Notes: a model not told the origin generated them from the sequence alone. 47,801 nt of DNA from Phycisphaerae bacterium (GCA_029260155.1 JAJDDU010000246.1:1-47801), one strand, 5' to 3'; counted from the stretch's first letter, positions 1 to 47,801 are shown. A program made the numbers and translations.

Positions 1-1377
1 GCCGAGGACCTCCACAACGACATCGGGATATGGGCAGCGTATGAACGGTACAATGTTGACTTCTTCGGCACGGCCCTTCCCTTCACCTCAACCACCACGG
101 GCGATACCGCCGTGGCGGGCATTCACACGGACCGCGTTCGGCATCTGCTTTGGATCTTGTATCCAGCGCTCATCGATGGACTTGCTCTCTCCCCGACGCA
201 CCGAGATCTTCGGCTTATTGCGGACGCCAGCACCACCTGCCTCCGCGACGAATTCCAATCCGTCCCGCGACATTCCGGCGTGCAATCATTCCTCCATGCG
301 TCCAGCGGATACGGCTGGGATGTGAAGCGCAAGCTGATCTGGCTGGGCACCCGCTCCTACATGTTCCGGTCCCTCTTCTCGAATTACATGGATGCCGAGG
401 CAGAGGACAGCGGGGACATCGGGCATACCGACGACTTCATTTGCCAGGAATGTACGCGATGGTCGGGGCTTGGGCCCATCGACATCTTGGCGGGAATCCT
501 TGATATCTCGGATGACGACCGAAGGGACATGCGAAACTGGTACGAACGCCACGCAGCGTTTTACAGGCTCCTATCGGTTAATAACGAGACGCTTGAAGCT
601 CTGAACGTCATAAGTGACCAACCGTATCAGATCAGGATCAACATGGAGCAGCATCCTTTCAAGCAGGGGCAACTCGTTTTCGGTAGCTTGGTCCCGTGGC
701 GTGGAGAATGGTACTGGTCGGGTGAGCAGAAACTCTGGGGCAATGCCTCCAATGTGAACGTGGACGACATCAAACAGACCATGAAGCGGCAGAACTCCGA
801 GATCGTCTGCCGGTACTGGAAGGAGTACGAGACCAAGGTGCGACAGCATGCATCTGACCTGCACGCTGCGATGATCGATTACTACGGCAAAGACCTGATT
901 CTGTATCCCGATGGTCTGTCGATGGCGGCGGATTGGCAAAGAGAGTTCCGTTGCCAATGGGAATCTAAGGATCCGCAGCAGGTGAAGAAGGTCATCGAGA
1001 ATCACCGGCTGGAGGATGGTCGCCCGGAGATGAATCTGCCGACGAATCTGCTGGAGCACAAGAACGGCCTTGGCGTCTTTCTCAACCCTGACGAAGGCAA
1101 GGAGATCATGCAGGACTTCACGTCGATCATCGCCGGACTGAAACGCAAGGGAGAGGAATTGACCGAGGACGAGGAGTACTGCCTCCGGAGTATCTTCGAG
1201 ACGGATGCGGTCAGCCCCAGGTTCGTCAGACGGATTCTGGACGAGTATGGAGATGAATCCGTCAAGGCGACTTTCTTGCTGAAAGGTGACCAGCCAAGCT
1301 ACTGGCTCGACCACCTTCTCAGGAGCCACAAGGGTCGATTCTACCGGAAGCGTTATCCGTCCCTCTCGGTGATTTGA
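1..1377 (+). CDS. hypothetical protein, 5' end runs off the window
   Basis: Frame 1 is open from base 1 (AEDLHNDIGIWAAYERYNVDFFG...) into the listed 112..1377 ORF and stops at TGA 1375-1377, so the GTG at 112 is probably internal. The protein is Trp/Tyr-rich and looks soluble. I recognise no family. Confidence 0.6.
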   Translation, partial: AEDLHNDIGIWAAYERYNVDFFGTALPFTSTTTGDTAVAGIHTDRVRHLLWILYPALIDGLALSPTHRDLRLIADASTTCLRDEFQSVPRHSGVQSFLHASSGYGWDVKRKLIWLGTRSYMFRSLFSNYMDAEAEDSGDIGHTDDFICQECTRWSGLGPIDILAGILDISDDDRRDMRNWYERHAAFYRLLSVNNETLEALNVISDQPYQIRINMEQHPFKQGQLVFGSLVPWRGEWYWSGEQKLWGNASNVNVDDIKQTMKRQNSEIVCRYWKEYETKVRQHASDLHAAMIDYYGKDLILYPDGLSMAADWQREFRCQWESKDPQQVKKVIENHRLEDGRPEMNLPTNLLEHKNGLGVFLNPDEGKEIMQDFTSIIAGLKRKGEELTEDEEYCLRSIFETDAVSPRFVRRILDEYGDESVKATFLLKGDQPSYWLDHLLRSHKGRFYRKRYPSLSVI

Positions 1378-1520
1378 GAAGGGTGATATCCGCTAAAGTA
1401 GGCAGCATCCGATCCGACATAGAAGCACGCATGCTTCCGGACTGGGCTGGGTCATTCGGGGCCAATCGGCGAGTCAATCGTATTAGACTTTGCAGCCCAC
1501 GGAAGTTGACCGTTCTACAT

Positions 1521-1560
1521 CGGAAAACTCGTCTTCCGGGAGTGCCAGTCCCCTGGCACT
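1521..1560 (+). other. two adjacent stem-loops in a long non-coding spacer
   Basis: cggaa-N8-ttccg (1521-1538) is followed directly by agtgccag-tccc-ctggcact (1541-1560, 8-bp perfect stem). No U-tract follows either one. Confidence 0.3.
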
Positions 1561-2019
1561 TGAATCAGAATTGCAGCAGTTGAGGGCCAGATTCGGGCCA
1601 GGTCGTAATCGCTAACTGTCTACATGAAAATGACTTACTGGAATTGAGTTTAGTCGCTGGCATTCTACCACTGAATTATGCCCGCATGCGTATATCACGC
1701 TATTATCGAGGGTCACGATCCAAGGTCAACCCGTTTCGATGCATCTCGATACGCCCTCAGTACGTTTGGATACACCTCGGTACATCAAAAGGGCTAGGTT
1801 TGCGTCAGGTTTTTTGGAAGGCTCCGGCGAGCAGGACGCAGCTTCGTCCACGAGGAATGCCCCTGGTCGGCGGACGCGTCCGTGATGGCAGAGTCCGCAT
1901 CAACGATAGCCCGATGCCCTGGTACGAACGCCACCCGATTCGAGGCATCCCATCGAGCCCGTTGCACTCTCCGCAAGATCGACGACTCACGTCAGTCATG
2001 CGACGGAGGAATGGGACTC

Positions 2020-2406
2020 ATGCCCGCGTTCATCGAATCAGTCGATCGTGAGGAGTTGTATGAACGAGCTTGGTCCACGCCGATGTCCAATCTCGCAAGC
2101 AAGTACGGCATATCCGACGTCGGGATGAAGGGTCTCTTCGAGCTGCGGTACAATTGCGATTCTCCGGATGCTCGACCGAGTCTTCGGACGCCAACGCGTC
2201 CCGTTTTTCATGCTTGGTCGGATGAGTGTGATTCTCTGGCCAAAATCAACGTCGCCCCAGGTGAGAAGTCGTTTGCGTTGTTCGATAGTGCCAGAGAACT
2301 CCCCGAACGCCGAGTCGACGCCTTTGTCTTTCAAGGGGTCACATCAGTGACTCTTTGGGAGGAGAATCTACTAGTAAAGTCGGCGTCCTATTCGCCGACG
2401 TGCTGA
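2020..2406 (+). CDS. small hypothetical protein, possibly a decayed gene remnant
   Basis: ATG 2020 lies 10 nt after GGAGG (2005-2009). The N-terminus MPAFIESVDREELYERAWSTPMSNLASKYGISDVG resembles an N-terminal motif I recall from uncharacterised proteobacterial proteins (EELY..VWS.PM..LA..YGISDVGL). The rest is unrecognisable, and the 3' end overlaps the convergent ada gene by 68 nt. Confidence 0.3.
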   Translation: MPAFIESVDREELYERAWSTPMSNLASKYGISDVGMKGLFELRYNCDSPDARPSLRTPTRPVFHAWSDECDSLAKINVAPGEKSFALFDSARELPERRVDAFVFQGVTSVTLWEENLLVKSASYSPTC

Positions 2407-3472
2407 TTCTGGGAATGGAGACGCCCTGAATGTCGCCACGTTCGAGGTCCAGCAGGAATTCCTTGCGCCACAATCCGCCACCGTAGCCGCCGAGCGCGCC
2501 AGACTTGCGTACGACTCGATGACACGGAACGACGATCGCAATCCTGTTGGCCCCGTTGGCGGTGCCGACGGCACGAACCGCGCCGGGCCGTCCGACTGAA
2601 CGGGCCAAGGACTCGTAGGATCGTGTCTCCCCGAACGGAATGACGCACAACTGGCGCCAAACGCTCTCCTGGAACGGGGTCCCGCGTGTTACCAGAGGCA
2701 CTGAGAACTTGGTCAGCGAGCCGGCGAAGTAACGCTTCAGCTCATCGGCGAGCCGGTCGAGGTGTTTGTTTCGCCCCGGCATTATCGGTCCGCCCAGTCG
2801 TTTGCGAAGTGTCACAAACTGACACTCCAGGCCTCGGCGATCCACGAATTCGAGCAAGCACACCCCGTCCGTCGTTGCGGCGGCGACCAGATTGCCGAGA
2901 GGGCTTGGTATGCGGGACGCGACGATCACCGGCACGCTTCTTCCCCGCCCCGGCGGCGTGCCGAAGGTCCGCTCGAACGCGTCGCGGAACCCGCTGCTCG
3001 ATTCGTACCCGTGACCCACGGCGACATCGTTGATGTCCGCCCCTTCGCGCAACCGTCCCAGCGCGAGCCCGAGCCGTTTGGCCCGGTGATAGCCCTGAAA
3101 GGTCATACCGTAGTGGCGTTGAAAATATCGCCTCGCCCGCACTGGGTCGACCGACATCGTCCGAAGGTCGGCGTCGCGCAAGCGATCGGTCGGGTTGGCG
3201 TCGACTCTGTCGAACAACCGGTCCACCCACGGCGGACGCTCGCCGTTGGTGTGCATGGGCTTGCATCGTTTGCACGGTCTGAACCCCGCCAACAACGCTT
3301 CCGACAGGCTGGCGAAAAACTCGACGTTGCACGGTTTCGGTTTTCGTGCCGGGCAGGTGGGTTTGCAGAAAACACCGGTCGTGCGCACGGCGACGAAGAA
3401 CACGCCTTCATACGCGGCATCGCGCCGCCGGAAGGCGCGGTCCATTTCGGTTTCTGATGGCAAATGTCGCAT
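2339..3472 (-). CDS. ada: bifunctional Ada-type regulator: methylphosphotriester zinc domain, AraC HTH and O6-methylguanine-DNA methyltransferase
   Basis: The N-terminus has the Cys4 Ada zinc motif (FCKPTCPARKPKPCN...FRPCKRCKP). The centre has an AraC-type HTH (GYESSSGFRDAFERTFG). The C-terminus has the MGMT active site IVVPCHRVV. Confidence 0.9.
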   Translation of the reverse strand: MRHLPSETEMDRAFRRRDAAYEGVFFVAVRTTGVFCKPTCPARKPKPCNVEFFASLSEALLAGFRPCKRCKPMHTNGERPPWVDRLFDRVDANPTDRLRDADLRTMSVDPVRARRYFQRHYGMTFQGYHRAKRLGLALGRLREGADINDVAVGHGYESSSGFRDAFERTFGTPPGRGRSVPVIVASRIPSPLGNLVAAATTDGVCLLEFVDRRGLECQFVTLRKRLGGPIMPGRNKHLDRLADELKRYFAGSLTKFSVPLVTRGTPFQESVWRQLCVIPFGETRSYESLARSVGRPGAVRAVGTANGANRIAIVVPCHRVVRKSGALGGYGGGLWRKEFLLDLERGDIQGVSIPRISTSANRTPTLLVDSPPKESLM

Positions 3473-3551
3473 GGAGAGACCGTATCAGTCTGAGAGTTTA
3501 GCCGCTACCGATTTCTGAACAGCGATGTCGAAAAGGCCCTGGCCGGCAATA

Positions 3552-4643
3552 TCAAATGCGCCACGCTGCCCAGGGCATCTGGGCGGTGACCAGCGCGTCG
3601 TGTTTGCGAACGCGGGTTGTTCGCCACGCGAACTGTCGGCCGAGGGGGACGGGCGAGATCGGCCAAGTGTGTCCGACGTCGGTGGTTATGACGATGGGAC
3701 GTCGCGCTCGGCCTAGGTGCTGCTCGACGCATTCGAGCACCGCTTGGGTGCAGTCGCTTCCGCGATCATGGAACTGTCCCAGCAGGATGCCTTGGTAACG
3801 CTGTAGCCAGCCGGAAAGGCTAAGGTGGCAGAGCAGTCGATCCACGCGGTCCGGCGTCTCACGGACGTCCTCGATCAACAGCCATTTCCCGTCGGGACGC
3901 AGGGCGTCGGCGTAGGGAGTGCCCGTCAGTGTCACAATGGTCGTGAGGTTGCCGCCGACGACGGTGATCGGATTTGTATGTTTGGGTTTCGTGTTGATCC
4001 AGCGTCCGGTGATTACTCTCGCGCTTGCACGCCCCTCGATCATGGCGACCGCATCCTTGAAGAACGCTTCGAACTTCGCGCGAAAGTTACCCGCGGCCCA
4101 TCCGCGTGCGAAAGCCAGGACACCGTTTTGATCGAGATCCGACCCGTCGTGCAATGTGGCGACGTTGCGCCGGGCATAGTCGGTCATTCCCTGCAGGAGG
4201 TAGGCTGGGCAGAGGTCGTGGTAAGCGACGACCTTGTCGTACTGCGCTGCGATGTTGAGCAGCGGCGATAGCTCGCTGAACCCGAAGAGTGCGATTGGTT
4301 TCCGGCGACGCTTCAGCACATCGAAATCGATGCGCGGCAGGATTCGTGTCAGCCATGCACCACCGCGCAACGCAACGGCTGCGGCCACACAATTGTCGGC
4401 GAGGGTACGCTCGATCTCGCGTGCCCGGGCAGTGTCGTCACGCCGGCCTGCGTGACAATCGTCTTCATTGACTTCGATCTGTGCTGCGGAGGCCGCGACA
4501 CGATAGGAGTCGCCGACCGCCTGCTGAACAAGCGCGATGAGCTCATTGGTGCCGTCGCATCCCAACGAAGAGAGTGTGGTCTTGCACGAACTGGCGATGG
4601 ACAGGAGGCGAATAACAGGTTTTCGAGGGCGATCCGTGGGCAT
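3552..4643 (-). CDS. LD-carboxypeptidase family (peptidase S66) protein
   Basis: S66-like nucleophile context GFSELSPLL and C-terminal DVGHTWP His motif. The start was moved to ATG 4643-4641 (MPTDRPRK...), which shares one base with the TAA stop of the upstream btpA gene. Confidence 0.78.
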   Translation of the reverse strand: MPTDRPRKPVIRLLSIASSCKTTLSSLGCDGTNELIALVQQAVGDSYRVAASAAQIEVNEDDCHAGRRDDTARAREIERTLADNCVAAAVALRGGAWLTRILPRIDFDVLKRRRKPIALFGFSELSPLLNIAAQYDKVVAYHDLCPAYLLQGMTDYARRNVATLHDGSDLDQNGVLAFARGWAAGNFRAKFEAFFKDAVAMIEGRASARVITGRWINTKPKHTNPITVVGGNLTTIVTLTGTPYADALRPDGKWLLIEDVRETPDRVDRLLCHLSLSGWLQRYQGILLGQFHDRGSDCTQAVLECVEQHLGRARRPIVITTDVGHTWPISPVPLGRQFAWRTTRVRKHDALVTAQMPWAAWRI

Positions 4644-5425
4644 TACTTGCGCGCCGCTGTGATAAACGCCTGCGCACGCCGCGGATCGACCGGTGCCCGC
4701 GTGACGCCGTCCACCTTGAGACTCGTTCCCACGATGGCCCCATCGCATGCGGCGAGGATTTCGCGGATCGTGTCACTCGATACGCCGCTGCCGACAAGGA
4801 TCGGCCGGTCGGAGACTGCGGCCTTGACTCTGCGAACGTCATCCAAGTCGCATGGCTGACCGGTCGAGGGGCCGGAAACGATGAGCGCGTCAGCCAAGCC
4901 GCGGTTGGCGACATCCTCGGCTGCGACCGCGATGTCCTTTTCGCCCATCGGGACGGCGTGTTTGACGTGTACGTCGGCGAGAATTGCCACGTCCGCGCGG
5001 AGCTGCTTGCGGTATCGGAGCGTGTCGGCTGCTCGACCCTGTAGGATGCCTTGATCGGCCGCCGCTACCCCGGTATGCACGTTGACGCGAATGAACTGTG
5101 CTCCGGACGCGGCGGCGATGCCCATGGCAGACTGCGCGTCGTTGCGCAACGCATTAACGCCGAGAGGCAGGTGTGTCTCCCGCTGGATGCGATCCGCCAC
5201 GATGGCGAGCGCAGCCGTTGCGGCTGGTTCGAGCGAGTCGGCGTGGAACGGAACGTCGCCGTAGTTTTCGATAATCAACGCGTCGAAGCCGGCGTCACGG
5301 AGTGTTGAGGCGTCGCGCAATGCCCTGTCAACGATATTGCGCATCGTCGATTGATGCTTCGGGCTACCGGGAAGCGCCGGTAGGTGGATCATGCCGATGA
5401 GCCATGGACGAGGGAATTCGAGCAC
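4643..5425 (-). CDS. btpA: BtpA/SgcQ family TIM-barrel protein
   Basis: The N-terminus LIGMIHLPALPGSP..., IIENYGDVPF and GVNALRND...FIRVNVHTG match my memory of the BtpA family (TIGR00259-type). Confidence 0.82.
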   Translation of the reverse strand: MLEFPRPWLIGMIHLPALPGSPKHQSTMRNIVDRALRDASTLRDAGFDALIIENYGDVPFHADSLEPAATAALAIVADRIQRETHLPLGVNALRNDAQSAMGIAAASGAQFIRVNVHTGVAAADQGILQGRAADTLRYRKQLRADVAILADVHVKHAVPMGEKDIAVAAEDVANRGLADALIVSGPSTGQPCDLDDVRRVKAAVSDRPILVGSGVSSDTIREILAACDGAIVGTSLKVDGVTRAPVDPRRAQAFITAARK

Positions 5426-5446
5426 GATGAGTCGATCGAGGGGTAG

Positions 5447-5773
5447 CTACTTATCGGTCTTCCGAAATACGGCGACGACGTCTTCGATTGGCACGACGAA
5501 CAGTTGGTTGTCCGCTTCGAAATCGACGGGGATTGCGTTCTTCGGGTTGAAGAGCACGCGATCATATTGGCGGATGGGGAAGTCCTCGTCGTTGAGGATT
5601 TGCGTCGATACCGTGACCACGCGCCCGGTGATCGTGGGAATCTCCACGGCGTCGGGAAGTTCGATGCCGCCCTTGGTGCGCTTCTTGTCGGCGTCCTTGC
5701 GGATCAGAACGCGCTTGCCGAGAGGCTCGATCGTCTCGAGCTTGGGTTTCTTGGCAGATGCCGGCTTGTCCAT
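5447..5773 (-). CDS. groES: co-chaperonin GroES (Cpn10), divergent, no adjacent groEL
   Basis: IEPLGKRVLIRK...TKGGIELPD...ITGRVVTV...YDRVLF...DVVAVF follows the Cpn10 pattern. A GGAGA RBS lies upstream of ATG 5773. Confidence 0.78.
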   Translation of the reverse strand: MDKPASAKKPKLETIEPLGKRVLIRKDADKKRTKGGIELPDAVEIPTITGRVVTVSTQILNDEDFPIRQYDRVLFNPKNAIPVDFEADNQLFVVPIEDVVAVFRKTDK

Positions 5774-5930
5774 CGTTTGGTCTCCGAAGCAACTCCTGAT
5801 TGCGTGATCCTCGATTGCCCTATCTTATGCGGGGGACCGACGCCTAGGCAATGGGGGGGCTTTGGGCTCTGTTCAGACGTGCTGCGGGTCATTAGAATGC
5901 TGCCGATACTACCGGGTTCCGGATTCAAGC

Positions 5931-7292
5931 ATGGATAATCAAACAACCGTCGCGTTCGTCTCCCTTGGGTGCGCCAAGAACCTCGTCGACTCCGAGAAGA
6001 TGCTCGGCCAAATCGCTGAGGCGGGCTGCGCGCTTACCAACGATGAATCTGACGCCGAAGTGATTGTGGTCAACACGTGCGGGTTTCTCGCCGCTTCGCG
6101 CACCGAAGCCGTCGCGTGCATAAGAGAAGCCGTCGCTCAGAAGCAGTCCGGGCGGTGCAAGCGTGTCGTCGTGGCCGGATGTCTCGTGCAGCGGGACAGA
6201 GACGCGCTGCTGGCCGAGGTGGAGGGTGTGGACGCGCTGGTCGGCGTAAACAACCGGGACGATATCGTCCGAGCAGTCCTCGCCGAAAACCGCACGTCGG
6301 ACCGCCCGGCGGACCTGTACTTGGGCGACTATCATCCACATGTGCAGCTCGATTTCACGCGTCTGCGTCTCACGCCGCGTCACTACGCCTATCTTCGGAT
6401 CAGCGAGGGCTGCAACCAGAAATGCACGTTTTGCACGATCCCGGCGATACGCGGGCCCATGCACTGCAAGCCACCGGACATCGTGCTCGCCGAGGCTCGC
6501 GAATTGGTGTCTGATGGTGCTGTCGAGCTAAACCTCATCGGGCAGGACACAACGAGTTACGGCGAGGAATTCGAGGACGCCTACGGGTTGGACCGCCTTC
6601 TTCGTGATCTGAACACAGTCGACGGTATCGAGTGGCTTCGGCTGATGTACGTCTACCCGTCGGTGTTCACCGACGCGATGATCGACGCCATCGCCGAGTG
6701 TGAGCGCGTCGTCAAGTACATCGACATACCGCTGCAGCACATCAACGACCGCGTTCTCAAAGCCATGCATCGCCGCGTCACACGCCGGGAGAGCGAGGAT
6801 CTTCTGGCGAAGATCCGCGCGAAGATACCGGGTGTCCATATCCGAACGACTCTGATCGCAGGATTCCCCGGCGAAACGGATGCGGAATTCGAGGAGTTGC
6901 TGGACTTCGTGCGCGAATTCCGGTTCGACGCGATGGGCGTTTTTCCCTACTCGGCCGAGCCCGACACGCCCGCAGGCCGCATGAAAGGCCAGATTCCGGA
7001 TCAGATCGTGCAGGATCGCCTCGACGCCCTCATGACGGTACAGCAGCAAGTCGCGTTTGCGCTGGCAGACGAAATGGTTGGACGTACGATGCGTGTTCTG
7101 ATAGACGAAGCCCCAGCCGATGGAGCGGCGGTGGGAAGGCACGAGGGACAGGCACCGATGGTAGACAGCGTAACCTACGTCAAGAGCCCAGGCTTGCGGA
7201 ATGGGGCATTTGTCGACGTACACTGCAAAGAGCGGAGAGACTACGATCTAATCGCCGTACCAACCCGTACGTCCCTACCCATCTTGTCCTGA
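5931..7292 (+). CDS. rimO: ribosomal protein S12 methylthiotransferase
   Basis: MTTase N-domain VAFVSLGCAKNLVDSE...VVNTCGF, radical-SAM motif EGCNQKCTFCTIP and a C-terminal TRAM-like region. The start was set at ATG 5931 (MDNQTTVAFV). Confidence 0.9.
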   Translation: MDNQTTVAFVSLGCAKNLVDSEKMLGQIAEAGCALTNDESDAEVIVVNTCGFLAASRTEAVACIREAVAQKQSGRCKRVVVAGCLVQRDRDALLAEVEGVDALVGVNNRDDIVRAVLAENRTSDRPADLYLGDYHPHVQLDFTRLRLTPRHYAYLRISEGCNQKCTFCTIPAIRGPMHCKPPDIVLAEARELVSDGAVELNLIGQDTTSYGEEFEDAYGLDRLLRDLNTVDGIEWLRLMYVYPSVFTDAMIDAIAECERVVKYIDIPLQHINDRVLKAMHRRVTRRESEDLLAKIRAKIPGVHIRTTLIAGFPGETDAEFEELLDFVREFRFDAMGVFPYSAEPDTPAGRMKGQIPDQIVQDRLDALMTVQQQVAFALADEMVGRTMRVLIDEAPADGAAVGRHEGQAPMVDSVTYVKSPGLRNGAFVDVHCKERRDYDLIAVPTRTSLPILS

Positions 7293-7293
7293 T

Positions 7294-7902
7294 ATGAAGG
7301 TCAACCTGCCGAACCAGATCACGCTTGCCCGCCTCGTTCTGGCGATAGTCTTCTTCGCCATACTGGGTCAGTACTCTCAGCGCGACCCCAGCCCATTGCT
7401 GCTCGACATCGGTGTCACGTTATTCATCATCGCAGCCGCGACCGACTGGCTTGACGGATACTACGCCAGAAAGCGGAACGAGGTTACCGCGCTGGGGCGG
7501 ATCCTCGATCCGTTTGTCGACAAGGTGCTCGTTTGTGGAGGGTTCATCTTCCTGGCCGGCCCGTCGTTCTGCGGAGTCGATGGGCGGAACGTCACCGAAT
7601 TGCAAAGCTGGATGGTCGTTGTCGTACTCGGGCGCGAATTGCTGGTCACCGGTTTGCGCGGCTTTTCCGAGTCCAAGGGCATTCAGTTCGGCGCCGAATA
7701 CGTCGGCAAGGCCAAGATGTGGATTCAGTCCGTGACGATCGCGGTTCTGCTCATCGCCGTCGCCCACGGATCGGCCATTGAGGGTCAGATGGTGTTACGT
7801 GTCCAGCAAGTCTTGGTTTGGCTGACGGTGGCCATCACGGCAGCGTCACTCGTTACCTATCTGGTCAAGGCGAAGAAACTGCTATTGGAAACGTCCTCAT
7901 AG
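7294..7902 (+). CDS. pgsA: CDP-diacylglycerol--glycerol-3-phosphate 3-phosphatidyltransferase
   Basis: CDP-alcohol phosphatidyltransferase motif DWLDGYYARK...GRILDPFVDK and multiple TM segments. The ATG lies 1 nt after the rimO stop (TGATATG). Confidence 0.88.
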   Translation: MKVNLPNQITLARLVLAIVFFAILGQYSQRDPSPLLLDIGVTLFIIAAATDWLDGYYARKRNEVTALGRILDPFVDKVLVCGGFIFLAGPSFCGVDGRNVTELQSWMVVVVLGRELLVTGLRGFSESKGIQFGAEYVGKAKMWIQSVTIAVLLIAVAHGSAIEGQMVLRVQQVLVWLTVAITAASLVTYLVKAKKLLLETSS

Positions 7903-8741
7903 TGGCCGAACTTGGGTTTCTCAATGCGTGCCTTCTCGGTCTCGTTCAGGGGCTGACCGAATTCCTGCCGGTCAGCAGCAGTGGTCATCTGGTCCTGACC
8001 CAGAAGCTGCTCAACCTCGAAAGCCACTCGCCCGAGTTACTGCTCTTCGACATCAGCACGCATGTAGCCACGGTGATCGCCGTCGCCGTCGTGTTTCGTG
8101 TCACGCTTCTGCGCTATGTGTCGCGCCTGGCGCGCGAGTTACGACCGTCGTTCGCCGGCAGGCGTACGGCCTGCATGATCGCCGGCCTCGCCATCGTCGC
8201 TTGCATTCCGACGGCCATCATCGGGTTTACGTTTCGGGGCACATTTGAACGGGCGTTCGATTCGCTGCCGGCCAATGCGATCGGGTTGCTGGTGACAGGC
8301 ACGCTGCTGTACAGCATCGGACGCCTTCCGCGCCCGCGTCGCGGATGGCGGCGCTTCGGTTGGTGGCGTGCCGCGATCATCGGCGTGGCCCAGGGGTGTG
8401 CCATTCTGCCTGGCGTGTCGCGCAGCGGATCGACGATCTGCATCGGCATTTTCCTCGGTATCAAACGGCGATGGGTCGCGGAGTTCAGCTTCCTCATCGC
8501 CATGCCGCCGATCCTCGGAGCCGGCTTGATTCAGTGGCGAGAAACGCTCGAACTGCCCACCGAGCAACTGCAAGCGATCCCGTGGGGCCCGATCATCGCC
8601 GGATCGGTCGTGGCATTTCTGAGCGGCGCTTACGCCTTGCGCATCCTGTTGCGGTTGGTCGTTCGGGACAAGTTGCACCACTTTAGCTACTACTGCTGGG
8701 CGCTTGGTCTCGTGGTGCTGACGAAGGCAGTCTTCAGCTAA
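7902..8741 (+). CDS. uppP: undecaprenyl-diphosphate phosphatase
   Basis: BacA motifs GLTEFLPVSSSGHL and PGVSRSGSTI. The in-frame GTG 7902 shares its G with the pgsA TAG stop and gives a typical ~279-aa length. Confidence 0.9.
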   Translation: MAELGFLNACLLGLVQGLTEFLPVSSSGHLVLTQKLLNLESHSPELLLFDISTHVATVIAVAVVFRVTLLRYVSRLARELRPSFAGRRTACMIAGLAIVACIPTAIIGFTFRGTFERAFDSLPANAIGLLVTGTLLYSIGRLPRPRRGWRRFGWWRAAIIGVAQGCAILPGVSRSGSTICIGIFLGIKRRWVAEFSFLIAMPPILGAGLIQWRETLELPTEQLQAIPWGPIIAGSVVAFLSGAYALRILLRLVVRDKLHHFSYYCWALGLVVLTKAVFS

Positions 8742-8883
8742 CGGAAGCCTATCCGCCGTCCGCAGTGGGCGGTACCGACGTCTTGACGGGGATGCCGCGT
8801 GGATTAGCATGGGCGTTTCGGCAGCCGTCCGAGCGGCCGATTCATGCACGCTTTTTGCGACACGATCTGAGGAGTCGAGCACC

Positions 8884-9666
8884 ATGGACTGGGGAATGCA
8901 GAACCGTTTGGCATCGATCATCAATCCGAAAACGAACCGATGTGTCATGCTGGCCGTGGACCACGGTTACTTTCAAGGACCGACCACCGGCTTGGAGCGT
9001 CCGGGTGAGACGGTGGCGCCGTTGCTCGAATACGCCGACGCGCTGATGCTCACGCGTGGCGTACTGCGGAACACGATCGATACCGGCACGCGCGCTCCGA
9101 TCATCCTGCGCGTCTCCGGCGGGACGAGTGTCCTCAAGGAGGATCTGTCCGACGAAGAGCTTTCCGTATCGATGGAGGACGCGATCCGCCTCAACGTGTC
9201 CGCCGTGGCGATTTCCGTCTTCGTGGGCTCTGAGCATGAGAAGCAGACGTTGACCAATCTGTCGCGACTTTGCGACGAGGGGCAGAAGTACGGAATCCCG
9301 GTGCTCGCGGTGACCGCCGTCGGCAAGGCGATGGCCCGCGACGCTCGCTACCTGGGTCTGGCGTGTCGCATCGCTGCCGAGTTGGGTGCCCACATCGTCA
9401 AGACTTACTACTGTGAAGGATTCGAGAAAGTCGTCAACGGATGCCCCGCGCCCGTGGTGATCGCGGGTGGTAAGAAAATCGAGGAACGCGACGCGCTCAC
9501 CTTGGCACACAACGCTCTTTCGGACGGTGCGATCGGCGTCGACATGGGGCGCAACATCTTCCAGTCGCAATGGCCTGTGGCGATGATTCGCAGCGTTCGT
9601 GCGATCGTGCAGGATGGCCGCACCGACGCCGAAGCGTGGGACTTGGCCCAGAGTCTCATGGGTTAG
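8884..9666 (+). CDS. DhnA/FbaB-type class I aldolase family protein (DeoC/LacD superfamily, LsrF-like)
   Basis: LAVDHGYFQGP..., ILRVSGG and AHIVKTYY (Schiff-base Lys context) are followed by VVIAGGKK...GVDMGRNIFQ. ATG 8884 is preceded by a GAGGAG RBS. Confidence 0.78.
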   Translation: MDWGMQNRLASIINPKTNRCVMLAVDHGYFQGPTTGLERPGETVAPLLEYADALMLTRGVLRNTIDTGTRAPIILRVSGGTSVLKEDLSDEELSVSMEDAIRLNVSAVAISVFVGSEHEKQTLTNLSRLCDEGQKYGIPVLAVTAVGKAMARDARYLGLACRIAAELGAHIVKTYYCEGFEKVVNGCPAPVVIAGGKKIEERDALTLAHNALSDGAIGVDMGRNIFQSQWPVAMIRSVRAIVQDGRTDAEAWDLAQSLMG

Positions 9667-9698
9667 AACCCGTCGCGGGTCGGGAGGAATAGCGACTC

Positions 9699-9992
9699 AT
9701 GCCTCTATTCGTGATGATCGGAATCGATGGCGCTGACAGCGCTGAACGACGCAAGCAGCACCGCACCGCGCACGTTGCCCACATCGAAGCGCTTGATCGC
9801 GAAGGGCGAATTACGCTGGCGGGCACGCCGCGCAACGACGCCAACGACGCTTCCGTCGGCGCGGTGGTTCTGTTTGAGGCTAGCAATCTCGAAGAAGCCC
9901 GTGCCATCGCAAACCGCGACCCATTCGTCACCGGCGGCGTCTTTGAGACGTTCCAAGTTGCTCCGTTCAAGCGCGTCTATCCCAAGGAATAG
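9699..9992 (+). CDS. YciI family protein
   Basis: 97 aa. MPLFVMIG.D........R...R..H..H... and C-terminal DPF...GVFE....APFK are typical of YciI-like proteins. Confidence 0.78.
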   Translation: MPLFVMIGIDGADSAERRKQHRTAHVAHIEALDREGRITLAGTPRNDANDASVGAVVLFEASNLEEARAIANRDPFVTGGVFETFQVAPFKRVYPKE

Positions 9993-9998
9993 TTGCTC

Positions 9999-12107
9999 AT
10001 GGAAGATCGCTGGGACGATCAAGCGGCGGCTGCGGCGGTTGAGAGATGGGGGCAGCGGTGCGGCGAAGATTTCGCGCTTCGCCTCTATTCAGCCAACTTG
10101 ATCGGTCGCAACGGTGATCTGGTGCTGCATGGCGGAGGCAATGTTTCCCTCAAGCGCCCCTTCCGTACGATCCTCGGCGACGAGGTCGACGCCGTCCACG
10201 TGAAGTGCTCAGGCCATGACCTCGCCACAATCGAACCGGGCGGCATGCCAGCGCTCGCACTTGCCCCGTTGCAGCGTTTGCGCTCGCTCGATTCCCTCGA
10301 TGATGACGCGATGGTCAACGAGCTGCGCAGGAATCTTTTCGACGCGTCGGCCATGACGCCATCCATCGAGACGCTGTTGCATGTTTTCCTTCCCGCTCGA
10401 TTCATAGACCACTCTCACGCTGACGCGGTGCTGGCGCTGACGAATCAGCCCGACGGCATGCAGATGATCCGCGAAGCAACGGCGGACAAAGTGGCTGTCC
10501 TGCCATACGTAGTGCCCGGTTTCGAGTTGGCCAAGGCAGTAGCGGATCTTTACGATGCGAATCCTTCGGTAGAGGGCATCGTTCTGATACACCACGGTCT
10601 GGTGACGTTCAGCGACGATGCGCGCACGGCGTACGGTCGTCACATCGCGATTGTCTCCGCATGTGAGGCGTTCATTGCCGAGCGCCGACAAGTCGGACTC
10701 GTCCGCGCGGGACGGCGTCCGAAGGTCAGCTATTCGTCCCCGAAGAAGCCGGCGGAGCTCGCAACGCTCGCGGCCCCAATTCTGCGCGGCTTGATCGCGA
10801 CGCCCACCGGCGACGACGATCACCCGTGGGCACGATCGATCCTCGAATGGGACGCGTCGGCAGACGTGCTCGAATTCCTCAACAGTGAATCAGCAGAAGC
10901 GTTGGCCAAGACCGGTCCGCTCACGACGGATCACCTCATTCGTACGAAACGACACGCTCTCTACGTACCCGATCCAGCATGGACCGATGCCAAGGCGCTG
11001 CACGCTCAGCTTGAGGATGAGGTTAGACGATACCGCGCGGAGTACTGCAACTATCTCAACGAAGGCTCCGAAGGCATCGATCCGTCGCCAAGTGTTGTAC
11101 TGTTGCCCGGTGCGGGCGCGTTCTGTTGGGGGGGCACAAAACACGAAGCGCGCATCGCAGCCGACATCACCCGCCACACGCTGACCACGAAGACCAAAGC
11201 AGATGCCATCGGTACGTACGCTTCGCTTTCCGACGAACATCTCCGTGCAATGGAGTGTCGTTCGATACAGCGTGCCAAGCTTAACGCGCAATCTGATCGA
11301 CCGTTGGAGAGTCAGATCGTGGTCATCAGCGGCGGGGCGGGAGCGATTGGGGCGGCGATCGCCGAGACGTGTGCGGGCGCGGGAGCGCACGTCGTCGTGA
11401 CCGATGTCAATGAAGATCGCCTGCGACACGTCGTGGGGCGGATCGAGGTGCTGTTCGGAAGTGGCGCCGCCGCGGCGCTTGTCATGGACGTTACCGACGA
11501 ATCATCCGTGCGAGCGGGCTACGATGACATATGCCGCACGTACGGTGGCGTCGACGTCGTCGTCCCCAACGCCGGTATCGCGCACGTCGCGCCGATCGAA
11601 GACCTTAAATTGGCGGACTTCCGGCGGGTGCTCGACATCAACGCTGTCGGCTATCTGCTTTTCATGCGCGAAGGCATGCGCGTCCTGCGGCAGCAGCGCC
11701 TCGGCGGGCACATCGTGATCAACAGCAGCAAAAACGTGTTCGGTCCGGGCAAGGACTTCGGCGCGTACAGTGCGTCCAAGGCCGCCGGTCATCAACTCGG
11801 AAAAGTCGCCGCGCTCGAACTGGCGCAATACGGAATTCGGGTCAACATGATAAACGCCGACGCAGTTTTCGCCCACGATGACATCCAGTCCGGCCTCTGG
11901 GCAGAGGTCGGCCCGCAGCGGGCTGCAAGTCGCGGGATGAAAACGGAGGATCTGCCCGAGTACTACCGAGGCCGCAATTTGCTCGGCGCCCGCATTCGCG
12001 GCCACCATGTCGGCAATGCCGTGGTCTTCTTCGCCCGCAACGCAACGCCGACAACCGGCGCGACGCTTCCAGTGGACGGCGGCGTCGCAGATGCCTTCCC
12101 GCGTTGA
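9999..12107 (+). CDS. bifunctional class II aldolase / short-chain dehydrogenase (rhamnulose-1-phosphate aldolase/alcohol dehydrogenase-like)
   Basis: About 700 aa. The N-terminal half is class II aldolase/adducin-like (LVLHGGGNVS...). The C-terminal half is an SDR with VISGGAGAIGAA and YSASKAA. The first ATG is at 9999. Confidence 0.84.
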   Translation: MEDRWDDQAAAAAVERWGQRCGEDFALRLYSANLIGRNGDLVLHGGGNVSLKRPFRTILGDEVDAVHVKCSGHDLATIEPGGMPALALAPLQRLRSLDSLDDDAMVNELRRNLFDASAMTPSIETLLHVFLPARFIDHSHADAVLALTNQPDGMQMIREATADKVAVLPYVVPGFELAKAVADLYDANPSVEGIVLIHHGLVTFSDDARTAYGRHIAIVSACEAFIAERRQVGLVRAGRRPKVSYSSPKKPAELATLAAPILRGLIATPTGDDDHPWARSILEWDASADVLEFLNSESAEALAKTGPLTTDHLIRTKRHALYVPDPAWTDAKALHAQLEDEVRRYRAEYCNYLNEGSEGIDPSPSVVLLPGAGAFCWGGTKHEARIAADITRHTLTTKTKADAIGTYASLSDEHLRAMECRSIQRAKLNAQSDRPLESQIVVISGGAGAIGAAIAETCAGAGAHVVVTDVNEDRLRHVVGRIEVLFGSGAAAALVMDVTDESSVRAGYDDICRTYGGVDVVVPNAGIAHVAPIEDLKLADFRRVLDINAVGYLLFMREGMRVLRQQRLGGHIVINSSKNVFGPGKDFGAYSASKAAGHQLGKVAALELAQYGIRVNMINADAVFAHDDIQSGLWAEVGPQRAASRGMKTEDLPEYYRGRNLLGARIRGHHVGNAVVFFARNATPTTGATLPVDGGVADAFPR

Positions 12108-12119
12108 CTTCGTCGGGAC

Positions 12120-15100
12120 TCAGCTTGCGATGTCACTACCGACGCCAACCAGATAGCATACCGCCCACGCGTGCAGCGTTGCGGCGTTTGATGTCAGGGC
12201 CCCGCACAGCGCGCCGACGCCGTGACTCAGTGCATTGAGACTGAAGTCAACCTGCGCCATCGTCGACCCCGGAAGACCGGAATTGCACACCACTTCGACG
12301 GTGGACGCGCCAGCGTGGAAGAAGTGATTGAAGTTCGACAGCGACGTAATACCGCCGAGCGCGCTGCCCAAGTATGTCATCCATGTGCCGGCGTCCGCTT
12401 GAATCGAACCGCAGATCGAAGCTGTGATTTCGCTGGCCGTCGTCCCGCAACCCGGTCCACCCTCGATGCCGTCCGCGGCGCAATTCGAGAATCCACCCAT
12501 GACCGAATCCACGCCCGACCAAAGACCCGCCACGATTGCCCCGTGCGTGCCAACAGGACTGGCTCCGTGTAGTCCGTCCAGAGTCACAGCCGATGTGTGG
12601 CCGGTGTTGGGGTCTAGCTCCAACCAACCCAGAGTGGCCGACACGAGCCCGATGTCCACCATTCGATCCGGCGCTATGATGAGAATCTGTGGTCGCAGCG
12701 TCCTGTGCTCCTCGATGAGCGCGAACGCTTCTTTTGTGAACACGTTGTCCGTTGGGATCGGCTCGCCGGGAGGAATGACCATGAAGCCCGGAACGTCCGT
12801 GCGATTCGGATCCTCGTGCAAGTAGACGACGAAGTCGTCCGCGTCCACCGGCCATTCTGCGTTTCTCGGCAGATGACCATCGGCATTGATCGTCAGTGTT
12901 ACCGTTTCGGGGGCCGATGGTTCGGGCAGTGCGAGCGCGCCGATTGCGGTCAGCGATTCTGAAAGCGACTGCCCGTCGGACGTTCGCGTATAGGTTCCAC
13001 GGGCACGGCTTGCCAAGTCCATGAGTTCGAGTTCCGCCGTACTGCCCTCAGTCAAGCCCACCCCGATCGTGTAAATCTGAATCCCGCTGGGAATGGACAC
13101 ACTTTGAAGACCGGAATCGCAGTCATTGTCACCGTCTGCCAGAACGATGAGCCGGCGCGAAGCGCCCCATGGTCCCTCCGTCATCTCGTCCAACGCGGCT
13201 TGAACAGCACCGGTAAGCGGCGTCCCGCCGGTCAGGTAGACCTCGTCGAAGAATCGCAGCGCATCCAGAGTGCTCGCGCGGTCCAAAGACCACGGCGCTC
13301 GCTGAACAACCTCACGGCGACACACGTCGTCAAACGTCGAGGGGAAGCCCCACACGGCCAGCTCAATACTCGCCGGCGTATCATTGACGATCGTCTCCAG
13401 CGCAGTGGCAACCACGTCAATCTTCGACCCACAGCCGTCGCCCGCGCAGTTGGGATCCGCGGGTTGGTCCATGCTGTTCGAGGTGTCGACCAAGATCGCG
13501 ATGCTACCGGTCAACGTCGGGTTGGCGGTGTCGGGAACGTGTACGTCCATACTGCCATCCGGCCAACTCAGTCCGATGCCACTGCCGGAACCGAGTTCTG
13601 CGTCACGTACACCGATAGCATAAGACTCCTGCGCCCTCGCCAGATCCGAACCTCGCCAGGACATCACTCTTCCACGCAGACGCAGCTCCCGCGGTGTTAC
13701 GATCGCGTCAATGCGCGATTCGCCGACAGGGGTTGTGAGTTCAAGAACCAGGCGCGTCAACCCGTATCTGGCGATGGTCACCTGATGTGTGGCGTCCTCA
13801 TCGGTAGCGACGATCACCTCGACCCCGACCGGCTGGCCGTCGATCTCGACTGTCTGCCTCCCGGTAGTGAATCGGCTCAACTGAGTCTCTACCCACGCGG
13901 ACGCGCCGTCAGTGTCGTACATGAATCGGTAGTCCGTCGGGGTCCCAGCGCGAATAGCGGCAGCGGCGGCCGGTGCGATCCAAAGAGGCGTCTCATAGAA
14001 CGAACTGGTCTGGTCCTCTGCGCCGAACTGCAGAATGCGGGGCTTGTTCTCGCTCAGTGTGGCGGTTGTCTCATCCGTGCCGCCGCTGCCGATGACAACG
14101 CCTTGAGCGTTCGTGAGATGCCAGTCAACTGAATCTCGCTTCGACTCCGAGTCGCCGGTATCGGCAGACTCTTCGAACATACGAGCGATTGCATGAATGG
14201 CAAAAGACTCGCCCTTGTAGCTCCCACTTCCCCGCACCATTGATCCACTGAGAGTGGCCAATCCCAACTGCGGGCTTTCGACGTGTTGGATGCGCGGAAC
14301 GTAGTCGAGCGCCGCGCCGTTCTGCAGCAGCAGCAGCTCGATTGGCCAAGCCCGATCCGTACCGTCCCCCAGGACAACGCCGTCAGCGGAAGACGCAATG
14401 TCGTCCCAGGTTTCTCCGGCGGCTGATTCGAGCGCAGCCCTCTCCTGATCCGTCAGCAAAAAGAGCAGCTCACTGCCGACCAGAAGTACCGTCGCTTCTG
14501 TGTTGGATTGCGCGTCGCTGAAGACCAGCCCTTCCTCTGTGACGCCCTCTTCCAACAGTCGCTGAAGAGCGTCGTCTAGGAATTCCAATCGACTTACGAC
14601 GTCATTTGATTCTTCCTGAAAATGGGCCGCGAAGATCTCGGGCACTGTCAGCGCTGGCATGCCGGTGCTCCGCTCCAGCACCATGCCCTCGACCATTGCG
14701 TCTGTAATCCCGAGCGATACTTGCATGGAGATGGGATTCTCATTCCCGTAAATGAGACGCGTGTTGGCCAACAAGTCGAGACTCGGTAGCAGTGGACCGT
14801 CCGTAACGACGCCCCTTCGCTCCTGAGCAGCGATGATGACGCGCACGGTATCGTACGAGACGATGCCGTCTTCGCCGGCGTCTTCGAACAAACGCCATGC
14901 TGCGTTGTCGGTCTCGACGGCCAGTTCGATGGCGCGCAGGCGTAGGAACTCTTCCGGGTTCTGCGTTCCTCCAGCAAGGTCGGCAAGGTCTGATTCGATC
15001 TGCAGATACGACGGTCCCACAAGACTCGCCCCGAACCAGATAGCGTAGATGTCGACACCCACGTCAGGCGACTGGTTGGCAGCGCTCGACGCCGAGTCAA

Positions 15101-15857
15101 AGAGCGTTCGTATGTGCTCCGTCGCCTCGCCACTCGGCGTGATGTGCCGAATTATGAGTGCGTGACGGGTCACACTGTCCAGTGACCGACCTAACCACGC
15201 GTCGCCCGCGCGACCGATACGCACGCGGAGTTGTACGCCGTTACCGTCGTCAACATAGTCGACCGTGACCGGCTGCGCCATGATGTCGGGCAGGGAGAGC
15301 TCGCCTAGATCATTGTCGAAGGGCGCCGTCGATCCCGACTGCCAGATTCGCTCATTGATCTCCACACGGTGGACAGGCATGTCCGACGGCGTATCACCGG
15401 CTAACAGTTTCGCAGTGGAGGCAACGTCGAAACGCGACGTTGGAACGGAAACCTCCGCATCGCCGACGAGCGCTTGCAGGGTGCAGGTGTCGCCATCGAT
15501 TGTGTATCGGCTGGGGATGTTGGCTGCGGAGAGAAGCTGATGCGTCGTCAGGCAGCGATCGATATCGTTGCCCATCCGCGACGCAAGAACCGCCCCCGCA
15601 GATCGCATCGAACCGACGTAGTCTTCGGGAACCATCGCATCGGACGCCCAGGCAAGAACGTCTTGGCCTTCTTCTAACAGCGTTTCGGCGACGCGCTGAG
15701 CGTGCGGGTCGATCGGGTCCGCGATCACGAACCCGCCTTGCGCCATGGCGTCGGGCGGACCGATCTGGTCCTCCGGGACGCCAGTGCAACCAGCCGGACC
15801 GATAAACACTGCCGCAACTGCGAGCGCGACGAATGCCACACTATGGCACTGCCGCAT
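12120..15857 (-). CDS. giant putative lipoprotein with a von Willebrand factor A domain
   Basis: Lipoprotein-like leader MRQCHSVAFVALAVAAVFIGPAGC from ATG 15857; the ORF is open to 15923. The VWA region lies at nt 12969-13508 with a MIDAS-like LVDTSNSM and LIVLADGDND. The rest of the protein is unrecognised. Confidence 0.7.
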   Translation of the reverse strand: MRQCHSVAFVALAVAAVFIGPAGCTGVPEDQIGPPDAMAQGGFVIADPIDPHAQRVAETLLEEGQDVLAWASDAMVPEDYVGSMRSAGAVLASRMGNDIDRCLTTHQLLSAANIPSRYTIDGDTCTLQALVGDAEVSVPTSRFDVASTAKLLAGDTPSDMPVHRVEINERIWQSGSTAPFDNDLGELSLPDIMAQPVTVDYVDDGNGVQLRVRIGRAGDAWLGRSLDSVTRHALIIRHITPSGEATEHIRTLFDSASSAANQSPDVGVDIYAIWFGASLVGPSYLQIESDLADLAGGTQNPEEFLRLRAIELAVETDNAAWRLFEDAGEDGIVSYDTVRVIIAAQERRGVVTDGPLLPSLDLLANTRLIYGNENPISMQVSLGITDAMVEGMVLERSTGMPALTVPEIFAAHFQEESNDVVSRLEFLDDALQRLLEEGVTEEGLVFSDAQSNTEATVLLVGSELLFLLTDQERAALESAAGETWDDIASSADGVVLGDGTDRAWPIELLLLQNGAALDYVPRIQHVESPQLGLATLSGSMVRGSGSYKGESFAIHAIARMFEESADTGDSESKRDSVDWHLTNAQGVVIGSGGTDETTATLSENKPRILQFGAEDQTSSFYETPLWIAPAAAAAIRAGTPTDYRFMYDTDGASAWVETQLSRFTTGRQTVEIDGQPVGVEVIVATDEDATHQVTIARYGLTRLVLELTTPVGESRIDAIVTPRELRLRGRVMSWRGSDLARAQESYAIGVRDAELGSGSGIGLSWPDGSMDVHVPDTANPTLTGSIAILVDTSNSMDQPADPNCAGDGCGSKIDVVATALETIVNDTPASIELAVWGFPSTFDDVCRREVVQRAPWSLDRASTLDALRFFDEVYLTGGTPLTGAVQAALDEMTEGPWGASRRLIVLADGDNDCDSGLQSVSIPSGIQIYTIGVGLTEGSTAELELMDLASRARGTYTRTSDGQSLSESLTAIGALALPEPSAPETVTLTINADGHLPRNAEWPVDADDFVVYLHEDPNRTDVPGFMVIPPGEPIPTDNVFTKEAFALIEEHRTLRPQILIIAPDRMVDIGLVSATLGWLELDPNTGHTSAVTLDGLHGASPVGTHGAIVAGLWSGVDSVMGGFSNCAADGIEGGPGCGTTASEITASICGSIQADAGTWMTYLGSALGGITSLSNFNHFFHAGASTVEVVCNSGLPGSTMAQVDFSLNALSHGVGALCGALTSNAATLHAWAVCYLVGVGSDIAS

Positions 15858-16039
15858 CCCCCGCGAGGCCACATGCGCGAACGCCATGACGCCACCCCCG
15901 TTTGCATAGGACCGAAGAAACACCGAAATACGCCGAGCTAAGCGATCATTGAATTCACTCAGATTGGATCATCGGTGTTTGCAGAGATGGTCTTGCATAG
16001 CCCCCTCAGCGCCGGCGGACGGCCTGTTTATCGGCCATG

Positions 16040-16705
16040 TCAGCCCAGCCACCTGCCCAGTGCGCGCATGAAGCAGATCAGCAAATCGTCGCCATCGTAG
16101 TATCGGCCCGCTGTGCGCAACGCTTCGTACTCAGCTTCGGTGCGCCGGGCGCGTTTTTCCCGTTCTTCCCGCCTCTCCTCTTCGCGATCCTTGTTGTCTG
16201 CGTGCAGCCTGCCCCCCGCCGCCGCCCACTTCAAAATTCGCCCCAGCTCACCCCCGTCCAGCCAAACCCCATGCCCTCTGCACGTGTCGACGATCACGCC
16301 CGACCGCGGACCATAGATCTTCCGGTGCATCAGCTCGGCGCACACAGGGCACTTCACATACGTCACCTGCGAGGAATCTGGTGCTTCCTCCTCGACGATC
16401 CTGCTCATCCGCTCGAAGTCGACTTCAAAGACGCGCGACACGGACGTATCGATCAGCGATTCCAGCTCGTTCGGATCAAAGAACATGCCCAAGCACTTGT
16501 CGCAGCGCTCGACACACAGGCCGCCCACGGCGCAAAGCTCGATGGTGTCCATCCGCACGTCGCAGCGTGGACAAGTGCGTTCGCTCGGTGTCTTGCCCGT
16601 TGTCCGCCGGCCAATGGTACGCAGGTCTGTGTCGTTCAGAGAACCGCAAAACGTGCAGACGTTCGACTTCGGGCTCAGCGGTGCACCGCAGTTTACACAG
16701 TTCAT
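16040..16705 (-). CDS. double TFIIB-type zinc-ribbon (zf-TFIIB family) protein with charged coiled C-terminus
   Basis: Two copies of CP.C...M......G...D.C..C.G.W.D..EL (CPRCDVRM...CDKCLGMFFDPNELESL and CPVCAELM...CRGHGVWLDGGELGRIL). ATG 16705 overlaps the upstream stop as ATGA. Confidence 0.75.
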   Translation of the reverse strand: MNCVNCGAPLSPKSNVCTFCGSLNDTDLRTIGRRTTGKTPSERTCPRCDVRMDTIELCAVGGLCVERCDKCLGMFFDPNELESLIDTSVSRVFEVDFERMSRIVEEEAPDSSQVTYVKCPVCAELMHRKIYGPRSGVIVDTCRGHGVWLDGGELGRILKWAAAGGRLHADNKDREEERREEREKRARRTEAEYEALRTAGRYYDGDDLLICFMRALGRWLG

Positions 16706-17436
16706 GGCCAACGCCCCCGCGCATGTTCCGCCCCAGCAACGCCGCGGCGAGAATTGTTCGCACGATACCTCTCAGAGAACGTCCGCAAGTCTAGCCCCAG
16801 CATGTCCCACATCCAAATCAAAGCGTCGGACATCAACACTACGAGAATCCCCCCGGCGTGAAACCGGCGAGCGCTTGTGATCATGGCCACTCGAAGCAAT
16901 CGCATACGCCCCAGCCGCGTCGCCCGACGCGAGAAGTCCGAGTCTTCTAGAATCGGCATGTCCGCGAATCCGCCGAGAGCGCCAAACGCGTCACGGCGAA
17001 CAAACAATCCCTGGTCGCCGAAATACGCGCAGCCAGACCCATAACGCACCCGATTCACCAACTCAACAACACGCAGCCGCCACTGCGGGCCAGCCAGCTT
17101 GAACTCGAACGCCCCACCCACAACGTCGTCGCCATCCAGCGCGCCCGCGATCAGCTCGTCGTAGCCAGCCGGCACGCGGCTGTCCGCGTGCAGGAACAAC
17201 AGCACATCACCCGAAGCTGCCGACGCGCCCGCGTTGCATGCCTGGGCGCGGTTGGTGATGCCCTCGTCCCGAACGACCCGGACGCCTCCGCGATGCGCGA
17301 TCGCGACCGTCGCGTCAGCCGAGCCGCAGTCTGCCACAATGACCTCCAGTTCCCTTGCAGTGGCATTCCTCCGCAACAACGCAAGCGTGTCGCCGAGCAA
17401 GCAAGCCTCGTTGAGCGTCGGTATGATCACACTCAT
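16702..17436 (-). CDS. family 2 glycosyltransferase, TIGR04283-like
   Basis: SVIIPTLNE...EVIVADCGSAD...NAGA..A.GDVLLFLHADSR.P...FGDQGLFVRR..F..LGGF....ILED..F.RR. ATG 17436 has a GGAAGGAG RBS about 13 nt upstream; the longer ORF to 17541 is unlikely. Confidence 0.78.
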   Translation of the reverse strand: MSVIIPTLNEACLLGDTLALLRRNATARELEVIVADCGSADATVAIAHRGGVRVVRDEGITNRAQACNAGASAASGDVLLFLHADSRVPAGYDELIAGALDGDDVVGGAFEFKLAGPQWRLRVVELVNRVRYGSGCAYFGDQGLFVRRDAFGALGGFADMPILEDSDFSRRATRLGRMRLLRVAMITSARRFHAGGILVVLMSDALIWMWDMLGLDLRTFSERYRANNSRRGVAGAEHARGRWP

Positions 17437-17671
17437 GTGCACGCGCGGGCTCCTTCCGGTGGCCGATGGGCGTTTTGGCTGCTCGTCGCCGGCTGATTCT
17501 CCGATAACGACCGCAACGGCACAAGTCACGCAAGCGAGCATTAAACCTATGGTGATCGCGATCTAATATAATATTTGCGAGATTTGACTTTATTTCTACA
17601 ACTTCTAAGGTAATATATTGCACAGGTAGCTTACCAACAGAAACGTGGACAACGAAACAGGACGATGTGAA
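17437..17671. promoter_or_regulatory. divergent intergenic region with the most AT-rich stretch in the window
   Basis: ctaatataatatttgcgagatttgactttatttctacaacttctaaggtaatatattgcaca lies between the divergently oriented GT2 and glnA genes. No consensus promoter could be assigned. Confidence 0.4.
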
Positions 17672-19114
17672 ATGGAATACGCCGGATTGAGAGATTTCCT
17701 TGAGATTCCGTACGACAAGCTCCAGGATATGAACTTGGAAGCCAAGGAGCAGCGGGCCACCCGAGTATCAGCTGCCGCCATCGAGGAGCAGAGACGCAGG
17801 TATCTCGCGGAAGAAAAGCGAATCAAGGCCGTGACGGTTTGCTTTTCTGATGTTGAAGGCAGACTGCATATGCTTGACTATGACAAGAGGTTCTTGTTGA
17901 AGTCGGCCGACAACCTCACGTTTGATGGCTCGTCGATTCGCGGATTCACCGTCCAGCAGGAATCGGACCTTCGCTTGGTGATCGACTGGCCGGCGTTCTA
18001 CTGGCTGCCCGCTGACATCTTCGGTCCGGGCAAAGTACTGGTCTTCGCTACCGTGTTGAATCGGGACGGGCTACCCTTCGATGCCGACATCCGCGGGCGC
18101 CTTAAGGCCTACACCGAATCGATGTTCGCCAAAGACGGGACCATTGCGAACGTCGCCACCGAGATTGAGGGCTTTCTCTTCAAGGGCACGGAAGCGGAGC
18201 GGCACTATCCTGAAACGGGGTGCTTCGAGTTCATTTCCAAGGGCGGGTACTACCATTCGCTGCCAAGGGACCCGCTCCGTCAGTTTATTGACACCGCCGC
18301 CGAAGTGCAGCGGGCGATGGGCTTTGGCAACGAGAAGGACCATCCGGAGGTTGCCCCTTCGCAGTTCGAGATGAACTGGGGCTACGAAGAGGCCACGATC
18401 GCGGCGGACCAGATTCAGCTGTACAAACTAGCGTGCCGCCGCGTGGCACACCATTACGACGTAACGGCGAGTTTCCTGCCGAAGCCTGTGACGAATGTCA
18501 ACGGAAGCGGCATGCACGCCAACGTGTCATTGATGCGTAACGAGAAGAACCTATTCCACGACAAGCAGGGTGTCGACGATCTGTCCCAGGTCGGCTGGAG
18601 TTTCCTGGAGCGTGTTCTGCACAGCGCGCCTGAGACTTGCCTCGTGCTGAACTCGAGCGTGAATGCATACAGGCGGCTTGATCCGAACTACGAAGCCCCA
18701 AATCAGATCAAAGCGTCAGCCGTCAACCGGGCTGCGATGATCCGCATCCCGCTGGCCAACGAGCGATCGTCGCGTATCGAGGTGCGTTCGATCGGCCCGG
18801 ACGCTAATCCGTACATGTTGATTTACACGCTACTCAAGACCGGGCTTGAGGGACCGACGCCCGACAATGACGACGCGGAAGGCAAGCGCAGCCGCACGCG
18901 GTTCTTGCCCGACAACATCTACGATGCGATGCGCAACTTCAAAACCAGCAAGTGGATGATTGATGTGCTGGGTGAAGGTGTGCACGGCAAGTATCTCGAG
19001 GTCAAGCAGGCCGCCGCTGACCGCTGCCCCCGGGCGCTCGGCGACCTGATCAAGCGCGGGGAGGTCCAGTTTCACCACGAGGTTACGAATCAGTGGCTGT
19101 GGGGGCAGTTCTAG
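17672..19114 (+). CDS. glnA: glutamine synthetase family protein
   Basis: Beta-grasp N-domain (FSDVEGRLHML), catalytic motifs EVAPSQFEMN and NGSGMHANVSL, and C-terminal R.E.R..G.DANPY. Confidence 0.85.
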   Translation: MEYAGLRDFLEIPYDKLQDMNLEAKEQRATRVSAAAIEEQRRRYLAEEKRIKAVTVCFSDVEGRLHMLDYDKRFLLKSADNLTFDGSSIRGFTVQQESDLRLVIDWPAFYWLPADIFGPGKVLVFATVLNRDGLPFDADIRGRLKAYTESMFAKDGTIANVATEIEGFLFKGTEAERHYPETGCFEFISKGGYYHSLPRDPLRQFIDTAAEVQRAMGFGNEKDHPEVAPSQFEMNWGYEEATIAADQIQLYKLACRRVAHHYDVTASFLPKPVTNVNGSGMHANVSLMRNEKNLFHDKQGVDDLSQVGWSFLERVLHSAPETCLVLNSSVNAYRRLDPNYEAPNQIKASAVNRAAMIRIPLANERSSRIEVRSIGPDANPYMLIYTLLKTGLEGPTPDNDDAEGKRSRTRFLPDNIYDAMRNFKTSKWMIDVLGEGVHGKYLEVKQAAADRCPRALGDLIKRGEVQFHHEVTNQWLWGQF

Positions 19115-19125
19115 TCGCTACAGAG

Positions 19126-22113
19126 TCAGGGCACGGCAGCGCAGACCTGTTCGTCGAAGACATCGATGAACAACGTCCATGCGTCGAGGCTGCCGTCGTC
19201 TTCGGATGGGAAGACGTCGACGATCGTGATGGTCCAGTCACCGGCTGCTTTCAGGCCTTCGAAGACCATGAGCGGTTCGTTGGGTATGTAGTTCGGCGGA
19301 GACGTTGGGAAGGTGCCATCTGCGTCAATACTGCATTGCTCTTGGACGAGCCCACCGGCGCCCTCGTCATCGAGCACGATGCTGACGAGATCATCGCCGC
19401 ATCCGCTGAAGAGGATCGTGTTCATGAGTGAGGCGGACTGCCCGAGGTGATCCACGGTGATGCGCAGATCGCCGACCCAGGTGTGCGGCAGATCGAGTTG
19501 GACGTCGACGTCCCCGATGACGAAGGAATCGGGCACGTTGATCGTGTGCGTCACGGTTTGGCTCCCGTCGATCACGATGCCCGGTGACGCACTGTAGACG
19601 TTGGGTGTGCCCGCGCTGCAATCGGTGAGGTCACCGGAATAGACGCCGCCGAGGCTGTCGCAGCTACACTCGGTGCGAACGTCGCACGTATCATCCGGAT
19701 GACAGCATGCACCGATTGGGAGGGTTGGACACGGTTCGACGTCTGCGCACGCCAACTCGACCGGGAAGAAAATGCCGCCTTGTGTGACGCAGGCCTGCGC
19801 GCCGATTCGCTCACACGCCTCGCACAAACAACAGATGCCGGCTGGCTGTGGGCAGAGACCCGGCGTGCACGCGGAGCCATCGCCGTGAAAAGTGCCGCCG
19901 GCCGTCGCGCACGCGATGTCGGTGGCCTCGGAGCACGATCCGTAGGTTTCGCAACAGGCGCCGGTGGATGGATCGGAGCACGGCGCACCGGTCATCAGAA
20001 GCTGTACGAAATCATCAACGTCGGCGGCACCTACGTCTCCGTCTCCATCAACATCGGCGCAGGATGAGTACGACCCGCCGAGCATCGCGATCACGAAGCC
20101 CTGAATGTCTTCCGCGTCGACGACGGCCGACGTGTTCACGTCGCCTCGGCAGGTTAGGCAGTGGCACTCGTTGGGTGCTGGGAAGCCGTAGCCCCCGCCC
20201 AGCAAGCGAGATCGGTAGCTCGGCTCAAGCCCGGCGAGGGGGGCGACATCGTAGACCGGGTCACCGCAGCCGACGCCGGCCACTTCCAGGCGAAACGTGT
20301 TGTCGACGAGCATGATGTCTTCTGGGTCGGTCGTGACGTACCGGATCGACGGCACTTCGGCAGCATCCGTGATGAGCGTGTTACCGCTTACGATGTTGTA
20401 TCCGCCGATGTGGAATCGCAGGGGCGCGTTCCCTACGTTGAACATCGCATTGCGATCGATCAGAAAGTCGGTCGAATCCTGGTCGCAGAACACGGCGTTG
20501 CTGTCCAATACGCCGGCGTTGGGCGGAATGTCGTGGATGAGGTTTCCGTGCATTACCGTTTCGGGCTGAATCCCGAGCGTGTAAATGCCTCCGCCGTCAG
20601 AGAGCATGAGCATCACATCGTGAATGTGGTTGTACTCAATGACGTTGCCCCAAACCGCAGGCGTGGGCGTGCCGTCGAACACCCATCCGACGCTGACGCC
20701 GATCTGAGGCATGTAACGAAGGAGGTTGTGGGAGACGGTCGTCGTGTTGGCCATGCCGATCCAAGTACCGACAGTGCCATGCAAGACCTGCCCGGTGTAT
20801 TGAATAAGATTGTCGCGGACCACATTGCCCGACGCGGCTTGGTCGGGGTAGACCAGCCACCAGGGTCGCCAAACCTTGTCCGGGTCAAGAACGGTCCGCG
20901 AGCGGTCTTCGCCGATCATGATCCCGTTGCCGGCGATGTCGGTTATGACGTTGCCGATGACTGAGCAGTCTTTGCACGATCGGCCGAACATGATCCCCCA
21001 GCCGCCGAGATGCGCGATCCTGCCATCTTCGAACCGGCAGGAGTCCGCCAACTCGAACGTCAAAGCCGCCGGAAGCTCGTAGGGTGCGGGGAAATCGCGA
21101 TAATCGTAGAACCCCGCCTGCCATTCCGCATAGCCGCCCTCGGGAAGATCCCAGGCGCAGTGTTCGAACGCGATGCCGATGAATCGCAGGTTGTGGACTG
21201 ACTGCTCAGCGTTGCCGTCACCGCGCACGATTAACAACGCCTCGGCCACCGGCGCGACCGCGTCAACGGTGTTGATGTCCTCGCCCGGCATGGGGAAGTA
21301 GGTCAATTCGCCCGTTTGTTCATCGAGGTACCACTCGCCTGGTACGTCGATCAGTTTCAGGTCGTTTTCGACGGCGTAGCGCGGATGCTCAAGTTGGGAG
21401 AAAACATGCATCGACGGCGACGGGCCGATGGGCTGAGCGACCGTAAGCACGTTCTGCGTGTGATCCACATGGTCGATAAGCACACGCGAGGTGTTCCAAT
21501 CATGCAGGAACAGGAGTTCGCCGCCCGCGAGGTCCGTCTCCGGCGGAATGTCGCCGGGAGTGAAGGCGAAGCTCATTCGTGTTCCGGGCGGCGCCGCGGG
21601 GTCGGGTCCGGCCACGAGCAGAAAACCGTCATTGGGATGGCGAGCCCGCTGCCGTCTGCCACCGTTAACGAACAACTCGCGAAATGTCCACACACCGCTC
21701 GCGGCGTCCGCCACGGTCACCGCCCAAGTGCCATCACCCTGATCGGTCCAGCCAGTGATCGGCCGTCCGCCGCTGACGATCGGCTCTTCATCCGGATAGG
21801 CCGCGTATGTAACGGCATGTGGATCCGGGCTGGAATCCTGCAGCCCAAACACAATCGGGTCGGTAATCCTGTACGTGCCGCCTCGAAGCATGACGGTAAC
21901 GTCGTCCGTCAATCCTGCCGCGATGAGCGGTCGTACGGCGTCGCGAGCACGGGCGAGTGTGGCAAACGGCGATTCGAAGGTTCCCGTAGCGCCATCATCG
22001 CCCCACGGCGCGACGAAGAAATCCGCTGAGGCGGGCTGCCCTCCCATCGCAATCGGCATCCATACAAGTAACACGCAACAGGCGAAAGCGGTACCGATTC
22101 GACAGATCGTCAT
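19126..22113 (-). CDS. secreted multidomain protein: right-handed beta-helix, dockerin-like pair, three Cys-rich modules and a C-terminal proprotein-convertase P-domain
   Basis: Signal peptide MTICRIGTAFACCVLLVWMPIAMG. The beta-helix entry motif is FFVAPWGDDGATGTFESPFATLARARDAV....GGTYRI. Dockerin-like segments are GDVNTSAVVDAEDIQGFVIAML and ADVDGDGDVGAADVDDFVQLLM. The P-domain-like part is DVDVQLDLPHTWVGDLRITV...AGDWTITIVD....DDGSLDAWTL. Confidence 0.75.
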   Translation of the reverse strand: MTICRIGTAFACCVLLVWMPIAMGGQPASADFFVAPWGDDGATGTFESPFATLARARDAVRPLIAAGLTDDVTVMLRGGTYRITDPIVFGLQDSSPDPHAVTYAAYPDEEPIVSGGRPITGWTDQGDGTWAVTVADAASGVWTFRELFVNGGRRQRARHPNDGFLLVAGPDPAAPPGTRMSFAFTPGDIPPETDLAGGELLFLHDWNTSRVLIDHVDHTQNVLTVAQPIGPSPSMHVFSQLEHPRYAVENDLKLIDVPGEWYLDEQTGELTYFPMPGEDINTVDAVAPVAEALLIVRGDGNAEQSVHNLRFIGIAFEHCAWDLPEGGYAEWQAGFYDYRDFPAPYELPAALTFELADSCRFEDGRIAHLGGWGIMFGRSCKDCSVIGNVITDIAGNGIMIGEDRSRTVLDPDKVWRPWWLVYPDQAASGNVVRDNLIQYTGQVLHGTVGTWIGMANTTTVSHNLLRYMPQIGVSVGWVFDGTPTPAVWGNVIEYNHIHDVMLMLSDGGGIYTLGIQPETVMHGNLIHDIPPNAGVLDSNAVFCDQDSTDFLIDRNAMFNVGNAPLRFHIGGYNIVSGNTLITDAAEVPSIRYVTTDPEDIMLVDNTFRLEVAGVGCGDPVYDVAPLAGLEPSYRSRLLGGGYGFPAPNECHCLTCRGDVNTSAVVDAEDIQGFVIAMLGGSYSSCADVDGDGDVGAADVDDFVQLLMTGAPCSDPSTGACCETYGSCSEATDIACATAGGTFHGDGSACTPGLCPQPAGICCLCEACERIGAQACVTQGGIFFPVELACADVEPCPTLPIGACCHPDDTCDVRTECSCDSLGGVYSGDLTDCSAGTPNVYSASPGIVIDGSQTVTHTINVPDSFVIGDVDVQLDLPHTWVGDLRITVDHLGQSASLMNTILFSGCGDDLVSIVLDDEGAGGLVQEQCSIDADGTFPTSPPNYIPNEPLMVFEGLKAAGDWTITIVDVFPSEDDGSLDAWTLFIDVFDEQVCAAVP
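19609..19983 (-). repeat. three tandem Cys-rich modules (GACC...C......C...GG.F.GD...C type), coding
   Basis: aa 711-835 of the 995-aa protein: GACCETYGSCSEATDIACATAGGTFHGDGSAC / GICCLCEACERIGAQACVTQGGIFFPVELAC / GACCHPDDTCDVRTECSCDSLGGVYSGDLTDC. Confidence 0.6.
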
Positions 22114-22898
22114 CGCGGTTCACCCATCCTCCGCGTGTCGTGGCTTCGGCCAAACGCGACGGTCCCCGCGGCGAGCAACAGCAGAACGCTTTGCACAGTG
22201 CCCCATTGTGACACTGTTGGAATCGAGGAATCGACGATGTGGATCACCGCGTCGGCTTCGAGAGAAGTCGCGCCGCTTGTGGAACCGCTTTGTGTTGCAG
22301 CCTCCGGAGCACCACCGCTGTATCCGAAGAAGACGTCCTCCGCCTTCCAATCGCCGGCAGTGACATGGGCGATCAGCAGAGGGCCGACGGAGAGCCGAAG
22401 TTCCGCCGACGCCCCGAGAGGCGCGTCGCTTTCGATTCGAAGATCGAGTTGCCCCAAGAGCACAGCCCCGGAGTTCGCGTCGAAAGCCGGGTCGATCCCA
22501 AGATTCGCCGATCCAACGCCACCGACGAAGGGCGCTGTCGTCGGGACGAAAACGGCCCGCACATCGGTGACCAGATCGCCGCCGAGGTTTAAGCCGCCTG
22601 CCAACGCCGTCGCGTTCCAGCGCGGACCGCTACCGACGGTTGGACTGAAGAGCGTGTACGAAAGCGCCGTCACACCGGACGCAGCTTCGCCCGATGCGGC
22701 GATGTTGTGCCCCAGCCCTGCGAGCACTTTGTTGTCGTTGTCGTCGGGAATGGCCCAGAGGTAAACCGTCACACTGGTGTTCGGCGAGGCGCTGATGACG
22801 GGATTGGTTCCGCCGATGGGTCCACTCTGCACGCCGGTCGTGGCGTTACCGGTGTCCAGGAAGAGGATTACGCCGTACGCGCTAGGAACCGGCGCCAC
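22110..22898 (-). CDS. IPTL-CTERM sorting-signal protein; the N-terminus is probably disrupted or mis-framed
   Basis: The C-terminus IPTVSQWGTVQSVLLLLAAGTVAFGRSHDTRR matches the IPTL-CTERM tripartite signal (motif, TM helix, basic cluster). The stop overlaps the next gene's ATG as ATGA at 22110-22113. A hydrophobic leader continues upstream of GTG 22898 with no in-frame start codon. Confidence 0.62.
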   Translation of the reverse strand: MAPVPSAYGVILFLDTGNATTGVQSGPIGGTNPVISASPNTSVTVYLWAIPDDNDNKVLAGLGHNIAASGEAASGVTALSYTLFSPTVGSGPRWNATALAGGLNLGGDLVTDVRAVFVPTTAPFVGGVGSANLGIDPAFDANSGAVLLGQLDLRIESDAPLGASAELRLSVGPLLIAHVTAGDWKAEDVFFGYSGGAPEAATQSGSTSGATSLEADAVIHIVDSSIPTVSQWGTVQSVLLLLAAGTVAFGRSHDTRRMGEPR

Positions 22899-23097
22899 AA
22901 GGAATACAAGGACAGCCAGAAAAGAAAGAACGCGACTCGCGCATTCAACATCGACAAGACCAGGAGATTCGTTTTCGATGACACGCCTTCCCCTGCGCAG
23001 TCAACTGTGACCGAACAGTCCATGTACGATACCAACTTACGCCGTTGCGATCCAGAAAACACTATCAGTGAGTGCCGATTTATGGAGGATCGGTAAT

Positions 23098-24045
23098 TCA
23101 GGAGGGGACAAAACGGTCGCCGCACTTGACACGGCGGCCGTTGATGAAGTCGCGCCAGGACATCAGCTTGCCTGAACGCGGCTTGATCTCGACGATTTCC
23201 ACCGCGCCATCGATTGTGCAAACGTGGAGCCGTTCGTCGAGAGAACCCGGATCGAGTGGGGCTGACGGCGCGGTGGACACCGCAGCCCGGGCCAGCGTCA
23301 CAACCTCGTCGCGCAATCCGTCGGCTGACATGAATCGACAGTAGGCGCCAGGCCAAGACCATAACCCGTGTATGCGATGCACGATGCCGGCGGCGGGTGC
23401 GGCGAAGTCGAGCATTCCGTCCCGCTTGGCCAGCTTTGGCGCTTTGGTCGCGCGCGTATCGTCTTGCGTGGCACCTCGCGGAATCTGATTGCACTCGAAC
23501 AGCTTGATTGCGTCGGCGACGACGCTTGGACCCATCTTGGCAAGGCGATCATGCAGTTCGTCGGCGGTCTCGGAGTCGCCAATCGCGGTTTCGGCGCTCG
23601 CGAGAATGGGTCCGGCATCCATACGATCAACGAGCGTAAAAACAGTTACGCCGGTCACCCTCTCACCTCGGATGACGGCCCATTGAAACGGGGCGGCGCC
23701 ACGGTACTTGGGAAGCAGGGAGGCGTGGAGATTGACGCAGCCGCCCCGAATCGAAGCCCGAAACTCCGGTCCGACTCTCTGCCCGAAGTCGATCACGACG
23801 CCGACATCGGCGCCGGCGGCGCTTACGCTTTCGATTACTGCAGGATCATTGACATTCGGCGCGGTCACGACCTCCAGGCCAAAATCGTTGGCAGCGCGAT
23901 TCACCGGCGTCGGCGTGAGTCGCTTTCCCCGGCCACTGGGACGATCGGGCTGGGTGATAACGAAGGGAATCTCATGCTCCGATCGGTGCAACGAGTCCAA
24001 TGCAGGGATCGCGAAGCCCCCTGCCGCGATGAGGATGATCCGCAC
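23098..24045 (-). CDS. fmt: methionyl-tRNA formyltransferase
   Basis: MRIILIAAGGFAIP.L..L......I..V.TQPDRP.GRG and HASLLPKYRGAAP, with the expected length and position downstream of def. Confidence 0.92.
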   Translation of the reverse strand: MRIILIAAGGFAIPALDSLHRSEHEIPFVITQPDRPSGRGKRLTPTPVNRAANDFGLEVVTAPNVNDPAVIESVSAAGADVGVVIDFGQRVGPEFRASIRGGCVNLHASLLPKYRGAAPFQWAVIRGERVTGVTVFTLVDRMDAGPILASAETAIGDSETADELHDRLAKMGPSVVADAIKLFECNQIPRGATQDDTRATKAPKLAKRDGMLDFAAPAAGIVHRIHGLWSWPGAYCRFMSADGLRDEVVTLARAAVSTAPSAPLDPGSLDERLHVCTIDGAVEIVEIKPRSGKLMSWRDFINGRRVKCGDRFVPS

Positions 24046-24054
24046 GGCGATATC

Positions 24055-24594
24055 TCACTTTCTCGAAGAGGGCCGTCGCCGTCGCATGGCTGCGGCATAA
24101 TCGGCTTCGAGTTGCTTGATGGTCTTGCGGTTGGCTAACTCAGCCAATTCGGGCATTGCATCGATCACCAGGACGCCGTCCAGATGATCTGATTCGTGTT
24201 GGCAGACGCGGGCGGTCAGGCCGGTGATTTCCGCGCTGATCGGGTTACCCGCGAAATCGAACCCTCTGATGCATGCTTGGGTGGCACGGCGTTTCGGTAC
24301 CGTCACGCCCGGGATCGAGAGGCATCCTTCCTCCCCCTCCTCGGCCCCCTGCATGTCTGACAGCTGAGAATTGACCCAGACGGTGAGGTCGTCGTCTTCG
24401 CCGGTCGGGCAGCAAATGAAGAGGCGAATCGGCACGCCTACTTGCGGGGCTGCCAGCCCAACGCCGTGCGCTTCTCGCAGCAGATGCTTCATCCGCTCGA
24501 CCAGCGCTGCCAGTTGATCATCGAAGGCCTCAACGGGCTTGCACACCAGCCTCAACACCGGGTCGGGGTAGAGGGCGATTTGCAGTTTGTCCAC
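24055..24594 (-). CDS. def: peptide deformylase
   Basis: Motifs GVGLAAPQVG, EGCLSIPG and QHESDHLDG. The start is probably GTG 24594 (VDKLQIALYPDPVLR); the Arg-rich 60-aa extension to 24774 looks non-coding. Confidence 0.88.
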   Translation of the reverse strand: MDKLQIALYPDPVLRLVCKPVEAFDDQLAALVERMKHLLREAHGVGLAAPQVGVPIRLFICCPTGEDDDLTVWVNSQLSDMQGAEEGEEGCLSIPGVTVPKRRATQACIRGFDFAGNPISAEITGLTARVCQHESDHLDGVLVIDAMPELAELANRKTIKQLEADYAAAMRRRRPSSRK

Positions 24595-24804
24595 AGACGT
24601 CGGCAACTTCAAGACACAGGTTCTCCCACGCGGGACTGAAAACGGACGTTGCTTTGTTGAAACCTCGCCCGTAGTGTATGATATGGCGGTTTTGCACGTT
24701 GTAAAGCGCTTCCAGCCGCGGGGTTCGCCCCGCGCTGATGTCTCGGGAGCTTGTACCGAATCGGGTCGTGGCAACTGAACGCCGACGAACGTTCGTGGAT
24801 TTCA

Positions 24805-26259
24805 ATGGCCAAGGAAAAGAACGACAACGCGGTTGATCCGGCGGAAGTGGCGGCACGATATCCAGTCACGGATGCCGACAAAGCCAAAGCACGCAAGTGG
24901 TTCGCGCGGGCAAAAGAGCTCGCCGACGGCAAGAACTTCGACTACGCAATTCAATGCTACGTCGACGGGCTAGGATTCTGGCCGGAAGCGGTGGAGGAAG
25001 GGCATCAGGCGCTGCGCCTGGCTGCGTCCGAACGGAACCTCCGCGGCGGGAAGAAACCGGGCTTCGCCGATACCATGAAGCGCTCCATGACGGGGAAAGA
25101 TGCCAAGAAGGCGATGCTCAACGCCGAGTGGCTTCTCGCGCACGAGCCGCGAAACGTCTCCTACATGGAGGGCATCCTCAAGAACGCCAACAAGCTGCAC
25201 TGCGAAGACACGCTGGTCTGGATCAGCCCGATCTACAGTAACGGGGCTGAAAGCGAGAAGAAGCTGAATCCCAAGCGGTTCGCGCTGCTCAGGGAGATCA
25301 GCGAAGAAGCCGGGGACCGGGCGGTGATACGGCAGGAGGCGAAACTCGCCGCGGAATTCTACGAGTGCGCTGCCGCAGCGTTGCAGATGCAGTCCCAGGC
25401 TGACCCTAAGGACCTATCGCTTGAGAACGAACTGCGCGATCTCAGCACCAAACTGACCATCCTGAAGGGCAAGTACGACTCCGCGACGACGTTCACCGAG
25501 AGCATGCGCGACGCCGACGATCAAAAAGCCATCTACGACACCGATCGCATGATCCAGGCCGACGACGACATTCGTCGACTCCTCGATACGGCTGAGAAAG
25601 ATCTCGCAGAGAACCCGGACAATCCCGCCAAAGTCGAGAAAGTGGTGGAGTTGCTGTGTCGCAAGGAGAACAAGAAGGACGAAAACCTCGCCATCGCGCT
25701 GCTCGTCGAGAAGTACAAACAGTACGAAGATTACCGCTTCAAGACACGGGCGGAGGACATCCGCGTCAAGCAGATGAAGCGGGCTTACCGAGCAGCGCGT
25801 GAGGCCAACGACACTGACGAAGCCAAAAAGCTCAAAATCGAGCGACTGACTTTCGAGATCAAGGTCTTGCGAGAACGTGTTAAGTTCTACCCCACTGACA
25901 ACAAGATCAAATACGATCTGGCCAGCCGGCTGTTTGAAGGCGGGAAGTTCGACGACGCCATCCCGCTATTCCAAGCTGCCCGGGCCGACCCGAAAGTGCG
26001 GATCAAGGCCGACCTGTACATGGGGCGGTGCTTCTACGCCACCAAGTTCTATGCCCAAGCTTCCGGTACGCTTACCCAGGCCGTCGGTCGGTACGAGATT
26101 CACGACGACGCGATCGGCAAGGAGCTTCGCTACTGGCTTGCCCGTTCGATGGAGGCCGAGGGCAGAACCGAAGAGGCCAGGGTGGCCTACGGGGAGCTGC
26201 TTCAATTTGACTTTAATTTTCGCGACGTCCGCGACAAGTTGCAGGGCTTGACTTCATAG
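24805..26259 (+). CDS. TPR-like helical repeat protein, function unknown
   Basis: ATG 24805 (MAKEKNDN...). Helical and charged, with TPR-like segments such as FDDAIPLFQAARADP and YMGRCFYATKFYAQA. Confidence 0.6.
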   Translation: MAKEKNDNAVDPAEVAARYPVTDADKAKARKWFARAKELADGKNFDYAIQCYVDGLGFWPEAVEEGHQALRLAASERNLRGGKKPGFADTMKRSMTGKDAKKAMLNAEWLLAHEPRNVSYMEGILKNANKLHCEDTLVWISPIYSNGAESEKKLNPKRFALLREISEEAGDRAVIRQEAKLAAEFYECAAAALQMQSQADPKDLSLENELRDLSTKLTILKGKYDSATTFTESMRDADDQKAIYDTDRMIQADDDIRRLLDTAEKDLAENPDNPAKVEKVVELLCRKENKKDENLAIALLVEKYKQYEDYRFKTRAEDIRVKQMKRAYRAAREANDTDEAKKLKIERLTFEIKVLRERVKFYPTDNKIKYDLASRLFEGGKFDDAIPLFQAARADPKVRIKADLYMGRCFYATKFYAQASGTLTQAVGRYEIHDDAIGKELRYWLARSMEAEGRTEEARVAYGELLQFDFNFRDVRDKLQGLTS

Positions 26260-26310
26260 CAATTCTGACCACAATGCATCGTTTGGATTGTTTCCCGAGG
26301 AGAAGTCCGC

Positions 26311-26586
26311 GTGCCGAATACCAGTTCAGCCAAGAAGCGCATCAAGCAGAGCGAAGCGAGCCGCGACCGCAACCGAACGCGGCGCAGCGCACTTAAAACC
26401 GGAATCCGCAAATTCCTGGACGCCGTTCATGACAGTGACGTCGGTCGGGCCAAGGAAGAGCTGCGGCTGGTGAACAGGATGCTCGATATGACGGCGGCGA
26501 AGGGCACCTTGCACCGGAACACATCGTCGCGGAAGAAATCCCGCCTTGCCGCACGTTTCAACACGCTCGTCGCGGCCGGCACCTAG
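26311..26586 (+). CDS. rpsT: 30S ribosomal protein S20
   Basis: PNTSSAKKRIKQSE.SR.RN...RS.LKT..RKF, with a GTG start 9 nt after a GAGGAG RBS. Confidence 0.9.
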   Translation: MPNTSSAKKRIKQSEASRDRNRTRRSALKTGIRKFLDAVHDSDVGRAKEELRLVNRMLDMTAAKGTLHRNTSSRKKSRLAARFNTLVAAGT

Positions 26587-26644
26587 CACACGACTGCGCG
26601 GATTGCCTTAGTTCGCGCGGGTGCGGCGCCTGAGGTCATCAAGC

Positions 26645-27211
26645 ATGCCCGAAGACCAAGCCGCGCCGTATGTCTCGCGTGCGGGCGCGAAGCTCGCCCA
26701 CGCCCTTGACCACTTCGACATTGACCCGACAGGCCGAATCTGCGCCGATCTTGGAAGCAATGTCGGCGGGTTCGTCGACTGCCTGCTTCAGCGTGGGGCG
26801 CGGAAGGTCTATTCCGTCGACACATCGCGCGGCACGCTGGCGTGGACGCTGCGAAACGACCCGCGTGTGGTGGTGATGGAACGTACCAATGCACTGCACT
26901 TGGTTCTGGATGAACCCGTTCAGCTCGTGACCGTGGATGTTGGCTGGACACGCCAGCACGTCGTGCTTCCTCGCGCGCTGGATCTGCTGGACAAGGGGGG
27001 CATCATCATCTCGCTAATCAAACCGCACTACGAATCCCCCCGCGATGCGCTCTGCAACGGCGTCTTGCCGGATGACGCGGTGTCGTCAACGGTGATGACT
27101 GTGACGGATCGATTGTGCGAATTGGGGATCGAAATCGTCGCTACGACGGTTAGCCCGTTACGCGGCGACGCGGGCAACCGCGAAGTGCTCGCTCTGGTTC
27201 GGGCCACATGA
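26645..27211 (+). CDS. TlyA-family rRNA 2'-O-methyltransferase, short form without the S4 domain
   Basis: YVSRAGAKLAHALDHF.ID..G..C.DLG...GGF.DCLLQRGA.KVY.VD and the FtsJ-like fold motif LVTVDV. At 188 aa there is no N-terminal S4 RNA-binding module. Confidence 0.78.
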   Translation: MPEDQAAPYVSRAGAKLAHALDHFDIDPTGRICADLGSNVGGFVDCLLQRGARKVYSVDTSRGTLAWTLRNDPRVVVMERTNALHLVLDEPVQLVTVDVGWTRQHVVLPRALDLLDKGGIIISLIKPHYESPRDALCNGVLPDDAVSSTVMTVTDRLCELGIEIVATTVSPLRGDAGNREVLALVRAT

Positions 27212-27216
27212 CACGC

Positions 27217-27963
27217 TCACTCGGCCAGTTGCGCCATCACTTCATCGGAAATGTCGAAGTTGGACGAGACGCTCTCGACGTCGTCTTGGTCCTCGAGGGC
27301 TTCGATCATCTTGAGCACCTTCTTGGCGCCGTTCAAATCCAGAGTAATGGTATTCGCGGCGATGCCGGTGATGTCGGACGATTCCACGGAAATCTGGGCG
27401 GCTTCCAACGCTGCTTTTAGAGTATCATAGTCTTCCGGGGCGCACGTGACCTCGCGCACGCTGGCTGAGGAGGTCACATCCTCGGCCCCGTTTTCAAGGG
27501 CGACTTCCATGAGGCTGTCTTCGGAGACTTCGTCCGCGTTAAGCGTGAACACGCCCTTCTGTGAGAACATCCACCCGACACAGTTGCTGGGGCCAATGTT
27601 GCCGCCATGGCGTTCGAATATCTTCTTGATTTCCGGAGCGGTGCGGTTGCGGTTGTCGGTCAGCGCCCGGGCCATCACCGCCACGCCATGCGCTGCGTAG
27701 CCCTCGTAGACGACTTCCGCGAAGTCCTCGCCCGCCAACTCGCCGGTGCCCTTCTTGACGGCCTTTTCGATGGTGTCCTTGGGCATGTTGTCGGCCTTTG
27801 CCTTGTCGATGGCCAGACGCAGGCGCGGATTGTCTTCGGGATTGCCGCCGTTCTTGGCAGCCATCGTGACATTGCGGGCCAGCTTGCTCCAGTTCTTGCC
27901 GCGCTTGGCGTCAAGCCGGGCCTTCTTGTGCTTGATGGTGGACCATTTCGAGTGGCCTGACAT
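27217..27963 (-). CDS. yebC: YebC/PmpR family DNA-binding regulator
   Basis: MSGHSKWSTIKHKKA..DAKRGK.....R....AAK.GG.PE.NPRLR.AI.KAK..NMPKD.IE.A. Confidence 0.92.
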   Translation of the reverse strand: MSGHSKWSTIKHKKARLDAKRGKNWSKLARNVTMAAKNGGNPEDNPRLRLAIDKAKADNMPKDTIEKAVKKGTGELAGEDFAEVVYEGYAAHGVAVMARALTDNRNRTAPEIKKIFERHGGNIGPSNCVGWMFSQKGVFTLNADEVSEDSLMEVALENGAEDVTSSASVREVTCAPEDYDTLKAALEAAQISVESSDITGIAANTITLDLNGAKKVLKMIEALEDQDDVESVSSNFDISDEVMAQLAE

Positions 27964-28008
27964 AGTTCTTTCCTTTGCCGCTGCGTGCCCAACCCAGTCA
28001 CATCGGTT

Positions 28009-31000
28009 TCATGGGTGCGTGATGTCGGCTGCCACCGGGGCAACGTCCGGCGTCTCGTGCTTGCGGACGGCGTCGATCTTGGCGCGAACTTCTTGAAGTA
28101 GCTTCTTCAGGTCCGCTGGTTCACCGTCCTCAGACACCTGCCCCTGCGCCGTTTCGATCGCCTCGTCCCAACGGTCAGCCGCCTCATCGACCCTTCCCAG
28201 TCGCCAGAGGGCATCGCCGAGGTGATCGTAGACCACGGGATCGCCGTTTTCCATGCGGGTGGCCGCCTTGACGAGCCACCGCCGAGCCTCCTCGAACGCA
28301 CCTTTCTTGTACAAGACCCAGCCATAGCTGTCGAGGTACGCACCGTTGCCGGGTTGCCCAGCCAGGGCGCGGCGGATCATACCTTGAGCTTCGTCCAGTC
28401 GCAGGCCCGCGTCGGCGAGCGAGTATCCGTAGTCGTTGTCGATTCCCGCTACGAAGCCTGCACGACGCAAGGTGTCACGCAGATCGTATGCTCTGGCGAG
28501 CGCGTCGAGCGCGCGGTCGCGGTCATCCAGAGATTGATGGCAGACGGAGAGCCGCGTGAGGTATTCGTATTTCGCCAGAGGCGACTCGACTTCGTCGATC
28601 CAGCGTCTTAGATTGGTCGCGGCATCTTCGTATTGATGGCCCACAATCTGCGCCACGGCAAGACTTACGCGCAAAGCGTGAAGAAAACGCTCGTTGTACC
28701 CGCGCGGGTCGGACTCGGTTTCGCGCATCCACTTGGTCCACTGCTTGATAGCTTCGGCGTGTCGGCCCGCCCGTTGAAGAGTCCGAAGCCTCTTCTCACG
28801 CTGCTCGCCCAAGGCGCCGCTATCGAGCAGCTCAAGGGCATCGTCCGGGCGATCGGCCGCGACAAGCGTCTCGATGAGCCAGTCGTTGAGATCATCATTC
28901 TCCGGATCGTCTTCGAGCAGGCCTAACAGAAACCGCTGAGCATGATCGTAGCGTTTCGCAGGGATCAACGTTCGCCAAAGCGCCTCCGCGGCCTCCATCC
29001 CCGAGTCATGTCGATACAACGCCTCCGCCTCGGAGACGGCTTCCTCGTGCCGATCAAGACGAGTGTAGTTCCCGATCAGCACCCTCCAGAGAACAGCGCT
29101 GTCGCGATCCGCGTCGCGCCACTCCCGCAATTGCGCGATCAATTCGTCGTCACGCCCGGTGTACGCGAGGGCTTCGCGAATGCCGTCGCGGTACGCGGCG
29201 ATATCGCCATCGTCAAGTCCTTGCTTATCAAGCTGCTCACGCGCCCACGCGAGTGCATCATCGAAGCGATGGTCAATGAGGAGAATACTGAGCAGGCGAC
29301 GCTTCCATGCTCGCCGGTTGGGATGCCGCGCCAGCAACGCGCGCATTGCTTCTATCTGCTTGTCGTATTCGAGCAGCGCCCCGAACGTGAGTACACGACC
29401 CATCGCAATGTCCAAGTCGTCGGCATCGATCGCCAACGCTTGCTCAAAAGCGTGCAGCGCATCGAACGGCTCATCGTTGAGCAAGTAGCTTTGGCCCAGC
29501 AATTCGTAGGTTCTGGCATCGGGACCGTTTTGCTCGATCGCCTTTCGTAGTGTTTCGCGATACGCATCCCAGTCGGCAATGAACGGGTTTGGATCGCGGT
29601 CAAGCCTCGCGGCACATCGTGCGATGCGGTGCGGCGAAGCAGACAACCGTCGTAGTTCGGCGAGCTGCCGGTCGGCGTCCTCCTTGCGATCCTGCTCGAA
29701 CAAGTAGATCTCGAAGAGGGCTTCCCGCGAGGCTTCATGAAGCGGATTGACCTCGATGATCGCCTCGTATTGCTGAATCGCCTTCAGCGTATCTCCCTTT
29801 CGCCGCAGGAGCTCAGCGAGTGTAGCCGGGGCGGCGATGTTGGTGCGATCCAGTCGAACGGCTGCACTGAGATGAGACTCTGCCTTGTCGAAATCGTCGA
29901 GCCCGGTATAAGCCCGCCCGGCGATCAACTGGAGCTGGCTATCTCGCTTCAACTGCTCGTCGTCGGCAGACACTAAGTCGATGACTTGCTGCCATGCAAA
30001 ACGGTCCAAGAGAATCGCCGCCAACGGAACGCGCGCCGGCGTGAGACTCGGAAGCTCGTCAAGCGCCCGCTCGAATAAAGACTCAGCCTGATTCGTTCGA
30101 CCGACACGTGCTGCGAGCGTGCCGAGCAAGTACGCGGTCGCGGCGTCGGCTGCGCTACCGTCTTCTCGGTCGAGCAGCGCTTCCACCGCGTCGGGGGCGT
30201 CGGCCATGGCAAGAGCTTTATTGCGAGCGGCCAGATGGTCCTCCGCGTCGACGCGGAGCGCGTCCGCAGCAACCTCGAGCACGCGGTGCCACTTCCTACC
30301 GGCAGTGAGGATGTCGCACAGTCTCCAGCGTAGCTCCTGCCGGTCCGGGTGCCGGTTGATTCCGTCGATCAGAACGCGCTCAGCCTCATCAAAGCGTTCA
30401 AAACGCGCCAGTACATTGACGAGCGCTACGACGAGGTCCGCCCGTTCCGGCTGGCCCTCGGACATGGCGCGAATGTCGTCGATGACTCGCTCAGGATGTC
30501 CGGCACGTTCGTGGATGCTGACCAGAAGCCGCACGGCGCGGTCTGTATCGGTCATAAGGGACCTGGCGCGTTCAAGTGCCTCGACAATCCTCCCGCACCG
30601 AGCGAGCAATCGGGCGAGCCGTTCCGTGGCATCGGCGTCGACATTTCGGTCCGCAAGTGCCGATGCGAGCGCGTCCGCGGCGCTGCTGAATTCGCCGAGC
30701 TTCTCGTAGGCGACCGAGATTGGCTCGCCCGCGTTGCCTCCGTTGATTTGCGTGAGACCGGTGAGTTCCGGCTCATCCTGCGCGTCAGGCGCCCGCGAAG
30801 CGACGGTCTGCTGGTAGGCGCGATACTGCTCAATGGAGGCTGTAAGATAGTGCTCCGCATTCAAAACCTGCGCGAGCCGGAAGTGCGTTACTGCGACGAA
30901 GGCGTCGAGGTCATCCGCGTTCGAAGCCTTGAGTGCGACACGGTAATGAGCGATCGCTTCGGCGGATTCACCATCCTCGAACGCGAGGCGGCCCAGAAGA

Positions 31001-31461
31001 TAGTGCGTCACAATGTCATCGCCGTCGATGGCGAGCGCTTTCTGCAAATGCGATCGGACGCGCTCGATACTGCCGGCTGCATAGAGTGTCTTAGCCAACT
31101 CCCTGTGTAGCTGGGGATGGTCCGGTGCTTGGCGAAGCGCCTTTTCCAGCTCAATGGCCGCTTCGGTGAAGCGATTTCGCTCATAAAGCCGCCGTGCGCG
31201 GTCTAGTCGTCTGGCAACCGGCGCTGACATCGCCGGCAGCACGGACGCGGGCGGTGGCGGCGGATCGGGCTTGATATCTTCAAGGGTCAGACGCGCGCGT
31301 TCCGGGTCGAACTCCGGATCGTGCGCGGTCAGTTTGCGATTCTCAGGAGCCGTGCCGCTTGTACAACCGGAGTAGACGCATACCGTCAGCACTCCGAGGG
31401 CAAAACAACCGGCTGCGATTGGTCTGGCGGCGAATGTTCGTCTCGACACGATGTTCCTCAA
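28009..31461 (-). CDS. 1150-aa TPR-repeat lipoprotein
   Basis: Leader ...FALGVLTVCVYSGC (lipobox-like), then dozens of TPR-like helical hairpins. The TTG start overlaps the upstream stop as TTGA at 31458-31461; GTG 31449 is an alternative start. Confidence 0.72.
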   Translation of the reverse strand: MRNIVSRRTFAARPIAAGCFALGVLTVCVYSGCTSGTAPENRKLTAHDPEFDPERARLTLEDIKPDPPPPPASVLPAMSAPVARRLDRARRLYERNRFTEAAIELEKALRQAPDHPQLHRELAKTLYAAGSIERVRSHLQKALAIDGDDIVTHYLLGRLAFEDGESAEAIAHYRVALKASNADDLDAFVAVTHFRLAQVLNAEHYLTASIEQYRAYQQTVASRAPDAQDEPELTGLTQINGGNAGEPISVAYEKLGEFSSAADALASALADRNVDADATERLARLLARCGRIVEALERARSLMTDTDRAVRLLVSIHERAGHPERVIDDIRAMSEGQPERADLVVALVNVLARFERFDEAERVLIDGINRHPDRQELRWRLCDILTAGRKWHRVLEVAADALRVDAEDHLAARNKALAMADAPDAVEALLDREDGSAADAATAYLLGTLAARVGRTNQAESLFERALDELPSLTPARVPLAAILLDRFAWQQVIDLVSADDEQLKRDSQLQLIAGRAYTGLDDFDKAESHLSAAVRLDRTNIAAPATLAELLRRKGDTLKAIQQYEAIIEVNPLHEASREALFEIYLFEQDRKEDADRQLAELRRLSASPHRIARCAARLDRDPNPFIADWDAYRETLRKAIEQNGPDARTYELLGQSYLLNDEPFDALHAFEQALAIDADDLDIAMGRVLTFGALLEYDKQIEAMRALLARHPNRRAWKRRLLSILLIDHRFDDALAWAREQLDKQGLDDGDIAAYRDGIREALAYTGRDDELIAQLREWRDADRDSAVLWRVLIGNYTRLDRHEEAVSEAEALYRHDSGMEAAEALWRTLIPAKRYDHAQRFLLGLLEDDPENDDLNDWLIETLVAADRPDDALELLDSGALGEQREKRLRTLQRAGRHAEAIKQWTKWMRETESDPRGYNERFLHALRVSLAVAQIVGHQYEDAATNLRRWIDEVESPLAKYEYLTRLSVCHQSLDDRDRALDALARAYDLRDTLRRAGFVAGIDNDYGYSLADAGLRLDEAQGMIRRALAGQPGNGAYLDSYGWVLYKKGAFEEARRWLVKAATRMENGDPVVYDHLGDALWRLGRVDEAADRWDEAIETAQGQVSEDGEPADLKKLLQEVRAKIDAVRKHETPDVAPVAADITHP

Positions 31462-32213
31462 TGGCTGGTCGTACGCTTGCCCCGTTTCGTCGCGGATTTG
31501 CGAACGACCTTTGGAGACTTGGCGGCGGCCGGGCTCCGCTCGGCGGACTTGCGCTTCGGCGTGCGGGCTGAAGCCGATTTTCCCGAGGCCGCGCTTACCG
31601 ACCGCTGCCCCTTGGCAGGCGAGAACTTCTGCATCAGAAGGCAGAACGCCTTCGCATCCGTGGCGCTGATGTTGCGTTCGAGAAACGCCTGAACCTCGGC
31701 GATGGAAGCCGAGGGATCCACGAGGTCATCACTGCGCAGCGCTTCGTATGTTCGCCGGTCGACGGGGATGGCGTGGCCGCCCAGGCTCCACAACAGCACA
31801 GAAGCGGCAGCGCACGTGTCCACCCCATCGAGCGACTCGAGGTAGTGCTTGGCGTCGCGTCGGCCGGCTTTGTGCAAATGGTCGAGCGTGACCGCGTGCT
31901 CTTTCCTGTAAACCGCGTTGAGCGCGCGGCGAACGGCGTCGGCCCTAACCATGCTATTGGGAACACTGGATCCGATGGCCGCGGAGATTTCCGCCGATGT
32001 CGAGACGCGAACCTCGTTGATGTCGACCATCGCCCCCTTGAGCGCTGTTGTGGCCCGCACCGCTCGTGGCCCCGCTGCATCGACCGACAGCAAGCCGATG
32101 ATCAACTGATCGATCGGGTCGGATGGTTCGGGCGTATCGGGCACGCCGTGCTCACTTTTGAGCTTGGCGAATACCCGTTTGACGCGCTTTGCGTAGAGCG
32201 TTCCGTTCTTCAT
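31458..32213 (-). CDS. HhH-GPD (endonuclease III-like) superfamily protein with a Lys/Arg-rich tail
   Basis: HYLESLDGVDTCAAASVLLWSLGGHAIPVDRRTYEAL resembles the HhH plus VD..v.R segment of EndoIII/MutY. I see no Fe-S Cys cluster. The C-terminal 50 aa are K/R/S/A-rich. Confidence 0.5.
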   Translation of the reverse strand: MKNGTLYAKRVKRVFAKLKSEHGVPDTPEPSDPIDQLIIGLLSVDAAGPRAVRATTALKGAMVDINEVRVSTSAEISAAIGSSVPNSMVRADAVRRALNAVYRKEHAVTLDHLHKAGRRDAKHYLESLDGVDTCAAASVLLWSLGGHAIPVDRRTYEALRSDDLVDPSASIAEVQAFLERNISATDAKAFCLLMQKFSPAKGQRSVSAASGKSASARTPKRKSAERSPAAAKSPKVVRKSATKRGKRTTSH

Positions 32214-32617
32214 TCGGTCGTTCCATTGGCTCGGTCGTGGTCGTTGTCCGAAGCGTCTGCCTCAGTGCCCTGCTCGCGTACAGTCTGCTCGATTATTCCC
32301 AGCGTCTCATTGCCGCGTTTTATGGACTCGTCGCATTCAAGCCGGACCTCCGGGCAATGCCGCAGGCCAAGGTTCTTGGCCAGATAACTCTGTATGTGTC
32401 CCCGAGCGTGACTGAGCGCCGCCATCGTTCGCCGCTCCTCGCCATCCGTCCCCAGCACGCTGATGAAGATCTTGGCGACCCGAAGGTCTCTGCTCATCTC
32501 GACGCGCGTGACGCTGGTCATCGGCGCGATACGCGGATCATTGAGTTTGTTCCTGATGACGTCGCTGACAATCCAGCGGACGTCAGCGGCGATTTTCTCA
32601 ACTCTATGTCCCGCCAT
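32210..32617 (-). CDS. rbfA: ribosome-binding factor A
   Basis: R..K....V....S.VI...L.DPR......VT.VE.S.DL..AKIF.S and a GAGGAG RBS. The stop overlaps the next ATG as ATGA. Confidence 0.88.
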   Translation of the reverse strand: MAGHRVEKIAADVRWIVSDVIRNKLNDPRIAPMTSVTRVEMSRDLRVAKIFISVLGTDGEERRTMAALSHARGHIQSYLAKNLGLRHCPEVRLECDESIKRGNETLGIIEQTVREQGTEADASDNDHDRANGTTE

Positions 32618-32635
32618 TGACTCCTCACGCGGTGC

Positions 32636-32917
32636 TCAAAACACCTCTGTTTCATACCCGATCACAACGACGGTATGTTGCTTCCGCACCCAATCGATGA
32701 TCTTGTCCAGGCAACTCCGAACAAACCGCGACTCGTTTGCGACGAGTGCAATGCCGATCACCGCCCGTTGCCACACATCCAGCGCGTCCACCTCAGCCAC
32801 CGACACATTGAACTTGTTGCCCAACCGCTCCTTGATGCTCTTGATGACCCGACGCTTGTCTTTCAACGAATGCGCTTCGGCGATCGACAGCTCAATTCTG
32901 AGCACACCGACAATCAT
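32636..32917 (-). CDS. DUF503 (YlxP-like) protein
   Basis: MIVGVLRIELSI.EAHSLKDKRRV.KSI..RL..KFNVSVAEV is typical of DUF503, as is its usual position between infB and rbfA. Confidence 0.85.
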   Translation of the reverse strand: MIVGVLRIELSIAEAHSLKDKRRVIKSIKERLGNKFNVSVAEVDALDVWQRAVIGIALVANESRFVRSCLDKIIDWVRKQHTVVVIGYETEVF

Positions 32918-34092
32918 CGTTCGCCGAGGCTGCCACGGTGATGTTCTGACTCGAACCGCTTGGCACTGAATACGCCGGTCATCGGATCGATCTCGAACAT
33001 ATGAAACTCGCCGGTCTCGTCCACTGGGTAACTAATCGCGCCGAAGCGATGCAGAATACTCAACAAGTCCGGCCAAATGCGTTCATCCACTCCGTGGTAA
33101 TCGAGTTCGCCTTCCACATCGTCGTCGTCGAACCCGTAGAGCTTGGAGTCTGACCGGAATCGCTTCAGATCAGCCAAACTGCACTCGGACGGCACGAACT
33201 GGGGTGTTAGCACAGCCCACTCGTTTTCGTACACGGTAACTTCGTATTGCCGCACAATGTGCTTCTGGCCACGGATCGAAACGGCCCCGACTTTTGTCGC
33301 ACCATCCGGTCGGAAGAACTCGTCCGCAGCCTTGTCCGCTTTTTTATTGGCTGTCTCGTCCTCCACACTGCGACGGGTCCCTTTGTAGTTGTAGTTCTTG
33401 TAGTTCTTCATCAGTTGTGGATCGTTGATCGGCAGCGTCACTGCGAACGTATATGTCCCGGCCGTCAGATCAACCGCGCCGGGTGTTGCCATTCGCTTCG
33501 CGTCCGTGCTCGCCAACCAGTCCAATCCCCGACCCGACGAAGTGACCTCGCGATAGTATGCCGTCGTGCGATCAGGGATCGCGTCGACGTAGACGCCCTG
33601 ATTGCCGCGCCGCGAAAGATCCTCGCGCAGAAACCCGAAGCGTCTTGACGACTGCTTCGGCTTCTTGGAAGTATCCGTGATGCGCGCGGGTCTGTCGGGA
33701 GGAGGGGACTTGGTCACCGCCGGCTTGTCGTCCACCAGGAACGCATCATTGAACATCGGCCAAGCGTACTTCTTTCCCACGAAAATGACACAGATCAACA
33801 CCGCCGCCACGTAGGCCATCTTCTTCACCACGGCGAAGGGATCAGCCGCCGTGCGCGACGCACCGAAAGGCATGCCCGCGCGGTCGCTCTTGCGAGACCG
33901 CTTGACCGTTTTGGGCGACGCACTGCCGGCCGTGGATTCGGAGGCGACCTCAGAAAAGAGGAAATCCAACTCGTCCTGGTCGTCCTGCGGGACCTGCGCT
34001 TCCCGGCCGCAGTAGGCGCAGCGCACCACCTTGCCTGCGTCCTCGTCCTTGGCACGAACCGTGTGGCCGCAATCCGCCTTAAACTCGATCAT
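32914..34092 (-). CDS. zinc-ribbon / single-pass membrane protein, function unknown
   Basis: The N-terminus is CGH...(16)...CAYCG. A TM segment MAYVAAVLICVIFVG follows, then an extracytoplasmic region with a PEGA-like beta segment (GVYVDAIPDR...TAGTYTFAVTLP). The stop overlaps the DUF503 ATG as ATGA. Confidence 0.55.
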   Translation of the reverse strand: MIEFKADCGHTVRAKDEDAGKVVRCAYCGREAQVPQDDQDELDFLFSEVASESTAGSASPKTVKRSRKSDRAGMPFGASRTAADPFAVVKKMAYVAAVLICVIFVGKKYAWPMFNDAFLVDDKPAVTKSPPPDRPARITDTSKKPKQSSRRFGFLREDLSRRGNQGVYVDAIPDRTTAYYREVTSSGRGLDWLASTDAKRMATPGAVDLTAGTYTFAVTLPINDPQLMKNYKNYNYKGTRRSVEDETANKKADKAADEFFRPDGATKVGAVSIRGQKHIVRQYEVTVYENEWAVLTPQFVPSECSLADLKRFRSDSKLYGFDDDDVEGELDYHGVDERIWPDLLSILHRFGAISYPVDETGEFHMFEIDPMTGVFSAKRFESEHHRGSLGER

Positions 34093-34125
34093 GCGTCTGT
34101 GCAGCGCTCTCTACTGACCGTCAGA

Positions 34126-36918
34126 TCACAGTGTGCGGGCGATCTTGACGATTTCAAATGCCTCAATAATGTCACCGGGTTTGACGTCGTCGAACCCTTC
34201 GATTCGGATACCGCATTCCAACCCAGCGCGGACTTCCTTCGCATCATCTTTGAACCGGCGTAACGACCCGATCTTGCAGTTGTCGCGGACCACAGTGCCC
34301 TCGCGCGTTAGCCGGAGTTGATGACTCCGCTTGATGAGACCGTCAGCGACGTGGCACCCGGCGATCGTCCCGACCTTCGTCACGTTGAACACTTCACGCA
34401 CTTCGCAGGTTGCCCGCTGCTCGATCTTCTCGTCAGGTGCGAGGAGACCTTCCAACGCCTTCTTAATGTCGTCGGCGACCTCGTAAATCACCTTGTACTG
34501 ACGGATGTCGACGCCTTTGGACTCGGCCAGTTTCTTGGCACCCACGCTCGGAACGACACGAAAAGCGATGATGATCGCATCCGACGCGTGTGCCAGAAGC
34601 ACGTCACTATCATTGACTGGGCCCACGCCAACGTGCCTGAACCCAAGTGTCACTTCATCGGACGGGATTTTCGAGAGCATAGCCCGAAGCGCGTCCATTG
34701 AACCGTCGACGTCCGCTTTGAGAATGACGTTGAGCTCAGGTATGTCGCTCGCATCGCGACGCTTGACGACTTCCTCTAGCGTGCGGACGCGCTGAGACTG
34801 AGCTCGGCCTTCGTGGATACGCTGATGCTTGCAACCTTCGGCGACGGTCTTGGCCCGCTGCAAGGACTTGAGGACGTAGAACTTGTCACCCGCCGTGGGT
34901 ACCTCGTCAAGTCCCCAAATCTCAACCGGAATCGACGGGCCAGCCTCCCTGAGCTTGCGGCCACGGTCGTCCACCAGGGCGCGCACCTTGCCGAATGCGT
35001 TGCCGCAAACCACCGTGTTCCCCGCCCGCAGCGTTCCCGACTGCACGAGCACGCGGGCCACCGAGCCAACGCCCTCCTTTGTCTGGGCTTCGATGACCGT
35101 GCCGCTGGCGTCACATTTGTTGTCTGCCTTGAAATCCAGCACCTCGCCGAGGGCCGTCAGGTGCTCGAGCAGTTCGTCAACACCCTGCCCCGTGGTCGCG
35201 GATGTGTGGATCACGTCCGTTTCGCCGCCCCAATCGCCGCTCGGCTGAAGCCCACGCTCAGCCAATTGTCCGTAAATACGATTCACATTCTGAGTGCCCA
35301 GGTCAATCTTGTTCAACGCGACCACTATGGGCACTTCCGCCGCCTTGGCGTGGTTGATCGCCTCAACGGTCTGAGGCATCACCCCGTCGTCGGCGGCGAC
35401 GAGGAGCACCACCAAGTCGGTAATCTGCGCCCCGCGGGCTCGCATCTCTGTAAATGCAGCGTGGCCGGGCGTATCGACAAAAGTCAGTTTGCCGGCCGTC
35501 TTATGCTCCAGATGATAGGCGCCGATGTGCTGCGTGATCCCGCCGTCCTCGGAGACGGTGACATCAGTCTTACGCACGGCGTCCAGAAGACTGGTCTTGC
35601 CATGGTCCACATGCCCCAGGAATGTAATCACCGGCGGGCGCGACTTCGGGTTCTTCGGCTTACGCGCGGCGAATTCCTCCTCGACTTCGTCGAGGGGGGA
35701 TTTCGGCGCGATAATCGTCAACGCTACACCGCGCTCGAGCGCGATGTACTCAGCCATTTCATTGGATAGCTCCATGTTGATGTGGGCGAAGACGTTGAAT
35801 TCCTTCCGCAAGATCGGCATGATGTGCAGCACGGAAATACCGGTGGCTGCGCAAAAGGCTTTCATCATCACCGGACCCTGAACCGTTGCCTCGGTCTTGG
35901 CGGGCGCAGGGCCACCAGGAGAGCTGCCCCCATGACCGCTCCCGCCGCGTCTCGTGTGGATACGCCTGCCGGTGGCATCGAGAATCCGCTCCTTGCGTTC
36001 ATCCAGATCGCGATTTCGCCATTCGTTCAGCTTCTCCGCCGACATGTCGGCCGGGCTGACCCGTTGGACAGAACGCCCTTTCTTCGCTCGGTCCGTGGTG
36101 GCGCCGCGTCCGCGAAGCCCGCGGCGCTGGCCAGGCGCTCCCGGCGCCTCGCCGACAGGCATGGCGGGCCGGGGACCGGGGGCATCAGTGGGACGTCGAC
36201 GAGGAACCGGTCGACGAATGTCCTGCTCGACCGGCTCATACCGGACGACACGAGGACCCTTGAGCGTGACAGGCTTCGGTACATTTTGAGGGCCGGCTGG
36301 CAGGATTTTCTCGGCTTCTTCAGGTGGTGCTTCCGGCTCGGTAGCCTGCACCTCTTCCTCGCCAGCGCCGGGTGATGTCGATTCCGGCAGAGCGGATTCG
36401 GTCGGGAGTGCCGCGTCTGTGTCGACGGAGTTCTCCGCGGGAGGCGCCGTGGCGACGGGCTCTACAGCCGTCGTAGAATCAACGGACGCAGCCTCCGGCT
36501 GCTCGATGACGGCGGCCGCCTCCATTGAGGGAGGCGTCTCAGCCTGCACATCACCGTGCGGGGCGGCATCCTCTGAGGGCGGAGCTTCCGCAACGGCGAT
36601 TGCGGTGTCATCTGCGCCGCCACCACCCGCCGTCTCCGCAGAATCCGCGCTCGCCCCAGCGACAGCGTCGCGCTTGGCCGACGGTGTCTTGCGGACAGTC
36701 TTGCGGACCTTCTTCAGGTCGACCCGATCCGTCGTTTCGATCGTCGTGTCGTGCTGCCCCTCGCTGAACCACTCGCGAATCGTAGCTTCAAGGCCGGCGG
36801 AGAGGGTCGACATGTGGTTCGTGACCTGCAGCCCCTCAGCCTGACACTTGGCGATGATCACCTTGCTCGGGACGCCGAGCGCCTTCGCAAGAATATGAAC
36901 ACGCATCTTCTCAGCCAA
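34126..36918 (-). CDS. infB: translation initiation factor IF-2
   Basis: G-domain motifs [17 protein letters not shown] and NKID, a long Pro/Ala/Glu-rich N-terminal region and the conserved C-terminal domains. Confidence 0.95.
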
Positions 36919-36958
36919 ACGCGATCCTCCAAACTACATTCGCCAGCAGGCGATCGTG

Positions 36959-38431
36959 TCAATCCGCTTGCGGTTCGACACACTCATCCGAAATCGACTC
37001 GGTAACGGTGGCTTCATCGGCTACGTCAGTTGCGGGGCCTGCGTCCGAGACGCCCTCCTCCGCAGCTTTCGCTGAATCGCCGTCGTCGACACTCAGTGCC
37101 GGCGCAGCAGCCACGGTAGCGACCAGTTCTTCGCCTACGTCCGCAGCAGTTTCGGGGGACTGGGACTCGGAGTCGCCGGTCCCACCGTCAGCCTCAACCC
37201 CATTGGCAGTAGCCTCAGCCTCGGCCGCAGCGGCGACCTTCGCGGCTTCTGCCGCCACCGCCCGGGCAAGCTCTGCCTCCTTGGCAAGCCGCTCGATACC
37301 TTCCACAGCGGTTTCGACAACCTTGGCCGCCAGCGTTTCGTCAAGTTCGAGTTCCTTGACCATTGGCTCCGTCCCCACCTCTTTTACATCCATGAGCGAC
37401 ACGATTCCCAGCGCGAGAATCTTGTCTAAGAGTACGTCCTCGACCCCCTCGACAACCTTCAAGGTCGTCTGCAGATCATCGAGGCCCTTGTTGTACTCCT
37501 CCGGGGTGAGAATATCGATGTCCCACCCAGTCAGACGCGCCGCAAGACGAACGTTCTGCCCGCGCTTGCCGATCGCTAGCGACAATTGGTCCTCGGAAAC
37601 GACCACCGTCGCTCTGCCAAGCTCGAAACAGAGTGCCACCTCTTGGATCTCGGCTGGCTTAAGTGCGTTACCGATCAGGATCTGCGAGGATTCGTTCCAT
37701 CGAACGATGTCGATCTTCTCGCCGCCCAACTCATCCACGATATTGCGAATTCTGCTCCCACGCACGCCGACGCAGGCTCCGACAGCATCCACCTTCATGT
37801 CGATGCTTGCCACAGCGACTTTCGTGCGATAACCCGCCTCACGGGCCAGCGCACGGATTTCGATGATCCGCTCCGCCACTTCCGGGACTTCCACCTCGAA
37901 CAGCCGTCGGATGTAGTCCGGGTGTGTTCGCGTCAGGACGATGCGCACCTGATACGGCGCCTCCCGGACGTCCAGAATCATTGCGCGGACACGCTCGCCG
38001 GGGTGGTGAGACTCGCCGGGAATCTGCTCGCTTCGAGGCAGATATCCCTCTGATCGCCCGAGATTGACGACGAGGGCGCTGCCTTCTGCGCGGGCGACCG
38101 TACCCGTGACTATCGTCCCGACACGCTCCGAATACTCGTCGAAAATGCTGCTGCGCTCGGCCTCACGAATGCGTTGGATAATCACCTGTTTCGCAGTCTG
38201 GGCCGCGATGCGACCCAGCATTTTCATGTCAATCGGCGCACCGTTCACCGTTGCGGCGATCTCGCCGCTGGCCCGGTCGATTCTGACTTGGACGTCGTCC
38301 TCCTCGCCGTGGGCCTTCCGTGCCGCGGAGATCATCGCGGACTCGATGTCCTGGTAGACCAATTCCTTATCGATGTTCTTGTCGCGACTGATCGAATCGA
38401 CCAAGCGAAGTAAATCTGCGTTGTTTATCAT
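36959..38431 (-). CDS. nusA: transcription termination/antitermination factor NusA
   Basis: ATG 38431 (MINNADLLRLVDSISRDKNIDKE), followed by S1 and two KH domains. The acidic Ala-rich C-terminal extension is noted. Confidence 0.93.
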   Translation of the reverse strand: MINNADLLRLVDSISRDKNIDKELVYQDIESAMISAARKAHGEEDDVQVRIDRASGEIAATVNGAPIDMKMLGRIAAQTAKQVIIQRIREAERSSIFDEYSERVGTIVTGTVARAEGSALVVNLGRSEGYLPRSEQIPGESHHPGERVRAMILDVREAPYQVRIVLTRTHPDYIRRLFEVEVPEVAERIIEIRALAREAGYRTKVAVASIDMKVDAVGACVGVRGSRIRNIVDELGGEKIDIVRWNESSQILIGNALKPAEIQEVALCFELGRATVVVSEDQLSLAIGKRGQNVRLAARLTGWDIDILTPEEYNKGLDDLQTTLKVVEGVEDVLLDKILALGIVSLMDVKEVGTEPMVKELELDETLAAKVVETAVEGIERLAKEAELARAVAAEAAKVAAAAEAEATANGVEADGGTGDSESQSPETAADVGEELVATVAAAPALSVDDGDSAKAAEEGVSDAGPATDVADEATVTESISDECVEPQAD

Positions 38432-38514
38432 GCGTCGGGCGTTCCTTACGCCTCGTGCGGTAAGCCGGCGACCGCACACGCCTGGTTCAAGTGGCTCGAC
38501 CCACCATCAAACAA

Positions 38515-38547
38515 AAATGTGGGTGCGCACAAAGCAATCCCACATTT
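38515..38547 (-). terminator. intrinsic terminator-like hairpin between the ABC ATPase gene and nusA
   Basis: On the minus strand: AAATGTGGG-(15-nt loop with an inner tgc/gca pairing)-CCCACATTT followed directly by TTGTTTG. Together with the last stem bases this reads CCCACATTTTTGTTTG. Confidence 0.55.
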
Positions 38548-38655
38548 GCAGCCAATACCGGTCTAATAGCAGGAACGTCCGTGTCTTAGCGCATTACACG
38601 CCTCCGACGCTGCTGCCTACCGGAACCAATGCCCGCGACCCCACAACCATGCCTG

Positions 38656-39807
38656 TCAGGTGTCGCGTGCATCGACTTCGTAACTCTCCAACGCGATGTT
38701 CGCTCCGTCTTCACCCGGCTCGAACAACGCGGCCTGCTCAAGATCAACCGCCGCCCACACGTCCCGTTCGGCCAATTCGCCGAACGCCGCGGACATCTTG
38801 GCGACAACCTCCTGGCCGTCCGACGCGTGAGCGTACACATTTCGGTGATCGCCCAGCGTCTCCGACATCAGCACTCGCGCCGGAAAGGACGCTTCCGCGT
38901 CAACCCCGCACGCAACGCTCTTCATCTCCACTCGGTCCGGACGAATGCCAAGCACCATCCGCTCCCCGGTTCGGTTCGCGGCCCGCGCCGCCAAGCGCGA
39001 TGGAAGCGACAACCGTCGCCCCGCGAACTCAAAACCGACCGAATCGCCCGCCCCGACCAACGCCCCATTCAGGAAGTTCATCCGAGGCGTGCCGAGAAAC
39101 CCCGCCACGAACCGATTGGCCGGACGCTCAAAGACCTCTTCGGGAGGCCCTATCTGCTGCACGCGCCCATCGGCCATGACCGCAACGCGGTCGCCCAAGG
39201 CCATCGCCTCGTGCTGATCATGCGTCACGTACAGCGACGTCATTCCCAGGTCGCGCTGCATGCGGCGCAGCTCCAGACGGACTTTAACGCGAAGCTGCGC
39301 GTCAAGGCTCGCAAGCGGTTCGTCGAAAAGGAACACCTGCGGCCGACGCACAATCGCTCGACCAAACGCAACGCGCTGACGCTGCCCGCCGGACAGCTCA
39401 TGCGGCTTACGTTGCTGCAGCTCCTCGATACCCAGCAGCCGCGCGACCTCGGCCACACGCTGCGAAATCTCAGGTTTCGGTGTCCGACGCATCTTCAGGC
39501 CGAACGCCAAATTGCCATACACCGTCAAATGCGGGTACAGCGCGTAATCCTGGAAAACCAGGGCGACGTCGCGATCTTTCGGTGCGACAGCGTCGACTAC
39601 ACAGCCGCCGATCTCGACATGCCCAGCCGTAACGCGATCCAGGCCAGCAACAAGCCGCAGAGTCGTCGTCTTGCCGCATCCCGACGGGCCGACCAGGACG
39701 ACCATTTCGCCATCTGCCACCCTAATCGTCAGGTCATCGACGGCAACAACGGTGTTCCGCCTGCCGCCAAACACCTTTGTGACGTTTCTGAGGGCCACAC
39801 TGGCCAT
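38656..39807 (-). CDS. MalK/UgpC-type sugar ABC transporter ATP-binding protein (orphan)
   Basis: Walker A GPSGCGKTT, signature LSGGQRQR, Walker B VFLFDEPL and a C-terminal TOBE-like regulatory domain. ATG 39807 gives MASVALRNVTK. Confidence 0.9.
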   Translation of the reverse strand: MASVALRNVTKVFGGRRNTVVAVDDLTIRVADGEMVVLVGPSGCGKTTTLRLVAGLDRVTAGHVEIGGCVVDAVAPKDRDVALVFQDYALYPHLTVYGNLAFGLKMRRTPKPEISQRVAEVARLLGIEELQQRKPHELSGGQRQRVAFGRAIVRRPQVFLFDEPLASLDAQLRVKVRLELRRMQRDLGMTSLYVTHDQHEAMALGDRVAVMADGRVQQIGPPEEVFERPANRFVAGFLGTPRMNFLNGALVGAGDSVGFEFAGRRLSLPSRLAARAANRTGERMVLGIRPDRVEMKSVACGVDAEASFPARVLMSETLGDHRNVYAHASDGQEVVAKMSAAFGELAERDVWAAVDLEQAALFEPGEDGANIALESYEVDARDT

Positions 39808-40094
39808 GGCAGCGCACACTCCCTATGCCCAGCCGCACCAGATGCTGCGCGCCGATCACACAAATGCGAACCGCGATTATAAGCACGCCCGCGGGCCTGT
39901 CAAATCTTCCAAACTCACCATCCAGAATCGCAACGCACACCATTCGGGGTGGCATGCCCACGCTTGCGGCGGCATGATTCGACCCGGCGTCAAGATAGGC
40001 ACCCGGCTTGTCTACCACACCGGACACGCCTATCCTCGCCGTTTTGGCGGCGATCGGTTTTCTGCGCCCGGCGCGCCGCTCGGAGCGACGTCCA

Positions 40095-41393
40095 ATGTGC
40101 CGAATAGCACAAATCGTCACAATCTGCGGCCTGCTCGCGTCCGCTACGGTCGCATCCGACGACAACGCATTGCCGGCGGCACTCCAAGCGTACTTCGAGA
40201 CCACCGACCAAGCCGAAAAGCAGGCCCTGATCGCAAAAGCCCGGATCGCGAGCGATGGATCGGTCGCAGCCGTCGCCGACACCCTTCCAAATCTTGCCTT
40301 GTGGCCGTCTTTCGAGGGATCGAGCGATCAACTCACCGTAGACAACGGCGGAGGCATCCAAACCGAAATCGTCGTGACGCTCCCGCGAGGGTACGACGCG
40401 ACCCGCGCGTACCCACTTCTGGTCGCTCTCTGCGACAGGGATGACAGGGTCTGGTCCGACTCGCTCCCATTGGACATCGTGGTCGCGCGGATCGCGAACG
40501 CAGATCACGCAGGCTTCGACGGTCCACAGCCATTCGCTGACGAACCTCGAAAGTGGCTTCGAGCGTTGCGGCGTCGGTATCACCTCGACACGGACCGCAT
40601 CTATCTCTACGGCCACGGCGCGGGCGCTGACGTAGCCTTCGCGATCGCCGTGATGCACAGCGACGCCTTCGCCGGCGTCATCATCCACGAGGGGACCCTG
40701 CTCGTCCCCCACTGGCGTGAACTACATCCCCTCCTGCTCGCCAATCTGAGCAGCACCCCGCTTCACTTGGCATGGACCCGCCCCGATCTGCCTCCCAACA
40801 CCGTGCTGAGAGGCCGGGCGGTCCGACTGGCGTTGATGAATCAGTGGATCGCCCAGATAGCCGAGCGTGAATCGCTGCCGATCACCACGAGCGTGGTGCG
40901 CGAATCAACTACGGCGTCACCGGAGGTCTGGCATCACATCCTGCAATCACCGCGCATGCGGGTCACGGCTGAGCCGCGCCGATTCAGGTATCCCGCGCAG
41001 AGTCAAACGAGGCTCCTCAACGTCCGCCGATTCTCCGGGTCGGTATGGGAAGGCGATCAGCTCGACATCCTCACTCAGCCCGTCACTGATCGGCGCGAAT
41101 ACACCACGAGTGTGCTCGAAGCGAAGCTGCATGATCTCTCCGTCCGCATCGACGGACAGACCATCGACGTTCAGTGCCCGCATTGCGAGTCCATCGAGAT
41201 TCAACTCAGTTTCGGCGACGTGGATTTCTCAAAACGCGTTCTGATTCGATTCGACGGCAAGCGCCGATTCTCCGGCCGACTCACACCAAGCATTGAAACG
41301 CTCCTCCAGTCAGCAGAAGCGTCGTGGGATTTCCAACACAGCGCTTGCGTGCGGCTACGCATCGGCAGAAAAGGCAGCGTGCGACCGTTCTAA
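40095..41393 (+). CDS. secreted alpha/beta-hydrolase-fold-like protein, nucleophile position apparently Gly
   Basis: Signal peptide MCRIAQIVTICGLLASATVA. The esterase-like core is LPRGYDATRAYPLLVAL...RIYLYGHGAGADVAFAIA, where the G-x-S-x-G elbow reads G-H-G-A-G. Confidence 0.5.
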   Translation: MCRIAQIVTICGLLASATVASDDNALPAALQAYFETTDQAEKQALIAKARIASDGSVAAVADTLPNLALWPSFEGSSDQLTVDNGGGIQTEIVVTLPRGYDATRAYPLLVALCDRDDRVWSDSLPLDIVVARIANADHAGFDGPQPFADEPRKWLRALRRRYHLDTDRIYLYGHGAGADVAFAIAVMHSDAFAGVIIHEGTLLVPHWRELHPLLLANLSSTPLHLAWTRPDLPPNTVLRGRAVRLALMNQWIAQIAERESLPITTSVVRESTTASPEVWHHILQSPRMRVTAEPRRFRYPAQSQTRLLNVRRFSGSVWEGDQLDILTQPVTDRREYTTSVLEAKLHDLSVRIDGQTIDVQCPHCESIEIQLSFGDVDFSKRVLIRFDGKRRFSGRLTPSIETLLQSAEASWDFQHSACVRLRIGRKGSVRPF

Positions 41394-41414
41394 CGGGATC
41401 CCGATTCCGCCGTG

Positions 41415-41825
41415 CTATGGCCCGGTGTACTGTGACTGGAGCGATCCCCAATCGTGGATGTCAACGTCTTCGTCTGTGTCGAAGTCAAAAGTTCCACACC
41501 CAGGCGACACGCCGCCATCGGGCCCGCTGACGCAATCAAGGAAACAGCTGTAATCGGTTAGGTCGACATCGTTGTCATCGTCGCAGTCGCCGGGCGTTGT
41601 GACCGACGGCGCGACTGGATGCAAGCAGTAGATCACCCCAAAATGCACTTGTACGCCGCTCGCCTCCGCCGAACCGATAATGATCTGCCCCGCATTGAAC
41701 ACGGCGCCGGCATTTGTGGAAGCGGCCCCTCCGGAGACAGAGGGGCACATGACATCGCCGCGTGACACGGTACATATCGCCAGAGTGACAAAGACAGGCA
41801 ATAACAACCTGGATGACGCATTCAT
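41415..41825 (-). CDS. small secreted protein with a C-terminal dockerin-like acidic repeat pair
   Basis: Signal peptide MNASSRLLLPVFVTLAICTV and a GGGAG RBS. The C-terminus has GDCDDDNDVDLTDYSCFLDCVSG and FDFDTDEDVDIHDWGSLQ. Confidence 0.55.
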   Translation of the reverse strand: MNASSRLLLPVFVTLAICTVSRGDVMCPSVSGGAASTNAGAVFNAGQIIIGSAEASGVQVHFGVIYCLHPVAPSVTTPGDCDDDNDVDLTDYSCFLDCVSGPDGGVSPGCGTFDFDTDEDVDIHDWGSLQSQYTGP

Positions 41826-41890
41826 TTCATTCTACTCCCAGCGGAGTCCATCCGTGTATTCCAAACCCATTTGCAGTTCATATGCGACTT

Positions 41891-43207
41891 TCATTTGATG
41901 ATGGCCGCGCCCGTGTTGGCGAGGTATAGACCCGGATTGGATAGAGTGACCACGCCCGGTTCGTCGTACGTTGTGCTACGCAAATGAAACACACTGTCGT
42001 CCGGCGCGCCGTCGTGCGCAGCCTGCACGCTCTCGTACGGTGACGCGCACGTTCCGACCTGAGCGCCTGTCTGTACGCCGAGATAGACGTTTTGTCCGCC
42101 GATGCAGTTTTCAGTGGACAAAACTGGATCGTCAGCGCAACCGCCCATCAGCATGAGATCCTCCTTCATGTGCGTAAACTCGTCAGAAGTGATGCATGAG
42201 ATGACTTCGGGCGACGTGTGTTCGGCGCTTTCCAGTGGCGGCGGTGGATCGGAGATGTTCGCCCACTCGTCGTAGTCGATCAGCCAGGATGTGTTCCCGG
42301 TCGAACCGCACCATCCTGCGTTGTTGCCGTTAATGTCCTGCTGCACGTTGACCTGGCTGATGCCATCGCAGTTCCAGTCCACGCTGTTCATCTGCGTGCC
42401 GAACGGCTCGCTGAGACCGAGTTCGTTCAAACTGCACATACGACCGTGCGAGAAGTCCATTTCCTTGAAGAGTGCGTCTTCGGTCGCCAGTCCGAGACAG
42501 AGCATAGTCGTGCGCAGGCCGAACAACTGGTACCGATAGCTCATGATGCTCGGGAGATTGGGGGAATACGGTCCTACCCAAGTTGGGCCGTTGTTAGTAG
42601 GGGGGCAGCTCATCGTTCCGCAATGCGACAGCCCGAGATTATGACCAAACTCATGCGCGAGCGTCGCGGCCTGCTGGAACTCCGTGCCAGTGTTGCTGTC
42701 GAAGTTGCCCAGCGAAACGAGTAGGTTCCAACCAGAGACCTCAGCAATCCCACTGCTGCCGCTCGTGAAGCAGTTGCTGCACGGGTTTGGGTTACCGTCG
42801 CAGGACTCGTACTGGTGACCGAAGACGCAGTAGTGCCAACCGTTGGCCGGCGACTTATTGCGGTAGGTGTCCCTAATTGCACCGAAACTGGCGTTCTGCC
42901 CTTCGTAGTCGAAGAACGTCGTGCAATTGCTCGGATCACGCCGCAGGGTCGAGTAGTGAGGAAGCACGTCGTCTGCGGTATTCTTGTTCAGGATTAGAGT
43001 GTGCCCCTGGCAGGCGAACATCTGAACCACAGCGTCCAGGACGGCGTCGCTGGGTTCGTGCGAGTGGTTCGCCCCGACCATGTAATCGATTTCGATCTTG
43101 AACGTGTCCGCCAGCACCGGAGGTTGAGCAGACATTGTAAATGCCACAGTTGCGATTGCTGCGGTGGTCCAGAGTCGGGCGAAGATGCAATTTGGATCCG
43201 TATTCAT
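41891..43207 (-). CDS. secreted zinc metalloprotease, metzincin type
   Basis: HEFGHNLGLSH (HExxHxxGxxH) with a downstream Met-turn candidate PSIMSY. Signal peptide ...AAIATVAFTMSAQPPVLA. The protein is Cys-rich. A GGGAGAA RBS is present. Confidence 0.75.
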   Translation of the reverse strand: MNTDPNCIFARLWTTAAIATVAFTMSAQPPVLADTFKIEIDYMVGANHSHEPSDAVLDAVVQMFACQGHTLILNKNTADDVLPHYSTLRRDPSNCTTFFDYEGQNASFGAIRDTYRNKSPANGWHYCVFGHQYESCDGNPNPCSNCFTSGSSGIAEVSGWNLLVSLGNFDSNTGTEFQQAATLAHEFGHNLGLSHCGTMSCPPTNNGPTWVGPYSPNLPSIMSYRYQLFGLRTTMLCLGLATEDALFKEMDFSHGRMCSLNELGLSEPFGTQMNSVDWNCDGISQVNVQQDINGNNAGWCGSTGNTSWLIDYDEWANISDPPPPLESAEHTSPEVISCITSDEFTHMKEDLMLMGGCADDPVLSTENCIGGQNVYLGVQTGAQVGTCASPYESVQAAHDGAPDDSVFHLRSTTYDEPGVVTLSNPGLYLANTGAAIIK

Positions 43208-43230
43208 TTCAATTCTCCCGAGAAGAACGC

Positions 43231-45729
43231 TTACTGCAGGTTTACCAGCACAAGTACGAGCCCGGTTTGACCGGCATTCAACCCGGTCATTGCCTTGCCG
43301 ATCACGGCGCCCGCGCTACGCGAGTGGTCGGAAACCCTCATTGCATGGCCCGCGAGCGAAGAGGTGGTCAACAGGTCGCCCGGCTCAATGGCATGGCCTC
43401 TCGCTTCGGCGTAGCAGTAGACGCGGCCGCTCAATGCCACCGGATGACTGCCGTCGGCAAGAGTGCCAGGCTGCCCCATCATCATACCCGTCGACACCCC
43501 TCCCGCGCCGCTGATTACGCCTGCGACCTTGCGATCATATGCGGTCGCACTCGCAACAAGAGCACCGGGGTTGCGTGGATCGATCGATACCACCATGCCC
43601 GGTCGGGGTGATCCCTGTGCTGGGCTGACGTCGAACTTCTCCGAGAAGTCTGATCCCCCCGTGATCTCAAGAACCTTTGTGCTGGTCCAGCCTGTGCGCC
43701 CGTCCAGAACAACGGTGTTCGCGCCGCTGCCGTCCCGCATACGCAGAATGGACCCGGCCCCCACTCCACCGACGTCTGCCACCAGCTCAATCGTGTCGGT
43801 CCCGTCCGACATACTCATCTCAAACAAGCTGCCGCTGCCCGTGCCGGACCGACCGAGGTACACGACCTCGGTCGCGTGGTTATTAAGACGGAGGCTCCCG
43901 CCGTCGGCGCCCGCGGAGAGTGTAGCCGTGATTTCCGCGAGCGAGTTGACCAGCCGCAGCAGGCCCCCGTCGCTGCCGTTGTCGCCCATCAATCGAGCCG
44001 TCGAAGTCCCAGAGTCGTTCTTCACCACGATAATCCCATCACCGCTGGCGTCACCCACGAGGTTGATCGTATTGTCACCGGCGCCGTTGTTAATCCTGAT
44101 CCGACCACCGGAACCCGCGTCGACATTACGAGCTTCCAGAACGATGCGTGGGCTGGTCGCAGTGTTGCCGTCCCTCATCTCCATCCACGACCCAGTATTG
44201 CCAACCCCCTCATAGCTTCCATGGAGCTTGATTCGGCTGCCGCCGTTCCCGATAACCACGACGGAACCTCCGTCGTCGGCACCGCTGCGCTCGGCATCAA
44301 GGATAACCCTCGCATTGCCGCTGTCGGCACTGACTTCCACTCTCCCCGCGCCGTCGCCGTCGTCACCATCAGCGAGGATCCTCACACTGCCCGCGGCGTC
44401 GTACAGCAGAAGCCGACCGCCTGCATCCAATCCGCCACCCAGCTTTGAGGTTCGCTCGCCGTCGGAGGCGAAGGACTCAAACCAACCGTTCCCGCCTTCC
44501 TTGAAGACCTGCGCTAGCACGAAGCTCCCCCAGCCATCGAGAACCTCAAGACCTCTTAGCGCTCGAACGGCCCCTGCCGCTCCATCAGCAAGAAGCGTCT
44601 GGGCGCCAGCCCCGTCGCGAACCGAGATCTCCCCCGCATCGCTGACATCGGCGTTAAAGACGATCGTGTCTGCGGCGTTGCTGTTGCCGAGTTTGACCAA
44701 CGCACCATCCGAGAGATCAGCGTCGATCGACACCGTGGTTGCTCCCTCGCTGTTGTTTAGAGCAAGCACGGCGCCGCCGGTAGTAGGACCCTGGCTGTCG
44801 ACCTGCACCGTAGCGTCGCCGGAATTGTCGTTCATCGTCAGCGTACTGCCGCTGCCTCCGTCGCCAAGCAGCGAAATGCCGAGCGTTCCGCCGGATTGGT
44901 AATACTCCGCAAAACCACCCCCGTTGGCGGCATGCCCGCCGGAAACGACGGCGTTCCCACCACTCGCATCCTCCGTCCGCAGCCGGCCGCCCCCCGCACC
45001 GGCGGTCATGGTTGCACGGACCGCTCCGCCGCCACCCCCAAGCACGTTGAATGCTCCGTCCGCACCGACGATTCCCGCCGATCCGTCGAGCGAGATACGC
45101 GGGCCGCCGGCTGCGGCGCTGTACAACAACAAGAAACCGCTCGCCGGATTCGGAGGACCTGCGCCGAGAGAGATCGCATCATCCAACTCGCCGCTGGCAA
45201 CACGATCGACGCGGTACGCATACGCGACGGCCGTCAGCGGGACGCGCGGAGCGACCTCCACGCCTCCGTTCAAAGAAACACCGATCTCGCGTGCCTCACC
45301 ATTGAACGTACTCACGCTGACAGGAATCTGAACGCTTACGATTCCCCCCTCCATCGACACGCTGTTCATCGTGATCGGTCCCTCGATGACCGCTCCGCCG
45401 GCGTTGTAGATGTTGAAAATGAGCTCCACCGTGTCGCCTGCCAGTGGCTCGCCATCAACGTCGGTCAGCAGTGCCTGGAAGCTAAGCCGTCGTGAATCTT
45501 CGTCCAACAGCGGCAGCGGCGGACCGACGGGGCCAGCCAAGGTCTGAGCCCCGGCGAGCGCCGGATCGGCGGGAACTCCGGAGGGGTTTTCCGCACCAGC
45601 CTGACGTCTTTCGTTGTTGGCCGCTGCCTGCGGCGTCTTCGTGGTATTCTCCGCCCGTGCGCCAACCGAGAATATGCCACTTGCGCCGAGAGCGACGAGC
45701 AATGCGACGCTGTGCAGTTTCCGAATCAT
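43231..45729 (-). CDS. 832-aa secreted fibre-like protein: N-terminal fibre-head module, about 17 Gly-rich solenoid repeats and a distinct C-terminal domain
   Basis: ATG 45729 with a GGAGAA RBS and signal peptide MIRKLHSVALLVALGASGIFSVGARA. The module SFQALLTDVDGEPLAGDTVELIFNIYN....PLTAVAYAYRV resembles the N-terminus of tail-fibre-domain proteins as I remember them. Confidence 0.68.
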   Translation of the reverse strand: MIRKLHSVALLVALGASGIFSVGARAENTTKTPQAAANNERRQAGAENPSGVPADPALAGAQTLAGPVGPPLPLLDEDSRRLSFQALLTDVDGEPLAGDTVELIFNIYNAGGAVIEGPITMNSVSMEGGIVSVQIPVSVSTFNGEAREIGVSLNGGVEVAPRVPLTAVAYAYRVDRVASGELDDAISLGAGPPNPASGFLLLYSAAAGGPRISLDGSAGIVGADGAFNVLGGGGGAVRATMTAGAGGGRLRTEDASGGNAVVSGGHAANGGGFAEYYQSGGTLGISLLGDGGSGSTLTMNDNSGDATVQVDSQGPTTGGAVLALNNSEGATTVSIDADLSDGALVKLGNSNAADTIVFNADVSDAGEISVRDGAGAQTLLADGAAGAVRALRGLEVLDGWGSFVLAQVFKEGGNGWFESFASDGERTSKLGGGLDAGGRLLLYDAAGSVRILADGDDGDGAGRVEVSADSGNARVILDAERSGADDGGSVVVIGNGGSRIKLHGSYEGVGNTGSWMEMRDGNTATSPRIVLEARNVDAGSGGRIRINNGAGDNTINLVGDASGDGIIVVKNDSGTSTARLMGDNGSDGGLLRLVNSLAEITATLSAGADGGSLRLNNHATEVVYLGRSGTGSGSLFEMSMSDGTDTIELVADVGGVGAGSILRMRDGSGANTVVLDGRTGWTSTKVLEITGGSDFSEKFDVSPAQGSPRPGMVVSIDPRNPGALVASATAYDRKVAGVISGAGGVSTGMMMGQPGTLADGSHPVALSGRVYCYAEARGHAIEPGDLLTTSSLAGHAMRVSDHSRSAGAVIGKAMTGLNAGQTGLVLVLVNLQ
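43684..45141 (-). repeat. coding ~23-aa Gly-rich repeats (G-G-x-L-x-L-x-N/D-x-x-G-x-x-T-V-x-L-x-x-D), about 17 copies
   Basis: Examples: GGRIRINNGAGDNTINLVGDASGD / GIIVVKNDSGTSTARLMGDNGSD / GGLLRLVNSLAEITATLSAGAD / GGSLRLNNHATEVVYLGRSGTGS / GSILRMRDGSGANTVVLDGRTGW. Confidence 0.6.
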
Positions 45730-45862
45730 TTTCGATTCTCCGTTCAGGTTCTTGTGTATGCGGCGAGTTGGTCGCAGCAGCAAGCTTCGTCCGCCCTATT
45801 GAGAGAGACGCACGCAAACTTTGGCGGCGCGCGGAACCCAATAATCTGCGGCGAGGGTCGAG

Positions 45863-46348
45863 TCAGCGAGGTGAATCAGGCGTGAGGGCGGCTTGGCTGA
45901 GCAAATCCGACCACTTGCCGGGTGCAACGGACGCTAGATCCAGGAGAACTGGATTGAGCTCGTCACGCCTCCGACTACAGATGAGGTTCCGGTGATGAAC
46001 CATTGCCGCCGCAATCGCAAGGAAATAGCTGGCCAGGGCGTTGAGCCTCGTTTCGCGGTCGCGGCTCCGCTTGATCACGGATTTACCTTCCTCCTTCATC
46101 CGCTTGAGCTGATCCAGTGTAGCGCTACCGCGGATGAGGGCATTCTCCGGATCCTCGAACATGGATGCGGTCCCCGTGCTCAGGGCGGAGTCGAGCCAGT
46201 GGTGTCCGTCGAGTTGACTCAACCGGTCGATGAGTGCGTCGACGGGACGTCTCGGTCCGCAAAGCCCAATCTGGAAGAGGCGCGAGGCGTCAAGTTCGCT
46301 CAAGTTAGCGAATTCGCTGTCTTGTCGTGCGGAGGACTTGAAGTTCAT
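45863..46348 (-). CDS. 161-aa hypothetical protein translationally coupled to the ECF sigma factor
   Basis: ATG 46348 overlaps the sigma-factor TGA as ATGA (46345-46348). No signal peptide and no convincing TM helix. I recognise no family. Confidence 0.5.
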   Translation of the reverse strand: MNFKSSARQDSEFANLSELDASRLFQIGLCGPRRPVDALIDRLSQLDGHHWLDSALSTGTASMFEDPENALIRGSATLDQLKRMKEEGKSVIKRSRDRETRLNALASYFLAIAAAMVHHRNLICSRRRDELNPVLLDLASVAPGKWSDLLSQAALTPDSPR

Positions 46349-47037
46349 GCCCCGGAGACCTCCAACAAAGTCTGGATTTCGTTGTCAACGTGGTCCGGCG
46401 CTGCGCCGTCGCGCACGAGCAGGTCACGCAAGACCTCGCGGAACTTCCGCGCCGCGGTCCGAGCCATGACCGCCGCACGGGGAGCGTCCACGCCAAACTC
46501 CTTCGAAATCTGCTGATACCCCGCGGATTGGTAGTGATGCCGGACAAAGACTCGCCAATGATGTTCCAAACCCTGCACGGCGCACCGTTCATGCGTTTGC
46601 TGAAGTGCCTTCCTGACGATGGAGACGACAAACGCGCGGTCCAGCATCTCCTCGGGCGTCGCGCTGCTATCAGCCTGTTCGTCGGTCGGACCCGGTTCGA
46701 CCCGGTTTCGCTTTCCGGTGCGTTTGACCTCGTTCAGATAGAAGCAGAAGGCGTTCATGAGCCATCGTCGCAGCGGCAAACCGCTTTGCAGCCAATCGGC
46801 GAAGAAGTGCTCCCGAGCCAGACGATCAGCGAAGAATCCCTGCACGATCTCGTCCGGTTCGCCCAGCCACCGGTCGCGCGTTCCGCGGAAGTAGACTGTC
46901 AGCGGCCAAGCGTAGACGCTCATCACGTGCTGGTTAACCTCGCCACGGCCTTCCCCCGCAGAGCGCAGCCTGTCCCCGATCCAGGTGTGGCATGTTGTTG
47001 GGAACGCATTCGGCCGCATGGGGCGTCCTCTTGCCAT
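46345..47037 (-). CDS. ECF-type sigma-70 family factor of the Ser/Thr-kinase-associated kind
   Basis: Region-2-like segment VYAWPLTVYFRG.....EPDEIVQGFFADRL and region-4 HTH GYQQISKEFGVDAPRAAVMARTAARKFREVL. The start was set at ATG 47037 (MARGRPM...). The 99-aa extension to 47334 would overlap the divergent kinase start. Confidence 0.72.
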   Translation of the reverse strand: MARGRPMRPNAFPTTCHTWIGDRLRSAGEGRGEVNQHVMSVYAWPLTVYFRGTRDRWLGEPDEIVQGFFADRLAREHFFADWLQSGLPLRRWLMNAFCFYLNEVKRTGKRNRVEPGPTDEQADSSATPEEMLDRAFVVSIVRKALQQTHERCAVQGLEHHWRVFVRHHYQSAGYQQISKEFGVDAPRAAVMARTAARKFREVLRDLLVRDGAAPDHVDNEIQTLLEVSGA

Positions 47038-47260
47038 GCCCTCTATTCTGTCCCTTGGAACAGTAGGGAACAAGGAAGTACTGCATTCAATCAATCGCGA
47101 CATTGTGCTGGTATCGCTCGTAAATCCCTCTAATGGTCCGAATAACGGCACCCGCCGCATGAAGAAAGGCACGGAACGGTTTTTGCGGCGCGCTGAGTCC
47201 CCTCGTGGGATCAAGATGTTACAATGGCCTGGGCGTATGGACCGCCCGCAGAGCCAAAAC
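47038..47260. promoter_or_regulatory. divergent intergenic region between the ECF sigma and Ser/Thr kinase genes
   Basis: 223 bp between divergent starts. It contains a tandem GGAAC-N5-GGAAC at about 47054-47068 and a TACAAT hexamer at 47220-47225. No promoter is assigned. Confidence 0.35.
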
Positions 47261-47801
47261 ATGCGATACACTGCGCAGCAAGAGGGATGCCTCGGTGGTT
47301 TTGAGATCATCGGCGAGATCGGCCGAGGTGGCATGGGTATCGTCTATGAGGCGCGGAACATGTCGAGCGACCAGCATGTCGCCCTGAAGGTGCTGGCCGG
47401 TGGAGCCTCAATCACATCGCGGGCAGTGACTCGTTTTCAGCGCGAAGCTGAAGCGGTAGGACAGCTGACACACCCGAACATCGTCCCTATCCATGCGACC
47501 GGCGAAGAGTGCGATAGGCACTTTTACGCGATGGAGCTGATCGACGGCCCATCGCTCGATCGTGTCATTCGCCGGATAAGGTTGGACAACGTAGCCTCTC
47601 TGTCCGATCACAGGAGATCGAGCACCGACGAAGTCGTAGCCGAGACCGCGTCCACCGCGAATTCTGATGGCTCTCTGCCCATGTGGGTGTCGCAGGCGCT
47701 AAGTTGCGACAGCGCCAACGGCATCGCACCGCTACACGAGGCAGCCGTTGCAGCCGCCTGTGAACTCACTATCGGTCCGAAGTATTTCAGGGCCATCGCC
47801 G
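47261..47801 (+). CDS. Ser/Thr protein kinase, 3' end runs off the window
   Basis: Not in the ORF track because no stop is reached; I translated it by hand. The sequence reads MRYTAQQEGCLGGFEIIGEIGRGGMGIVYEARN...HVALKVL...FQREAEAVGQLTHPNIVPIHA...FYAMELIDGPSL. It shows a Gly-rich loop, the VAxK lysine, the alpha-C Glu and the hinge. ATG 47237 is an alternative start. Confidence 0.85.
   Translation, partial: MRYTAQQEGCLGGFEIIGEIGRGGMGIVYEARNMSSDQHVALKVLAGGASITSRAVTRFQREAEAVGQLTHPNIVPIHATGEECDRHFYAMELIDGPSLDRVIRRIRLDNVASLSDHRRSSTDEVVAETASTANSDGSLPMWVSQALSCDSANGIAPLHEAAVAAACELTIGPKYFRAIA

Follow-up and report, generated by a model that had tools for sequence, protein, structure and literature searches.

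A stretch of 47,801 nucleotides from a Phycisphaerae bacterium (referred to here as the window) encodes a putative three-layer signalling module, specific to one Phycisphaerae clade, which would control a surface-fibre operon; we consider this reading to have slightly better than an even chance of being correct. The computational results point to a form of kinase-associated ECF signalling for which a promoter and a surface-fibre regulon are predicted and in which the partner protein is novel.

The six ORFs described in the first-pass annotation, with their gaps and ribosome-binding sites, are all borne out (Table 1). GGAG-type ribosome-binding sites are found ahead of the fibre, metzincin and small genes, the N-termini of the fibre and small proteins are hydrophobic, and neither a sigma-70-type promoter nor a terminator is predicted between these three genes. 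When the recurrence of the gene order is considered, the order kinase/sigma/161-aa/fibre/metzincin is seen in the closest relative, locus L171 (its sigma being 81% identical), and largely also in loci L010 and L011.

Table 1. Coordinates of the genes, the predicted promoters and the fibre C-terminal domain in the window.
Feature	Position	Strand	Remark
Kinase N-terminus	47261..47801	+	Pfam Pkinase E=6e-12
Predicted autoregulatory promoter, sigma/161-aa operon	47163..47194	-	AGCGCGCCG-N13-GTGCCTTTCT
Sigma-like ORF	46345..47019 (alternative start 47037)	-	database start 47019 = 224 aa
161-aa partner ORF	45863..46348	-	start overlaps sigma stop (ATGA)
Predicted sigma-dependent promoter, fibre operon	45802..45833	-	CGCGCGCCG-N13-GCGTCTCTCT
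832-aa fibre-like ORF	43231..45729	-	133-bp gap after 161-aa ORF
Fibre C-terminal domain, residues 670-832	43234..43722	-	begins ...LEITGGSDFSEKFDV, ends ...LVLVLVNLQ
438-aa metzincin ORF	41891..43207	-	23-bp gap after fibre ORF
136-aa small dockerin-like ORF	41415..41825	-	65-bp gap after metzincin ORF

The bipartite motif GCGCGCC-N17-TCTnTCT is conserved upstream of the sigma family in other genomes, where it was found de novo upstream of the sigma gene in 48 of the 80 loci, with fixed spacing in 33 of these 48. Within the 47.8 kb of the window, only the positions 47194 and 45833 give matches of at least 16 bits; chance alone would give about 0.07 matches of at least 20 bits. For the site ahead of the sigma/161-aa operon, the family PWM gives 23.6 bits, and a PWM from whose training the clade of the window was left out gives 21.8 bits. 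The site ahead of the fibre operon, which ends 73 nt before the fibre ATG and is in no PWM training set, is the best match of the window (24.7 bits; 25.6 bits with the leave-clade-out PWM), and the same two sites are recovered with the leave-clade-out PWM. Background matches of at least 20 bits are few: 930 kb of sigma-distal DNA contain 4, and 749 kb from unrelated fibre loci contain none. In L171 both sites are present, with conserved boxes and diverged spacers, and equivalent sites are found ahead of the fibre genes in L171, L010, L011, L007 and L008. In seven loci (L007, L008, L010, L011, L014, L039 and L062) the site lies directly after the partner gene, ahead of the next gene for a secreted protein, and in L087 it lies, in trans, ahead of a fibre cassette on another contig than the sigma of the same MAG. 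Ahead of the fibre cassettes of L088 and L090, which are more distant, the motif is absent. ECF promoters typically carry AAC at -35 and CGT at -10 (PMC8103513); in the present motif the -10-like box often contains CGTC, and the -35-like box, GCGCGCC, is without AAC. We infer that this motif is the promoter of the sigma. As the sigma and fibre operons carry the same rare promoter signature, the sigma very probably switches on the fibre-metzincin-small operon, and the regulatory link proposed in the first-pass annotation is in this way supported in silico.

The evidence that identifies the window protein as a sigma factor is weak. More than 200 homologues (40-81% identity) were found, nearly all from Phycisphaerales. 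It has no match in a Pfam search and scores 20.2 bits with TIGR02937, below the cut-off of 42.9; the family profile has no match among PDB sequences, and hhalign with RpoE gives no significant alignment. TIGR02937 is matched at E<0.01 by 12 of 25 family members, all other matches being to sigma-70/ECF models, and a weak match to Sigma70_r4_2 is found in 6 of the 25. The acidic sigma-2.2 patch is kept (E54-P-D56-E57, then I-V-Q): in an alignment of 81 sequences, E54 is present in 100% of the clade and 90% of the other sequences and E57 in 100% of both, and neither position is ever occupied by Ser/Thr. In ECF43, ECF59 and ECF60, uncharged Ser/Thr residues stand in place of this patch (PMC8999054, PMC8103513, PMC13147305), and in ECF43 the DAED/DxxD sequence is replaced by QTTA/STTA with a conserved phospho-acceptor Thr (PMC8999054, PMC13147305). 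With the acidic patch conserved and Ser/Thr absent at positions 54 and 57, neither the membership of ECF43 considered previously nor a sigma-2.2 phospho-Thr switch as in EcfP finds support. The sigma clade also bears other cargo, for example giant FG-GAP proteins.

The gene of the 161-aa partner is located directly downstream of the sigma gene in 71 of the 80 loci and is translationally coupled to it via the ATGA overlap. The AF2 model of this protein is all-helical, with nine helices (pLDDT 82.8); no TM helix is predicted, and the partner is cytoplasmic. Searches of Pfam, NCBIfam and PHROG give no match, and a PDB fold search gives none either (best E=0.21, TM 0.27); DNA-binding or sigma-like domains are not detected with Pfam and NCBIfam, and the ZAS motif HxxxCxxC is absent from the sequence. 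An anti-sigma domain of class I, II or III (ASD, ZAS) was rejected, there being no motif, no profile match and no fold match. The earlier assumption that the sigma has no anti-sigma partner does not agree with the finding that the 161-aa protein is its most constant neighbour (71/80, against 13/80 for the kinase). This protein is a candidate for a new type of anti-sigma or sigma-binding regulator. In the large majority of ECF groups (114/157) co-transcribed partners are inhibitory (PMC7826278); for the 161-aa protein an inhibitory role is a guess, because it has no similarity to known anti-sigmas.

The window holds the first 180 residues of the Hanks-type Ser/Thr kinase, whose gene is cut by the contig end, and in-frame ATGs are present upstream of the kinase start at 47159, 47216 and 47237. 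In the full-length orthologue of L171 (854 aa) the kinase domain is accompanied by a single TM helix and, towards the C-terminus, by a TPR-like region, and the clade orthologues consist of Pkinase, TM (about residues 335-365) and TPR regions. The divergent kinase is of the receptor type. The proposed linkage of kinase and sigma holds in the sigma clade of the window, where the kinase gene is conserved beside the sigma gene in 9 of 11 members, but not in the sigma family as a whole, where it is adjacent in only 13 of the 80 loci. Because the other 67 are without an adjacent kinase, it may be an accessory or unrelated neighbour.

Judged from the family alignment, the AF2 secondary structure and the per-domain pLDDT, the fibre protein combines a signal peptide with a beta-sandwich conserved near the N-terminus (about residues 75-190), variable Gly-rich beta-hairpin repeats and a conserved C-terminal domain; the AF2 model is of low confidence (pLDDT 52). 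Structure matches in BFVD are to uncharacterised phage and tail-fibre proteins, 13 of them with E<=1e-3, and a weak Bdello_MAT_N match is seen. The C-terminal domain of the fibre occurs in 14,460 50%-identity clusters at E<=1e-3, is 60-70% identical among them and in every case forms the very end of the protein; assembly or anchoring probably depends on it. No Pfam domain or name was found for this family, and the fibre and 10 other family members have no match in Pfam or PHROG. A Peptidase_S74 intramolecular chaperone was rejected, as there is no Pfam match and the Ser-x5-Lys dyad is absent (GGSDFSEKF in the window, consensus SDLSEQF). The C-terminal domain family is mostly from Planctomycetota.

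The sequence of the 438-aa protein, with its HExxHxxGxxH motif and candidate Met-turn, identifies it as a predicted secreted metzincin-type zinc protease. The zinc site HEFGHNLGLSH comprises residues 185-195 (encoded at 42623-42655), SIMSY at residues 220-224 is the candidate Met-turn, Pfam Reprolysin_4 is matched with 24.1 bits (cut-off 22), and the best PDB sequence matches are snake-venom and ADAM metalloproteases. Towards its C-terminus the small protein carries a Ca-binding repeat of dockerin-like type (about residues 78-125, encoded at 41451-41594), which scores 13.7 bits with Dockerin_1 (PF00404), below the cut-off of 22.9; the homologous domains of L011, L064 and L148 score 22.7, 23.2 and 24.2 bits, respectively. 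The homologous domains are located at the C-terminus of the 444/464-aa proteins of L010/L011, and proteins of 168 aa in L087 and 145 aa in L088 have one as well. No cohesin was identified that could be the partner of the dockerin-like protein.

The fibre, metzincin and dockerin-like genes form an autonomous cassette. In the close fibre family every fibre gene is followed by a gene for an HExxHxxxxxH protease, and in the wider fibre family the metzincin is next in 26 of 64 loci, against 2/64 and 1/45 in the controls. The cassette is also found without a neighbouring sigma/kinase pair, in L087, L088/L089 and L090, and neither this sigma nor its motif occurs in any of the 80 metagenome loci of the wider fibre family. 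The module can consequently not be called self-contained, as was supposed in the first-pass annotation: the cassette occurs away from sigma/kinase pairs, and the sigma clade carries other cargo. In the unrelated metagenome loci L091, L104, L119, L134, L148 and L153, other ECF+kinase operons adjoin fibre-family genes.

In the mechanism that we favour, the Hanks kinase, a receptor with its kinase domain in the cytoplasm, a single TM helix and a periplasmic TPR region, would sense a cue from the envelope or the outside and would act on a cytoplasmic pair, consisting of the divergent ECF-like sigma and the coupled 161-aa helical partner. The partner would most likely keep the sigma inactive, as a new type of anti-sigma, and the sigma would be freed by phosphorylation of the partner or of its own N-terminus, not by the sigma-2.2 charge switch of ECF43. 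The free sigma would then transcribe from GCGCGCC-N17-TCTnTCT its own operon (autoregulation) and the fibre operon, the latter presumably being one transcription unit (its genes lie 23 and 65 bp apart, and a terminator is not predicted between them). The product would be a secreted, probably trimeric, phage-tail-fibre-like protein, and the co-encoded metzincin may mature the fibre or ride on it. The gene order with its conservation, the motif with its specificity and the domain content are computed results, and the inhibitory action of the partner, the phosphorylation target of the kinase and the role of the fibre are points that we infer.

It is possible that the 161-aa protein is instead a positive co-factor, serving as a second subunit of the sigma, as a stabiliser or as an adaptor for docking to RNAP, with the kinase acting elsewhere. 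Such a role would agree with the strict co-occurrence and coupled translation, with a sigma so divergent that help may be needed, with a protein unlike known anti-sigma folds and with the existence of two-subunit sigmas such as SigO-RsoA (PMC7826278), but the prevalence of inhibitory co-transcribed partners among ECF groups (PMC7826278) and the lack of a detected DNA-binding or sigma-like domain argue against it, and it is judged rather doubtful. That the adjacency is without regulatory meaning, an autonomous and possibly mobile or phage-derived cassette having landed beside the sigma operon, is considered unlikely. In that case the motif would not be the promoter of the sigma and could be, for example, the operator of another regulator. 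The cassettes without a neighbouring sigma, the 0/80 count in the wider fibre family and the resemblance of the fold to phage fibre proteins are compatible with such an origin; they are opposed by the motif itself, which is directional and bipartite, has a fixed spacing upstream of the sigma genes and is seldom seen elsewhere. It also accompanies unrelated types of cargo beside the sigma gene, and it is found at cassette L087, which is not linked to the sigma that its genome has.

Very improbable is a mechanism like that established for EcfP and EcfK (PMC8999054, PMC13147305), in which an inactive sigma is switched on, without an anti-sigma, by a kinase phosphorylating a Thr of region 2.2. The divergent Hanks kinase, adjacent in the window and in most of the clade, would fit this mechanism, but the conserved acidic patch, the coupled partner retained in 71 of the 80 loci and the kinase missing at 67 do not. 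The ECF43 pairs EcfP/PknT of Vibrio parahaemolyticus and EcfK/PknS of Xanthomonas citri likewise have an ECF-type sigma beside a transmembrane Ser/Thr kinase, and the outputs of ECF43-kinase systems are envelope or surface functions, such as polymyxin resistance or T6SS (PMC8999054, PMC13147305). In contrast to ECF43, with its QTTA/STTA sequence, the window sigma keeps the acidic patch, has a conserved co-translated partner, is missed by the standard sigma-2/sigma-4 models and belongs to a family of which most members are without a kinase.

The planctomycete kinase-associated groups ECF59-62 and ECF217 (PF07638-type) share with the window the phylum and the sigma-kinase linkage, and their regulons are uncharacterised (PMC7826278). 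Planctomycete kinase-linked ECF pairs adjoin fibre-family genes in the metagenome loci, as in the window, but these pairs have a canonical sigma (PF07638 E about 1e-50), are co-directional, with the sigma preceding the kinase, and are without the 161-aa partner, whereas the window has a divergently oriented kinase, a sigma that Pfam does not detect and a gene for the partner. In M. tuberculosis, the anti-sigmas RshA/RseA are phosphorylated by PknB (PMC8999054), and the cytoplasmic partner of the window could likewise be a kinase substrate that releases the sigma; unlike RshA/RseA, it has no ZAS motif, anti-sigma-domain fold, or sequence or fold similarity. Phage tail fibres and tailspikes and the Bdellovibrio MAT chimeric fibres have the same layout as the window fibre, with a variable, repetitive shaft between a module conserved at the N-terminus and a C-terminal domain of high conservation, and Foldseek matches are to phage fibre and tail proteins. 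Different from phage fibres, the window fibre has no Peptidase_S74 or Peptidase_G2 match and no Ser-x5-Lys dyad, is encoded on the chromosome together with a metzincin and bears a Sec signal peptide.

It is a doubtful possibility that the 161-aa protein founds a new class of cytoplasmic anti-sigma and, jointly, that the C-terminal family marks a general kinase/ECF-gated surface-fibre system. If so, the 161-aa class would be the link between a receptor Ser/Thr kinase and a sigma family too divergent for the current ECF classifications, and the C-terminal domain family would mark metzincin-matured fibres. The fibre-family proteins would then be candidates for the molecules that form the planctomycetal cell-surface fibres.

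The window is the entire 47,801-bp contig of a MAG, and the six ORFs described in the first-pass annotation are all found where it had placed them, with the same spacings, ATGA coupling and GGAG sites. The fibre, metzincin and small-protein genes each have a GGAG-type ribosome-binding site, and the N-termini of the fibre and small proteins are signal-peptide-like. The dockerin and sigma calls are weak when considering the curated models, but they are rescued because relatives score better. The small protein of the window reaches 13.7 bits with the dockerin model (cut-off 22.9), and the C-terminal domain of its homologues 22.7-24.2 bits; the sigma protein has no Pfam match and scores 20 bits with TIGR02937 (cut-off 42.9), but 12 of the 25 family members scanned match this model with E<0.01, and all their other matches are to sigma-70/ECF models. 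Rfam and tRNA scans of the whole window and a PHROGs scan of five proteins give no match, and a scan of the locus for sigma-70 promoters and terminators finds no informative sites.

Features of the six-gene locus, predicted promoter sites and cargo regions of related loci
Feature	Position	Strand	Remarks
Ser/Thr kinase fragment	47261-47801	+	Pfam Pkinase E=6e-12
Motif site, sigma operon	47194-47163	-	175 nt before sigma ATG
Sigma-like ORF	46345-47019/47037	-	weak sigma-70/ECF model scores
161-aa partner ORF	45863-46348	-	start overlaps sigma stop in ATGA
Motif site, fibre operon	45833-45802	-	ends 73 nt before fibre ATG; best match of the window
Fibre ORF, 832 aa	43231-45729	-	133-bp gap after partner ORF
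Metzincin ORF, 438 aa	41891-43207	-	HEFGHNLGLSH and Met-turn-like SIMSY; 23-bp gap after fibre ORF
Small dockerin-like ORF, 136 aa	41415-41825	-	65-bp gap after metzincin ORF
Cargo after partner gene in clade member L014	11546-20660		
Cargo after partner gene in clade member L062	3858-13275		
Cargo after partner gene in clade member L047	6568-15942		
Cargo after partner gene in clade member L009	5885-13792		

The sigma family is well conserved (about 224 aa; >200 proteins at 40-81% identity to the window sigma), and scanning one genome per species yields 80 loci, nearly all from Phycisphaerales MAGs. A partner homologue is encoded directly downstream of sigma in 71 of these; the exceptions are a truncated contig and the loci most distant from the window (L074-L079, L081 and L085, with sigma proteins 40-47% identical). 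A divergent kinase gene lies directly upstream in only 13. It is thus the sigma-partner pair, and not the sigma-kinase pair, that forms the stable unit. The proposed kinase-sigma link, rare when considering the whole family, is nevertheless real in the clade of the window, which in an NJ tree of sigma proteins groups with L006, L010, L011, L007, L008, L009, L062, L014, L047 and L016; 9 of the 11 members have the divergent kinase. The gene order recurs beside a kinase in the closest relative, L171 (sigma 81% identical), which has kinase, sigma, partner, fibre and metzincin genes in the same order. A fibre homologue is found downstream of sigma in 4 of the 80 loci. The clade kinases combine a Pkinase domain with a single TM helix, located at about residues 335-400, and with a TPR region, and are therefore receptor kinases.

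Outside this gene set, a 461-aa ORF with a hydrophobic N-terminus (40008-41393, +) is convergent with the small-protein gene. None of the 80 sigma loci has a homologue of this ORF, and the flanking synteny is therefore not conserved. The genes at 36959-39819 (-) resemble, by eye, NusA (KH-domain motifs) and a sugar-type ABC transporter ATPase. The MAG Co_bin.225 has two paralogous sigma-partner pairs (L012 and L066; 58% and 46% identical to the window sigma), of which only L012 has an opposite-strand kinase upstream of sigma, at a distance of ~1.8 kb.

ECF43, like ECF59 and ECF60, is defined by a sigma region 2.2 that no longer has the acidic DAED patch and shows a phosphorylatable Thr/Ser instead (PMC8999054, PMC8103513, PMC13147305). 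The first-pass annotation had suggested that the kinase gates the window sigma, with ECF43 and the activation of EcfP by threonine phosphorylation as background. The phospho-acceptor Thr was sought in region 2.2, and an acidic patch, E54-P-D56-E57-I-V-Q, was found in its place. Of 81 sequences, within the kinase-linked clade and beyond, 90-100% have an acidic residue at position 54 and at position 57, and none has Ser/Thr at either. Since the acidic patch is kept and a conserved partner is present, two of the three testable ECF43 features are at odds with ECF43 membership, which is not supported when the sequence is compared with the published ECF43 motif description; the comparison with EcfP was likewise made against the published motif description. 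Searched against PDB sequences, the profile of the sigma family gave a chance match only, and aligning this profile with E. coli RpoE (hhalign) gave the correct register, but not significantly. Residue Thr8 (FPTT; 46996-46998), the sole clade-specific Ser/Thr position of sigma, is Ser/Thr in 100% of the kinase-linked clade versus 4% elsewhere; it is a possible clade-specific phospho-acceptor, a lead and not evidence.

The picture of a sigma factor without a coupled partner is also contradicted by the conservation of the 161-aa protein. It is predicted with confidence to be an all-helical cytoplasmic protein (nine helices, pLDDT 82.8, no TM), and the family alignment shows an invariant GPRRPVD motif. 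It matches no family in Pfam, NCBIfam or PHROGs, and its model matches no solved structure in the PDB (Foldseek, best E=0.21). The presence of this new obligatory partner argues for a mechanism other than a sigma-2.2 phospho-switch. It may be that the partner acts as an inhibitor of sigma, a role to which we give slightly less than an even chance.

In 48 of the 80 loci, the sigma gene is preceded by a bipartite motif, (C/A)GCGCGCC(G), 13 nt and then nnGTCT(c/t)TCT, with identical spacing in 33 of the 48. When both strands of the window are scanned, exactly two matches of at least 16 bits are found, before the sigma operon and before the fibre operon, and the latter site (45833-45802) was outside the motif training set. 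The chance expectation for the window is ~0.07 matches of at least 20 bits; a weight matrix trained outside the clade of the window retrieves the same two sites, at 25.6 (fibre) and 21.8 bits (sigma). At the 20-bit threshold, the parts of the sigma loci that are >2.5 kb away from sigma (930 kb in total) have 4 background matches, and unrelated loci totalling 749 kb have none. Both sites are also present in L171, where the boxes are conserved and the spacers have diverged. In other relatives, the motif lies in the gap that separates the partner gene from the next gene in the same direction (L007, L008, L010, L011, L014, L039 and L062) or in front of the divergent kinase (L074). In L087 it is located 64 nt ahead of the fibre gene, in a cassette on another contig than the sigma locus of the same MAG (L005/L006). 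This distribution in the window and its relatives is best read as autoregulated, sigma-dependent transcription that would include the fibre operon, and sigma quite probably drives the fibre-metzincin-dockerin operon.

The motif also occurs divergent from sigma in L020 (5982, -), L039 (3202, -) and L064 (2464, -), pointing in the first two to small membrane proteins (148-159 aa) and in L064 to a secreted protein of 511 aa that has a dockerin at its C-terminus. The most distant sigma branch (L075-L081 and L085; 40-42% identical) has no detectable partner and no motif, and may depend on another partner and another promoter.

At full length, the fibre belongs to a small family of 11 proteins. In every locus of the close family, the fibre gene is followed by a gene for a HExxHxxxxxH zinc protease, of differing subfamilies (astacin, reprolysin-like and an unassigned HE[ILV]GH[YF]FDLCH type), and then usually by one for a protein with the dockerin-like domain of the small protein. 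This cassette adjoins sigma and partner in the window, L171, L010 and L011; in L007 and L008 its position is taken by a shorter fibre sharing the C-terminal domain only, and in L087, L088/L089 and L090 it is located away from sigma and partner. The fibre-metzincin-dockerin cargo is an autonomous cassette. Synteny of the window metzincin gene with sigma in many genomes is ruled out at the sequence level, as no tblastn match to this gene is found in the 80 sigma loci. Other members of the sigma clade have different cargo. In L014, L062 and L047, the motif-preceded cargo is a 669-689-aa secreted protein followed by a >2,000-aa FG-GAP protein; L009 is arranged likewise, with a protein of 612 aa in first place, but no motif there reaches 16 bits. 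These 612-689-aa proteins share GQWIxRxHxLQxGWNA, and the downstream FG-GAP-repeat protein is also secreted.

From the alignment and the AF2 model, the fibre has four parts: the signal peptide, a conserved N-terminal beta-sandwich (pLDDT 70-85; Bdello_MAT_N match sub-threshold), a variable, Gly-rich beta-hairpin shaft and a conserved C-terminal domain (pLDDT 73-89). The full-length model is of low confidence (pLDDT 52), and its PDB matches were dismissed as meaningless; 13 BFVD matches at E<=1e-3 to uncharacterised Caudovirales and tail-fibre proteins are local and taken as a hint only. The C-terminal 163 aa (43234-43722, -) retrieve 14,460 cluster representatives at 50% identity, 3,847 of them at E<=1e-30. 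The domain, 60-70% identical, is always at the extreme C-terminus, in proteins of 200-1,400 aa. Neither Pfam nor NCBIfam has a model for this family, and no name is attached to it; its few annotated examples are Planctomycetota hypothetical proteins.

This wider family was sampled in 80 metagenome loci carrying the C-terminal domain (L091-L170). A same-strand ORF with the metzincin motif (HExxHxxxxx[HD]) follows the fibre gene in 26 of 64 loci, as compared with 2 of 64 on the opposite strand and 1 of 45 upstream. Neither the sigma of the window nor the motif is found at the 80 loci (motif in 0 of 53 upstream regions), which rules out the motif as a general promoter of the whole fibre family. 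In six loci (L091, L104, L119, L134, L148 and L153), an operon of a canonical ECF sigma (PF07638 or Sigma70_r2) and a Ser/Thr kinase adjoins the fibre gene, mostly divergently; in L097 there is a sigma but no kinase, and in L109 the kinase is co-directional. The fibre gene of L148 is preceded by one for a dockerin-domain protein. We would estimate the recurrence of such operons to be well above chance adjacency; it speaks for the more general notion that fibres of the wider family are under the control of kinase-linked ECF sigmas.

In the proposed mechanism, the receptor kinase would act on the sigma/partner pair, a step we put forward tentatively; sigma, once released, would transcribe its own operon and the fibre-metzincin-dockerin operon; and the fibre would be secreted and assembled, the metzincin being a maturase or cargo. 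Given the uncertainty over the sign of the partner's effect, we favour the overall picture by a narrow margin. Kinase-associated ECF sigma factors are abundant in Planctomycetota, but a regulon, a promoter or a mechanism is, to our knowledge, known only for proteobacterial ECF43. They are an already known kind (PMC7826278), but the window sigma differs from the known examples in escaping the standard models, in having a new obligatory partner whose fold is without a match, in keeping the acidic sigma-2.2 patch, in the unusual GC-rich -35-like box of its predicted promoter and in its predicted surface-fibre regulon.

The surface fibres of planctomycetes are molecularly undefined (PMC5394234). 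The locus provides a concrete predicted promoter motif, with two sites in the window, and a predicted target operon, and it connects kinase-linked sigma signalling with secreted fibres, usually paired with metzincins, whose family is very large and unannotated. If true, this would be the first signal-to-surface circuit in Phycisphaerae and a handle on the purpose of the fibres. The unannotated C-terminal domain family and its metzincin pairing may reach further than the sigma locus itself.
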